Shown here: piece after piece, positions 1-10,092 of the stretch
How positions within the stretch are numbered: position 1 is the first letter of the stretch
How the letters are laid out: every line of letters begins with the position of its first letter
Source of the DNA: a virus
Lineage: Duplodnaviria; Heunggongvirae; Uroviricota; Caudoviricetes
IMG/VR virus record: IMGVR_UViG_2671180636_000007
Strand: one strand, 5' to 3'
Length of the DNA: 10,092 bases
The notes under the pieces: model-generated
Databases searched by the model: none
Seen by the model: the letters and a program-made list of their open reading frames with translations, nothing else
Told to the model about the DNA's origin: nothing
Made by a program: the position numbers and the translations under genes

Positions 1-17
1 AAGTTGGAGTCATTACC
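1..17 (+). mobile_element. IS1 right terminus (last 17 nt including the right inverted repeat); the rest of this copy lies upstream of the window
   Basis: Seen: 'aagttggagtcattacc' at 1-17. From memory this is identical to the 3' terminal 17 nt of IS1 (...ATCAATAAGTTGGAGTCATTACC). Not verified by alignment. Confidence 0.8.
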
Positions 18-2073
18 AAACGGTTGAAATGTATGCCGCTACTTACGGGTCCTGTAATCCTCTGAATAAACCAGAGGGAAAAGATCTCAANNNNNNNNNN
101 NNNNNNNNNNNNNNNNNNNNNNNNNNNNNNNNNNNNNNNNNNNNNNNNNNNNNNNNNNNNNNNNNNNNNNNNNNNNNNNNNNNNNNNNNNNNNNNNNNNN
201 NNNNNNNNNNNNNNNNNNNNNNNNNNNNNNNNNNNNNNNNNNNNNNNNNNNNNNNNNNNNNNNNNNNNNNNNNNNNNNNNNNNNNNNNNNNNNNNNNNNN
301 NNNNNNNNNNNNNNNNNNNNNNNNNNNNNNNNNNNNNNNNNNNNNNNNNNNNNNNNNNNNNNNNNNNNNNNNNNNNNNNNNNNNNNNNNNNNNNNNNNNN
401 NNNNNNNNNNNNNNNNNNNNNNNNNNNNNNNNNNNNNNNNNNNNNNNNNNNNNNNNNNNNNNNNNNNNNNNNNNNNNNNNNNNNNNNNNNNNNNNNNNNN
501 NNNNNNNNNNNNNNNNNNNNNNNNNNNNNNNNNNNNNNNNNNNNNNNCACTGTCTGGTNNNNNNNNNNNNNNNNNNNNNNNNNNNNNNNNNNNNNNNNNN
601 NNNNNNNNNNNNNNNNNNNNNNNNNNNNNNNNNNNNNNNNNNNNNNNNNNNNNNNNNNNNNNNNNNNNNNNNNNNNNNNNNNNNNNNNNNNNNNNNNNNN
701 NNNNNNNNNNNNNNNNNNNNNNNNNNNNNNNNNNNNNNNNNNNNNNNNNNNNNNNNNNNNNNNNNNNNNNNNNNNNNNNNNNNNNNNNNNNNNNNNNNNN
801 NNNNNNNNNNNNNNNNNNNNNNNNNNNNNNNNNNNNNNNNNNNNNNNNNNNNNNNNNNNNNNNNNNNNNNNNNNNNNNNNNNNNNNNNNNNNNNNNNNNN
901 NNNNNNNNNNNNNNNNNNNNNNNNNNNNNNNNNNNNNNNNNNNNNNNNNNNNNNNNNNNNNNNNNNNNNNNNNNNNNNNNNNNNNNNNNNNNNNNNNNNN
1001 NNNNNNNNNNNNNNNNNNNNNNNNNNNNNNNNNNNNNNNNNNNNNNNNNNNNNNNNNNNNNNNNNNNNNNNNNNNNNNNNNNNNNNNNNNNNNNNNNNNN
1101 NNNNNNNNNNNNNNNNNNNNNNNNNNNNNNNNNNNNNNNNNNNNNNNNNNNNNNNNNNNNNNNNNNNNNNNNNNNNNNNNNNNNNNNNNNNNNNNNNNNN
1201 NNNNNGCTTGCTGCTACTTTGNNNNNNNNNNNNNNNNNNNNNNNNNNNNNNNNNNNNNNNNNNNNNNNNNNNNNNNNNNNNNNNNNNNNNNNNNNNNNNN
1301 NNNNNNNNNNNNNNNNNNNNNNNNNNNNNNNNNNNNNNNNNNNNNNNNNNNNNNNNNNNNNNNNNNNNNNNNNNNNNNNNNNNNNNNNNNNNNNNNNNNN
1401 NNNNNNNNNNNNNNNNNNNNNNNNNNNNNNNNNNNNNNNNNNNNNNNNNNNNNNNNNNNNNNNNNNNNNNNNNNNNNNNNNNNNNNNNNNNNNNNNNNNN
1501 NNNNNNNNNNNNNNNNNNNNNNNNNNNNNNNNNNNNNNNNNNNNNNNNNNNNNNNNNNNNNNNNNNNNNNNNNNNNNNNNNNNNNNNNNNNNNNNNNNNN
1601 NNNNNNNNNNNNNNNNNNNNNNNNNNNNNNNNNNNNNNNNNNNNNNNNNNNNNNNNNNNNNNNNNNNNNNNNNNNNNNNNNNNNNNNNNNNNNNNNNNNN
1701 NNNNNNNNNNNNNNNNNNNNNNNNNNNNNNNNNNNNNNNNNNNNNNNNNNNNNNNNNNNNNNNNNNNNNNNNNNNNNNNNNNNNNNNNNNNNNNNNNNNN
1801 NNNNNNNNNNNNNNNNNNNNNNNNNNNNNNNNNNNNNNNNNNNNNNNNNNNNNNNNNNNNNNNNNNNNNNNNNNNNNNNNNNNNNNNNNNNNNNNNNNNN
1901 NNNNNNNNNNNNNNNNNNNNNNNNNNNNNNNNNNNNNNNNNNNNNNNNNNNNNNNNNNNNNNNNNNNNNNNNNNNNNNNNNNNNNNNNNNNNNNNNNNNN
2001 NNNNNNNNNNNNNNNNNNNNNNNNNNNNNNNNNNNNNNNNNNNNNNNNNNNNNNNNNNNNNATAGGGCGGATT

Positions 2074-2359
2074 ATGAATCTTGGAGAATATTTGCATCAT
2101 TTTCATATAACCCAGAGTTCATTTGCTGAGATTGTTGGCGCATCCCAAGGGATGGTCAGCNNNNNNNNNNNNNNNNNNNNNNNNNNNNNNNNNNNNNNNN
2201 NNNNAACTTACAGGAGAAAAAATATTACGTTGGTGTGAAGCAACGGGATGGGTGGTGACCCCACATGAGATTGACAGTAAAACCTACCCCAACCCAACTG
2301 ACGGCTTGCCTGCTGAGTTTCAGGCTAACACACAACCATCGGCGGGGGTTGATTCATGA
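2074..2359 (+). CDS. Cro/YdaS-like HTH DNA-binding regulator, with an apparent reading-frame discontinuity inside the 44-nt masked block 2161-2204
   Basis: ATG at 2074 preceded by AGGGCGG (2064-2070). The N-terminal 29 aa MNLGEYLHHFHITQSSFAEIVGASQGMVS has an XRE/Cro-type helix-turn-helix signature (SQSSFAEIVGxSQGMVS pattern). After the mask the protein-like reading (LTGEKILRWCEATGWVVTPHEID...) is in the next frame and ends with TGA at 2357-2359, overlapping the downstream ATG at 2356 (ATGA coupling). The original frame stops at 2236-2238. The total would be about 95 aa if continuous. Confidence 0.55.
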
Positions 2360-2781
2360 AAATCAAGCATGAACACATCCGCATGGCGATGAAAGCCTGG
2401 GCGCATCCGGACGGTGAAAAAGTTCCGGCAGCTGAAATAACCAGGGTTTATTTCGAACTGGGAATGACGTTTCCGGTTCTGCATAACGACAGCAAGCACA
2501 ACACGCTTTATCTCAACACCCAAAAGATTTTCCGTTGGCTGGATAAAGACACCCCTGACGCTGTTGAAAAAATTCAGGCGTTGTTACCTGCGATCGAAAG
2601 GGCAATGCCACCTCCGCTGGTGGCTCGAATGCGCAGCCACAGTTCAGCTTATTTTCGGGAACTGGTGGAGACGCATGAACGACTGGTGAGAGACGCTGAT
2701 GATTTTGTCGCAGTGGCAATCGCCGGTTTCAATCAGATGAACCGTGGTGGCCCGGCAGGAAATGCTGTGGCAGTACATTGA
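2356..2781 (+). CDS. YdaT-like (CII-like) prophage regulatory protein, 141 aa; family assignment tentative
   Basis: Complete unmasked ORF with ATG 2356 and TGA 2779-2781. GGGGGT lies 6 nt upstream and the start overlaps the upstream stop in ATGA. It sits immediately after a Cro-like gene and before the replication genes, which is the YdaT position in Rac-type prophages. The N-terminus MKIKHEHI and the size match my recollection of the YdaT family, not a search. Confidence 0.7.
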   Translation: MKIKHEHIRMAMKAWAHPDGEKVPAAEITRVYFELGMTFPVLHNDSKHNTLYLNTQKIFRWLDKDTPDAVEKIQALLPAIERAMPPPLVARMRSHSSAYFRELVETHERLVRDADDFVAVAIAGFNQMNRGGPAGNAVAVH

Positions 2782-2852
2782 CTGACAATAGCCATATCGA
2801 ATCGCTCCCGGCAACTCGTGAGTAAAAAGATTCGGTATCAGAAGAGGTGAGT

Positions 2853-3749
2853 ATGGCTAACGCCTGGCTCAGATTATGGCATGACATGCCAAATGACCCT
2901 AAGTGGCGAACAATTGCCAGGGTGTCAGGGCAGCCAATTGCAACAGTGATGGCAGTGTATATCCACCTCCTGGTGAGCGCGTCACGAAATGTCACGCGAG
3001 GTCACATTGATGTCACGACAGAAGATTTGGCAAGTGCGCTCGACGTGACAGAAGAGGTAATTGATTCAATTTTGCAGACGATGCAGGGGCGGGTACTTGA
3101 TGGTGATTTAATCACTGGATGGGAAAAACGCCAGGTGCTTAAAGAGGACAACGGCAATATTTCGCAAACCGCAAAATCTCCTGCAGAGCGCAAGAGGGCG
3201 CAGCGAGAGAGGGAAAGAAAGCGGGAACAAAATGGCGATTGTCANNNNNNNNNNNNNNNNNNNNNNNNNNNNNNNNNNNNNNNNNNNNNNNNNNNNNNNN
3301 NNNNNNNNNNNNNNNNNNNNNNNNNNNNNNNNNNNNNNNNNNNNNNNNNNNNNNNNNNNNNNNNNNNNNNNNNNNNNNNNNNNNNNNNNNNNNNNNNNNN
3401 NNNNNNNNNNNNNNNNNNNNCCGGAAGCCGATTNNNNNNNNNNNNNNNNNNNNNNNNNNNNNNNNNNNNNNNNNNNNNNNNNNNNNNNNNNNNNNNNNNN
3501 NNNNNNNNNNNNNNNNNNNNNNNNNNNNNNNNNNNNNNNNNNNNNNNNNNNNNNNNNNNNNNNNNNNNNNNNNNNNNNNNNNNNNNNNNNNNNNNNNNNN
3601 NNNNNNNNNNNNNNNNNNNNNNNNNNNNNNNNNNNNNNNNNNNNNNNNNNNNNNNNNNNNNNNNNNNNNNNNNNNNNNNNNNNNNNNNNNNNNNNNNNNN
3701 NNNNNNNNNNNCGAGGGGGTGCCACCAGAGACCATGCTGGATGGTGTGA
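2853..3749 (+). CDS. Phage replisome organizer / replication initiator (O-like; replisome-organizer N-terminal domain family)
   Basis: ATG 2853 with AAGAGGT 5 nt upstream. The visible N-terminal 130 aa (MANAWLRLWHDMPNDPKWRTIARV...DLASALDVTEEVIDSILQTMQGRVLDGDLITGWEKRQ) fits the replisome-organizer N-terminal pattern W-x-K/R-L...DPK......E-D-L-A...L-x-V-x-E-E......G-L-I...W-E-K-R-Q. A basic, charged linker follows (ERKRAQRERERKREQ). The 3' end is uncertain: the frame passes through masked blocks 3244-3420 and 3434-3711 and stops at TGA 3747-3749. Confidence 0.7.
   Translation: MANAWLRLWHDMPNDPKWRTIARVSGQPIATVMAVYIHLLVSASRNVTRGHIDVTTEDLASALDVTEEVIDSILQTMQGRVLDGDLITGWEKRQVLKEDNGNISQTAKSPAERKRAQRERERKREQNGDCXXXXXXXXXXXXXXXXXXXXXXXXXXXXXXXXXXXXXXXXXXXXXXXXXXXXXXXXXXXXGSRXXXXXXXXXXXXXXXXXXXXXXXXXXXXXXXXXXXXXXXXXXXXXXXXXXXXXXXXXXXXXXXXXXXXXXXXXXXXXXXXXXXXXXXXXXXXXXRGCHQRPCWMV
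2981..3050. repeat. Iteron-like GTCAC(G) repeats inside the replisome-organizer gene; candidate replication origin
   Basis: Seen: GTCACG at 2981, GTCACG at 2991, GTCAC at 3001 and GTCACG at 3012 (10-11 bp phasing), plus an inverted copy CGTGACA at 3044-3050. GACAGAAGA is duplicated at 3017-3025 and 3046-3054. An AT-rich stretch 'gtaattgattcaattttg' follows at about 3057-3074. The repeats fall in all three codon positions, so they are not explained by amino-acid repetition alone. Confidence 0.45.
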
Positions 3750-4152
3750 GGCGTTACGCGAGATACCTGGCGGCGACCGGGAAAGCNNNNNNNNNNNNNN
3801 NNNNNNNNNNNNNNNNNNNNNNNNNNNNNNNNNNNNNNNNNNNNNNNNNNNNNNNNNNNNNNNNNNNNNNNNNNNNNNNNNNNNNNNNNNNNNNNNNNNN
3901 NNNNNNNNNNNNNNNNNNNNNNNNNNNNNNNNNNNNNNNNNNNNNNNNNNNNNNNNNNNNNNNNNNNNNNNNNNNNNNNNNNNNNNNNNNNNNNNNNNNN
4001 NNNNNNNNNNNNNNNNNNNNNNNNNNNNNNNNNNNNNNNNNNNNNNNNNNNNNNNNNNNNNNNNNNNNNNNNNNNNNNNNNNNNNNNNNNNNNNNNNNNN
4101 NNNNNNNNNNNNNNNNNNNNNNNNNNNNNNNNNNNNNNNNNNNNNNNNNNNN

Positions 4153-4890
4153 NNNNNNNNNNNNNNNNNNNNNNNNNNNNNNNNNNNNNNNNNNNNNNNN
4201 NNNNNNNNNNNNNNNNNNNNNNNNNNNNNNNNNNNNNNNNNNNNNNNNNNNNNNNNNNNNNNNNNNNNNNNNNNNNNNNNNNNNNNNNNNNNNNNNNNNN
4301 NNNNNNNNNNNNNNNNNNNNNNNNNNNNNNNNNNNNNNNNNNNNNNNNNNNNNNNNNNNNNNNNNNNNNNNNNNNNNNNNNNNNNNNNNNNNNNNNNNNN
4401 NNNNNNNNNNNNNNNNNNNNNNNNNNNNNNNNNNNNNNNNNNNNNNNNNNNNNNNNNNNNNNNNNNNNNNNNNNNNNNNNNNNNNNNNNNNNNNNNNNNN
4501 NNNNNNNNNNNNNNNNNNNNNNNNNNNNNNNNNNNNNNNNNNNNNNNNNNNNNNNNNNNNNNNNNNNNNNNNNNNNNNNNNNNNNNNNNNNNNNNNNNNN
4601 NNNNNNNNNNNNNNNNNNNNNNNNNNNNNNNNNNNNNNNNNNNNNNNNNNNNNNNNNNNNNNNNNNNNNNNNNNNCGAAAAACGAGCAGGTGGTATTGCA
4701 CCAGATAATTGATCGCCGGACAGCATCACTGTGCAGTGTCGGGATGTTAACAAACCTGAATCATGCCGCAATGAGCACGCTTCTTGGTGAGAGGATTATG
4801 GACCGCATGACCATGAACGGTTGTCGGTGGGTGACGTTTAACTGGGATAGCTGGCGTTCAAATGTCAGCTTTCCGGGAGTTGTGAAGTAA
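4153..4890 (+). CDS. DnaC-family replicative helicase loader (YdaV/P-like); only the C-terminal 71 codons (4676-4890) are visible and the start coordinate is an estimate
   Basis: The visible C-terminus KNEQVVLHQIIDRRTASLCSVGMLTNLNHAAMSTLLGERIMDRMTMNGCRWVTFNWDSWRSNVS matches, nearly motif for motif, the C-terminus of E. coli DnaC as I recall it (...QIVDRR...GMLTN.N.EEM.KLLGERVMDRM......VIFNWDSYRS.V). Stop TAA at 4888-4890. The start lies in masked block 3787-4675; 4153 is extrapolated from a DnaC-like length of about 245 aa. Confidence 0.6.
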   Translation, partial: XXXXXXXXXXXXXXXXXXXXXXXXXXXXXXXXXXXXXXXXXXXXXXXXXXXXXXXXXXXXXXXXXXXXXXXXXXXXXXXXXXXXXXXXXXXXXXXXXXXXXXXXXXXXXXXXXXXXXXXXXXXXXXXXXXXXXXXXXXXXXXXXXXXXXXXXXXXXXXXXXXXXXXXXXXXXXXXKNEQVVLHQIIDRRTASLCSVGMLTNLNHAAMSTLLGERIMDRMTMNGCRWVTFNWDSWRSNVSFPGVVK

Positions 4891-4911
4891 TTTTTGTTGG
4901 AGGATGTTTTA

Positions 4912-6183
4912 ATGGAAACTGTATTTGACGCACTGAAAGCACTGAAAAGAGCCTCTTCACATGTGGTGGCGTCCCGCCTTGGAATCAGCCGTGAAGATGC
5001 GGTCAACGAACTGTGGAAACTGAAGCGCCGTGGTGAAGCGGATAACAAGGGTTCGATGTGGTGGCTGATTCAGGCTGGTGAAAGTGAACCAGTGTCACCG
5101 GTACCGAAAGTGACAGCGCAAATGCTGACTGAGGCGATTGAACAACATGGCCCACAAACGGCGGATGAGCTGGCACTGATGTTCGGGATTACCTCNNNNN
5201 NNNNNNNNNNNNNNNNNNNNNNNNNNNNNNNNNNNNNNNNNNNNNNNNNNNNNNNNNNNNNNNNNNNNNNNNNNNNNNNNNNNNNNNNNNNNNNNNNNNN
5301 NNNNNNNNNNNNNNNNNNNNNNNNNNNNNNNNNNNNNNNNNAAGCCGCATCCATAGCGGAAACGGATGGTAAAGTNNNNNNNNNNNNNNNNNNNNNNNNN
5401 NNNNNNNNNNNNNNNNNNNNNNNNNNNNNNNNNNNNNNNNNNNNNNNNNNNNNNNNNNNNNNNNNNNNNNNNNNNNNNNNNNNNNNNNNNNNNNNNNNNN
5501 NNNNNNNNNNNNNNNNNNNNNNNNNNNNNNNNNNNNNNNNNNNNNNNNNNNNNNNNNNNNNNNNNNNNNNNNNNNNNNNNNNNNNNNNNNNNNNNNNNNN
5601 NNNNNNNNNNNNNNNNNNNNNNNNNNNNNNNNNNNNNNNNNNNNNNNNNNNNNNNNNNNNNNNNNNNNNNNNNNNNNNNNNNNNNNNNNNNNNNNNNNNN
5701 NNNNNNNNNNNNNNNNNNNNNNNNNNNNNNNNNNNNNNNNNNNNNNNNNNNNNNNNNNNNNNNNNNNNNNNNNNNNNNNNNNNNNNNNNNNNNNNNNNNN
5801 NNNNNNNNNNNNNNNNNNNNNNNNNNNNNNNNNNNNNNNNNNNNNNNNNNNNNNNNNNNNNNNNNNNNNNNNNNNNNNNNNNNNNNNNNNNNNNNNNNNN
5901 NNNNNNNNNNNNNNNNNNNNNNNNNNNNNNNNNNNNNNNNNNNNNNNNNNNNNNNNNNNNNCAGGCTCGTAAGGACTGGCAAAACGCCCGCAAAAAACTC
6001 TCGAGGGCAAAGCTGAAGAAACCATCTGTGGTTGATCCGGACCTTATCTGGTCATTACCGGACGGAGAAATACGCCGCTACGACAGACATCAGAACATAA
6101 TCTGTCGCGAGTGCCGGAAGAGTGAAGTTATGCAGCGTGTACCGGCTTTCTATCAGGGTGATTTTCAGGAGGCGGTACTGTGA
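4912..6183 (+). CDS. Uncharacterised protein with two tandem winged-helix-like segments at the N-terminus; the frame stays open across two masked blocks to TGA 6181-6183, so this may be one gene of about 423 aa or two genes
   Basis: ATG 4912 with a strong GGAGGA RBS (4898-4903) 21 nt after the DnaC-like stop. Visible N-terminus METVFDALKALKRASSHVVASRLGISREDAVNELWKLKRRGE...KVTAQMLTEAIEQHGPQTADELALMFGIT (two HTH-like units). Visible C-terminal part (5962-6183) ...QARKDWQNARKKLSRAKLKKPS...IICRECRKSEVMQRVPAFYQGDFQEAVL. Masked blocks 5196-5341 and 5376-5961 could hide a stop and a restart. Confidence 0.45.
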   Translation: METVFDALKALKRASSHVVASRLGISREDAVNELWKLKRRGEADNKGSMWWLIQAGESEPVSPVPKVTAQMLTEAIEQHGPQTADELALMFGITXXXXXXXXXXXXXXXXXXXXXXXXXXXXXXXXXXXXXXXXXXXXXXXXXXAASIAETDGKXXXXXXXXXXXXXXXXXXXXXXXXXXXXXXXXXXXXXXXXXXXXXXXXXXXXXXXXXXXXXXXXXXXXXXXXXXXXXXXXXXXXXXXXXXXXXXXXXXXXXXXXXXXXXXXXXXXXXXXXXXXXXXXXXXXXXXXXXXXXXXXXXXXXXXXXXXXXXXXXXXXXXXXXXXXXXXXXXXXXXXXXXXXXXXXXXXXXQARKDWQNARKKLSRAKLKKPSVVDPDLIWSLPDGEIRRYDRHQNIICRECRKSEVMQRVPAFYQGDFQEAVL

Positions 6184-6240
6184 GTGAAATTAGCTATCAG
6201 GCTTCAATTACCGCTGGCATTCGCATCAAAGGAGAGGAGC

Positions 6241-6597
6241 ATGGAAATAAAACCAGAAGATGAGTTAAGCAATATTGTTTTATTTCCGGTAAAAGAGGAT
6301 AACCCTCGTAATCAGGTTAATTTTCTTTATGAGCCATCGGAAAGACCATATTGCCATCACGCCTCTGTACGGGTTGACGAAAAAGAGCGTCAGGTCCGCT
6401 GTAAAATCTGCGGTGCGGTTGTGGAGCCGTTTGACTGGATGCTCTCTGTGGCAAAAAGAGAAACCAGACTGGCAGATGATGTAAGGCTCTTGCGCCAGGA
6501 GGAGCGGGAAAGGCGAAAAAATATAGAAAAGCTAATCCAGATTGAGCGTAATGCGAAAGCGCGGATACGCAGGGTGACAAAATATAGCCCCGAATAA
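6241..6597 (+). CDS. Small uncharacterised protein (118 aa) with a putative zinc-ribbon (C-H-H ... C-x2-C) and a charged coiled-coil C-terminal tail
   Basis: Fully unmasked ORF with ATG 6241 and an AAAGGAGAGGAG RBS directly upstream; stop TAA 6595-6597. Sequence MEIKPEDELSNIVLFPVKEDNPRNQVNFLYEPSERPYCHHASVRVDEKERQVRCKICGAVVEPFDWMLSVAKRETRLADDVRLLRQEERERRKNIEKLIQIERNAKARIRRVTKYSPE. I cannot assign a family from memory. Confidence 0.7.
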   Translation: MEIKPEDELSNIVLFPVKEDNPRNQVNFLYEPSERPYCHHASVRVDEKERQVRCKICGAVVEPFDWMLSVAKRETRLADDVRLLRQEERERRKNIEKLIQIERNAKARIRRVTKYSPE

Positions 6598-6729
6598 TCA
6601 AGGTTATTTCTGGAAGTCAAGTCGTGAGTGATGAGGACTAACAAATACGGTGAACTCGATAAAGAGATTCAGGACGAACTGGAGGCCAGGAATGATTGAC
6701 AAATCACCAAGTGAGTTCAGCTACAAAGA

Positions 6730-6745
6730 TTTATTGTCATAACGG
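6730..6745. repeat. Upstream copy of an imperfect direct repeat (TTTATTGTCAT-AACGG) flanking the restriction-modification cassette; the partner is at 10019-10035
   Basis: Seen: 'tttattgtcataacgg' at 6730-6745 versus 'tttattgtcatcaacgg' at 10019-10035. That is 11 identical nt plus 5 after a 1-nt indel, lying about 70 nt before the possible MTase start and about 110 nt after the REase stop. Statistical support is modest (AT-rich 11-mer). Confidence 0.3.
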
Positions 6746-6801
6746 GTTATGAGATCGACTTGGTGCGTGATATTCTTCGGGCCAGTTTGCTATGCGCCAC
6801 C

Positions 6802-8547
6802 ATGAGNNNNNNNNNNNNNNNNNNNNNNNNNNNNNNNNNNNNNNNNNNNNNNNNNNNNNNNNNNNNNNNNNNNNNNNNNNNNNNNNNNNNNNNNNNNNNN
6901 NNNNNNNNNNNNNNNNNNNNNNNNNNNNNNNNNNNNNNNNNNNNNNNNNNNNNNNNNNNNNNNNNNNNNNNNNNNNNNNNNNNNNNNNNNNNNNNNNNNN
7001 NNNNNNNNNNNNNNNNNNNNNNNNNNNNNNNNNNNNNNNNNNNNNNNNNNNNNNNNNNNNNNNNNNNNNNNNNNNNNNNNNNNNNNNNNNNNNNNNNNNN
7101 NNNNNNNNNNNNNNNNNNNNNNNNNNNNNNNNNNNNNNNNNNNNNNNNNNNNNNNNNNNNNNNNNNNNNNNNNNNNNNNNNNNNNNNNNNNNNNNNNNNN
7201 NNNNNNNNNNNNNNNNNNNNNNNNTATCTGATTGGGTCAATTTATACGGTAATGCTGCCATCCGCTTACCGTTCGGAATTGGGGGCTTACTATACCCCCC
7301 CACCTTTGGTAGCGCGTCTCTTGGACCTGGCTGAAAAGTCTGGTGTTGATTTTTCTCATGCATCGGTTATTGATCCTGCGTGTGGTGGCGGTGCATTTTT
7401 GGCACCAGTAGCCATTCGAATGTTAAAAAAAGACAAGGGGTCTTCCCCTGAATGGATGTTGAGGAGAATCAGTCGTCGTTTAAAGGGGATAGAGATCGAT
7501 CCATTTGCGGCTTGGATGAGTTTGGTATTGCTCGAATCTGTACTAATGCCACTATGTGTAAAGGTAAAACGTAGATTGCCTGAAGATACAATTATTGTTG
7601 CTGATGCGCTTCAGCAAGATAAATTTTCTGGTTATGATCTTGTGGTAGGGAATCCGCCTTACGGACGTGTCACTCTCGATATTAAAACGAGAGAAAAATA
7701 TTCTCGTTCGTTATTTGGTCATGCAAATCTATATGGATTGTTCACCGACTTAGCTGTTCGCATGGTTAAAGAGAAAACAGGAGTTATTGCATTTCTTACG
7801 CCAACTTCTTTTCTTGGTGGGCAGTATTTCACCGCGCTGCGAACCCTTTTGACCGAAAAAACTACTCCGTATGCCCTTGATTTCGTCACTGACAGGGATG
7901 GGGTCTTTGACGATGTTCTCCAGGAAACAATGTTGACAGCATTCAAGGCGGGAGAACATAAAGTTCGGGCCCAGGTATCCTCACTTGTCCCTAAGGGGTT
8001 GAACAAAGCAAAAATTGAGAAAATAGGTAATGTTGATATAGAAAAAGGTGGAGCAACGTGGCTTTTGCCACGCGTTAAAGATGATGCCTGTTTTCTTAAT
8101 GTATTAAAACAGATGTCTACGCGTTTAGCTGATCTGGGATACTCAGTCTCTACAGGTCAGTTAGTCTGGAATCGATTTAAGTCGCAGTTGCGTACGACGA
8201 AAGGAAAAAATAGCTACCCATTAGTCTGGGCGGAATCAATAACTTCAGCTGGTTTTCGTTTTAGTGCAGACAGAAAAAATCATGTTCCCTATATCGATAT
8301 AACCCCACAACAGGGTTTCCTTGTGACAAAATCTGAATGTGTGCTTGTTCAGCGGACAACATCGAAGGAACAGGACAGAAGGATTTTAGCGGCAATTTTA
8401 CCTCAGGGATTTATAGATGAAACTGGTGGCGTAGTAGTTGAAAACCATATTAATATTGTATATTCAAACGGATTGTTCTCTGCGGTTCGCCCTGATGTTA
8501 TTGATATGCTACTTAATTCGCATGTTGTCGATCGGGCGTTCAGGTGT
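6802..8547 (+). CDS. Gamma-class N6-adenine DNA methyltransferase (Eco57I/PstI-methylase-like) of a restriction-modification system; both ends lie in masked sequence
   Basis: The visible 441 codons (7225-8547) contain GAYYTPPPLVARLLDL, motif I DPACGGGAFLAP (FxGxG-type SAM pocket) and motif IV NPPYGR (N6-adenine catalytic motif) in the gamma-class order. A possible in-frame ATG at 6802 (no clear SD) precedes masked block 6807-7224, so the true start could be there or inside the mask. The 3' end is in masked block 8548-9254. Confidence 0.85.
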
Positions 8548-9254
8548 NNNNNNNNNNNNNNNNNNNNNNNNNNNNNNNNNNNNNNNNNNNNNNNNNNNNN
8601 NNNNNNNNNNNNNNNNNNNNNNNNNNNNNNNNNNNNNNNNNNNNNNNNNNNNNNNNNNNNNNNNNNNNNNNNNNNNNNNNNNNNNNNNNNNNNNNNNNNN
8701 NNNNNNNNNNNNNNNNNNNNNNNNNNNNNNNNNNNNNNNNNNNNNNNNNNNNNNNNNNNNNNNNNNNNNNNNNNNNNNNNNNNNNNNNNNNNNNNNNNNN
8801 NNNNNNNNNNNNNNNNNNNNNNNNNNNNNNNNNNNNNNNNNNNNNNNNNNNNNNNNNNNNNNNNNNNNNNNNNNNNNNNNNNNNNNNNNNNNNNNNNNNN
8901 NNNNNNNNNNNNNNNNNNNNNNNNNNNNNNNNNNNNNNNNNNNNNNNNNNNNNNNNNNNNNNNNNNNNNNNNNNNNNNNNNNNNNNNNNNNNNNNNNNNN
9001 NNNNNNNNNNNNNNNNNNNNNNNNNNNNNNNNNNNNNNNNNNNNNNNNNNNNNNNNNNNNNNNNNNNNNNNNNNNNNNNNNNNNNNNNNNNNNNNNNNNN
9101 NNNNNNNNNNNNNNNNNNNNNNNNNNNNNNNNNNNNNNNNNNNNNNNNNNNNNNNNNNNNNNNNNNNNNNNNNNNNNNNNNNNNNNNNNNNNNNNNNNNN
9201 NNNNNNNNNNNNNNNNNNNNNNNNNNNNNNNNNNNNNNNNNNNNNNNNNNNNNN

Positions 9255-9909
9255 CTTTGATGCCGGGCTTGAAGGAGATTCGCTGCTGAGTGCAATAAGT
9301 TCCTGGCAAGAAAATCATTTGAACAAAGCCGCTCTTGCTAGGTTGCGTTTATTGAAATCAGGGGCAGTGATTGCTGCTGATGCCGTAGTCGTCACTTTCC
9401 CAAATGGAGAGAAGAGAACTTTAGCTCCGGGCCCGTCAAGTACAATAGCTAAGGCCGTCATCGAAGTTTTTGCTCCTAATTTTCTTAAGAATCCAACTGT
9501 GCTCTGGTTGTCTGAATCCGGGAATAAAGTTGTTGCTCAGGATGATGTATTGGCAAAAGCATTGGGGCTGAATATTGATGCCTCAAAAGCACTTCCAGAT
9601 ATTATTTTGATTGATTTGGGAGAGGACCGAACGGGTTCGGACATGCTTGTAGTTTTCACTGAAGTAGTTGCGACAGATGGGCCTATAAACAGGGAACGAA
9701 AAGTTACTCTCACTCATTTGGCTATTGACGCTGGGTTCAGCGAGAAAAATCTTGCATTCCTTACGGCATTTATGGACAGAAGTGCTCTGCCTTTTAAAAA
9801 GGCAATACCAGAATTGGCGTGGGGATCTTATGCATGGTTTGCTTCTGAACCGGAGCACTTAATTGATCTTCGGGATGGTTATCCGGTAAAGATCAGCCAG
9901 AGAAAATGA
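9255..9909 (+). CDS. Putative Type II restriction endonuclease, C-terminal 218 codons visible (BsuBI/PstI-like assignment tentative); the 5' end is masked and the protein could alternatively be the C-terminal part of an M-R fusion
   Basis: Protein-like frame immediately downstream of, and in the same frame as, the methyltransferase: ...LPDIILIDLGEDRTGSDMLVVFTEVVATDGPINRERKVTLTHLAIDAGFSEKNLAFLTAFMD...; stop TGA 9907-9909. The PD...D...E-V-V segment is reminiscent of a PD-(D/E)xK-type core, and the overall feel resembles BsuBI/PstI-family REase C-terminal domains (from memory, not a search). Position next to a gamma-class MTase supports an R role. Confidence 0.55.
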
Positions 9910-10018
9910 CCAAAGTTTGATATCCGCCACGCCCTGAAGGATGGGGGTTTTACGGTGCACTGGATAAAAAATCGGTTTCATAGATTTGCCCACCGTGGTA
10001 TACGCCTGCGATAAAAAC

Positions 10019-10035
10019 TTTATTGTCATCAACGG
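10019..10035. repeat. Downstream copy of the imperfect direct repeat flanking the restriction-modification cassette
   Basis: See the partner at 6730-6745. Confidence 0.3.
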
Positions 10036-10061
10036 CAAAAGCAATAATTGTTCTGTGGCGG

Positions 10062-10092
10062 GGTGATGCTGCCAACTTACTGATTTAGTGTA
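10062..10092 (+). mobile_element. IS1 left terminus (first 31 nt including the left inverted repeat); the rest of this copy lies beyond the window
   Basis: Seen: 'ggtgatgctgccaacttactgatttagtgta' at 10062-10092. From memory this is identical to the first 31 nt of IS1 (GGTGATGCTGCCAACTTACTGATTTAGTGTATGATGG...), in the same orientation as the IS1 end at 1-17. Confidence 0.85.

Follow-up and report, generated by a model that had tools for sequence, protein, structure and literature searches.

Two directly oriented IS1 ends close the window analysed here, the whole stretch of 10,092 nt, and such an arrangement can be read in more than one way. The pair could belong to a composite transposon of the Tn9 type, or it could have come to surround resident DNA by accident. 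Our results favor the second reading: the window is very probably what survives of the early region of a lambdoid prophage, located at Qin in the chromosome of Shigella sonnei, and the IS1 pair is a coincidental bracket formed by separate events.

IS1 copies at both ends of the window

The window starts with 17 nt (AAGTTGGAGTCATTACC) that match the end of the IS1A annotated in Escherichia coli K-12 (NC_000913.3, 19796-20563) without a difference, and positions 10062-10092 match the first 31 nt of this IS1A equally well; the two matches have the same orientation. The preliminary description of the two ends was therefore correct, and exact matches of these lengths, placed at both termini, are far beyond chance. 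The sequence beyond both ends was examined in nine complete or near-complete chromosomes of 4.8 to 5.0 Mb (L008 to L016), which were reached via an identical YdaT protein; one of them (L016) is S. sonnei ATCC 29930. Both junction sequences were present in all nine chromosomes, and in each case they ran into IS1 copies of 767 to 769 bp on the + strand with 99.2 to 99.7% identity to IS1A, here called IS1-L (left) and IS1-R (right). Complete copies in direct orientation were thus found at both ends in 9/9 chromosomes, none of them truncated or opposite to its partner. Single-base length differences were seen in two copies (IS1-L of L008 and IS1-R of L014). All of the 768-bp copies had insA and insB open and contained the A6C frameshift motif (TTAAAAAAC), and Pfam IS1 domains were found in the called products of the flanking copies. 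With their terminal inverted repeats, these 768-bp elements are members of IS1.

The window looks like a short-read contig broken at IS1 repeats. The identical YdaT protein was listed in 6,106 sample blocks, 4,029 of which had the region on draft contigs in the 5- to 10-kb bin, and the IMG/VR contigs with the region stop 31 to 80 nt inside IS1. Because IS1-to-IS1 contigs are the normal outcome of short-read assembly in Shigella, a Tn9-like look is no sign of mobility unless the target duplications are checked. In addition, 51% of the window is N masked, with N runs that depart from the true lengths; the interior is 9,509 bp long in complete genomes, compared with 10,044 bp in the window, and a 44-N mask inside the Cro/DicC-like gene stands for 22 real bases. 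It might be argued that the IS1 ends are contig-end debris and that the source genome does not join full IS1 copies in this orientation, for example, because of a misassembly or a rearranged strain. The window does halt 17 and 31 nt into IS1, like repeat-broken contigs, it differs at a few positions from all recovered relatives, and an exact search of genome_contigs with the left junction gave no match. However, the junctions, compared over 42 and 40 nt, recurred without change in several independent contigs of IMG/VR as well as in the nine finished chromosomes, where they lead into full direct IS1 copies, which makes this explanation very unlikely. From these identical junctions, we infer that full IS1 copies probably also lie at the ends of the window in its own genome.

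A prophage remnant at the Qin site

The interior had been described as a prophage regulation and replication module plus a restriction-modification (R-M) cassette, and the gene calls, Pfam, NCBIfam, and RefSeq names agreed with this description (Table 1).

Table 1. Features of the window, with positions counted from its first nucleotide
Feature	Position	Strand	Basis or remark
IS1-L tail, right inverted-repeat end	1..17	+	Identical to IS1A tail; full 768-bp IS1 in L008 to L016
Right-hand copy of the 9-bp target-site duplication of IS1-L, AAACGGTTG	18..26	.	Left-hand copy directly left of IS1-L
Masked stretch: 121-aa hypothetical gene and DUF1391 (YdfA-like) gene	91..547, approximate	-	Gene calls in L008 to L016; unmasked anchors
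ParE/RelE-family toxin (96 aa), PaaA2/RelB-family antitoxin (64 aa), HTH_3 DicA-like repressor (166 aa); mostly masked	559..2061, approximate	-	PF05016, PF21217, PF01381; NCBIfam; anchors
Cro/DicC-like regulator gene (87 aa)	2074..2359	+	RefSeq homologue: Cro/CI family regulator
YdaT-family protein gene (141 aa), wholly unmasked	2356..2781	+	ORF; PF06254
Phage replisome organizer (O-like, 354 aa)	2853..4668, end approximate (3' end in masked run)	+	Homologue and anchors
DnaC-like helicase-loader gene (248 aa), 3' part	4669..4890, start masked, stop 4890	+	NF009043, DnaC, PF01695
DUF1627 gene (241 aa, start 4912), then DUF977 gene (140 aa, stop 6183)	4912..6183	+	Boundary in masked run 5376-5961
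Hypothetical 137-aa (or 118-aa) ORF, ead/Ea22-neighbour type	6184..6597	+	Occurs in many prophages; no NCBIfam match
N6-adenine DNA methyltransferase (610 aa; N6_Mtase and Eco57I domains)	6807..8740, approximate (both ends masked)	+	PF02384, PF07669, NCBIfam, RefSeq
BsuBI/PstI-family type II restriction endonuclease (360 aa)	8735..9909, start masked/approximate, stop 9909	+	PF17728, PF06616, RefSeq name
RelE/ParE-family toxin gene, last 36 codons and stop, cut by IS1-R	9950..10061	-	Translation corresponds to residues 68-103 of a 103-aa toxin that is intact in FDAARGOS_943
IS1-R head (31 nt), left inverted-repeat end	10062..10092	+	Identical to IS1A head; full IS1 in L008 to L016

The toxin, the antitoxin, and the DicA-like repressor on the left side of the interior are predicted to form an immunity and toxin-antitoxin module. 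A comparable three-gene toxin-antitoxin module, PaaR2-PaaA2-ParE2, is carried by prophages of E. coli O157:H7. The order is that of an HTH regulator, a PaaA2-family antitoxin, and a ParE-family toxin beside the immunity region. The likeness is one of domains, the function is a predicted one, and the S. sonnei-type genes are masked in the window. At the other side, endonuclease domains of the PstI/BsuBI family adjoin an N6-adenine methyltransferase, and the pair belongs by its domains to the type II R-M systems of this family, with a predicted activity.

The DNA around the segment was that of Qin. One flank carried ynfF, ynfG, ynfH, dmsD, clcB, and mlc, and the other carried ydfI, ydfZ, rspR, ydfG, and dcp, all of them genes that surround Qin in K-12. 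Every complete genome examined had the segment at this ancestral prophage site, at the same chromosomal position as in K-12 (from ydfI/ydfJ to the ynfE/F side) and in the same orientation. Both elements have dicB, ydfD, ydfE, and ydfA-like genes, with the dicB-ydfD-ydfE block being 92% identical to that of Qin, and in both a toxin-antitoxin pair lies between the replication and Q regions. The S. sonnei element differs from Qin in its early mosaic (YdaT, O-like, DnaC-like, DUF1627, and DUF977), in the PstI-family R-M cassette that K-12 lacks, and in the loss of ydfJ and of any late genes; neither an integrase nor late genes were present in the listed S. sonnei loci. The gene order of the early region matched that of intact prophages, and the element is thus a lambdoid remnant at Qin.

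The R-M cassette is a rare one; it was found in every S. sonnei-type genome read and in only two E. coli genomes, both without flanking IS1. The endonuclease of L011 had one difference; the other eight S. sonnei-type loci shared an identical protein with E. coli FDAARGOS_943. The latter genome, examined in full, carries the cassette inside a complete prophage integrated at potB/potC. This position speaks against an origin from an E. coli prophage of the same att site and makes the cassette a mosaic module that is not tied to one site. Phage P1 carries IS1 beside res/mod. A P1 phage or plasmid origin was rejected, because all matches were to lambdoid prophages and the R-M part had no match among plasmid or phage records.

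Probable separate origins of the two IS1 copies

The flanks of each IS1 copy were compared separately. In six genomes (L010 and L012 to L016), AAACGGTTG stood on both sides of IS1-L as an intact duplication of 9 bp. At the IS1-free locus of E. coli H240, the same 9 bp occurred once, with identical DNA on either side, and this locus therefore represents the empty site. The target of IS1-L was a 66-aa hypothetical ORF between dicB and the ydfA-like gene, and the DNA to the left of IS1-L was contiguous prophage sequence that is uninterrupted in IS1-free E. coli. Positions 18-85 of the window were found without IS1 in 395 complete E. coli genomes, and no IS1 was present at either junction in the 5,426 E. 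coli genomes searched. With its own 9-bp duplication and a single AAACGGTTG in IS1-free E. coli, IS1-L entered the prophage DNA by simple insertion.

The situation at IS1-R was different. No target duplication was found at this copy, whose flanks were ...CTGTGGCGG on the left and CATATAACA... on the right. The left flank lay in the middle of a RelE/ParE gene, of which FDAARGOS_943 has an intact copy, and the right flank aligned to K-12 at 1,630,961, between ydfI and ydfJ. Since IS1-R joins a truncated RelE/ParE gene to the ydfI-ydfJ intergenic region without a duplication, it marks a deletion, and a missing duplication is as expected of a deletion endpoint. This deletion took ydfJ and all of the late prophage genes. 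It presumably arose either by an IS1-mediated adjacent deletion or by recombination with another IS1.

These results bear on the proposal that the segment is a Tn9-like composite transposon, with both IS1 copies and the 9.5-kb cargo having moved in together via the outer IS1 ends. The architecture stood: as in Tn9 (IS1-cat-IS1), two complete IS1 copies in direct orientation surround the cargo, and the ends and transposase genes are intact in both. The idea of a composite transposon, either now or at the time of arrival, was not supported. In contrast to Tn9, the unit had no target duplication at its outer ends, where AAACGGTTG on the left faces CATATAACA on the right, and the duplication that does exist spans one IS, IS1-L. 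The cargo is not a captured gene but 9.5 kb of prophage DNA in situ, which is continuous in E. coli with the sequence to the left of IS1-L; the locus is the ancestral Qin site, and the empty site does not lack the whole unit. An IS1-cargo-IS1 unit was not found at a second site or on a second replicon in the complete chromosomes read and the 5,426 E. coli genomes or, for the R-M part, among plasmids and phages, and all long YdaT contigs belonged to the same locus. A transposition of the whole unit is thus highly improbable. The same pattern disposes of a cointegrate junction, that is, a plasmid or phage replicon fused to the chromosome by replicative IS1 transposition with direct IS1 copies at both joints, to which the direct repeats around a segment with replication genes had pointed: the outer flanks do not share a split target duplication, the interior runs on into prophage DNA past IS1-L, the replication genes form the O/P-type lambdoid module that prophages at the Qin site usually carry, and the R-M part has no plasmid matches, so that this origin deserves almost no credence.

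With a prophage remnant bracketed by chance as the preferred reading, the locus would have been formed in three steps. IS1-L transposed alone into prophage DNA, leaving the 9-bp duplication still visible in six genomes. IS1-R entered the RelE/ParE toxin gene, whose remainder is seen at its left flank. IS1-R would then have become a deletion endpoint, with the loss of ydfJ and the rest of the prophage; the fusion to the ydfI-ydfJ region is observed directly, and the mechanism of the loss is a supposition. The two arrivals were probably separate and took place during the IS1 expansion of the lineage.

IS1 activity and prophage erosion

A third IS1 copy (IS1-U), flanked by AACCGGAAA, was found 1.2 kb upstream of IS1-L. 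Recombination between IS1-L and IS1-U with deletion was seen directly at the locus and was recurrent. The outer left 9 bp in the deletion variants were AACCGGAAA or CACGGGTCG. The left deletion endpoint was in ynfF, about 300 bp beyond the locus sequence compared in the undeleted genomes. A role as a substrate for IS1-IS1 homologous recombination is the realistic activity of the IS1-L/IS1-R pair. Recombination between these two copies would leave the hybrid junction TATTTTTGATAAAACGGTTG - one IS1 - CATATAACAAAACATATAG, with the interior lost. Both copies look functional, judging from their sequences, and the unit may move in the future. The transposition of IS1-flanked units reportedly drops steeply with size, and a unit of 11 kb would consequently move rarely.

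A bracket of this kind is also expected from the IS1 load of S. sonnei. Strain 53G has 165 IS1 copies in 4.99 Mb (PMC7373316, S1 Table), and about 22 direct IS1 pairs at most 9.5 kb apart are expected by chance per S. sonnei genome (Poisson, with random IS1 placement assumed). In Shigella, as described by Hawkey et al. (2020, PMC7373316, where Yang et al. 2005 is cited), IS1 outnumbers every other IS, with insertions that disrupt genes and deletions that occur beside or between IS copies. Simple insertions, a deletion bounded by an IS, and products of IS1-IS1 recombination all occur at the locus, and nothing substantive separates it from that IS expansion. The IS1-bracketed prophage remnant is thus an ordinary by-product of IS1 overgrowth, an already known kind of event. 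We found no paper describing this particular Qin-site locus. On a small scale, it clearly illustrates the erosion of a prophage by IS1, through simple insertion, IS-bounded deletion, and recurrent IS1-IS1 recombination, and its significance beyond housekeeping is small.

A further idea is that the 9.5-kb piece is a deletion-resistant island kept by addiction modules, namely, the ParE/PaaA2 set and the PstI-family R-M pair, and still mobilisable as an 11-kb IS1 composite unit. If so, the addiction modules would penalise IS1-IS1 excision of the interior while the flanks were repeatedly deleted. We consider this unlikely. In one of the nine chromosomes (L015), the methyltransferase appeared truncated and the endonuclease was intact, which argues against the R-M pair acting as an active addiction module.

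IS1 at the ends of the window

Comparison with the annotated IS1A of Escherichia coli K-12 showed that the first 17 nt of the window were the last 17 nt of IS1 and the last 31 nt its first 31 nt, in the same orientation, so the direct IS1 ends noted in the preliminary description were correct. No source contig was recovered from genome_contigs. The exact junction sequences were, however, present in IMG/VR contigs of isolate genomes, which ended 31 to 80 nt inside IS1, as draft contigs broken at repeats do. A look-up was made with the fully unmasked YdaT protein. This protein was found in 6,106 sample blocks, the longest carrying contig being 5 to 10 kb in 4,029 of them, and in nine chromosomes of 4.8 to 5.0 Mb (L008 to L016), among them CP026802.1 of Shigella sonnei ATCC 29930. 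In all nine, both junctions ran on into full IS1 copies of 767 to 769 bp on the plus strand, with 99.2 to 99.7% identity to IS1A, open insA and insB, and the A6C frameshift motif. In these chromosomes, therefore, the ends extend into two full, same-direction copies, as had been proposed.

The window contained 11 N runs, covering 51% of its 10,092 nt. Anchoring of the unmasked pieces on related genomes showed that some runs were shorter and others longer than the DNA they replaced (457 N for 705 bp, 44 N for 22 bp, and 889 N for 695 bp, for example), the true interior being 9,509 bp versus 10,044 bp in the window. ORF lengths and frames read across the masks are therefore meaningless. Just ahead of the first mask, five bases read CTCAA, and GATTT in all relatives. 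The window and the finished S. sonnei chromosomes were otherwise near-identical, but differed by six substitutions in one stretch of 90 bp; since paralogues of this segment exist in other prophages, with three copies in L004, it may be a gene-conversion patch.

Coordinates of the features described in the text
Feature	Window	Other sequence	Remark
Reference IS1A		K-12 NC_000913.3 19796-20563	
Sequence CTCAA	86-90		
N runs	91-9254		
HTH regulator, PaaA2-family antitoxin, ParE-family toxin	559-2061	L013 8625-9629	masked in window
YdaT	2356-2781		
Possible gene-conversion patch	6363-6453		
R-M cassette and RelE/ParE-ParD pair	6807-10061	L001 9399-12925	
RelE/ParE toxin stump	9950-10061		minus strand; last 36 codons only
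Deletion in L015 (CP064376.1)	about 5280-7290	L015 12702/12703; L016 12703-14549	1,847 bp
IS1-U		L010, L012-L016 about 4904-5671	
Hybrid IS1		L008, L009, L011 about 6915-7684	
Further upstream IS1		L009 (CP032523.1) 544-1311	
Insert in IMG/VR contig L005		L005 3631-6007	about 2.4 kb
Inverted IS1		L004 9927-10694	
IS1-R right flank		K-12 1,630,961	

Probable separate origins of the two bounding copies

The left copy (IS1-L) lies in a 66-aa hypothetical ORF and was flanked by AAACGGTTG on both sides in six genomes. This 9-mer was single, with identical DNA on either side, at the IS1-free locus of E. coli H240; IS1-L is therefore a simple insertion into prophage DNA. When both flanks of the right copy (IS1-R) were compared, no target-site duplication was found. 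Its left flank (...CTGTGGCGG) falls midway in a gene for a 103-aa RelE/ParE toxin, of which E. coli FDAARGOS_943 has an intact copy, and its right flank (CATATAACA...) aligned between ydfI and ydfJ of K-12. Judged from these flanks, IS1-R is a deletion endpoint; ydfJ and all late prophage genes were missing.

The segment had been described as Tn9-like, able to move as a unit or to mark a cointegrate junction. The duplication sought outside both copies was absent, and the outer flanks of the pair did not match each other. Since these flanks are unequal, arrival as a composite transposon was ruled out, as was arrival as a cointegrate. The likeness to Tn9 thus holds for the layout but not for transposition as a unit. 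The 4.99-Mb chromosome of S. sonnei 53G carries 165 IS1 copies (Hawkey et al. 2020, PMC7373316, S1 Table). If these were placed at random, about 22 direct pairs separated by at most 9.5 kb would be expected per genome, and such a bracket is therefore routine in S. sonnei.

A Qin-site remnant and IS1 activity around it

The neighboring genes were ynfF, ynfG, ynfH, dmsD, clcB, and mlc on one side and ydfI, ydfZ, rspR, ydfG, and dcp on the other, and a dicB-ydfD-ydfE block with 92% identity to that of K-12 Qin lay upstream. The locus is therefore the site of the cryptic prophage Qin and the segment an in situ remnant. All chromosome-sized contigs among the places listed by the YdaT look-up had it at this one locus. 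Neither IS1 junction was found in any complete E. coli genome searched, and window positions 18-85 occurred without IS1 in 395 of them. The restriction-modification (R-M) part gave zero matches to plasmids and to phage records; thus, no second location of the segment was found in these searches. As the best explanation, we propose that the segment is what remains of a Qin-site prophage in S. sonnei and that the IS1 copies bounding it were acquired independently; one of them, IS1-R, marks a large deletion. The finding is an ordinary one of a known type, and the separate window probably arises from short-read assemblies breaking at IS1.

A third direct copy (IS1-U), with its own duplication AACCGGAAA, was located 1.2 kb upstream of IS1-L. 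Three chromosomes had one hybrid IS1, flanked on its left like IS1-U and on its right like IS1-L, indicating that IS1-IS1 recombination removed the intervening 1.2 kb together with one IS1 copy; deletion by such recombination, as earlier suggested, is thus supported here for the pair IS1-U and IS1-L. In L008 and L011 to L014, a point inside ynfF replaced the DNA left of IS1-U. All four combinations of the hybrid-IS1 and ynfF deletion states occurred among the nine genomes. Because deletions are irreversible, we infer that at least one of the two events took place repeatedly, and hence that IS1-mediated deletion has recurred. The further upstream IS1 in L009 had a clean 9-bp duplication (CATCTCAGG) and is another case of ongoing simple insertion near the locus. 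Loci L004 and L006 shared the left IS1 junction and diverged downstream. The L005 insert, which includes an IS3-family piece, had a single N at either end within the interior and is probably a scaffolding artefact.

Cargo genes and the R-M cassette

Because the window is heavily masked, gene content was read from complete genomes. A 121-aa hypothetical gene and a DUF1391 gene are followed by genes for a ParE-family toxin, a PaaA2/RelB-family antitoxin, and a DicA-like HTH repressor (all on the minus strand), and then by those for a Cro-like regulator, YdaT, a replisome organizer, a DnaC-like helicase loader, DUF1627, DUF977, a hypothetical protein, a 610-aa N6-adenine methyltransferase, and a 360-aa BsuBI/PstI-family endonuclease; the toxin gene stump comes last. 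This content agrees with the prophage regulation and replication module plus R-M cassette described earlier. The three-gene toxin-antitoxin module at the prophage immunity position resembles PaaR2-PaaA2-ParE2 of O157:H7 prophages.

Every S. sonnei-type genome read carried the PstI-family cassette and the adjoining RelE/ParE-ParD pair. Of 5,426 complete E. coli genomes, only 2 had them, in both cases free of flanking IS1, and plasmid and phage records had none. In FDAARGOS_943, the one of the two that was examined fully, they lay in a complete prophage inserted between potB and potC, with its replication genes on one side and its RusA/Q region on the other. The deletion in L015, with no obvious microhomology, took part of DUF1627, the whole of DUF977, the hypothetical gene, and the first ~140 methyltransferase codons, and left the endonuclease gene intact. 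The methyltransferase gene was split in L011 too. Together, these two sequences suggest either a possibly inactive or silent R-M pair or errors of assembly.

Follow-up and report, generated by a model that had tools for sequence, protein, structure and literature searches.

Among studied systems, the locus described here is closest to the immunity regions (paaR-paaA-parE / ydaS-ydaT-o) of E. coli O157:H7 prophages. In CP-933P/Sp12 and the O157:H7 paralogues, the leftward genes encode a repressor, a PaaA antitoxin, and a ParE toxin, and the rightward genes encode a Cro-like protein, YdaT, an initiator, and a DnaC-type loader. The behaviour of the CP-933P switch has been published (PMC8630535, PMC9986795). 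Its YdaS and YdaT are DNA-binding regulators, which are argued not to be a toxin–antitoxin pair (PMC8630535, PMC9986795), and YdaT has an operator of the form TTGATTN6AATCAA at the junction of the cro and ydaT genes (PMC9986795). The Rac prophage of E. coli K-12 (racR-ydaS-ydaT-ydaU-ydaV-ydaW) has the same functional order. Phage lambda has the same layout, with a divergent repressor, Cro, a CII analogue, an initiator, and a loader (cI-cro-cII-O-P), and with iterons inside the initiator gene followed by an A+T-rich tract; the two initiator domains are exchanged separately between phages. The Qin (Kim) prophage of K-12, which lies between ydfI/ydfJ and the ynf genes, has dicA and dicC but no replication genes, and keeps Q, lysis, and tail-fibre remnants.

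The locus analysed here, a viral stretch of 10,092 nucleotides (the window), has the leftward and rightward gene orders of CP-933P. N makes up 51% of the window by base count. The N runs are not length-faithful, coordinates inside the masks are not to scale, and the Cro, initiator, methyltransferase (M), and endonuclease (R) reading frames are broken by the masks alone. Since half of the window is masked by runs that do not have their true length, the masked parts are read from near-identical loci. Nine chromosomal loci (L003–L011), which are 99.9–100% identical to the readable window bases, serve as proxies, and all masked content given below is inferred from them and not from the window itself. 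For three of them (L007, L008, and L009), 4,819 of the 4,825 readable bases compared match; the six differences are all silent and cluster in one gene, that of a zinc-ribbon protein (6241–6597). Another, L011, is from Shigella sonnei ATCC 29930 (CP026802.1). With the gene content, homologies, operator, iterons, chromosomal site, and IS1 junctions established below, we put at about 90% the probability that the block comes from a defective lambdoid prophage, of which it is the immunity-plus-replication part, and that this prophage occupies the Qin site in a chromosome of the Shigella sonnei type.

The preliminary description predicted a divergent repressor in the masked region 91–2061, and the proxies contain one, on the same operon as a toxin–antitoxin pair. 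In L008, to which the readable islands 548–558 and 1206–1221 map at 8462 and 9014, the ORFs of this region lie at 7816–9629 on the strand opposite to cro (− strand of the window). They encode a 166-aa CI/PaaR-like repressor and, directly downstream of it, a PaaA-type antitoxin and a ParE-type toxin; HTH_3, PaaA2, and ParE_toxin are all found by Pfam. The antitoxin matches PF21217 with 81.9 bits and PDB 3zbe with an E value of 1e-23, and the toxin matches PF05016 with 64.1 bits and PDB 5cw7 with an E value of 7e-37. The two are 77% and 86% identical, respectively, to their EDL933 paralogues, whereas Rac has no PaaA-ParE pair. Beyond this pair, the region contains a DUF1391 (YdfA/YdaF-like) gene, 86% identical to Rac YdaF and 90% to its Qin counterpart, and a gene for a 121-aa protein of unknown function.

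The N-terminal HTH domain of the repressor resembles the N-terminal domain of lambda CI (PDB match, E = 3e-9) and is unrelated to that of an EDL933 PaaR-type regulator, to which only the C-terminal 64 aa are 56% identical. In contrast to lambda CI, the repressor has no S24 peptidase domain detectable by Pfam or NCBIfam and is co-transcribed with a toxin–antitoxin pair. It has no BLASTP match to K-12 RacR at E ≤ 1. In the proxy, a putative leftward −10 hexamer stops 7 nt short of the repressor ATG, consistent with a leaderless transcript like the one reported for paaR2. The half-site of the CP-933P operator consensus, GTTTAGTAA, does not occur in the repressor/Cro intergenic region (L008 9630–9740) even with one mismatch allowed. 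Therefore, immunity and origin specificity probably differ from those of CP-933P.

The first rightward gene (2074–2359, + strand; L008 9741–10004) encodes a Cro-like HTH regulator in the position of YdaS, with its ATG at 2074 and its stop at 2359. It occupies 286 nt in the window because 44 N stand for 22 real bases; its true length is 264 nt (87 aa). The protein matches phrog_35 (E = 8e-17), scores 20.8 bits against HTH_3, which is under the cut-off of 23, and is 36% identical to a YdaS-family protein of EDL933. It has no BLASTP match to K-12 YdaS at E ≤ 1. The second gene (2356–2781, + strand) is fully readable and encodes a 141-aa YdaT-family regulator, a CII analogue (Pfam PF06254, 36.9 bits, cut-off 21). 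The protein matches PDB 3c4r (E = 4e-79) and 8bt1 (E = 3e-70) over the full length and phrog_163, a class of CII-like activators, with an E value of 3e-40. It is 81% identical to its EDL933 paralogue but only 33% identical to Rac YdaT, a member of the same Pfam family.

The motif TTGATTN6AATCAA has one exact match in the window, and none of 200 shuffles matched. The match, TTGATTCATGAAAATCAA (2349–2366, + strand), spans the Cro stop and the YdaT start, and agrees in both motif and position with the published YdaT operator of CP-933P (PMC9986795); it is the operator O_M. PF06254 carries the Pfam name YdaT_toxin and RefSeq gives the product as 'toxin YdaT family protein', names that would suit a toxin–antitoxin pair rather than a pair of Cro/CII-type regulators. 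However, the CP-933P proteins act as regulators, as noted above, the YdaT operator is exactly conserved here, and the PHROGs class is that of a CII-like activator, all of which makes a toxin–antitoxin role of ydaS-ydaT very improbable.

The third gene (2853–3786, + strand; L008 10498–11562) encodes an O-like replication initiator ('replisome organizer') of 354 aa in the proxy, the 3′ end of the gene being in the mask 3787–4675. The protein matches phrog_3729, replication initiation protein (E = 3e-250), and its homologue is named 'phage replisome organizer' in RefSeq. The match to Pfam PF09681 Phage_rep_org_N is below threshold (12.8 bits, cut-off 23.3, E = 0.12), yet still covers profile positions 1–118 of 121. 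DUF1376, which scores 92 bits in K-12 YdaU, gives no match in this protein even at E ≤ 10, and only the last 19 residues are common to the initiator and YdaU. The C-terminal tail of the initiator matches DnaT, with the same IPPGFRG tail as in that host restart protein. Over its C-terminal 199 aa, the protein shares 91% identity with an EDL933 paralogue, whereas the N-terminal 155 aa, which correspond to the iteron region, are unrelated to it. The N-terminal domain of the initiator, the N-terminal DNA-binding domain of the repressor, and the Cro-like protein are the parts for which CP-933P-type regions carry other modules.

Two iteron clusters, 229 bp apart, lie inside the initiator gene. Cluster A (2981–3019, + strand) consists of four GTCAC(G/A) repeats with spacings of 10, 10, and 11 bp. 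Cluster B, read by proxy from the masked region 3245–3420 (+ strand), consists of five GTCACG repeats with spacings of 10, 10, 11, and 10 bp, and is followed by an A+T-rich tract with two copies of AGATACAGATAA (L008 10885–10961). The A+T content of this tract is 62.5%, compared with a gene mean of 45%. In the 9.6-kb element, exact GTCACG occurs nine times, counting both strands, always within ~310 nt of the initiator gene; the eight occurrences on the + strand and one GTCACA make up the nine iterons. Judging by sequence, cluster B and the A+T-rich tract are likely the origin core. Because the iterons are also coding sequence, the repetition could in part stem from the peptide SRNVT, which is itself repeated. 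The arrangement is that of lambda, but the Cro-like protein, the CII analogue, and the initiator have no sequence similarity to lambda Cro, CII, or O.

The place of lambda P is taken by a loader of a different kind, a DnaC/IstB-type AAA+ ATPase. Its gene, of DnaC/YdaV type (248 aa in the proxy, L008 11569–12315), has a masked start, and the C-terminal 71 codons are readable at 4676–4890 (+ strand) with the stop at 4890. The protein scores 499 bits against NCBIfam NF009043 (cut-off 389) and 69.9 bits against PF01695 (AAA+ IstB/DnaC-family ATPase; cut-off 24.1), and is 80% identical to Rac YdaV over all 248 aa and 95% identical to its EDL933 paralogue. Its score against the DnaC equivalog model (296 bits) is below the cut-off of 357, indicating that it is a DnaC paralogue and not DnaC itself.

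The order and + strand that the preliminary description gave for these four genes hold, as do, essentially, its coordinates. Of the families it named, those of YdaT and the loader are recovered and that of the initiator is recovered by PHROGs, but the Cro-like protein has no match to K-12 YdaS. Its label 'Rac-type' is apt for the gene order only. It does not suit the repressor, the Cro-like protein, and the initiator, which are not homologous to those of Rac (BLASTP matches neither RacR nor YdaS), nor YdaT at 33% identity, nor the chromosomal site, which is that of Qin and not that of Rac.

Downstream of the loader are two early accessory genes (4912–6183, + strand; middle masked), encoding a DUF1627 protein (YdaW-like, 241 aa, 57% identical to Rac YdaW) and a DUF977 protein (LygF/Ren-like, 140 aa), and the gene for the zinc-ribbon protein (6241–6597, + strand; 118 aa, phrog_1621), whose function is unknown. 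They are followed by a type II restriction-modification cassette (6807–9909, + strand), which encodes a 610-aa N6-adenine methyltransferase (Pfam N6_Mtase plus Eco57I) and a 360-aa BsuBI/PstI-family endonuclease (BsuBI_PstI_RE). In the window, masks cover both the M/R junction and the start of M, and the endonuclease ends at 9909. The cassette seen in the preliminary description is real, but it does not stand in place of late genes: in the full prophages of the E. coli relatives, it lies between the replication genes and Q.

The nine near-identical loci are on chromosomes of 4.8–5.0 Mb with host genes on both sides. The element lies between ynfF and ydfI-ydfZ-rspR, that is, at the site of the K-12 Qin prophage and in the same orientation, and the DNA beyond the right IS1 is 98.4% identical to K-12 ydfI-rspR. 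To the left there are only dicB, ydfD, and ydfE, a block also present in Qin, and a truncated rha, with more IS copies between them, followed by a truncated ynfF. Unlike Qin, the element has another repressor/Cro pair, keeps replication genes, carries the restriction-modification cassette, and retains nothing from the nin region onward. It differs from CP-933P in both chromosomal site and decay state. In none of the nine loci is the module flanked by integrase, Q, lysis, or structural genes, in agreement with the prophage remnant proposed in the preliminary description.

The same block is also present in records deposited as phages and inside full prophages, which also carry int, xis, Q, lysis, and morphogenesis genes. 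In H1 and H2, the closest E. coli relatives, the surrounding prophage includes int, xis, Q, lysis, terminase, capsid, and tail genes. The window could accordingly belong to an intact inducible prophage, with the integrase and late genes beyond the ends of the window. However, H1 and H2 are only 78–99% identical and are at another site, beside potC. In the loci of 99.9–100% identity that share both IS1 junctions, ydfI comes immediately after the right IS1, and the left side holds nothing but the few genes and gene remnants listed above. We regard an intact prophage as highly unlikely.

The preliminary description also considered a captured replication module, possibly acting as a replicon; such a replicon could be autonomous, in the form of a plasmid or an excised circle. 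In most proxies, the initiator and loader ORFs and the iterons are intact; a circular record of 15,977 bp that is labelled as a plasmid (pZ1322PEC0161-2) carries only lambdoid early-to-lysis genes, including this type of loader; and PMC11014345 lists a paper on Rac oriJ-based plasmids (Potrykus et al. 2000) among its references. Nevertheless, the near-identical loci are all chromosomal, as are 9,036 of the 9,082 E. coli matches, the few matches labelled as plasmids include mislabelled chromosomes of 4.8–4.9 Mb, and an intact repressor gene adjoins the module. There is thus very little chance that the module is such a replicon. Instead, the element is an IS1-trimmed lambdoid prophage remnant of a well-known, ordinary kind, and as such is already known.

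Repression, bistability, and origin firing in this remnant are inferred by analogy with CP-933P and lambda. The CI/PaaR-type repressor, made from the leftward operon together with the PaaA-ParE pair, would shut off the rightward promoter, which, when unrepressed, would transcribe the genes of the Cro-like protein, YdaT, the initiator, and the loader. Between them, the repressor and the Cro-like protein may constitute a bistable switch, an extrapolation because GTTTAGTAA is absent from the repressor/Cro intergenic region and the Cro-like protein is only 36% identical to an EDL933 YdaS. YdaT would bind its operator at the cro/ydaT junction and drive an alternative leftward promoter for the repressor operon. 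Once the rightward operon is on, the N-terminal domain of the initiator would bind the GTCACG iterons in its own gene, and host DnaB would be delivered to the A+T-rich tract by the DnaC-type loader and the C-terminal domain, which carries the DnaT-like tail. IS-mediated deletions have removed the integrase, Q, lysis, and structural genes. With phage production impossible, the block would persist as a mostly silent chromosomal passenger.

Two post-segregational-killing modules lie near the ends of the block, PaaA-ParE beside the repressor and the PstI-family restriction-modification cassette on the right. It is conceivable, though doubtful, that the block is not a random leftover, the killing modules having limited which IS1 deletions could be survived, and that the origin may still fire when the repressor fails, since the initiator, the iterons, and the loader are all intact. 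If so, the limits set by the killing modules would explain the fixation of the segment in the S. sonnei lineage, and origin firing would give local over-replication of this region of the chromosome.

The window begins with the last 17 nt of an IS1 (1–17, + strand; IRR end, AAGTTGGAGTCATTACC), which the preliminary description had placed correctly at ~2 kb from the module; in the proxies, a full 768-bp IS1 ends here (L008 6916–7683). The 9 bp that follow (18–26), AAACGGTTG, are a target-site duplication: the same 9 bp directly precede this IS1 in L008, so the left IS1 is a simple insertion without deletion. The window ends with the first 31 nt of a second IS1 (10062–10092, + strand; IRL end; L008 17193–17960), a copy that had escaped the earlier reader. 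The flanks of this right IS1 in L008, GTTCTGTGGCGG and CATATAACAAAA, differ and show no target duplication. The right-hand copy is therefore a deletion junction, where the element meets host DNA upstream of ydfI, as fits a prophage remnant. A third IS1 copy is also devoid of a target-site duplication.

With an IS1 copy at either end of the window, both oriented alike, the 9.6-kb segment between them might be taken for a composite transposon that brought the module to this site. However, a separate 9-bp duplication belongs to the left IS1, with further prophage DNA on its left side, the sequences outside the pair do not match one another (AAACGGTTG versus CATATAACA), and the segment is collinear with the layout of the K-12 Qin-site prophage, which leaves the transposon a next to negligible likelihood. 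Next to the right IS1 is the 3′ remnant of a RelE/ParE-family toxin gene (9950–10061, − strand), cut by that IS1. The full gene is at 26351–26662 in another locus, L001, and the match of the window to it stops at L001 26462.

The window is masked over 5,188 of its 10,092 nt (51%), in eleven runs of N located at 91-547, 559-1205, 1222-2061, 2161-2204, 3245-3420 and 3434-3711 in the left half and at 3787-4675, 5196-5341, 5376-5961, 6807-7224 and 8548-9254 in the right half. The readable pieces are 1-90, 2062-2160, 2205-3244, 3712-3786, 4676-5195, 5962-6806, 7225-8547 and 9255-10092, together with four islands of 11-34 nt each. Comparison with near-identical loci indicates that the N runs are unequal in length to the sequence they hide: inside the Cro-like gene 22 nt appear as 44 N, elsewhere 695 nt appear as 889 N, and the first run, of 457 N, replaces ~710 nt. 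Therefore, distances and reading frames across masks are unreliable, coordinates within or crossing masks are nominal, and direct reading of ORFs from the window was dropped. The Cro-like, initiator, methyltransferase and endonuclease genes appear frameshifted in the window, with flanks 100% identical to intact genes. Because the N runs misstate the hidden lengths, we treat these frameshifts as a masking artefact.

No full-length match emerged when the whole window was compared by megablast with complete genomes of E. coli, with plasmids and with phages. The best match among the complete genomes, E. coli FDAARGOS_943, covers 39% of the window (~80% of the readable bases) at 97.6% identity, and plasmids and phages match at most 14% and 15% of the window, respectively. 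Near-identical loci were instead located by exact-sequence look-up of the YdaT protein, whose gene (2356-2781) is wholly readable. The assembly collection lists the exact protein in 6,106 blocks, and the look-up returned nine loci (L003-L011), all on chromosomes of 4.8-5.0 Mb; one of them, L011 (CP026802.1), is cited in the literature as Shigella sonnei ATCC 29930. Loci L007, L008 and L009 match the window at 4,819 of the 4,825 readable bases compared, both IS1 junctions included. The masked sequence was read from L008 as a proxy, in which window positions 1, 2062, 2205, 3712, 4676, 5962, 7225 and 9255 correspond to 7667, 9729, 9850, 11331, 12101, 13279, 14480 and 16386, respectively.

The proxy and the family searches bear out the gene order proposed for 2074-4890 in the preliminary description, all on the + strand: a Cro-like protein (2074-2359, 87 aa in the proxy), YdaT (2356-2781, 141 aa), an initiator (start 2853, 354 aa in the proxy) and a loader (end 4890, 248 aa in the proxy). 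In the proxy these are followed, on the same strand, by DUF1627, DUF977, a 118-aa zinc-ribbon protein, a 610-aa methyltransferase and a 360-aa BsuBI/PstI-family endonuclease. The Cro-like protein belongs to phrog_35 (E 8e-17) and scores 20.8 bits with Pfam HTH_3, under the cut-off of 23. YdaT matches PF06254 (36.9 bits, cut-off 21), phrog_163 'CII-like transcriptional activator' (E 3e-40) and the PDB entries 3c4r (E 4e-79) and 8bt1 (E 3e-70). The loader matches NF009043 (499 bits, cut-off 389) and PF01695 (69.9 bits) and falls short of the DnaC equivalog cut-off (296 bits against 357); by these models it is classed as a DnaC paralogue, not DnaC itself. The initiator has no Pfam match at E <= 0.01, and with the limit relaxed to E <= 10 Phage_rep_org_N reaches a sub-threshold 12.8 bits (threshold 23.3). 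It matches phrog_3729 'replication initiation protein' over its full length (E 3e-250), and its homologue in FDAARGOS_943 carries the RefSeq name 'phage replisome organizer'. In a related chromosome, L010, a deletion at 12315-12714 takes DUF1627, DUF977, the 118-aa gene and the 5' end of the methyltransferase gene, with the endonuclease gene intact.

A divergent repressor had been predicted within 91-2061. The proxy supplies one there, a 166-aa HTH_3 protein that heads a series of genes on the - strand, followed in order by an antitoxin of the PaaA2 family (81.9 bits with PF21217) and a ParE toxin (64.1 bits with PF05016), then by a DUF1391 gene that shares 90% identity with Qin YdfA and 86% with Rac YdaF, and by a 121-aa gene of unknown function. 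The N-terminal domain of the repressor aligns with that of lambda CI (E 3e-9), and its C-terminal region matches the DicA model weakly. The antitoxin and toxin match PaaA2 (3zbe, E 1e-23) and ParE2 (5cw7, E 7e-37) in the PDB. The masked left part and the rightward genes have the same arrangement as prophage CP-933P of E. coli O157:H7, in which PaaR2 is CI-like, YdaS Cro-like and YdaT CII-like; that locus behaves bistably and carries an addictive toxin-antitoxin pair (PMC8630535).

In CP-933P, the sequence bound by YdaT is TTGATTN6AATCAA, located where ydaS ends (PMC9986795). The window contains a single such site, TTGATTCATGAAAATCAA at 2349-2366, and none of 200 shuffled sequences matched; this predicted YdaT operator straddles the stop codon of the Cro-like gene and the start of ydaT. 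The CP-933P operator half-site GTTTAGTAA was not found in the intergenic region between repressor and Cro-like genes, nor were clear operator repeats seen there. The missing half-site argues that the operators, and probably the immunity specificity, differ from those of CP-933P. Consensus promoter and terminator scans gave counts no higher than in shuffled sequence, and only the position of one -10 element was used: a leftward promoter-like TTCAAA-17-TAGAAT in the proxy ends 7 nt ahead of the repressor ATG. This position would fit a leaderless transcript, as reported for paaR2 in a section heading of PMC8630535, and given the scan counts we take it as a weak hint. Rfam detects no known RNA in the window-equivalent stretch. 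Further left, beyond the left IS1 of the window (L008 6199-6387, - strand), it detects C4 antisense RNA (76.7 bits) and isrK (61.4 bits), adjoining a Rha/ASH-type antirepressor gene truncated by another IS1; these are probably the remains of a prophage induction (antirepressor) circuit.

The term 'Rac-type', applied earlier to this module, holds for part of it. In BLASTP comparison with the Rac prophage of K-12, the loader is 80% identical to YdaV and DUF1627 57% identical to YdaW, whereas YdaT is only 33% identical to its Rac namesake, the Cro-like protein and the repressor have no match to YdaS and RacR, respectively, and the initiator matches YdaU, a DUF1376 protein, which the initiator is not, in its last 19 residues only. 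Identities to the paaR-paaA-parE locus of E. coli O157:H7 EDL933 (L018) are much above the Rac values (YdaT 81%, ParE 86%, PaaA 77%, DUF977 91%). L018 was considered as CP-933P itself and rejected: its PaaA differs from PDB PaaA2, so L018 is a paralogous locus. In correction of 'Rac-type', the element is better labelled a lambdoid remnant at the Qin site whose immunity region is of the PaaR/YdaS/YdaT type (paaR-paaA-parE and ydaS-ydaT).

The initiator gene harbours a putative replication origin. Nine + strand copies of GTCAC(G/A), eight GTCACG and one GTCACA, lie inside it with start-to-start spacings of 10, 10, 11, then 229, then 10, 10, 11 and 10 bp. The first cluster (2981-3019) is readable; the second (L008 10885-10935) is masked in the window and is followed by two copies of AGATACAGATAA in a tract of 62.5% A+T, compared with a gene mean of 45%. 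The 9.6-kb element contains nine exact GTCACG hexamers on either strand, all within ~310 nt of the initiator gene, where base composition predicts ~4 for the whole element. Lambda has the same plan, with iterons within the initiator gene and then an A+T-rich tract. Compared with L018, identity is 91% over the C-terminal 199 aa of the initiator and 95% for the loader, while the initiator's N-terminal 155 aa, covering the iteron region, are unrelated, a pattern that shows modular exchange of initiator domains. Exchange of this kind is classic for lambdoid phages.

A PDB search with the initiator matched only its C-terminal tail, to DnaT. The C-terminus ...VNHISEPDTEIPPGFRG (given also as ...SEPDTEIPPGFRG; L008 11500-11562, masked in the window within 3787-4675) is close to that of the host restart/primosomal protein DnaT, ...VNTVSEPDSQIPPGFRG. 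The same tail is present on Rac YdaU and on the initiator (O protein) of phage record vB_EcoS-640R1, which is without a phage loader gene. The tail may serve these proteins as a common means of recruiting DnaB-DnaC, and appears to mediate initiator-loader pairing. A 2026 preprimosome paper states no function for the extreme C-terminal tail of DnaT.

The chromosomal setting places the element at the Qin site. The proxy sequence past the right IS1 shares 98.4% identity with K-12 ydfI-ydfZ-rspR, and to the left of the element lie ynfF, ynfG, ynfH, dmsD and clcB; in K-12 the same interval is filled by the Qin prophage, with which the ydfE-ydfD-dicB-...-ydfA-like order is collinear. The IS1 ending at window position 17 is flanked by a perfect 9-bp duplication, AAACGGTTG, and is therefore a simple insertion. 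The IS1 starting at 10062 (first 31 nt, 10062-10092) lacks a target duplication and joins the 3' remnant of a RelE/ParE-family toxin gene (9950-10061, - strand) to host DNA upstream of ydfI. This junction argues that the right IS1 marks a deletion in which the remaining nin region was lost together with Q, ydfJ and the genes for lysis and morphogenesis. In relatives the toxin gene is followed by that of its ParD antitoxin partner, which is deleted here. A third IS1, further left, also lacks a duplication and joins truncated ynfF to a truncated rha gene. None of the nine loci retains integrase, Q, lysis or structural genes. Together with the Qin site and the IS1 deletion junction, this upholds the original view of a prophage remnant, and the element documents IS1 trimming of a prophage in a Shigella-type genome. 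Junctions and context led us to reject a composite transposon.

The same evidence rejects the suggestion of a plasmid or captured replicon: the loci are chromosomal, 9,036 of 9,082 E. coli matches lie on chromosomes, and several of the 'plasmid' matches are large fragments or chromosomes under the wrong label. A circular record of 15,977 bp (NZ_CP148542.1, L017) was deposited under the plasmid name pZ1322PEC0161-2. It lacks plasmid replicon typing and carries lambdoid early-to-lysis genes only (repressor, Cro, loader, DUF1627, DUF977, hokD, RusA, Q, holin and lysozyme); a piece of prophage that was excised or over-replicated is one possible explanation, an assembly artefact another. Plasmids built on Rac oriJ are listed among the references of PMC11014345. 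Because that circular record and such plasmids exist, autonomous replication of these modules is conceivable, and nothing indicates it here.

The type II restriction-modification cassette (6807-9909), which pairs the 610-aa methyltransferase (N6_Mtase/Eco57I domain) with the 360-aa endonuclease, had been read as standing in place of late genes. It occupies a nin-region position and is 99-100% identical to its counterparts in E. coli FDAARGOS_943 and VL7S7, where they lie within full prophages. Those prophages adjoin potC and carry int, xis, an exonuclease gene, dicB, Q, tRNA, and lysis and morphogenesis genes, several late genes being interrupted by IS elements. Since they hold the same block, cassette included, between the immunity region and Q, the cassette is best described as a normal nin-region passenger, not a substitute for late genes. 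Heavy masking does not prevent the window from being identified as a standard fragment of a defective lambdoid prophage. Element type, regulators and architecture are all described already, and the finding matters little beyond annotation; the mildly useful leads are only two, the DnaT-like tail in initiator-loader pairing and the addiction modules, which may shape which prophage pieces survive genome reduction.

All six differences from L007, L008 and L009 cluster in 91 nt (6363-6453) within the 118-aa zinc-ribbon gene and leave the protein unaltered; they resemble a short tract of gene conversion, with a paralogous copy of the prophage as donor. In 4,029 of the 6,106 collection blocks listing the exact YdaT protein, the longest contig that carries it measures 5-10 kb, the size expected if short-read assembly yields the ~9.6-kb IS1-bounded piece as a separate contig. 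The window begins and ends inside IS1 termini and may be one such contig.

Follow-up and report, generated by a model that had tools for sequence, protein, structure and literature searches.

The window, by which we mean the whole 10,092-base stretch of phage DNA analysed here, contains the gene of a predicted replication initiator (hereafter the initiator gene), which starts with the ATG at 2853, preceded by a good ribosome-binding site. N makes up about half of the window, and the longest unmasked stretch, 2205-3244, contains the first of two arrays of short direct repeats (array 1), both of which lie inside the initiator gene. Most of array 2 is masked and was read in relatives, among them the IMG/VR contig L046, to which the visible pieces can be aligned. 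The features of the locus are as follows.

2356-2781, plus strand: YdaT-like gene in the cII position, directly upstream of the initiator gene (Pfam YdaT_toxin, 5e-9).
2853-3244, plus strand: visible 5' part of the initiator gene (codons 1-130), encoding the N-terminal domain, which is modelled as a winged helix.
2981-3017, plus strand: iteron array 1, with GTCACG at 2981-2986, GTCACG at 2991-2996, GTCACA at 3001-3006 and GTCACG at 3012-3017.
3044-3050, minus strand: inverted copy CGTGACA, at the turn before the putative recognition helix.
3240-3244, plus strand: TGTCA, the visible start of the first unit of array 2 (the unit starts at 3241), the rest being under the mask.
3245-3420, plus strand: masked stretch, probably containing the remainder of array 2, followed by the A-rich tract ACAGATACAGATAAAGATACAGATAAAGAAGATCAAAAC and the inverted repeat GGTCCATGGCGT-AAAAA-ACGCCACGAACC.
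3421-3433 and 3712-3786 (within 3421-3786), plus strand: further visible pieces of the initiator gene, which map to L046 3059-3071 and 3334-3408.
4676-4890, plus strand: 3' end of a DnaC-like helicase loader gene, which maps to L046 4104-4318; the remainder is masked.
2161-2204, 3245-3420 and 3434-3711: examples of N runs.

The N runs do not keep the length of the DNA that they replace: in L046, 44 N correspond to 22 nt, 176 N to 166 nt and 278 N to 262 nt. Window coordinates inside the mask 3245-3420 are not meaningful, since the N runs lack their true length, and open reading frames drawn across masks (2847-3749 and 6760-9909) have unreliable frames and ends. The listed end at 3749 is an artefact because N runs lose length; the visible piece 3712-3786 is out of frame in window coordinates. 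A first scan of viral contigs returned solely E. coli prophages with 100% identity, which are uninformative on divergence and served to read the masked part. In three IMG/VR contigs (L046, L054 and L063), compared over the window pieces within 548-5375, each visible piece is present, exact and in the same order, and the gap sizes differ. Moreover, phage Tritos is 100% identical to the window over 2853-3244.

In L046 the full initiator gene (2501-3565) has 354 codons, and the window pieces at 3421-3433 and 3712-3786 belong to the variable C-terminal part of its product. RefSeq names the gene 'DnaT-like ssDNA-binding domain-containing protein'; the NCBIfam DnaT match is weak (E 0.0016) and covers the C-terminal 24 residues only. 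The first 130 residues strongly match PHROG 3729, 'replication initiation protein', and the matches to 'replisome organizer' PHROGs are weak. With Pfam Phage_rep_org_N (PF09681) the protein scores 16.5 bits (E 0.0085), below the gathering cut-off of 23.3, despite an alignment that spans model positions 1-119 of 121. Neither the 130 residues visible in the window nor the full-length Tritos protein matches Phage_rep_O, the lambda O family, at E <= 0.01. There is no match of the initiator to Pfam RepA_N (PF06970), a sequence profile search of the PDB found no relative, and Foldseek against the PDB gave no significant match. Judged by these searches, the initiator appears to lie outside the lambda O, RepA_N and Pfam replisome-organizer families. 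The loader gene follows directly in L046 (3572-4318), where its product matches NF009043 (2.4e-150) and DnaC (1.9e-88), whereas in the Pseudomonas relative L002 the gene beside the initiator encodes a primase/helicase instead.

Further along the window, 6760-9909 (plus strand, partly masked) holds a restriction-modification pair inside the prophage, composed of an N6-adenine methyltransferase (Eco57I/N6_Mtase matches, NPPY motif) and a restriction endonuclease of the BsuBI/PstI type (PF06616, 3e-45); the one long ORF listed across this part is a masking artefact. The stretch 6184-6597 (plus strand) encodes a 137-residue protein with a weak, sub-cut-off match to a TFIIB Zn ribbon and a basic coiled C-terminal part. 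No known RNA families were found across the window.

A sequence-only reading of the window had described four direct GTCAC(G) copies at 2981, 2991, 3001 and 3012 and an inverted copy at 3044-3050, and all of them are confirmed. The direct units follow each other at 10, 10 and 11 nt. As that reading had also noticed, they differ in codon position: they begin at positions 3, 1, 2 and 1, using all three phases, and are read as S-R, V-T, G-H and V-T. They encode the end of the helix of residues 29-45 and the loop at residues 46-55, within the N-terminal domain (codons 43-55). In 2000 dinucleotide-preserving shuffles of the visible window sequence, no 5-mer ever formed a four-copy chain with steps of 10/11 nt, and a chain of three was reached in 62. 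When the spacing rule is dropped, some 5-mer is present at least fourfold within 40 nt in 30 of 1000 shuffles. Finally, with the protein held fixed and its codons redrawn, four GTCAC were obtained in 4 of 20000 draws.

The last direct unit (TGTCACG, 3011-3017) and the inverted copy (CGTGACA, 3044-3050) are the two arms of a perfect 7-nt inverted repeat, separated by 26 nt. An inverted GTGAC is found at gene nt 193-194 in most genes that share the GTCACG word (181 where the locus starts at codon 5), and the Val65 codon, which belongs to this copy, is 0.99 identical among Val-bearing sequences. Some homologues have lost it (L096, L097 and L098), and it was not found in genes of the CGAACGC class.

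The AT-rich stretch just downstream had been taken as an unwinding region, and this part of the earlier reading has to be given up. The stretch 3055-3075 is 71% A+T in the window and ranges from 38 to 81% in 24 homologues, where its synonymous sites are free of constraint; as the homologues conserve it neither in A+T content nor at synonymous sites, we rejected it as an unwinding element. A DnaA-box-like TATATCCAC at gene nt 106-114, seen by eye, was also discarded; it departs from the consensus at two positions and shows no nucleotide conservation. No predicted promoter overlaps array 1, and the one weak hit elsewhere in the 900 nt searched is the number expected from shuffles. Likewise, the single terminator-like hit in 900 nt is no excess over shuffles; it coincides with the hairpin described below.

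For comparison among relatives we took one genome per species, which gave 67 loci from gamma-, beta- and alpha-proteobacteria. Constraint was measured in 24 non-redundant GTCACG-class genes from gamma- and beta-proteobacteria, whose hosts range from Escherichia to Bordetella and Pseudomonas. Genes of this class carry array 1 at gene nt 129, 139, 149 and 160, and a second set of repeats at about 387-430. Where two of the 24 genes encode the same residue, they share the codon in a fraction of 0.84-1.00 at the codons of the repeat word and of about 0.2-0.5 elsewhere; the spacer codons 49, 52 and 56 vary freely, with codon identities of 0.28-0.35 among such pairs. Third positions are conserved to 0.93 inside the words versus 0.55 elsewhere (Mann-Whitney p = 8e-5). 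Across relatives, 103 of the distances from unit to unit are 10 nt and 30 are 11 nt, and both this spacing and the constraint hold down to about 50% protein identity. Words that are nearly frozen between free spacers are the opposite of free synonymous variation across the repeats. The constraint at the nucleotide level suggested in the sequence-only reading is borne out, and so is the persistence of the periodicity in relatives. The description of the repeats as iteron-like elements inside a replisome-organizer gene is supported as well. These comparisons support the conclusion that the GTCAC repeats are constrained as DNA rather than as peptide.

Array 2 of the window was deduced from relatives and not read directly. 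All 77 loci that contain window 3200-3244 continue with ...TTGTCACGG.., and 74 of the 77 have five GTCAC. In phage Tritos and in L046, window 3244 is followed by TGTCACGgcgcGTCACGaaatGTCACGcacatGTCACGacgaGTCACG and then by an A-rich (GATACA/GATAAA) tract. In L046 the GTCACG copies of array 2 stand at gene nt 389, 399, 409, 420 and 430 (span 389-435), about 260 bp downstream of array 1 and in the same orientation. Nearly all relatives have array 2 at the equivalent position of the gene, between the modelled N-terminal domain and the variable C-terminal part, where the flexible linker is encoded. The initiator of Pseudomonas phage phita81A, for example, is 69.5% identical in its N-terminal domain and differs in its C-terminal part, and the gene keeps both arrays as well as the A-rich tract. 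Array 1 is absent in nine loci that retain array 2.

After array 2, the A+T content is 63% versus 43% in the whole gene, and the purine content 70% versus 56%. The AT-richest 40-nt window of the gene lies here in 37 of 45 loci, and A-rich codons are kept even where the host's gene is only about 31-35% A+T (L103, L105). The lambdoid-like combination of iterons with an AT-rich region, which the earlier reading had placed at array 1, is thus found at array 2 of the relatives and fails at array 1. The number of GATAAAGATACA repeats in the tract varies from about 1.5 to 5 or more copies among close relatives that hardly differ in other respects (L005-L085). This variation alters the length of a DK/DT linker in the protein and points to slippage in what would be the unwinding element.

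The tract is often followed by an inverted repeat: within the next 100 nt the best perfect stem measures 6.23 versus 4.93 in control windows of the same genes (p = 7.6e-6). The stems differ in sequence between loci with their complementarity kept, and the loops recur as CC-T(G/A/T)AC-GG or TCACTACGTTC. The hairpin was located at the following positions.

L046 2979-3009: hairpin after the tract.
Gene nt about 386-505: hairpin after the tract in L103, L118, L122, L124, L140 and L142.
Gene nt about 386-505: hairpin after the tract in the further loci L148, L087, L100, L136 and L144.

In the E. coli type, represented by L046, the hairpin resembles an intrinsic terminator on the minus strand. It might be a loading site for helicase or primosome, or the counterpart of the palindrome that adjoins the AT-rich tract of ori-lambda. 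Taken together, the arrangement suggests that the core origin is most likely array 2 with the A-rich stretch, under the mask of the window.

The repeat word differs by lineage. It is GTCACG, GTAACG(C), GAACGC (as CGAACGC), GTGACG(C) or CGTCACG across the 64 homologous loci. The words of array 1 and array 2 were found independently of each other, and the two arrays of a gene share their word: there are 25 pairs with GTCACG, 15 with GAACGC, four with GTAACG and one with GTGACG, and the sole mismatched rows are overlapping words of one longer unit. A locus carries its own word at a density of 18.3 per kb in gene nt 96-500 versus 0.54 elsewhere, a 34-fold difference. The change can be followed in close sisters. 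In L109, Val-Thr is encoded by GTC ACG, whereas in L106 and L110 it is GTA ACG in the Val-Thr units of both arrays. The GTC to GTA switch is synonymous in both arrays and therefore cannot be produced by selection at the protein level. In a rough neighbour-joining tree, from which the iteron-encoded residues had been left out, GTAACG genes occur in several clades, which suggests that such switches happened repeatedly.

A repeat word that changes between lineages calls for a partner that is lineage-specific and encoded in cis. In all 64 loci the first 100 residues of the initiator belong to one homologous group. Single-linkage clustering divides the C-terminal parts into 15 groups, eight of them with more than one member, and the GTCACG class alone has eight groups. 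The N-terminal domain is present in 24 of 24 GTCACG-class loci and is alone in this among the proteins encoded around the window's gene: YdaT-like proteins occur in 2, Cro-like in 1 and DnaC-like in 2 of the 24. The YdaT-like protein is therefore not a constant partner of the repeats.

Between iteron classes the proteins differ most in the loop that array 1 encodes, and a search among the residues outside this loop gave none that clearly tracks the class. The loop (residues 43-56) is also a hot spot of insertions, which are read-outs of extra units (VT, CH, SR, GN); inserts comprise seven residues in E. albertii, corresponding to two extra units, and about 25 in L113, and loop variation is seen in L106, L109, L110, L113 and L129. 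Because array 1 encodes residues 43-56, a change of its word rewrites this surface loop at the same time. If the loop contributed to the specificity of DNA binding, origin and initiator specificity would change in one step. We regard such coupling as a long shot; if true, it would provide a built-in path to new replicon (incompatibility) types.

The N-terminal domain also occurs fused to an HNH nuclease, as in L152 (4001-4546) and L153 (2100-2660); the fusion proteins are P0043, P0061, P0062, P0074, P0101, P0103 and P0113. Their genes retain array 1, with GTCAC at gene nt 132, 142, 152 and 163 and hence the same spacing, and array 2 and the A-rich tract are absent from them. Array 1 can therefore exist without a neighbouring unwinding element, which agrees with a regulatory or targeting role at least as well as with a role in an origin. 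The fusion proteins could be nucleases directed at origins of the two-array type. Beside the fusion gene of L153, a DUF1376 (YdaU-like) gene (2660-3487), which encodes an unrelated type of initiator, shows a like pattern, with about three ACGTT units at about 11-nt steps and then (ACAGAT)x6 at 3015-3095. Iterons followed by a hexamer tract inside coding sequence may thus be a general design of proteobacterial prophage initiators.

The anatomy of the arrays, the constraint on them at the DNA level, their concerted change and their exclusive co-occurrence with the N-terminal domain are direct observations. The remaining steps we infer from the sequences: the binding of the protein, the unwinding, the recruitment of the helicase and the precise function of array 1. 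With good confidence, the repeats can be regarded as sites for the N-terminal domain and as part of an origin system. The fuller reading, a two-array iteron origin inside the initiator gene in which array 1 is an accessory binding array, also seems probable, if with slightly less assurance. Initiator molecules would occupy consecutive units one helical turn apart and, because of this distance, would all be on the same side of the DNA. Once formed on array 2, the complex would destabilise the adjoining A-rich tract, and the C-terminal domain would then recruit the helicase via the DnaC-like loader encoded next door. Array 1, which overlaps the codons of the DNA-binding domain, is more probably an accessory array than the place of unwinding, because it has no unwinding tract, is missing in nine loci and is kept in the HNH fusions. 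From about 260 bp upstream it might raise the local concentration of initiator and loop to array 2, and it might possibly exert feedback on the expression of its own gene. That it has a specific accessory or looping role is put forward tentatively, at a little under an even chance.

The strongest competing explanation is that array 1 is bound by the initiator as a control element, be it an autoregulatory operator, a roadblock or a site of titration or handcuffing comparable to the control iterons of P1/F-type plasmids, and takes no part in the firing of the origin. This would agree with the missing conserved AT-rich tract alongside, with the nine loci in which array 1 is dispensable while array 2 is present, and with the conservation of array 1 in the fusions of the N-terminal domain to HNH, which lack array 2. 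However, no promoter-like site covers array 1, the single weak hit elsewhere being at the level of shuffles, and copy control is less obviously needed in a phage replicon of the lytic phase. These counter-arguments are not decisive, and we consider a pure control element unlikely but a serious candidate.

Much less probable is that the repeats are bound by something other than the initiator, for instance a host factor, a packaging protein or another early phage protein (Cro, YdaT). Short direct-repeat arrays at helical spacing are also known in partition and packaging sites, and binding by the initiator is itself a deduction from sequence. However, a word that changes with the lineage demands a lineage-specific partner encoded in cis, and the N-terminal domain alone is common to all 24 GTCACG-class loci. 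A further protein would also have to serve hosts from Escherichia to Bordetella and Pseudomonas, and the arrays keep fixed positions in the gene with the A-rich tract adjoining. We rate this explanation as very unlikely.

Finally, in E. coli both arrays encode ASRNVT... in the same frame and share an identical 21-nt GCGCGTCACGAAATGTCACGC, again in the same frame, which suggests duplication or gene conversion and could mean that the repeats only reflect a peptide that is repeated or duplicated and have no function at the DNA level. This reading is largely refuted by the synonymous-site data and barely credible, given units read in three frames (VT, CH/GH, SR), frozen synonymous sites in the words next to drifting codons, the rarity of four copies among codon redraws (4 of 20000), the synonymous GTC to GTA switch made by both arrays together and the A-rich codons kept in genes of 31-35% A+T (L103, L105).

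A two-array iteron origin can be compared with several known systems. In lambda and the Stx phages P27 and 933W, iterons and an AT-rich tract lie in the middle of gene O, and in Stx phages two extra iterons amount to 13 extra residues (PMC7466680). The arrangement here is similar in that array 2 and the A-rich tract are in the middle of the initiator gene, with the helicase-loader gene next to it, and in that extra units lengthen the protein, by seven residues in E. albertii. It differs from ori-lambda, whose units are roughly 19 bp with internal symmetry: the units here are head-to-tail, of 10/11 nt with a conserved core of about 7 nt, and the protein has no Phage_rep_O match. Moreover, lambda has a single array, whereas there are two here, one of which overlaps the coding region of the DNA-binding domain.

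In the RepA_N replicons of pSK41 and pTZ2162, Rep boxes in the middle of the rep gene are bound by the N-terminal domain of the initiator, which comprises about 120 residues and has a DnaD-like winged helix; the linker encoded by the origin DNA is dispensable, and the C-terminal domain is specific to the host (PMC5703833, PMC7145576). Most RepA_N iterons are semi-palindromes, and they converge on a poly-A tract (PMC7145576). Array 2 likewise lies in the linker-coding part, and the C-terminal parts belong to many unrelated groups. In contrast, the repeats here are asymmetric and direct, and the protein has neither a Pfam match nor a sequence relative in the PDB. Moreover, RepA_N is a family of Firmicute plasmids, whereas the genes described here are from proteobacterial prophages and have an extra array inside the region coding for the N-terminal domain.

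In phage SPP1, the replisome organizer gp38 binds direct repeats beside an AT-rich unwinding element within its own gene 38; there is a second binding region, and the helicase loader and helicase are then recruited (PMC6316719). The second region of SPP1 lies at a distance of about 13 kb and comes with an unwinding element of its own, whereas the second array here belongs to the same gene, at 260 bp, and lacks such an element. The initiator described here also stays below the Phage_rep_org_N cut-off.

Two clusters of one short repeat serving one initiator are also found in P4 (ori and crr) and in the P1 and F plasmids. In these replicons one cluster lies where unwinding takes place, and the other is required in cis or serves control; the clusters are outside the initiator gene or flank it, and are far apart or serve the control of copy number. 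Here, in contrast, both clusters are inside coding sequence and shape the sequence of the protein. Iterons inside an initiator gene are thus of a known kind, and array 2, tract and hairpin would by analogy correspond to the arrangement of lambda O, pSK41 Rep and SPP1. What is unusual is the presence of two like-oriented arrays per gene, one of them in the DNA-binding-domain part, and the concerted change of the word. A published description of this origin was not found in the open-access literature, an absence that counts as weak evidence.

Similar DNA is present in 3069 of 5426 complete E. coli genomes, in 2176 of them with a match over 80% of the query or more. The region is also present, at 92-94% identity, in seven deposited E. 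coli phage records, and the module is also found in prophages of many Proteobacteria. The order of 10/11-nt units, (GATAAA/GATACA)n and hairpin in the linker-coding region offers a grammar by which origins can be located in a large family of initiators. Annotation is affected as well, because the odd VT/CH/SR and DKDK peptides would be by-products of DNA signals. The analysis is relevant for annotation, for studies of prophage induction and replication and for the design of compatible phage-derived replicons. The joint change of the word in both arrays provides natural material on how the specificity of origins and initiators evolves, and on how DNA signals shape proteins.

Follow-up and report, generated by a model that had tools for sequence, protein, structure and literature searches.

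The segment 4912-6597 of the window, by which we mean the whole 10,092-nucleotide stretch of viral DNA analyzed here (IMG/VR record IMGVR_UViG_2671180636_000007), belongs to the early-right operon of a lambdoid prophage, downstream of the replication genes. It carries three co-oriented genes, and all three are ordinary lambdoid early-operon genes that have already been catalogued: a DUF1627 gene, a DUF977/Ren-like gene, and a gene for a 118-residue protein of PHROG 1621. Thousands of deposited prophage genes are identical or near-identical to them. The restriction-modification cassette that follows is an independent, unrelated moron. The account that we favor, and hold to be probable though well short of certain, joins this operon context and the independence of the cassette with a role for the products: the two winged-helix proteins would be DNA-binding accessories of replication, and the 118-residue protein would be a nucleic-acid-binding dimer. 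That all three are DNA-binding accessory proteins is our best guess, taken purely from fold class and charge.

Heavily masked with N, the window represents a decayed lambdoid prophage (Rac/Qin type; Shigella sonnei/E. coli type). The gene layout was read from 10 Shigella/E. coli loci (here called twin loci), which were compared with the unmasked stretches of the window. They are 100% identical to it over 4676-5195 and 5342-5375 and 99.2 to 99.3% identical over 5962-6806. This locus type was identified by exact matching at the protein level; an exact 46-mer taken from the N-terminal part of DUF1627 had no match among species-representative genomes. In the unmasked twin loci, a DUF1627 gene (241 aa, starting at the equivalent of window position 4912) is followed after 15 nt by a DUF977 gene (140 aa, ending at the equivalent of 6183) and then by the 118-aa gene. 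An earlier, sequence-only reading had proposed two genes between 4912 and 6597, the first encoding a tandem winged-helix-like protein, and had asked whether the masked interval 5196-5961 held one gene or two. The twin loci give two genes for the interval, DUF1627 and DUF977, and three for the whole segment; the one-gene option falls. The single tandem winged-helix gene at 4894-6183 (a “429-aa” open reading frame) is a masking artifact, read through N. The tandem winged-helix description is still broadly right: the DUF1627 protein itself combines a weak helix-turn-helix with a confident winged helix, and DUF977, a separate gene, contributes a third domain of this kind. The N runs are not true to length: measured against the twin loci, those in the 4912-6597 region have 30 and 78 bases too many, and coordinates within masks are therefore good only to about ±80 nt.

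The three genes follow an O-like replisome organizer, whose gene contains GTCACG repeats, and a DnaC-like loader, with intergenic gaps of 21, 15, and 57 nt along the early operon. Cotranscription with the replication genes, suggested earlier, is plausible given these short gaps and a signal scan of the region that found no promoter-like sites and no plus-strand terminator-like sites. The region likewise matched no Rfam family, and no meaningful repeats were seen within the three genes. The statement that the products could not be placed in a known family proved wrong for two of the three genes (PF07789 for DUF1627; PF06163 and PHROG 142 for DUF977). Family and structure searches thus placed the first two proteins and left the third with PHROG 1621 only and with no relative of solved fold. 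For all three proteins, sequence searches of solved structures gave a best E value of 0.35, and NCBIfam gave no significant match. Our literature search found no paper on the function of DUF1627, on PHROG 1621, 142, or 630, or on the protein accessions. Two AlphaFold2 models were available, one moderate (mean pLDDT 76.4) and one poor (60.0, from a single sequence).

The DUF1627 gene spans 4912-5745 on the plus strand (positions 6780-7505 of the twin locus L004 correspond to window 4912 onwards). Its start is certain, since the ATG at 4912 is preceded by a GGAGGA ribosome-binding site, as had been noted before; its end falls in the mask and was placed by counting back from the right-hand anchor, with an uncertainty of about 80 nt. 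Where the gene is unmasked, over its first 95 codons and an island of 34 nt, it matches the twin locus at 100% identity. The twin-locus protein matches PF07789 with 309.2 bits (gathering threshold 28.1), the domain itself being masked in the window, and PHROG 630 with an E value of 1.7e-121; the window's own first 95 codons reach the latter at 5.3e-38. From the N terminus, the protein presents a weak helix-turn-helix, a winged helix, a disordered linker rich in Pro, Ala, and Glu, and a long C-terminal helix. The winged helix is confidently predicted at residues 66 to 130 (AlphaFold2, pLDDT 82 to 92), with weak Pfam helix-turn-helix matches, and the N-terminal 75 residues lie outside the PF07789 model. 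Many E. coli prophages have the gene at this position after the DnaC-like loader, and it is optional, being absent from about half of the loci with a Ren-like gene. The DUF1627 and DUF977 proteins show no direct similarity by BLASTP, and the DUF1627 winged helix matches PHROG 142 weakly (E = 1.9e-4).

The DUF977 gene (5761-6183, plus strand, 140 aa) has an approximate start, which lies in the mask, and a certain stop at 6181-6183; its last 73 codons in the window are identical to those of L004. The protein scores 105.9 bits against PF06163 over profile positions 1 to 134 (gathering threshold 22.1) and comprises a winged helix at the N terminus, then a linker of basic character and, toward the C terminus, the motif CRECRKSEVMQRV. 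Sequence comparison puts it in one family with lambda Ren: both match PHROG 142, labeled “Ren-like exclusion protein,” over their full lengths (the DUF977 protein at E = 2e-46, Ren at 1.6e-41). Like DUF977, lambda ren comes after the helicase loader in the PR operon; in many loci DUF977 follows the loader directly, and here the DUF1627 gene stands between them. Both proteins have an N-terminal winged helix and the C-terminal motif CR(E/Q)xxxSxxM(Q/K)RV. They differ in length (140 versus 96 aa), the DUF977 protein having an additional basic linker of about 40 residues, and lambda Ren reaches no Pfam model, unlike the DUF977 protein. The ydaW gene of the E. coli K-12 Rac prophage is also a DUF977 gene, truncated in that strain. 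The name LygF, which also appears in phage annotations, is an annotation label only.

Ren was named for countering Rex exclusion, to which lambda ren mutants are sensitive, and it has been a genetic entity for more than 40 years. We know of no mechanism for Ren, and for this reason the name carries little functional content. Nevertheless, the family membership raises a tentative alternative to our favored account, one that we take seriously without thinking it likely: the Ren-like protein, and possibly the 118-residue protein, may neutralize abortive-infection or exclusion systems such as RexAB or retron toxins rather than act on phage DNA. Besides the mutant phenotype and the PHROG label, this proposal draws on published interactions. 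A preprint by Thomason et al. (bioRxiv 10.1101/2021.04.19.439022) describes ren as transcribed from PR and “likely involved in DNA replication,” and reports contacts between Ren and Rex proteins in a two-hybrid assay. In another preprint (10.1101/2020.06.22.160242), ydaW was a “blocker” of the toxicity of retron-Sen2 RcaT in an overexpression screen, a hit that was not followed up there. Against the proposal, the ydaW result is a hit from a preprint screen only, and the gene is truncated in K-12; moreover, PADLOC-DB 2.0, which covers defense families only, returned no match for the 118-residue protein, and the DUF1627 and DUF977 proteins gave only weak matches at the level of a helix-turn-helix, none with an E value better than 8e-4. 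Of the three proteins, it is the Ren-like one that may have an anti-defense role.

The third gene, at 6241-6597 on the plus strand, is a 357-nt open reading frame whose ATG at 6241 follows the ribosome-binding site AAGGAGAGGAG, again in line with the earlier observation. This site lies in the intergenic spacer 6184-6240 (plus strand). We discarded GTG 6184 as an alternative start, because the residues that it would add lack conservation and the ribosome-binding site precedes 6241. In rare recombinant open reading frames, the bases of the spacer are read as part of an Ea22-like fusion (P0300, with ...LAFASKERSMEIKPEDEL). Fusions of the 118-residue protein to Ea22, DUF1133, DUF977, or DUF1627 were considered as functional clues and rejected, all being single-member recombinant frames.

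The 118-residue protein matches PHROG 1621 over residues 1 to 115 (E = 1.1e-54) and no Pfam family above threshold. Its N-terminal 35 residues are acidic and poorly ordered and contain a conserved ELSNxVxFP motif. Next comes a predicted zinc ribbon, CxH-x13-CxxC, at residues 38 to 57 (6352-6411, plus strand). C38, H40, C54, and C57 are invariant in an alignment of 33 homologues; in a second alignment, of 57 more distant homologues, C54 and C57 never vary, and C38 and H40 are retained in 90% or more. The AlphaFold2 model places strands at residues 43 to 46 and 51 to 54, followed by a single helix at 63 to 115. Four ligands on two knuckles flanking a β hairpin are what defines a zinc ribbon, and metal binding is thus predicted from sequence and model. 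The long helix (6427-6585, plus strand) bears a heptad seam and a strongly conserved basic C-terminal cluster, ERNAKARIRR. The a/d positions of the seam (77, 81, 84, 88, 91, 95, 98, 102, 105, 109, and 112) are hydrophobic or semiconserved in the 57 homologues and follow the pattern of a parallel coiled coil, over at least the four heptads that such an assignment calls for. The description “zinc-ribbon/coiled-coil” given from the letters alone has therefore held up well, through the conserved ligands, the modeled strands and helix, and the seam at 77 to 112.

Both faces of the C-terminal helix NIEKLIQIERNAKARIR are very strongly conserved. Across Escherichia, Klebsiella, Serratia, and Yersinia, the amino acids of the helix are invariant while Arg, Ile, and Leu codons vary; the gene is under strong purifying selection at the protein level, as judged from these sequences. 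Such conservation of NIEKLIQIERNAKARIR would be explained no less well by contact with a conserved host protein than by DNA binding. ERNAKARIRR looks somewhat like a bZIP basic region or the arginine-rich motif found in P22 N, but the segment is too short for a test, and the likeness was set aside.

The family is large, with 590 clusters at 50% identity, the best-scoring of those listed being mostly about 100 to 140 aa long, and the gene occurs in 1,679 of 5,426 complete E. coli genomes. For gene neighborhoods in other Enterobacterales, we examined 81 viral loci with a member of the family. The gene immediately upstream encodes a junction nuclease in 70 of them (NinG in 55, RusA in 13, and YbcO in 2), and in 72 the gene immediately downstream encodes Q, an antiterminator that comes from one of three unrelated Pfam families (41, 16, and 15 loci). 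In these bacteria, the gene lies in the late nin region, between the junction nuclease and Q. Its position in the window is likewise between the replication genes and the slot of Q, which has been lost from the remnant. The option of a nin-region protein, listed among others in the sequence-only reading, is thus supported for this gene. Short nin regions have a fixed gene order, and this alone may account for the nearness to nucleases and Q, a caveat that also applies to the DNA-binding account. This early gene is mobile. Its usual place in E. coli is after the Ren-like gene; ead/Ea22-like genes are its neighbors in some Stx phages, where it lies in the early-left ea22 block, and in a plasmid of apparent phage origin. 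Phages that carry these genes include vB_EcoS-813R8, Rac-SA53, and ArgO145. The contexts of the distant homologues are strings of unannotated small early genes and are uninformative.

These neighborhoods bear on the anti-defense proposal insofar as it includes the 118-residue protein. The gene is an early accessory gene of promiscuous habit, often found beside ead/Ea22-like accessory blocks, and the surface of its product is strongly conserved; these traits would suit a protein aimed at exclusion systems. However, its slot between nuclease and Q, which is fixed in most genera, is that of a core nin gene more than that of a gene from an anti-defense island.

The same census suggests a second alternative, in which the 118-residue protein assists in the processing of Holliday junctions or branched DNA, together with the neighboring nuclease (NinG/Rap, RusA, or YbcO). 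The nucleases found upstream have unrelated folds, yet one of them precedes the gene in most of the loci counted. Start/stop overlaps of the gene occur with RusA, NinH, NinG, and, in the locus L019, YbcO, and in a Morganella phage a junction resolvase gene lies directly downstream. We nevertheless regard this alternative as unlikely. A variable block of several kilobases separates the gene from RusA in E. coli and Shigella, the Stx phages place it in the early-left block, and adjacency is weak evidence where nin regions are short and conserved in order.

A third alternative, which we judge less likely again, assigns the 118-residue protein to transcription: a TFIIB-like zinc ribbon and a coiled coil would bind RNA polymerase, and a role linked to Q is conceivable. 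The proximity of Q, whichever of the three unrelated families it comes from, is compatible with this idea, as is the nature of the best subthreshold similarities, both of them to the TFIIB zinc ribbon: the Pfam model Zn_Ribbon_TF/TFIIB zinc ribbon (PF08271) scores 21.6 bits on the protein (E = 1.6e-4), below its gathering threshold of 29, and a Foldseek search of the PDB with the AlphaFold2 model gave a TFIIB ribbon as the best match, at an E value of 0.4. Small phage zinc/coiled-coil proteins that bind RNA polymerase do exist (PMC9239242). The resemblance is generic, however. PF08271 reaches E < 0.01 in only 12 of the 57 distant homologues, for which the Pfam scan returned only subthreshold zinc-ribbon and coiled-coil models; the profile built from these homologues found only coiled-coil noise among solved structures (best E = 0.03), and a fold search of BFVD with the model had a best E of 0.47. 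Knuckle spacing and strand pattern are similar to those of the TFIIB ribbon (PF08271) and of the ribbon of ribosomal protein S27e, but the first knuckle is CxH in the 118-residue protein and CxxC in those ribbons, and the coiled coil of 50 residues that follows the ribbon is absent from both families. DksA, TraR, and lambda Orf73 offer another comparison, being, like the 118-residue protein, small, phage or plasmid borne, and built of a zinc site and long helices. Their zinc ligands are C4 and their domain order is reversed; the acidic-tip motif of DksA/TraR is absent from the 118-residue protein, no DxxDxA motif is visible in its sequence, and homology is not detectable.

We return to the account that we favor, in which the products serve the replication and recombination phase of the phage. 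The winged-helix proteins encoded by DUF1627 and DUF977 would bind DNA as accessories to the replication module, and may also shield early phage development from exclusion by the host or by a prophage, as with lambda Ren. The 118-residue protein would form a parallel coiled-coil dimer, one end of which would carry the two zinc ribbons and the opposite end paired helices rich in arginine and lysine, and this dimer would bind nucleic acid, most likely phage DNA, during replication and recombination. Its positional analogue would be NinH, which in lambda is a Fis-like dimeric DNA-bending protein encoded immediately downstream of ninG (PMC7166090). Both are small early proteins encoded directly after a junction nuclease and before Q; NinH is dimeric and basic, and the 118-residue protein is predicted to share these two properties. 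They have no sequence or fold relationship, NinH being a helix-turn-helix protein in contrast to the zinc ribbon and coiled coil. The two genes lie side by side in a Yersinia prophage and are therefore not simple substitutes for each other.

A bolder view, which we find doubtful but worth stating, is that the 118-residue protein represents a new class of phage early effector, its large family having no Pfam model and no recognizable fold. Here, a zinc-ribbon/coiled-coil dimer would not simply coat DNA but would grip a conserved host machine or a defense protein through the almost invariant NIEKLIQIERNAKARIR and, together with the Ren-like protein, would belong to a set of counter-exclusion tools encoded where the replication module ends.

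The restriction-modification moron that lies beyond these genes (6812-9909, plus strand) encodes a 610-aa N6_Mtase/Eco57I-type methyltransferase and a BsuBI/PstI-family endonuclease; its internal coordinates are distorted by masking. Strains with the cassette include FDAARGOS_943. It begins 214 nt past the end of the 118-aa gene at 6597, in agreement with the placement of the genes after the replication module and before the cassette that had been described. The sequence-only reading had also raised the possibility that these genes regulate the cassette. In its wider form, this reading has some or all of the three genes controlling the adjacent system or belonging to it, as a controller or a new defense component. 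The genes and the cassette do adjoin on the same strand, loci with the cassette retain its junction with the 118-aa gene in each of two distinct contexts upstream, and the final few codons of that gene are not the same in these loci as in those that lack the cassette. Distribution speaks decisively the other way. The cassette is present in 2 of the 5,426 complete E. coli genomes, versus the 1,679 with the 118-aa gene, and in 3 of 80 viral contigs with a near-identical 118-aa gene. Conversely, among 78 loci with relatives of the methyltransferase, the 118-aa family occurs in 6, all of them E. coli/Shigella-type contigs; the other 72, including all 54 from other species, contain no homologue. 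In other genera the gene stands in unrelated contexts, and the PADLOC search described above gave no significant match. Controller (C) proteins of restriction-modification systems are about 80 aa long, have an Xre-type helix-turn-helix, and move together with their cassette. Their genes resemble ours in being upstream of the cassette and in the same orientation, but none of the three genes travels with this cassette.

The regulatory reading, highly improbable in our estimation, is effectively refuted by this distribution, and the linkage with restriction-modification is not conserved. Two outcomes that the sequence-only reading had named as counting against its view, confident homology to well-characterized lambdoid proteins and a lack of conserved linkage to defense genes, were thus found in part, the first as the homology of DUF977 to lambda Ren through PHROG 142. 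The cassette is better seen as one occupant of a variable slot just downstream of the 118-aa gene. This slot holds at least seven unrelated genes among 77 near-identical loci, and its cargo includes restriction-modification, toxin-antitoxin, and hok genes.

As it stands, the segment matters little in itself, because its genes are catalogued and the link to the neighboring defense cassette is not real. The value lies rather in what it points to. The 118-aa family is very widespread in the temperate phages of Enterobacterales, occupies a fixed slot between nuclease and Q, and is under unusually strong protein-level constraint, yet it has no Pfam model; initial biochemical work on it would be inexpensive and would have a clearly defined object. 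The retron-screen hit of ydaW hints at a general role of the Ren family against abortive infection. Finally, morons insert into the slot that follows the 118-aa gene, and this knowledge may help in mining prophages for defense cargo.

The region at 4912-6597 is a stretch of a lambdoid early-right operon lying after the replication genes, and it comprises two catalogued genes for winged-helix proteins, of which one is the Ren homolog, and then a mobile nin-region gene. A search for exact copies of the 118-aa protein encoded at 6241-6597 led to ten chromosomal loci (L004 to L013), and the protein cluster containing this product is labelled Shigella sonnei / Enterobacteriaceae. Nearly every unmasked segment of the window agrees with these unmasked twin loci at 100% identity, the figure for 5962-6806 being 99.2-99.3%; the unmasked segments also have matches in thousands of E. 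coli prophage regions. The twin-locus element is a decayed lambdoid prophage with many IS1 copies, flanked by iron-sulphur/molybdopterin oxidoreductase genes on one side and by a mannitol-dehydrogenase/YdfZ/GntR/short-chain-dehydrogenase block on the other, a neighborhood that we take to be the ynfF-ydfI region, the site of Qin in K-12. Its genes run in the order ParE/PaaA2 toxin-antitoxin pair, repressor, Cro-like gene, YdaT, O-like replisome organizer, DnaC/IstB-like ATPase, DUF1627, DUF977, 118-aa gene, N6_Mtase/Eco57I-type methyltransferase, BsuBI/PstI-family endonuclease, and IS1.

The window is heavily N-masked, and its N runs differ in length from the matching stretches of genomes that are 100% identical on either side (e.g., at 5196-5341, 5376-5961, 6807-7224, and 8548-9254), by -142, +141, +22, +10, +16, +194, +30, +78, +62, and +124 nt, with +30 and +78 falling inside the feature. 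Frames and distances across the masks are therefore unreliable, and ORFs read through them are artifacts. Such is the “429-aa” ORF at 4894-6183: where the sequence-only reading saw a single tandem winged-helix gene from 4912, 4912-6183 holds two, and its question of one gene versus two is settled by the twin loci in favor of DUF1627 plus DUF977. There, the DUF1627 gene starts at window position 4912 after GGAGGA (726 nt, 241 aa), and the DUF977 gene (423 nt, 140 aa) ends at 6183, its last 73 codons in the window being identical to those of the twin locus. A “1049-aa” ORF at 6760-9909 was likewise discarded as an artifact of reading through masks. The 118-aa gene (6241-6597) is wholly unmasked and has the ribosome-binding site AAGGAGAGGAG; a GTG at 6184 was rejected as its start because homologs from other genera start at the equivalent of 6241, several of them overlapping the stop codon of a preceding gene that is unrelated. 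The gaps along the operon (21, 15, and 57 nt, the second separating DUF1627 from DUF977 in the twin loci) and a scan of the operon stretch that found no promoter-like or plus-strand terminator-like sites are consistent with the proposed cotranscription with the replication genes.

IS1 copies flank the prophage remnant and cut it short, and Q, lysis, and structural genes are gone on that side. The window ends (1-85 and 10061-10092; L004 2110-2194 and 11635-11666) adjoin IS1 copies, and the first 17 to 19 nt and last 32 nt are repeated elsewhere in the twin loci, close to IS1 genes. The ParE-toxin/PaaA2-antitoxin pair adjoins the immunity region (window ~800-1300, minus strand; L004 3068-3552) and is masked except for 1206-1221, while a YdaT-toxin-family gene lies at 2356-2781. 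The O-like gene carries nine of the 13 GTCACG hexamers of the 16-kb twin locus, with 10-nt phasing, in two clusters 260 nt apart (window 2981-3019 and just inside the mask after 3244; L004 5069-5107 and 5329-5377), which are probably origin iterons.

On PF07789 the DUF1627 protein reaches 309 bits, and it matches PHROG 630 (E=1.7e-121), as do the window's unmasked first 95 codons (E=5.3e-38). Its single-sequence AlphaFold2 model is poor overall (mean pLDDT, 60.0) but has one confident part, a canonical winged helix built of three helices and a two-strand wing (residues 66-130; pLDDT, 82-92). Around it lie three weakly predicted N-terminal helices, a disordered Pro/Ala/Glu-rich linker (132-165), and a long C-terminal helix (191-240), a layout in line with weak Pfam helix-turn-helix matches. 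The “tandem winged-helix-like” description of the product from 4912 is broadly right: DUF1627 has a weak N-terminal helix-turn-helix besides the winged helix at 66-130, and the separate DUF977 protein contributes a third domain of this kind. DUF1627 is optional, being present in about half of the 80 viral contigs carrying the 118-aa gene, while DUF977 is present in most; a literature search found no paper on DUF1627 function.

The DUF977 protein scores 105.9 bits on PF06163, a family earlier identified as winged helix by profile methods (PMC2686095). Full-length matches to PHROG 142, “Ren-like exclusion protein,” were obtained for both it (E=2e-46) and lambda Ren (E=1.6e-41); the two proteins have a C-terminal motif in common, and both genes directly follow the helicase-loader gene. 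The ren gene is PR-transcribed and “likely involved in DNA replication,” and a two-hybrid assay detects contact between Ren and Rex proteins (bioRxiv 10.1101/2021.04.19.439022). An overexpression screen for “blockers” of retron-Sen2 RcaT toxicity recovered several prophage genes, the Rac copy ydaW among them (bioRxiv 10.1101/2020.06.22.160242). We infer that the DUF1627 and DUF977 proteins are DNA-binding accessories of the replication module, and they may act against exclusion, by analogy with Ren.

The 118-aa protein matches PHROG 1621 (E=1.1e-54), whereas Pfam, NCBIfam, and PADLOC assigned it no family, its sole Pfam similarity being a subthreshold TFIIB zinc ribbon. An exhaustive search yielded 590 clusters at 50% identity, mostly of ~100 to 140 aa among the best-scoring clusters listed, with homologs in Escherichia, Shigella, Salmonella, Klebsiella, Kluyvera, Yokenella, Serratia, Erwinia, Pantoea, Pluralibacter, Yersinia, and Morganella and in phages of Hafnia, Providencia, Enterobacter, and Cronobacter. 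The gene occurs in 1,679 of 5,426 complete E. coli genomes, in up to five copies each, and on ~97-kb pO111_2-type plasmids, taken to be phage-plasmids. The predicted zinc ligands C38, H40, C54, and C57 are invariant in 33 homologs; a set of 57 more divergent homologs retains C54 and C57 without exception and C38 and H40 in at least 90% of its members. In the AlphaFold2 model (mean pLDDT, 76.4), a (D/E)PFD motif opens a single helix (residues 63-115), whose C-terminal half has a pLDDT above 90; the family has an unbroken a/d heptad seam at 77-112 and a basic cluster at 99-115. The initial “zinc-ribbon/coiled-coil” description is borne out by the conserved ligands and the seam. The segment LRxEExxRRxNIEKLIQIERNAKARIR is almost invariant in Enterobacterales, and the Arg, Ile, and Leu codons beneath it differ freely between genera, so the constraint acts on the protein. 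Sequence and fold searches of solved and viral structures returned only generic zinc ribbons or long helices. A subfamily (L016, L104, and many of the 33 aligned homologs) has an extra conserved C-terminal tail, G-x-K-x-PLPLWQNE, which is absent from the window copy and resembles a short linear interaction motif.

In other genera, the 118-aa gene lies in the late nin region: the order is YbcO, RusA, 118-aa gene, Q in Serratia; NinG, NinH, 118-aa gene, 75-aa ORF, Q in Yersinia; YbcO or NinG, 118-aa gene, YlcG, Q in Klebsiella; and Dam, hypothetical gene, 118-aa gene, junction resolvase, with an antiterminator further on, in Morganella. Across 81 viral loci of the Yersinia-type subfamily, the gene directly upstream is NinG (55/81), RusA (13/81), or YbcO (2/81), and that directly downstream is a Q gene of PF06323 (41/81), PF03589 (16/81), or PF06530 (15/81). 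Of the options first raised, that of a nin-region protein is therefore supported for the 118-aa gene by its neighbors in most of these loci. In Stx2a phages, ArgO145, and pO111_2-type plasmids, it sits among ead/Ea22-like accessory genes, on the early-left side in the Stx2a phages and ArgO145. Seven single-member in-frame fusions (P0298, P0051, P0300, P0087, P0058, P0083, and P0080) join it to Ead/Ea22 N-termini, DUF1133, or DUF977 or DUF1627 fragments, with the 57-nt spacer translated as coding sequence in one of them; we read these sporadic ORFs as recombination or deletion products, illustrating frequent illegitimate recombination at this gene.

The suggested tie to the defense cassette is refuted by distribution from both sides. 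The cassette (window 6812-9909; L004 8572-11483), encoding a 610-aa N6_Mtase/Eco57I-type methyltransferase and a BsuBI/PstI-family endonuclease, occurs in 2 of 5,426 complete E. coli genomes and in 3 of 80 viral contigs carrying a near-identical 118-aa gene. Conversely, a profile HMM search with positive controls at 78 loci of methyltransferase relatives (54 species genomes from many phyla and 24 viral contigs) found the 118-aa family at six, all on E. coli/Shigella-type contigs; there is no linkage beyond the E. coli/Shigella lineage. What follows the 118-aa gene varies widely: at least seven unrelated classes of downstream gene occur among 77 near-identical loci. The 118-aa gene therefore borders a moron slot on its conserved left side, and the cassette is one rare cargo of this slot, unrelated to the three genes. 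Toxin-antitoxin, hokD, and ImmA/IrrE genes lie further along the same block in other strains. Around the junction (6583-6811), the 118-aa gene ends in ...RRVTKYSPE in cassette loci and in ...RRATKSRTE in loci without it, and its DNA matches in other E. coli stop at base 343 of 357, so that the left-hand joint at which the moron recombined falls within the 3' end of this gene. Cassette relatives (40-67% identity) are scattered in Proteobacteria, Spirochaetia, Acidobacteriota, and methanogens, and the methyltransferase gene is split in some S. sonnei cassettes (L006 and L009).

We propose that the 118-aa protein would be a coiled-coil dimer with a pair of zinc ribbons and, at the C-terminal end, a basic fork for binding nucleic acid. 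The same genomic slot is occupied by lambda NinH, which bends DNA as a homodimer and whose gene comes right after ninG (PMC7166090), but the proteins are unrelated and their genes sometimes lie side by side. The near-invariance of both C-terminal helix faces equally permits a conserved host-protein target, and an anti-defense or host-takeover role is kept for this reason, as an improbable one. Public family catalogs already list all three genes, and thousands of deposited sequences match them exactly or almost exactly; the 118-aa family would make a sensible and clearly bounded subject for initial biochemical work.

Follow-up and report, generated by a model that had tools for sequence, protein, structure and literature searches.

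Among the described relatives of the locus studied here, EcoGIII is a PstI/BsuBI isoschizomer restriction-modification (R-M) system found in Stx2a prophages of E. coli O104:H4, O145:H28, O103 and O157:H7 PST2. It is reported to methylate CTGCAG (PMC3893438). The endonuclease SdaI (CCTGCAGG, PDB 2IXS) combines a winged-helix-turn-helix (wHTH) N-terminal domain with a PD-(D/E)XK C-terminal domain, and the profile PDLC03359 (840 aa) represents proteins in which M is fused to a BsuBI/PstI-like nuclease domain. In M.TaqI and the gamma-class methyltransferases (N6_Mtase, Eco57I), motif I (FxGxG-like) is followed by motif IV (NPPY) and then by the target-recognition region.

The DNA analysed here (the window, 10,092 nucleotides in full) contains a methyltransferase gene (M) followed by an endonuclease gene (R). 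Very probably, these genes are a classical two-gene Type II R-M operon from the PstI/BsuBI family, which a Rac-like lambdoid prophage of E. coli carries as accessory cargo. The first-pass annotation had called an R-M cassette at this place, and the call is borne out by an adenine methyltransferase with a PstI/BsuBI-family nuclease behind it.

Comparison with described R-M systems

Like EcoGIII, the cassette is borne by an E. coli prophage and consists of a gamma-type N6-adenine methyltransferase and a BsuBI/PstI-family endonuclease, with M placed before R and the same 4-nt ATGA overlap between them. Both proteins are homologous to those of EcoGIII (R, E=3e-22; M, E=7e-27, the latter from motif IV to the C-terminus), and R is adjoined by a cognate gamma-type methyltransferase of the M.PstI/M.BsuBI/M.EcoGIII kind, as in the BsuBI/PstI family. 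However, identity to the EcoGIII proteins is about 26% for R and for M alike. EcoGIII also has a shorter M (489 aa, compared with about 598 aa in the window clade) and a shorter R (317 aa, compared with 360 aa), and it adjoins cI in the immunity region, whereas the window cassette lies at the replication/nin junction. R also shares the two-domain plan of SdaI, and its residues 96-349 align with SdaI 76-313 with D233 and E248 conserved, although the similarity is low, SdaI K251 is replaced by alanine and the SdaI site is 8 bp long. The same two kinds of domain occur in PDLC03359, in one polypeptide there and in two genes in different frames here.

On the unmasked relatives, R and M are separate genes, which is the arrangement of a classical two-component Type II system. 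A fused system (Type IIC or IIG) has both domains in one polypeptide, whereas here a stop codon precedes R, which is read in the -1 frame. R-M systems under C-protein control have a small HTH controller gene and a C-box upstream of R. Here the conserved cassette has no ORF that separates M from R or precedes them, and R starts inside the M stop codon. RefSeq annotation, under WP_000113425.1 and WP_001053102.1, already names the same proteins at the family level, and PADLOC defence-system profiles span both of them end to end. The operon is a standard one of Type II, its prophage-borne precedent EcoGIII is already published, and it carries little biological weight.

Table 1. Coordinates of the cassette features and of their surroundings in the window
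Feature	Position	Strand	Basis and remarks
Leader, conserved, about 105 nt, directly upstream of the M start	6743..6847	+	Cross-genus conservation; visible to 6806, then masked
M gene, gamma-type N6-adenine DNA methyltransferase	6848..8706	+	ORF, translation, Pfam, PADLOC, M.TaqI; start and stop in N runs, coordinates nominal, anchored to the nearest visible base at left
Motif I (AdoMet binding), DPACGGGAF	7372..7398	+	Direct reading; aligns with motif I of M.TaqI
Motif IV (catalytic), NPPYGR	7651..7668	+	Aligns with NPPYG of M.TaqI
R gene, BsuBI/PstI-family Type II restriction endonuclease, 360 aa	8827..9909	+	ORF, junction, Pfam, SdaI, PADLOC; start nominal, inside N run, anchored to visible base at right
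Nuclease active-site region	9595..9672	+	P257-D258 (9595-9600), E279-V-V-A (9661-9672); alignment to SdaI
Variable cargo segment (210-bp upstream non-coding stretch, M, R, 54 bp downstream)	6602..9963	+	Comparison of L001 with L089
parE (RelE/ParE toxin), 3' end, convergent, cut by the window end	9950..10092	-	Annotation of L001 and L002

The methyltransferase and endonuclease genes

The visible part of M (7225-8547) has an open translation and corresponds to residues 118-558 in the numbering of the 610-aa protein. Motif I (residues 167-175) stands N-terminal to motif IV (residues 260-265), and about 345 aa follow, including the target-recognition region, which is the gamma-class order. Matches to Pfam (PF07669 Eco57I, 1.7e-13; PF02384 N6_Mtase, 2.1e-09), to M.TaqI in the PDB (3e-08) and to the PADLOC profile MTase_II PDLC03338 (996 bits, end to end) agree with the motifs, so the gamma-class N6-adenine methyltransferase recognised at first reading is confirmed. 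The similarity to M.TaqI is confined to the catalytic core, while the N-terminal 120 aa or so and the C-terminal half of M are specific to the PstI-like clade.

In the RefSeq annotation M begins with an ATG nominally placed at 6812 and has 610 aa; counted from a conserved second ATG, it has 598 aa. Between these two ATGs there are indels of 1-2 nt in Kluyvera, Enterobacter and locus L132, where the first ATG is out of frame and the M copies are called as 598 aa; judging from these copies, the true length is probably 598 aa. The ATG at 6802 is not the M start; it precedes the annotated ATG by 10 nt and is in a different frame.

For R, the visible part (9255-9909) corresponds to residues 144-360, and its translation is open from 9256 to the TGA stop at 9907-9909. 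The catalytic domain PF06616 covers residues 188-349 with 152.2 bits against a gathering cut-off of 27 (E=9.3e-45), and R matches SdaI (2IXS) with E=1.8e-16; the two matches bear out the earlier suggestion of a restriction-endonuclease C-terminal domain in the downstream region, and this domain is the catalytic one. The N-terminal winged-helix/HTH domain PF17728 is masked in the window; on the unmasked copy in L007 it covers residues 10-172 and scores 106.6 bits (cut-off 27, E 1.2e-30). Besides, the PADLOC profile REase_II PDLC03589 matches R with 426 bits. The active site has the PD...E form, a PD-(D/E)XK variant as in SdaI: P257-D258 and E279 align with SdaI D233 and E248 (E248-A-V-K251), and PD258 and E279 are invariant among 15 subfamily members. 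The lysine of the SdaI E-x-x-K is absent from R. It is not a family requirement, because R.EcoGIII has E-S-V-T at the same place.

Prophage slot, spread and leader of the cassette

To locate the borders of the cargo, the cassette-bearing prophage L001 was compared with the cassette-less prophage L089. Homology stops at L001 8439 and resumes at 11616 (window 6601 and 9964), leaving a variable segment of L001 8440-11615. The slot lies between the replication and nin modules of the Rac-like prophage and holds three small genes in L089. The parE gene, where homology with L089 resumes, belongs to the prophage backbone and is outside the cassette. A flanking direct repeat, TTATTGTCAT(C)AACGG, was considered as an insertion scar or target-site duplication and rejected, because its right-hand copy is also present in the cassette-less prophage.

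The cassette has a GC content of 43.6%, against 49.3% in the rest of the locus, and its GC3 is 36-37% against 53-55%. The sample counts of the first-pass annotation (20, 25, 30 and 33 GC of 60) were reproduced exactly and the lower GC than in the neighbouring genes holds, while the term "AT-rich" was an overstatement at 43.6%. Its idea of laterally acquired cargo agrees with the rarity of the cassette (2 of 5,426 complete E. coli genomes), with the different filling of the slot in L089 and with recurrence in prophages of other Enterobacterales, namely lambdoid prophages of Kluyvera, Citrobacter and Enterobacter and a P2-like prophage of Serratia. A 27-mer from 8521-8547 retrieved five cassette-bearing IMG/VR contigs but no contig of the metagenome collection; a window-specific 53-mer from 6412-6464 retrieved 33 viral contigs, none with the cassette. 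The source of the window is a recombinant sibling of the IMG/VR contigs L006 and L007.

Directly upstream of M, the leader holds TGATATTCT, a possible extended -10 element. Among the copies of E. coli, Kluyvera and Citrobacter, leader identity is 90-92%, against 78-82% in the coding sequence, where dS exceeds 1; upstream of 6743, the sequences of different genera are unrelated (27-55% identity). In the promoter/terminator scan of the cassette, no sigma-70 site upstream of M passed, promoter counts were not above those of shuffles, and no terminator was found upstream of M. An RNA structure of the leader was unsupported in RNAalifold, where the covariation term was positive (penalising) with one compensated pair. 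The leader stays with the cassette even where the surroundings are unrelated, and its conservation suggests that it may serve as the cassette's own control region.

Gene junction, alternative readings and specificity

Large parts of the window are masked by runs of N, and the lengths of these runs were gauged against L006 and L007, which are 100% identical to most visible segments. It turned out that the run at 91-547 falls 248 nt short of the real sequence, and that the runs at 559-1205, 1222-2061, 3787-4675, 5196-5341, 5376-5961 and 6807-7224 exceed it by 106, 141, 194, 30, 78 and 62 nt, respectively. The run between M and R (8548-9254) is 124 nt too long. As the N-run lengths are untrue, inference of frame or length across any mask in such windows is unsafe.

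This bears directly on whether M and R are two genes or one fused polypeptide of about 1,000 aa, both of which the first-pass annotation had allowed on the ground that the two parts share one reading frame. The arithmetic behind the shared frame is right (7225 and 9256 each leave a remainder of 1 on division by 3), yet the frame is an artefact of the run 8548-9254: since 124 = 3x41+1, the surplus Ns alone put R into the frame of M, and the 1049-aa ORF at 6760-9909 is a read-through of Ns. For the window, where the junction is masked, the expected reading is GATTGCATGAATCTG, in which TGA ends M and ATG starts R. All seven unmasked copies have such an ATGA overlap with R in the -1 frame. The stop and restart for which the first-pass annotation proposed to look are thus present in the relatives, the window's own bases being masked. 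The visible part of R is 100% identical to the window in L006 and L007, and the visible part of M likewise in L007; the two-gene reading rests on such near-identical relatives, with the window's junction and both gene starts masked. In the wider family, M lies directly upstream of R in 78 of 80 genome loci. Among the 86 related loci with this order, 66 have a 4-nt RTGA overlap, 80 have R in the -1 frame and none has an in-frame M-R fusion. A single Type IIC-like polypeptide of about 960-1,000 aa could appeal to the frame given by the window coordinates and to fused relatives in the family, for M matches model positions 28-257 of PDLC03359 and R matches positions 595-831. Nevertheless, with the frame explained by surplus Ns, the TGA overlapping ATG in every unmasked copy, no fusion among the related loci and a length of 344-382 aa in all of the best 120 R homologues, fusion is extremely improbable, and the two-gene half of the earlier statement is the one that stands.

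For the two-gene operon, ribosomes ending M may re-initiate on R, and such translational coupling would mean that R is never made without M and is made in smaller amounts, which could give methylation a head start on phage entry into a new host. The presumed target of M is an adenine within a short site, probably a palindrome, and R presumably cuts the unmethylated copies of that site; a lysogen would be protected against unmodified incoming phage or plasmid DNA, and loss of the prophage would be penalised. In a decayed or half-active cassette, R would be inactive or silent in the lysogen, leaving M to work as an orphan (epigenetic) methyltransferase in effect. The E-V-V-A of R in place of the SdaI E-A-V-K, the lack of promoter or terminator signals in the cassette scan and frameshifts in neighbouring genes of L001, which suggest a decaying prophage, would fit such a state. 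We rejected inactivity for want of the SdaI lysine, because R.EcoGIII, also without it, is reported as biochemically active (PMC3893438) and R is under purifying selection. Among the E. coli, Kluyvera and Citrobacter copies, dN/dS is 0.049-0.069 at dS 1.0-1.7 for M and R, a sign of strong purifying selection, and R (about 0.05-0.06) does not differ from M. With R intact in every copy, its PD258 and E279 invariant and the ATGA coupling kept, a decayed or half-active cassette is very unlikely. Another view places the cassette mainly on the side of the phage, as part of the early rightward operon in lytic growth and not of lysogen defence, where progeny DNA would be methylated against isospecific host systems and competing or host DNA would be cut. 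The position directly downstream of the replication genes in the same orientation, the recurrence of this position in several lambdoid prophages, and the failure to detect either an upstream terminator or a strong promoter of its own speak for this view. On the other hand, the leader accompanies the cassette into unrelated contexts and suggests its own control region, and the Serratia copy sits in a P2-like prophage with a different transcriptional setting. We consider a phage-side role rather doubtful, though it and lysogen defence do not exclude each other.

As for the site recognised by the Type II operon, CTGCAG is offered as a family precedent, at an identity to the CTGCAG enzymes of only about 26%. 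Palindrome under-representation, calculated without a matched control over 478 kb of sequence flanking related loci, gave an unremarkable ratio for CTGCAG (0.75), and the lowest ratios in the same uncontrolled test were those of GGATCC and CTCGAG (0.43-0.44). The clade has this low identity to the PstI, BsuBI and EcoGIII enzymes, a longer N-terminal domain of R and a longer M. We tentatively entertain the possibility that it recognises a site other than CTGCAG, an uncharacterised specificity within the family, and that the conserved 105-nt leader might regulate the cassette independently of a controller.

In conclusion, the cassette moves between temperate phages of several genera. Its carrier strains would be expected to have an additional m6A motif and to resist transformation or infection by phage. 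If the clade does have its own specificity, it would be one that lambdoid and P2-like prophages spread across Enterobacterales, imposing an extra m6A methylome on their lysogens.

Gene structure of M and R and the N-masked runs

A large share of the window is masked by Ns, and the two visible parts of the cassette, 7225-8547 in the methyltransferase gene (M) and 9256-9909 in the endonuclease gene (R; TGA at 9907-9909), have stop-free translations. The first-pass annotation placed them in one reading frame and allowed for a fused M-R polypeptide. Five cassette-bearing IMG/VR contigs were retrieved with the 27-mer from 8521-8547, and megablast found the cassette in two complete E. coli chromosomes. 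One contig, L007, is 100% identical to the window at the visible segments 3712-3786, 4676-5195, 5342-5375, 7225-8547 and 9255-10092, with four mismatches in 5962-6806; another, L006, is 100% identical in all visible segments from 2062 to 5375, in bases 1-85 of segment 1-90 and in 9255-10092. It turned out that the length of an N run never equals the real spacing of the identical segments in these two contigs. The run 91-547 is 248 nt too short, while other runs are too long: 559-1205 by 106 nt, 1222-2061 by 141, 3787-4675 by 194, 5196-5341 by 30, 5376-5961 by 78, 6807-7224 by 62 and 8548-9254 by 124, and the same excesses of 62 and 124 were obtained from L001-L005, the other unmasked copies. 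Since 124 is 3x41+1, the surplus Ns alone put R into the apparent frame of M. The shared frame thus holds in the window's arithmetic but, judged from the unmasked copies, is a masking artefact and not a property of the DNA.

The seven unmasked copies (L001 from E. coli FDAARGOS_943, L002 from E. coli VL7S7, and L003-L007) contain two ORFs, M of 610 aa as annotated and R of 360 aa, with R in the -1 frame with respect to M. The stop and restart looked for between them is present in each copy, where the junction reads ...ATT GCA TGA and the TGA overlaps the ATG of R (ATGA). A 1049-aa ORF at 6760-9909 was rejected as one gene, for it arises solely from reading through Ns. The ORF 4894-6183 (429-aa protein) is also a masking artefact: unmasked L007 (1076-2257) has an in-frame TAA after 247 codons, and the region holds a DUF977-type gene and, after it, a second gene. 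Throughout the window, inferences of frame, length and ORF across masks are unreliable.

The same two-gene structure is found among relatives. In a database of 5.8 billion proteins, the R homologue is 344-382 aa long in 120 of the 120 best matches, and at 78 of 80 loci in species-representative genomes (Burkholderiales, Pseudomonadales, Sphingomonadales, Rhizobiales and others) R is directly preceded by an M homologue of the same orientation. These 78 loci, L001-L007 and EcoGIII, a prophage-borne system of E. coli, make up 86 loci with M upstream, of which 66 show a 4-nt RTGA overlap. R is in the -1 frame at 80 of them, and the few loci that deviate have a short gap, a short overlap or an insertion. 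No in-frame fusion occurs among the 86, which together with the ATGA junction speaks against the fused polypeptide. The 840-aa PADLOC "MTase_II" model PDLC03359 is matched by both M (positions 28-257) and R (595-831), so natural fusions of M with a BsuBI/PstI-like nuclease domain do occur elsewhere in the wider family; on the sequences compared, the window's cassette is not one of them.

The ATG at 6802, previously proposed as the start of M, does not hold, as the annotated ATG follows it by 10 nt in a different frame. The likely true start is a second ATG, 36 nt beyond the annotated one: among the six enterobacterial copies compared there are 1-2 nt indels between these two ATGs, AGGA precedes the second ATG, and M is called as 598 aa from it in Kluyvera, Enterobacter, Serratia and three Logan contigs (L130, L132, L133). 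The Citrobacter calls are mixed (598 aa on contig L094; 610 aa on L093 and L095).

Coordinates of features in and around the cassette
Feature	Position	Strand	Remark
M leader, ~105 nt	window 6743-6806, runs on into mask; L007 2817-2921		upstream of M
Motif DPACGGGAF of M	7372-7398		read in translation of 7225-8547
Motif NPPYGR of M	7651-7668		85 residues after DPACGGGAF
parE/parD toxin-antitoxin pair, convergent	9950-10092 and beyond window end	(-)	immediately downstream of R

Protein identity and relation to EcoGIII

The assignment of M to the gamma N6-adenine methyltransferases by its two motifs was borne out by matches to Pfam Eco57I and N6_Mtase and to M.TaqI, and the motif order is that of the gamma arrangement (motif I, then motif IV, then a long C-terminal region). 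The downstream region had been taken for an endonuclease C-terminal domain, and R indeed matches the BsuBI/PstI catalytic domain PF06616 (9.3e-45) and the SdaI crystal-structure sequence 2IXS (1.8e-16), as well as the BsuBI/PstI HTH domain PF17728 (1.2e-30). The PADLOC Type II profiles MTase_II PDLC03338 (996 bits) and REase_II PDLC03589 (426 bits) span M and R, respectively, end to end. P257-D258 and E279 of R align to SdaI D233 and E248 and are invariant across 15 subfamily members. At the position of SdaI K251, R has alanine and R.EcoGIII threonine; since R.EcoGIII is reported to be biochemically active (PMC3893438), this lysine is not required in the BsuBI/PstI family.

EcoGIII is a PstI/BsuBI-type system which is carried on Stx2a phages of O104:H4, O145:H28, O103 and O157:H7 PST2 and methylates CTGCAG (PMC3893438, PMC4587872). 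The copy in phage phiON-2011 shares the M-then-R order and ATGA overlap with the window's cassette but adjoins cI, and its two proteins, of 489 and 317 aa, are shorter than the window's and share only 26% identity with them; by sequence comparison, the window's system is thus a divergent clade within a family already known. The cassette is an ordinary two-gene, prophage-borne PstI/BsuBI-family R-M system, and public records already carry this annotation; RefSeq names M "HsdM family class I SAM-dependent methyltransferase" and R "BsuBI/PstI family type II restriction endonuclease".

Prophage context, acquisition and cassette edges

The window comes from a Rac-like lambdoid prophage, of which it is the early-right region, with the order cro-like, ydaT, replisome organiser, ATPase, DUF977/DUF1627, a small hypothetical gene, M and R, followed by parE/parD and then DUF968, rusA and Q. 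The parE/parD pair belongs to the backbone and is present in L089, a related prophage without the cassette; it adjoins R, so that two addiction-type modules lie side by side. In the FDAARGOS_943 prophage (L001, the closest complete-genome copy), the cro-like gene, replication ATPase and Q are frameshifted (5036-5279, 6837-7584, 14013-14701), while M and R are intact; this prophage looks defective yet keeps the cassette.

Horizontal acquisition, suggested in the first-pass annotation, is well supported by sequence composition and distribution. The cassette has 43.6% GC, compared with 49.3% in the remainder of L001, and a GC3 of 36-37%, compared with 53-55%; the four GC counts sampled earlier were exact on recount, but "AT-rich" overstates a cassette which is merely lower in GC than its surroundings. 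Among complete E. coli genomes, only 2 of 5,426 carry it, and no close relative was found among deposited phage genomes. In L089, homology ends at window 6601 and restarts at 9964, and three small genes fill the slot between the same flanks. Copies in the same replication/nin slot exist in Kluyvera and Citrobacter prophages (86-89% protein identity) and in Enterobacter and a Logan assembly (73-81%). In Serratia marcescens (AP028506.1; L129 4208-7083), a P2-like prophage has a 75%-identical M-R copy, with the gpA replication gene on one side and the portal/terminase genes on the other, indicating that the cassette passes from one type of temperate phage to another, unrelated one.

When the copies from E. 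coli, Kluyvera and Citrobacter are compared, R has a dN/dS of 0.049-0.063 and M one of 0.056-0.069; dS is 1.0-1.7, synonymous sites are saturated, and selection maintains both genes. Across these copies the leader is 90-92% identical, against 78-82% for the coding sequence; as it travels with the cassette and is better conserved than the coding sequence, it probably serves as a control region of the cassette's own. Within it are TGATATTCT, which may be an extended -10, and two short mini-ORFs opening with ATGAGAT. No promoter was detected in a scan of the cassette, and RNA structure in the leader found no support, with no covariation.

At the left cassette edge, TTATTGTCATAACGG (6731-6745) resembles TTATTGTCATCAACGG (10020-10035) inside parE, ~110 nt past the R stop. 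A target duplication was rejected, because a prophage without the cassette has the parE copy as well; the likeness could reflect recombination microhomology or chance. A perfect 7+2+7 palindrome, TCATAAC-GG-GTTATGA, lies at 6737-6752, exactly where cassette homology to Kluyvera starts, and its left arm is not kept in Citrobacter.

Putative function and recognition specificity

Domain composition, gene order, overlap and purifying selection are established for the cassette, and what is known of Type II systems suggests how it would work. R would be translationally coupled to M, M would place m6A in a short site and R would cleave unmodified DNA, and a superinfection barrier and prophage addiction would result. 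In 478 kb of flanks of the related R-M loci (L009-L088), for which there is no control set, the most under-represented 6-bp palindromes are CTCGAG (observed/expected 0.44, z=-8.6) and GGATCC (0.43), while CTGCAG is unremarkable (0.75) and not singled out by palindrome avoidance. The residual novelty of the system lies in the recognition specificity of the window's clade.
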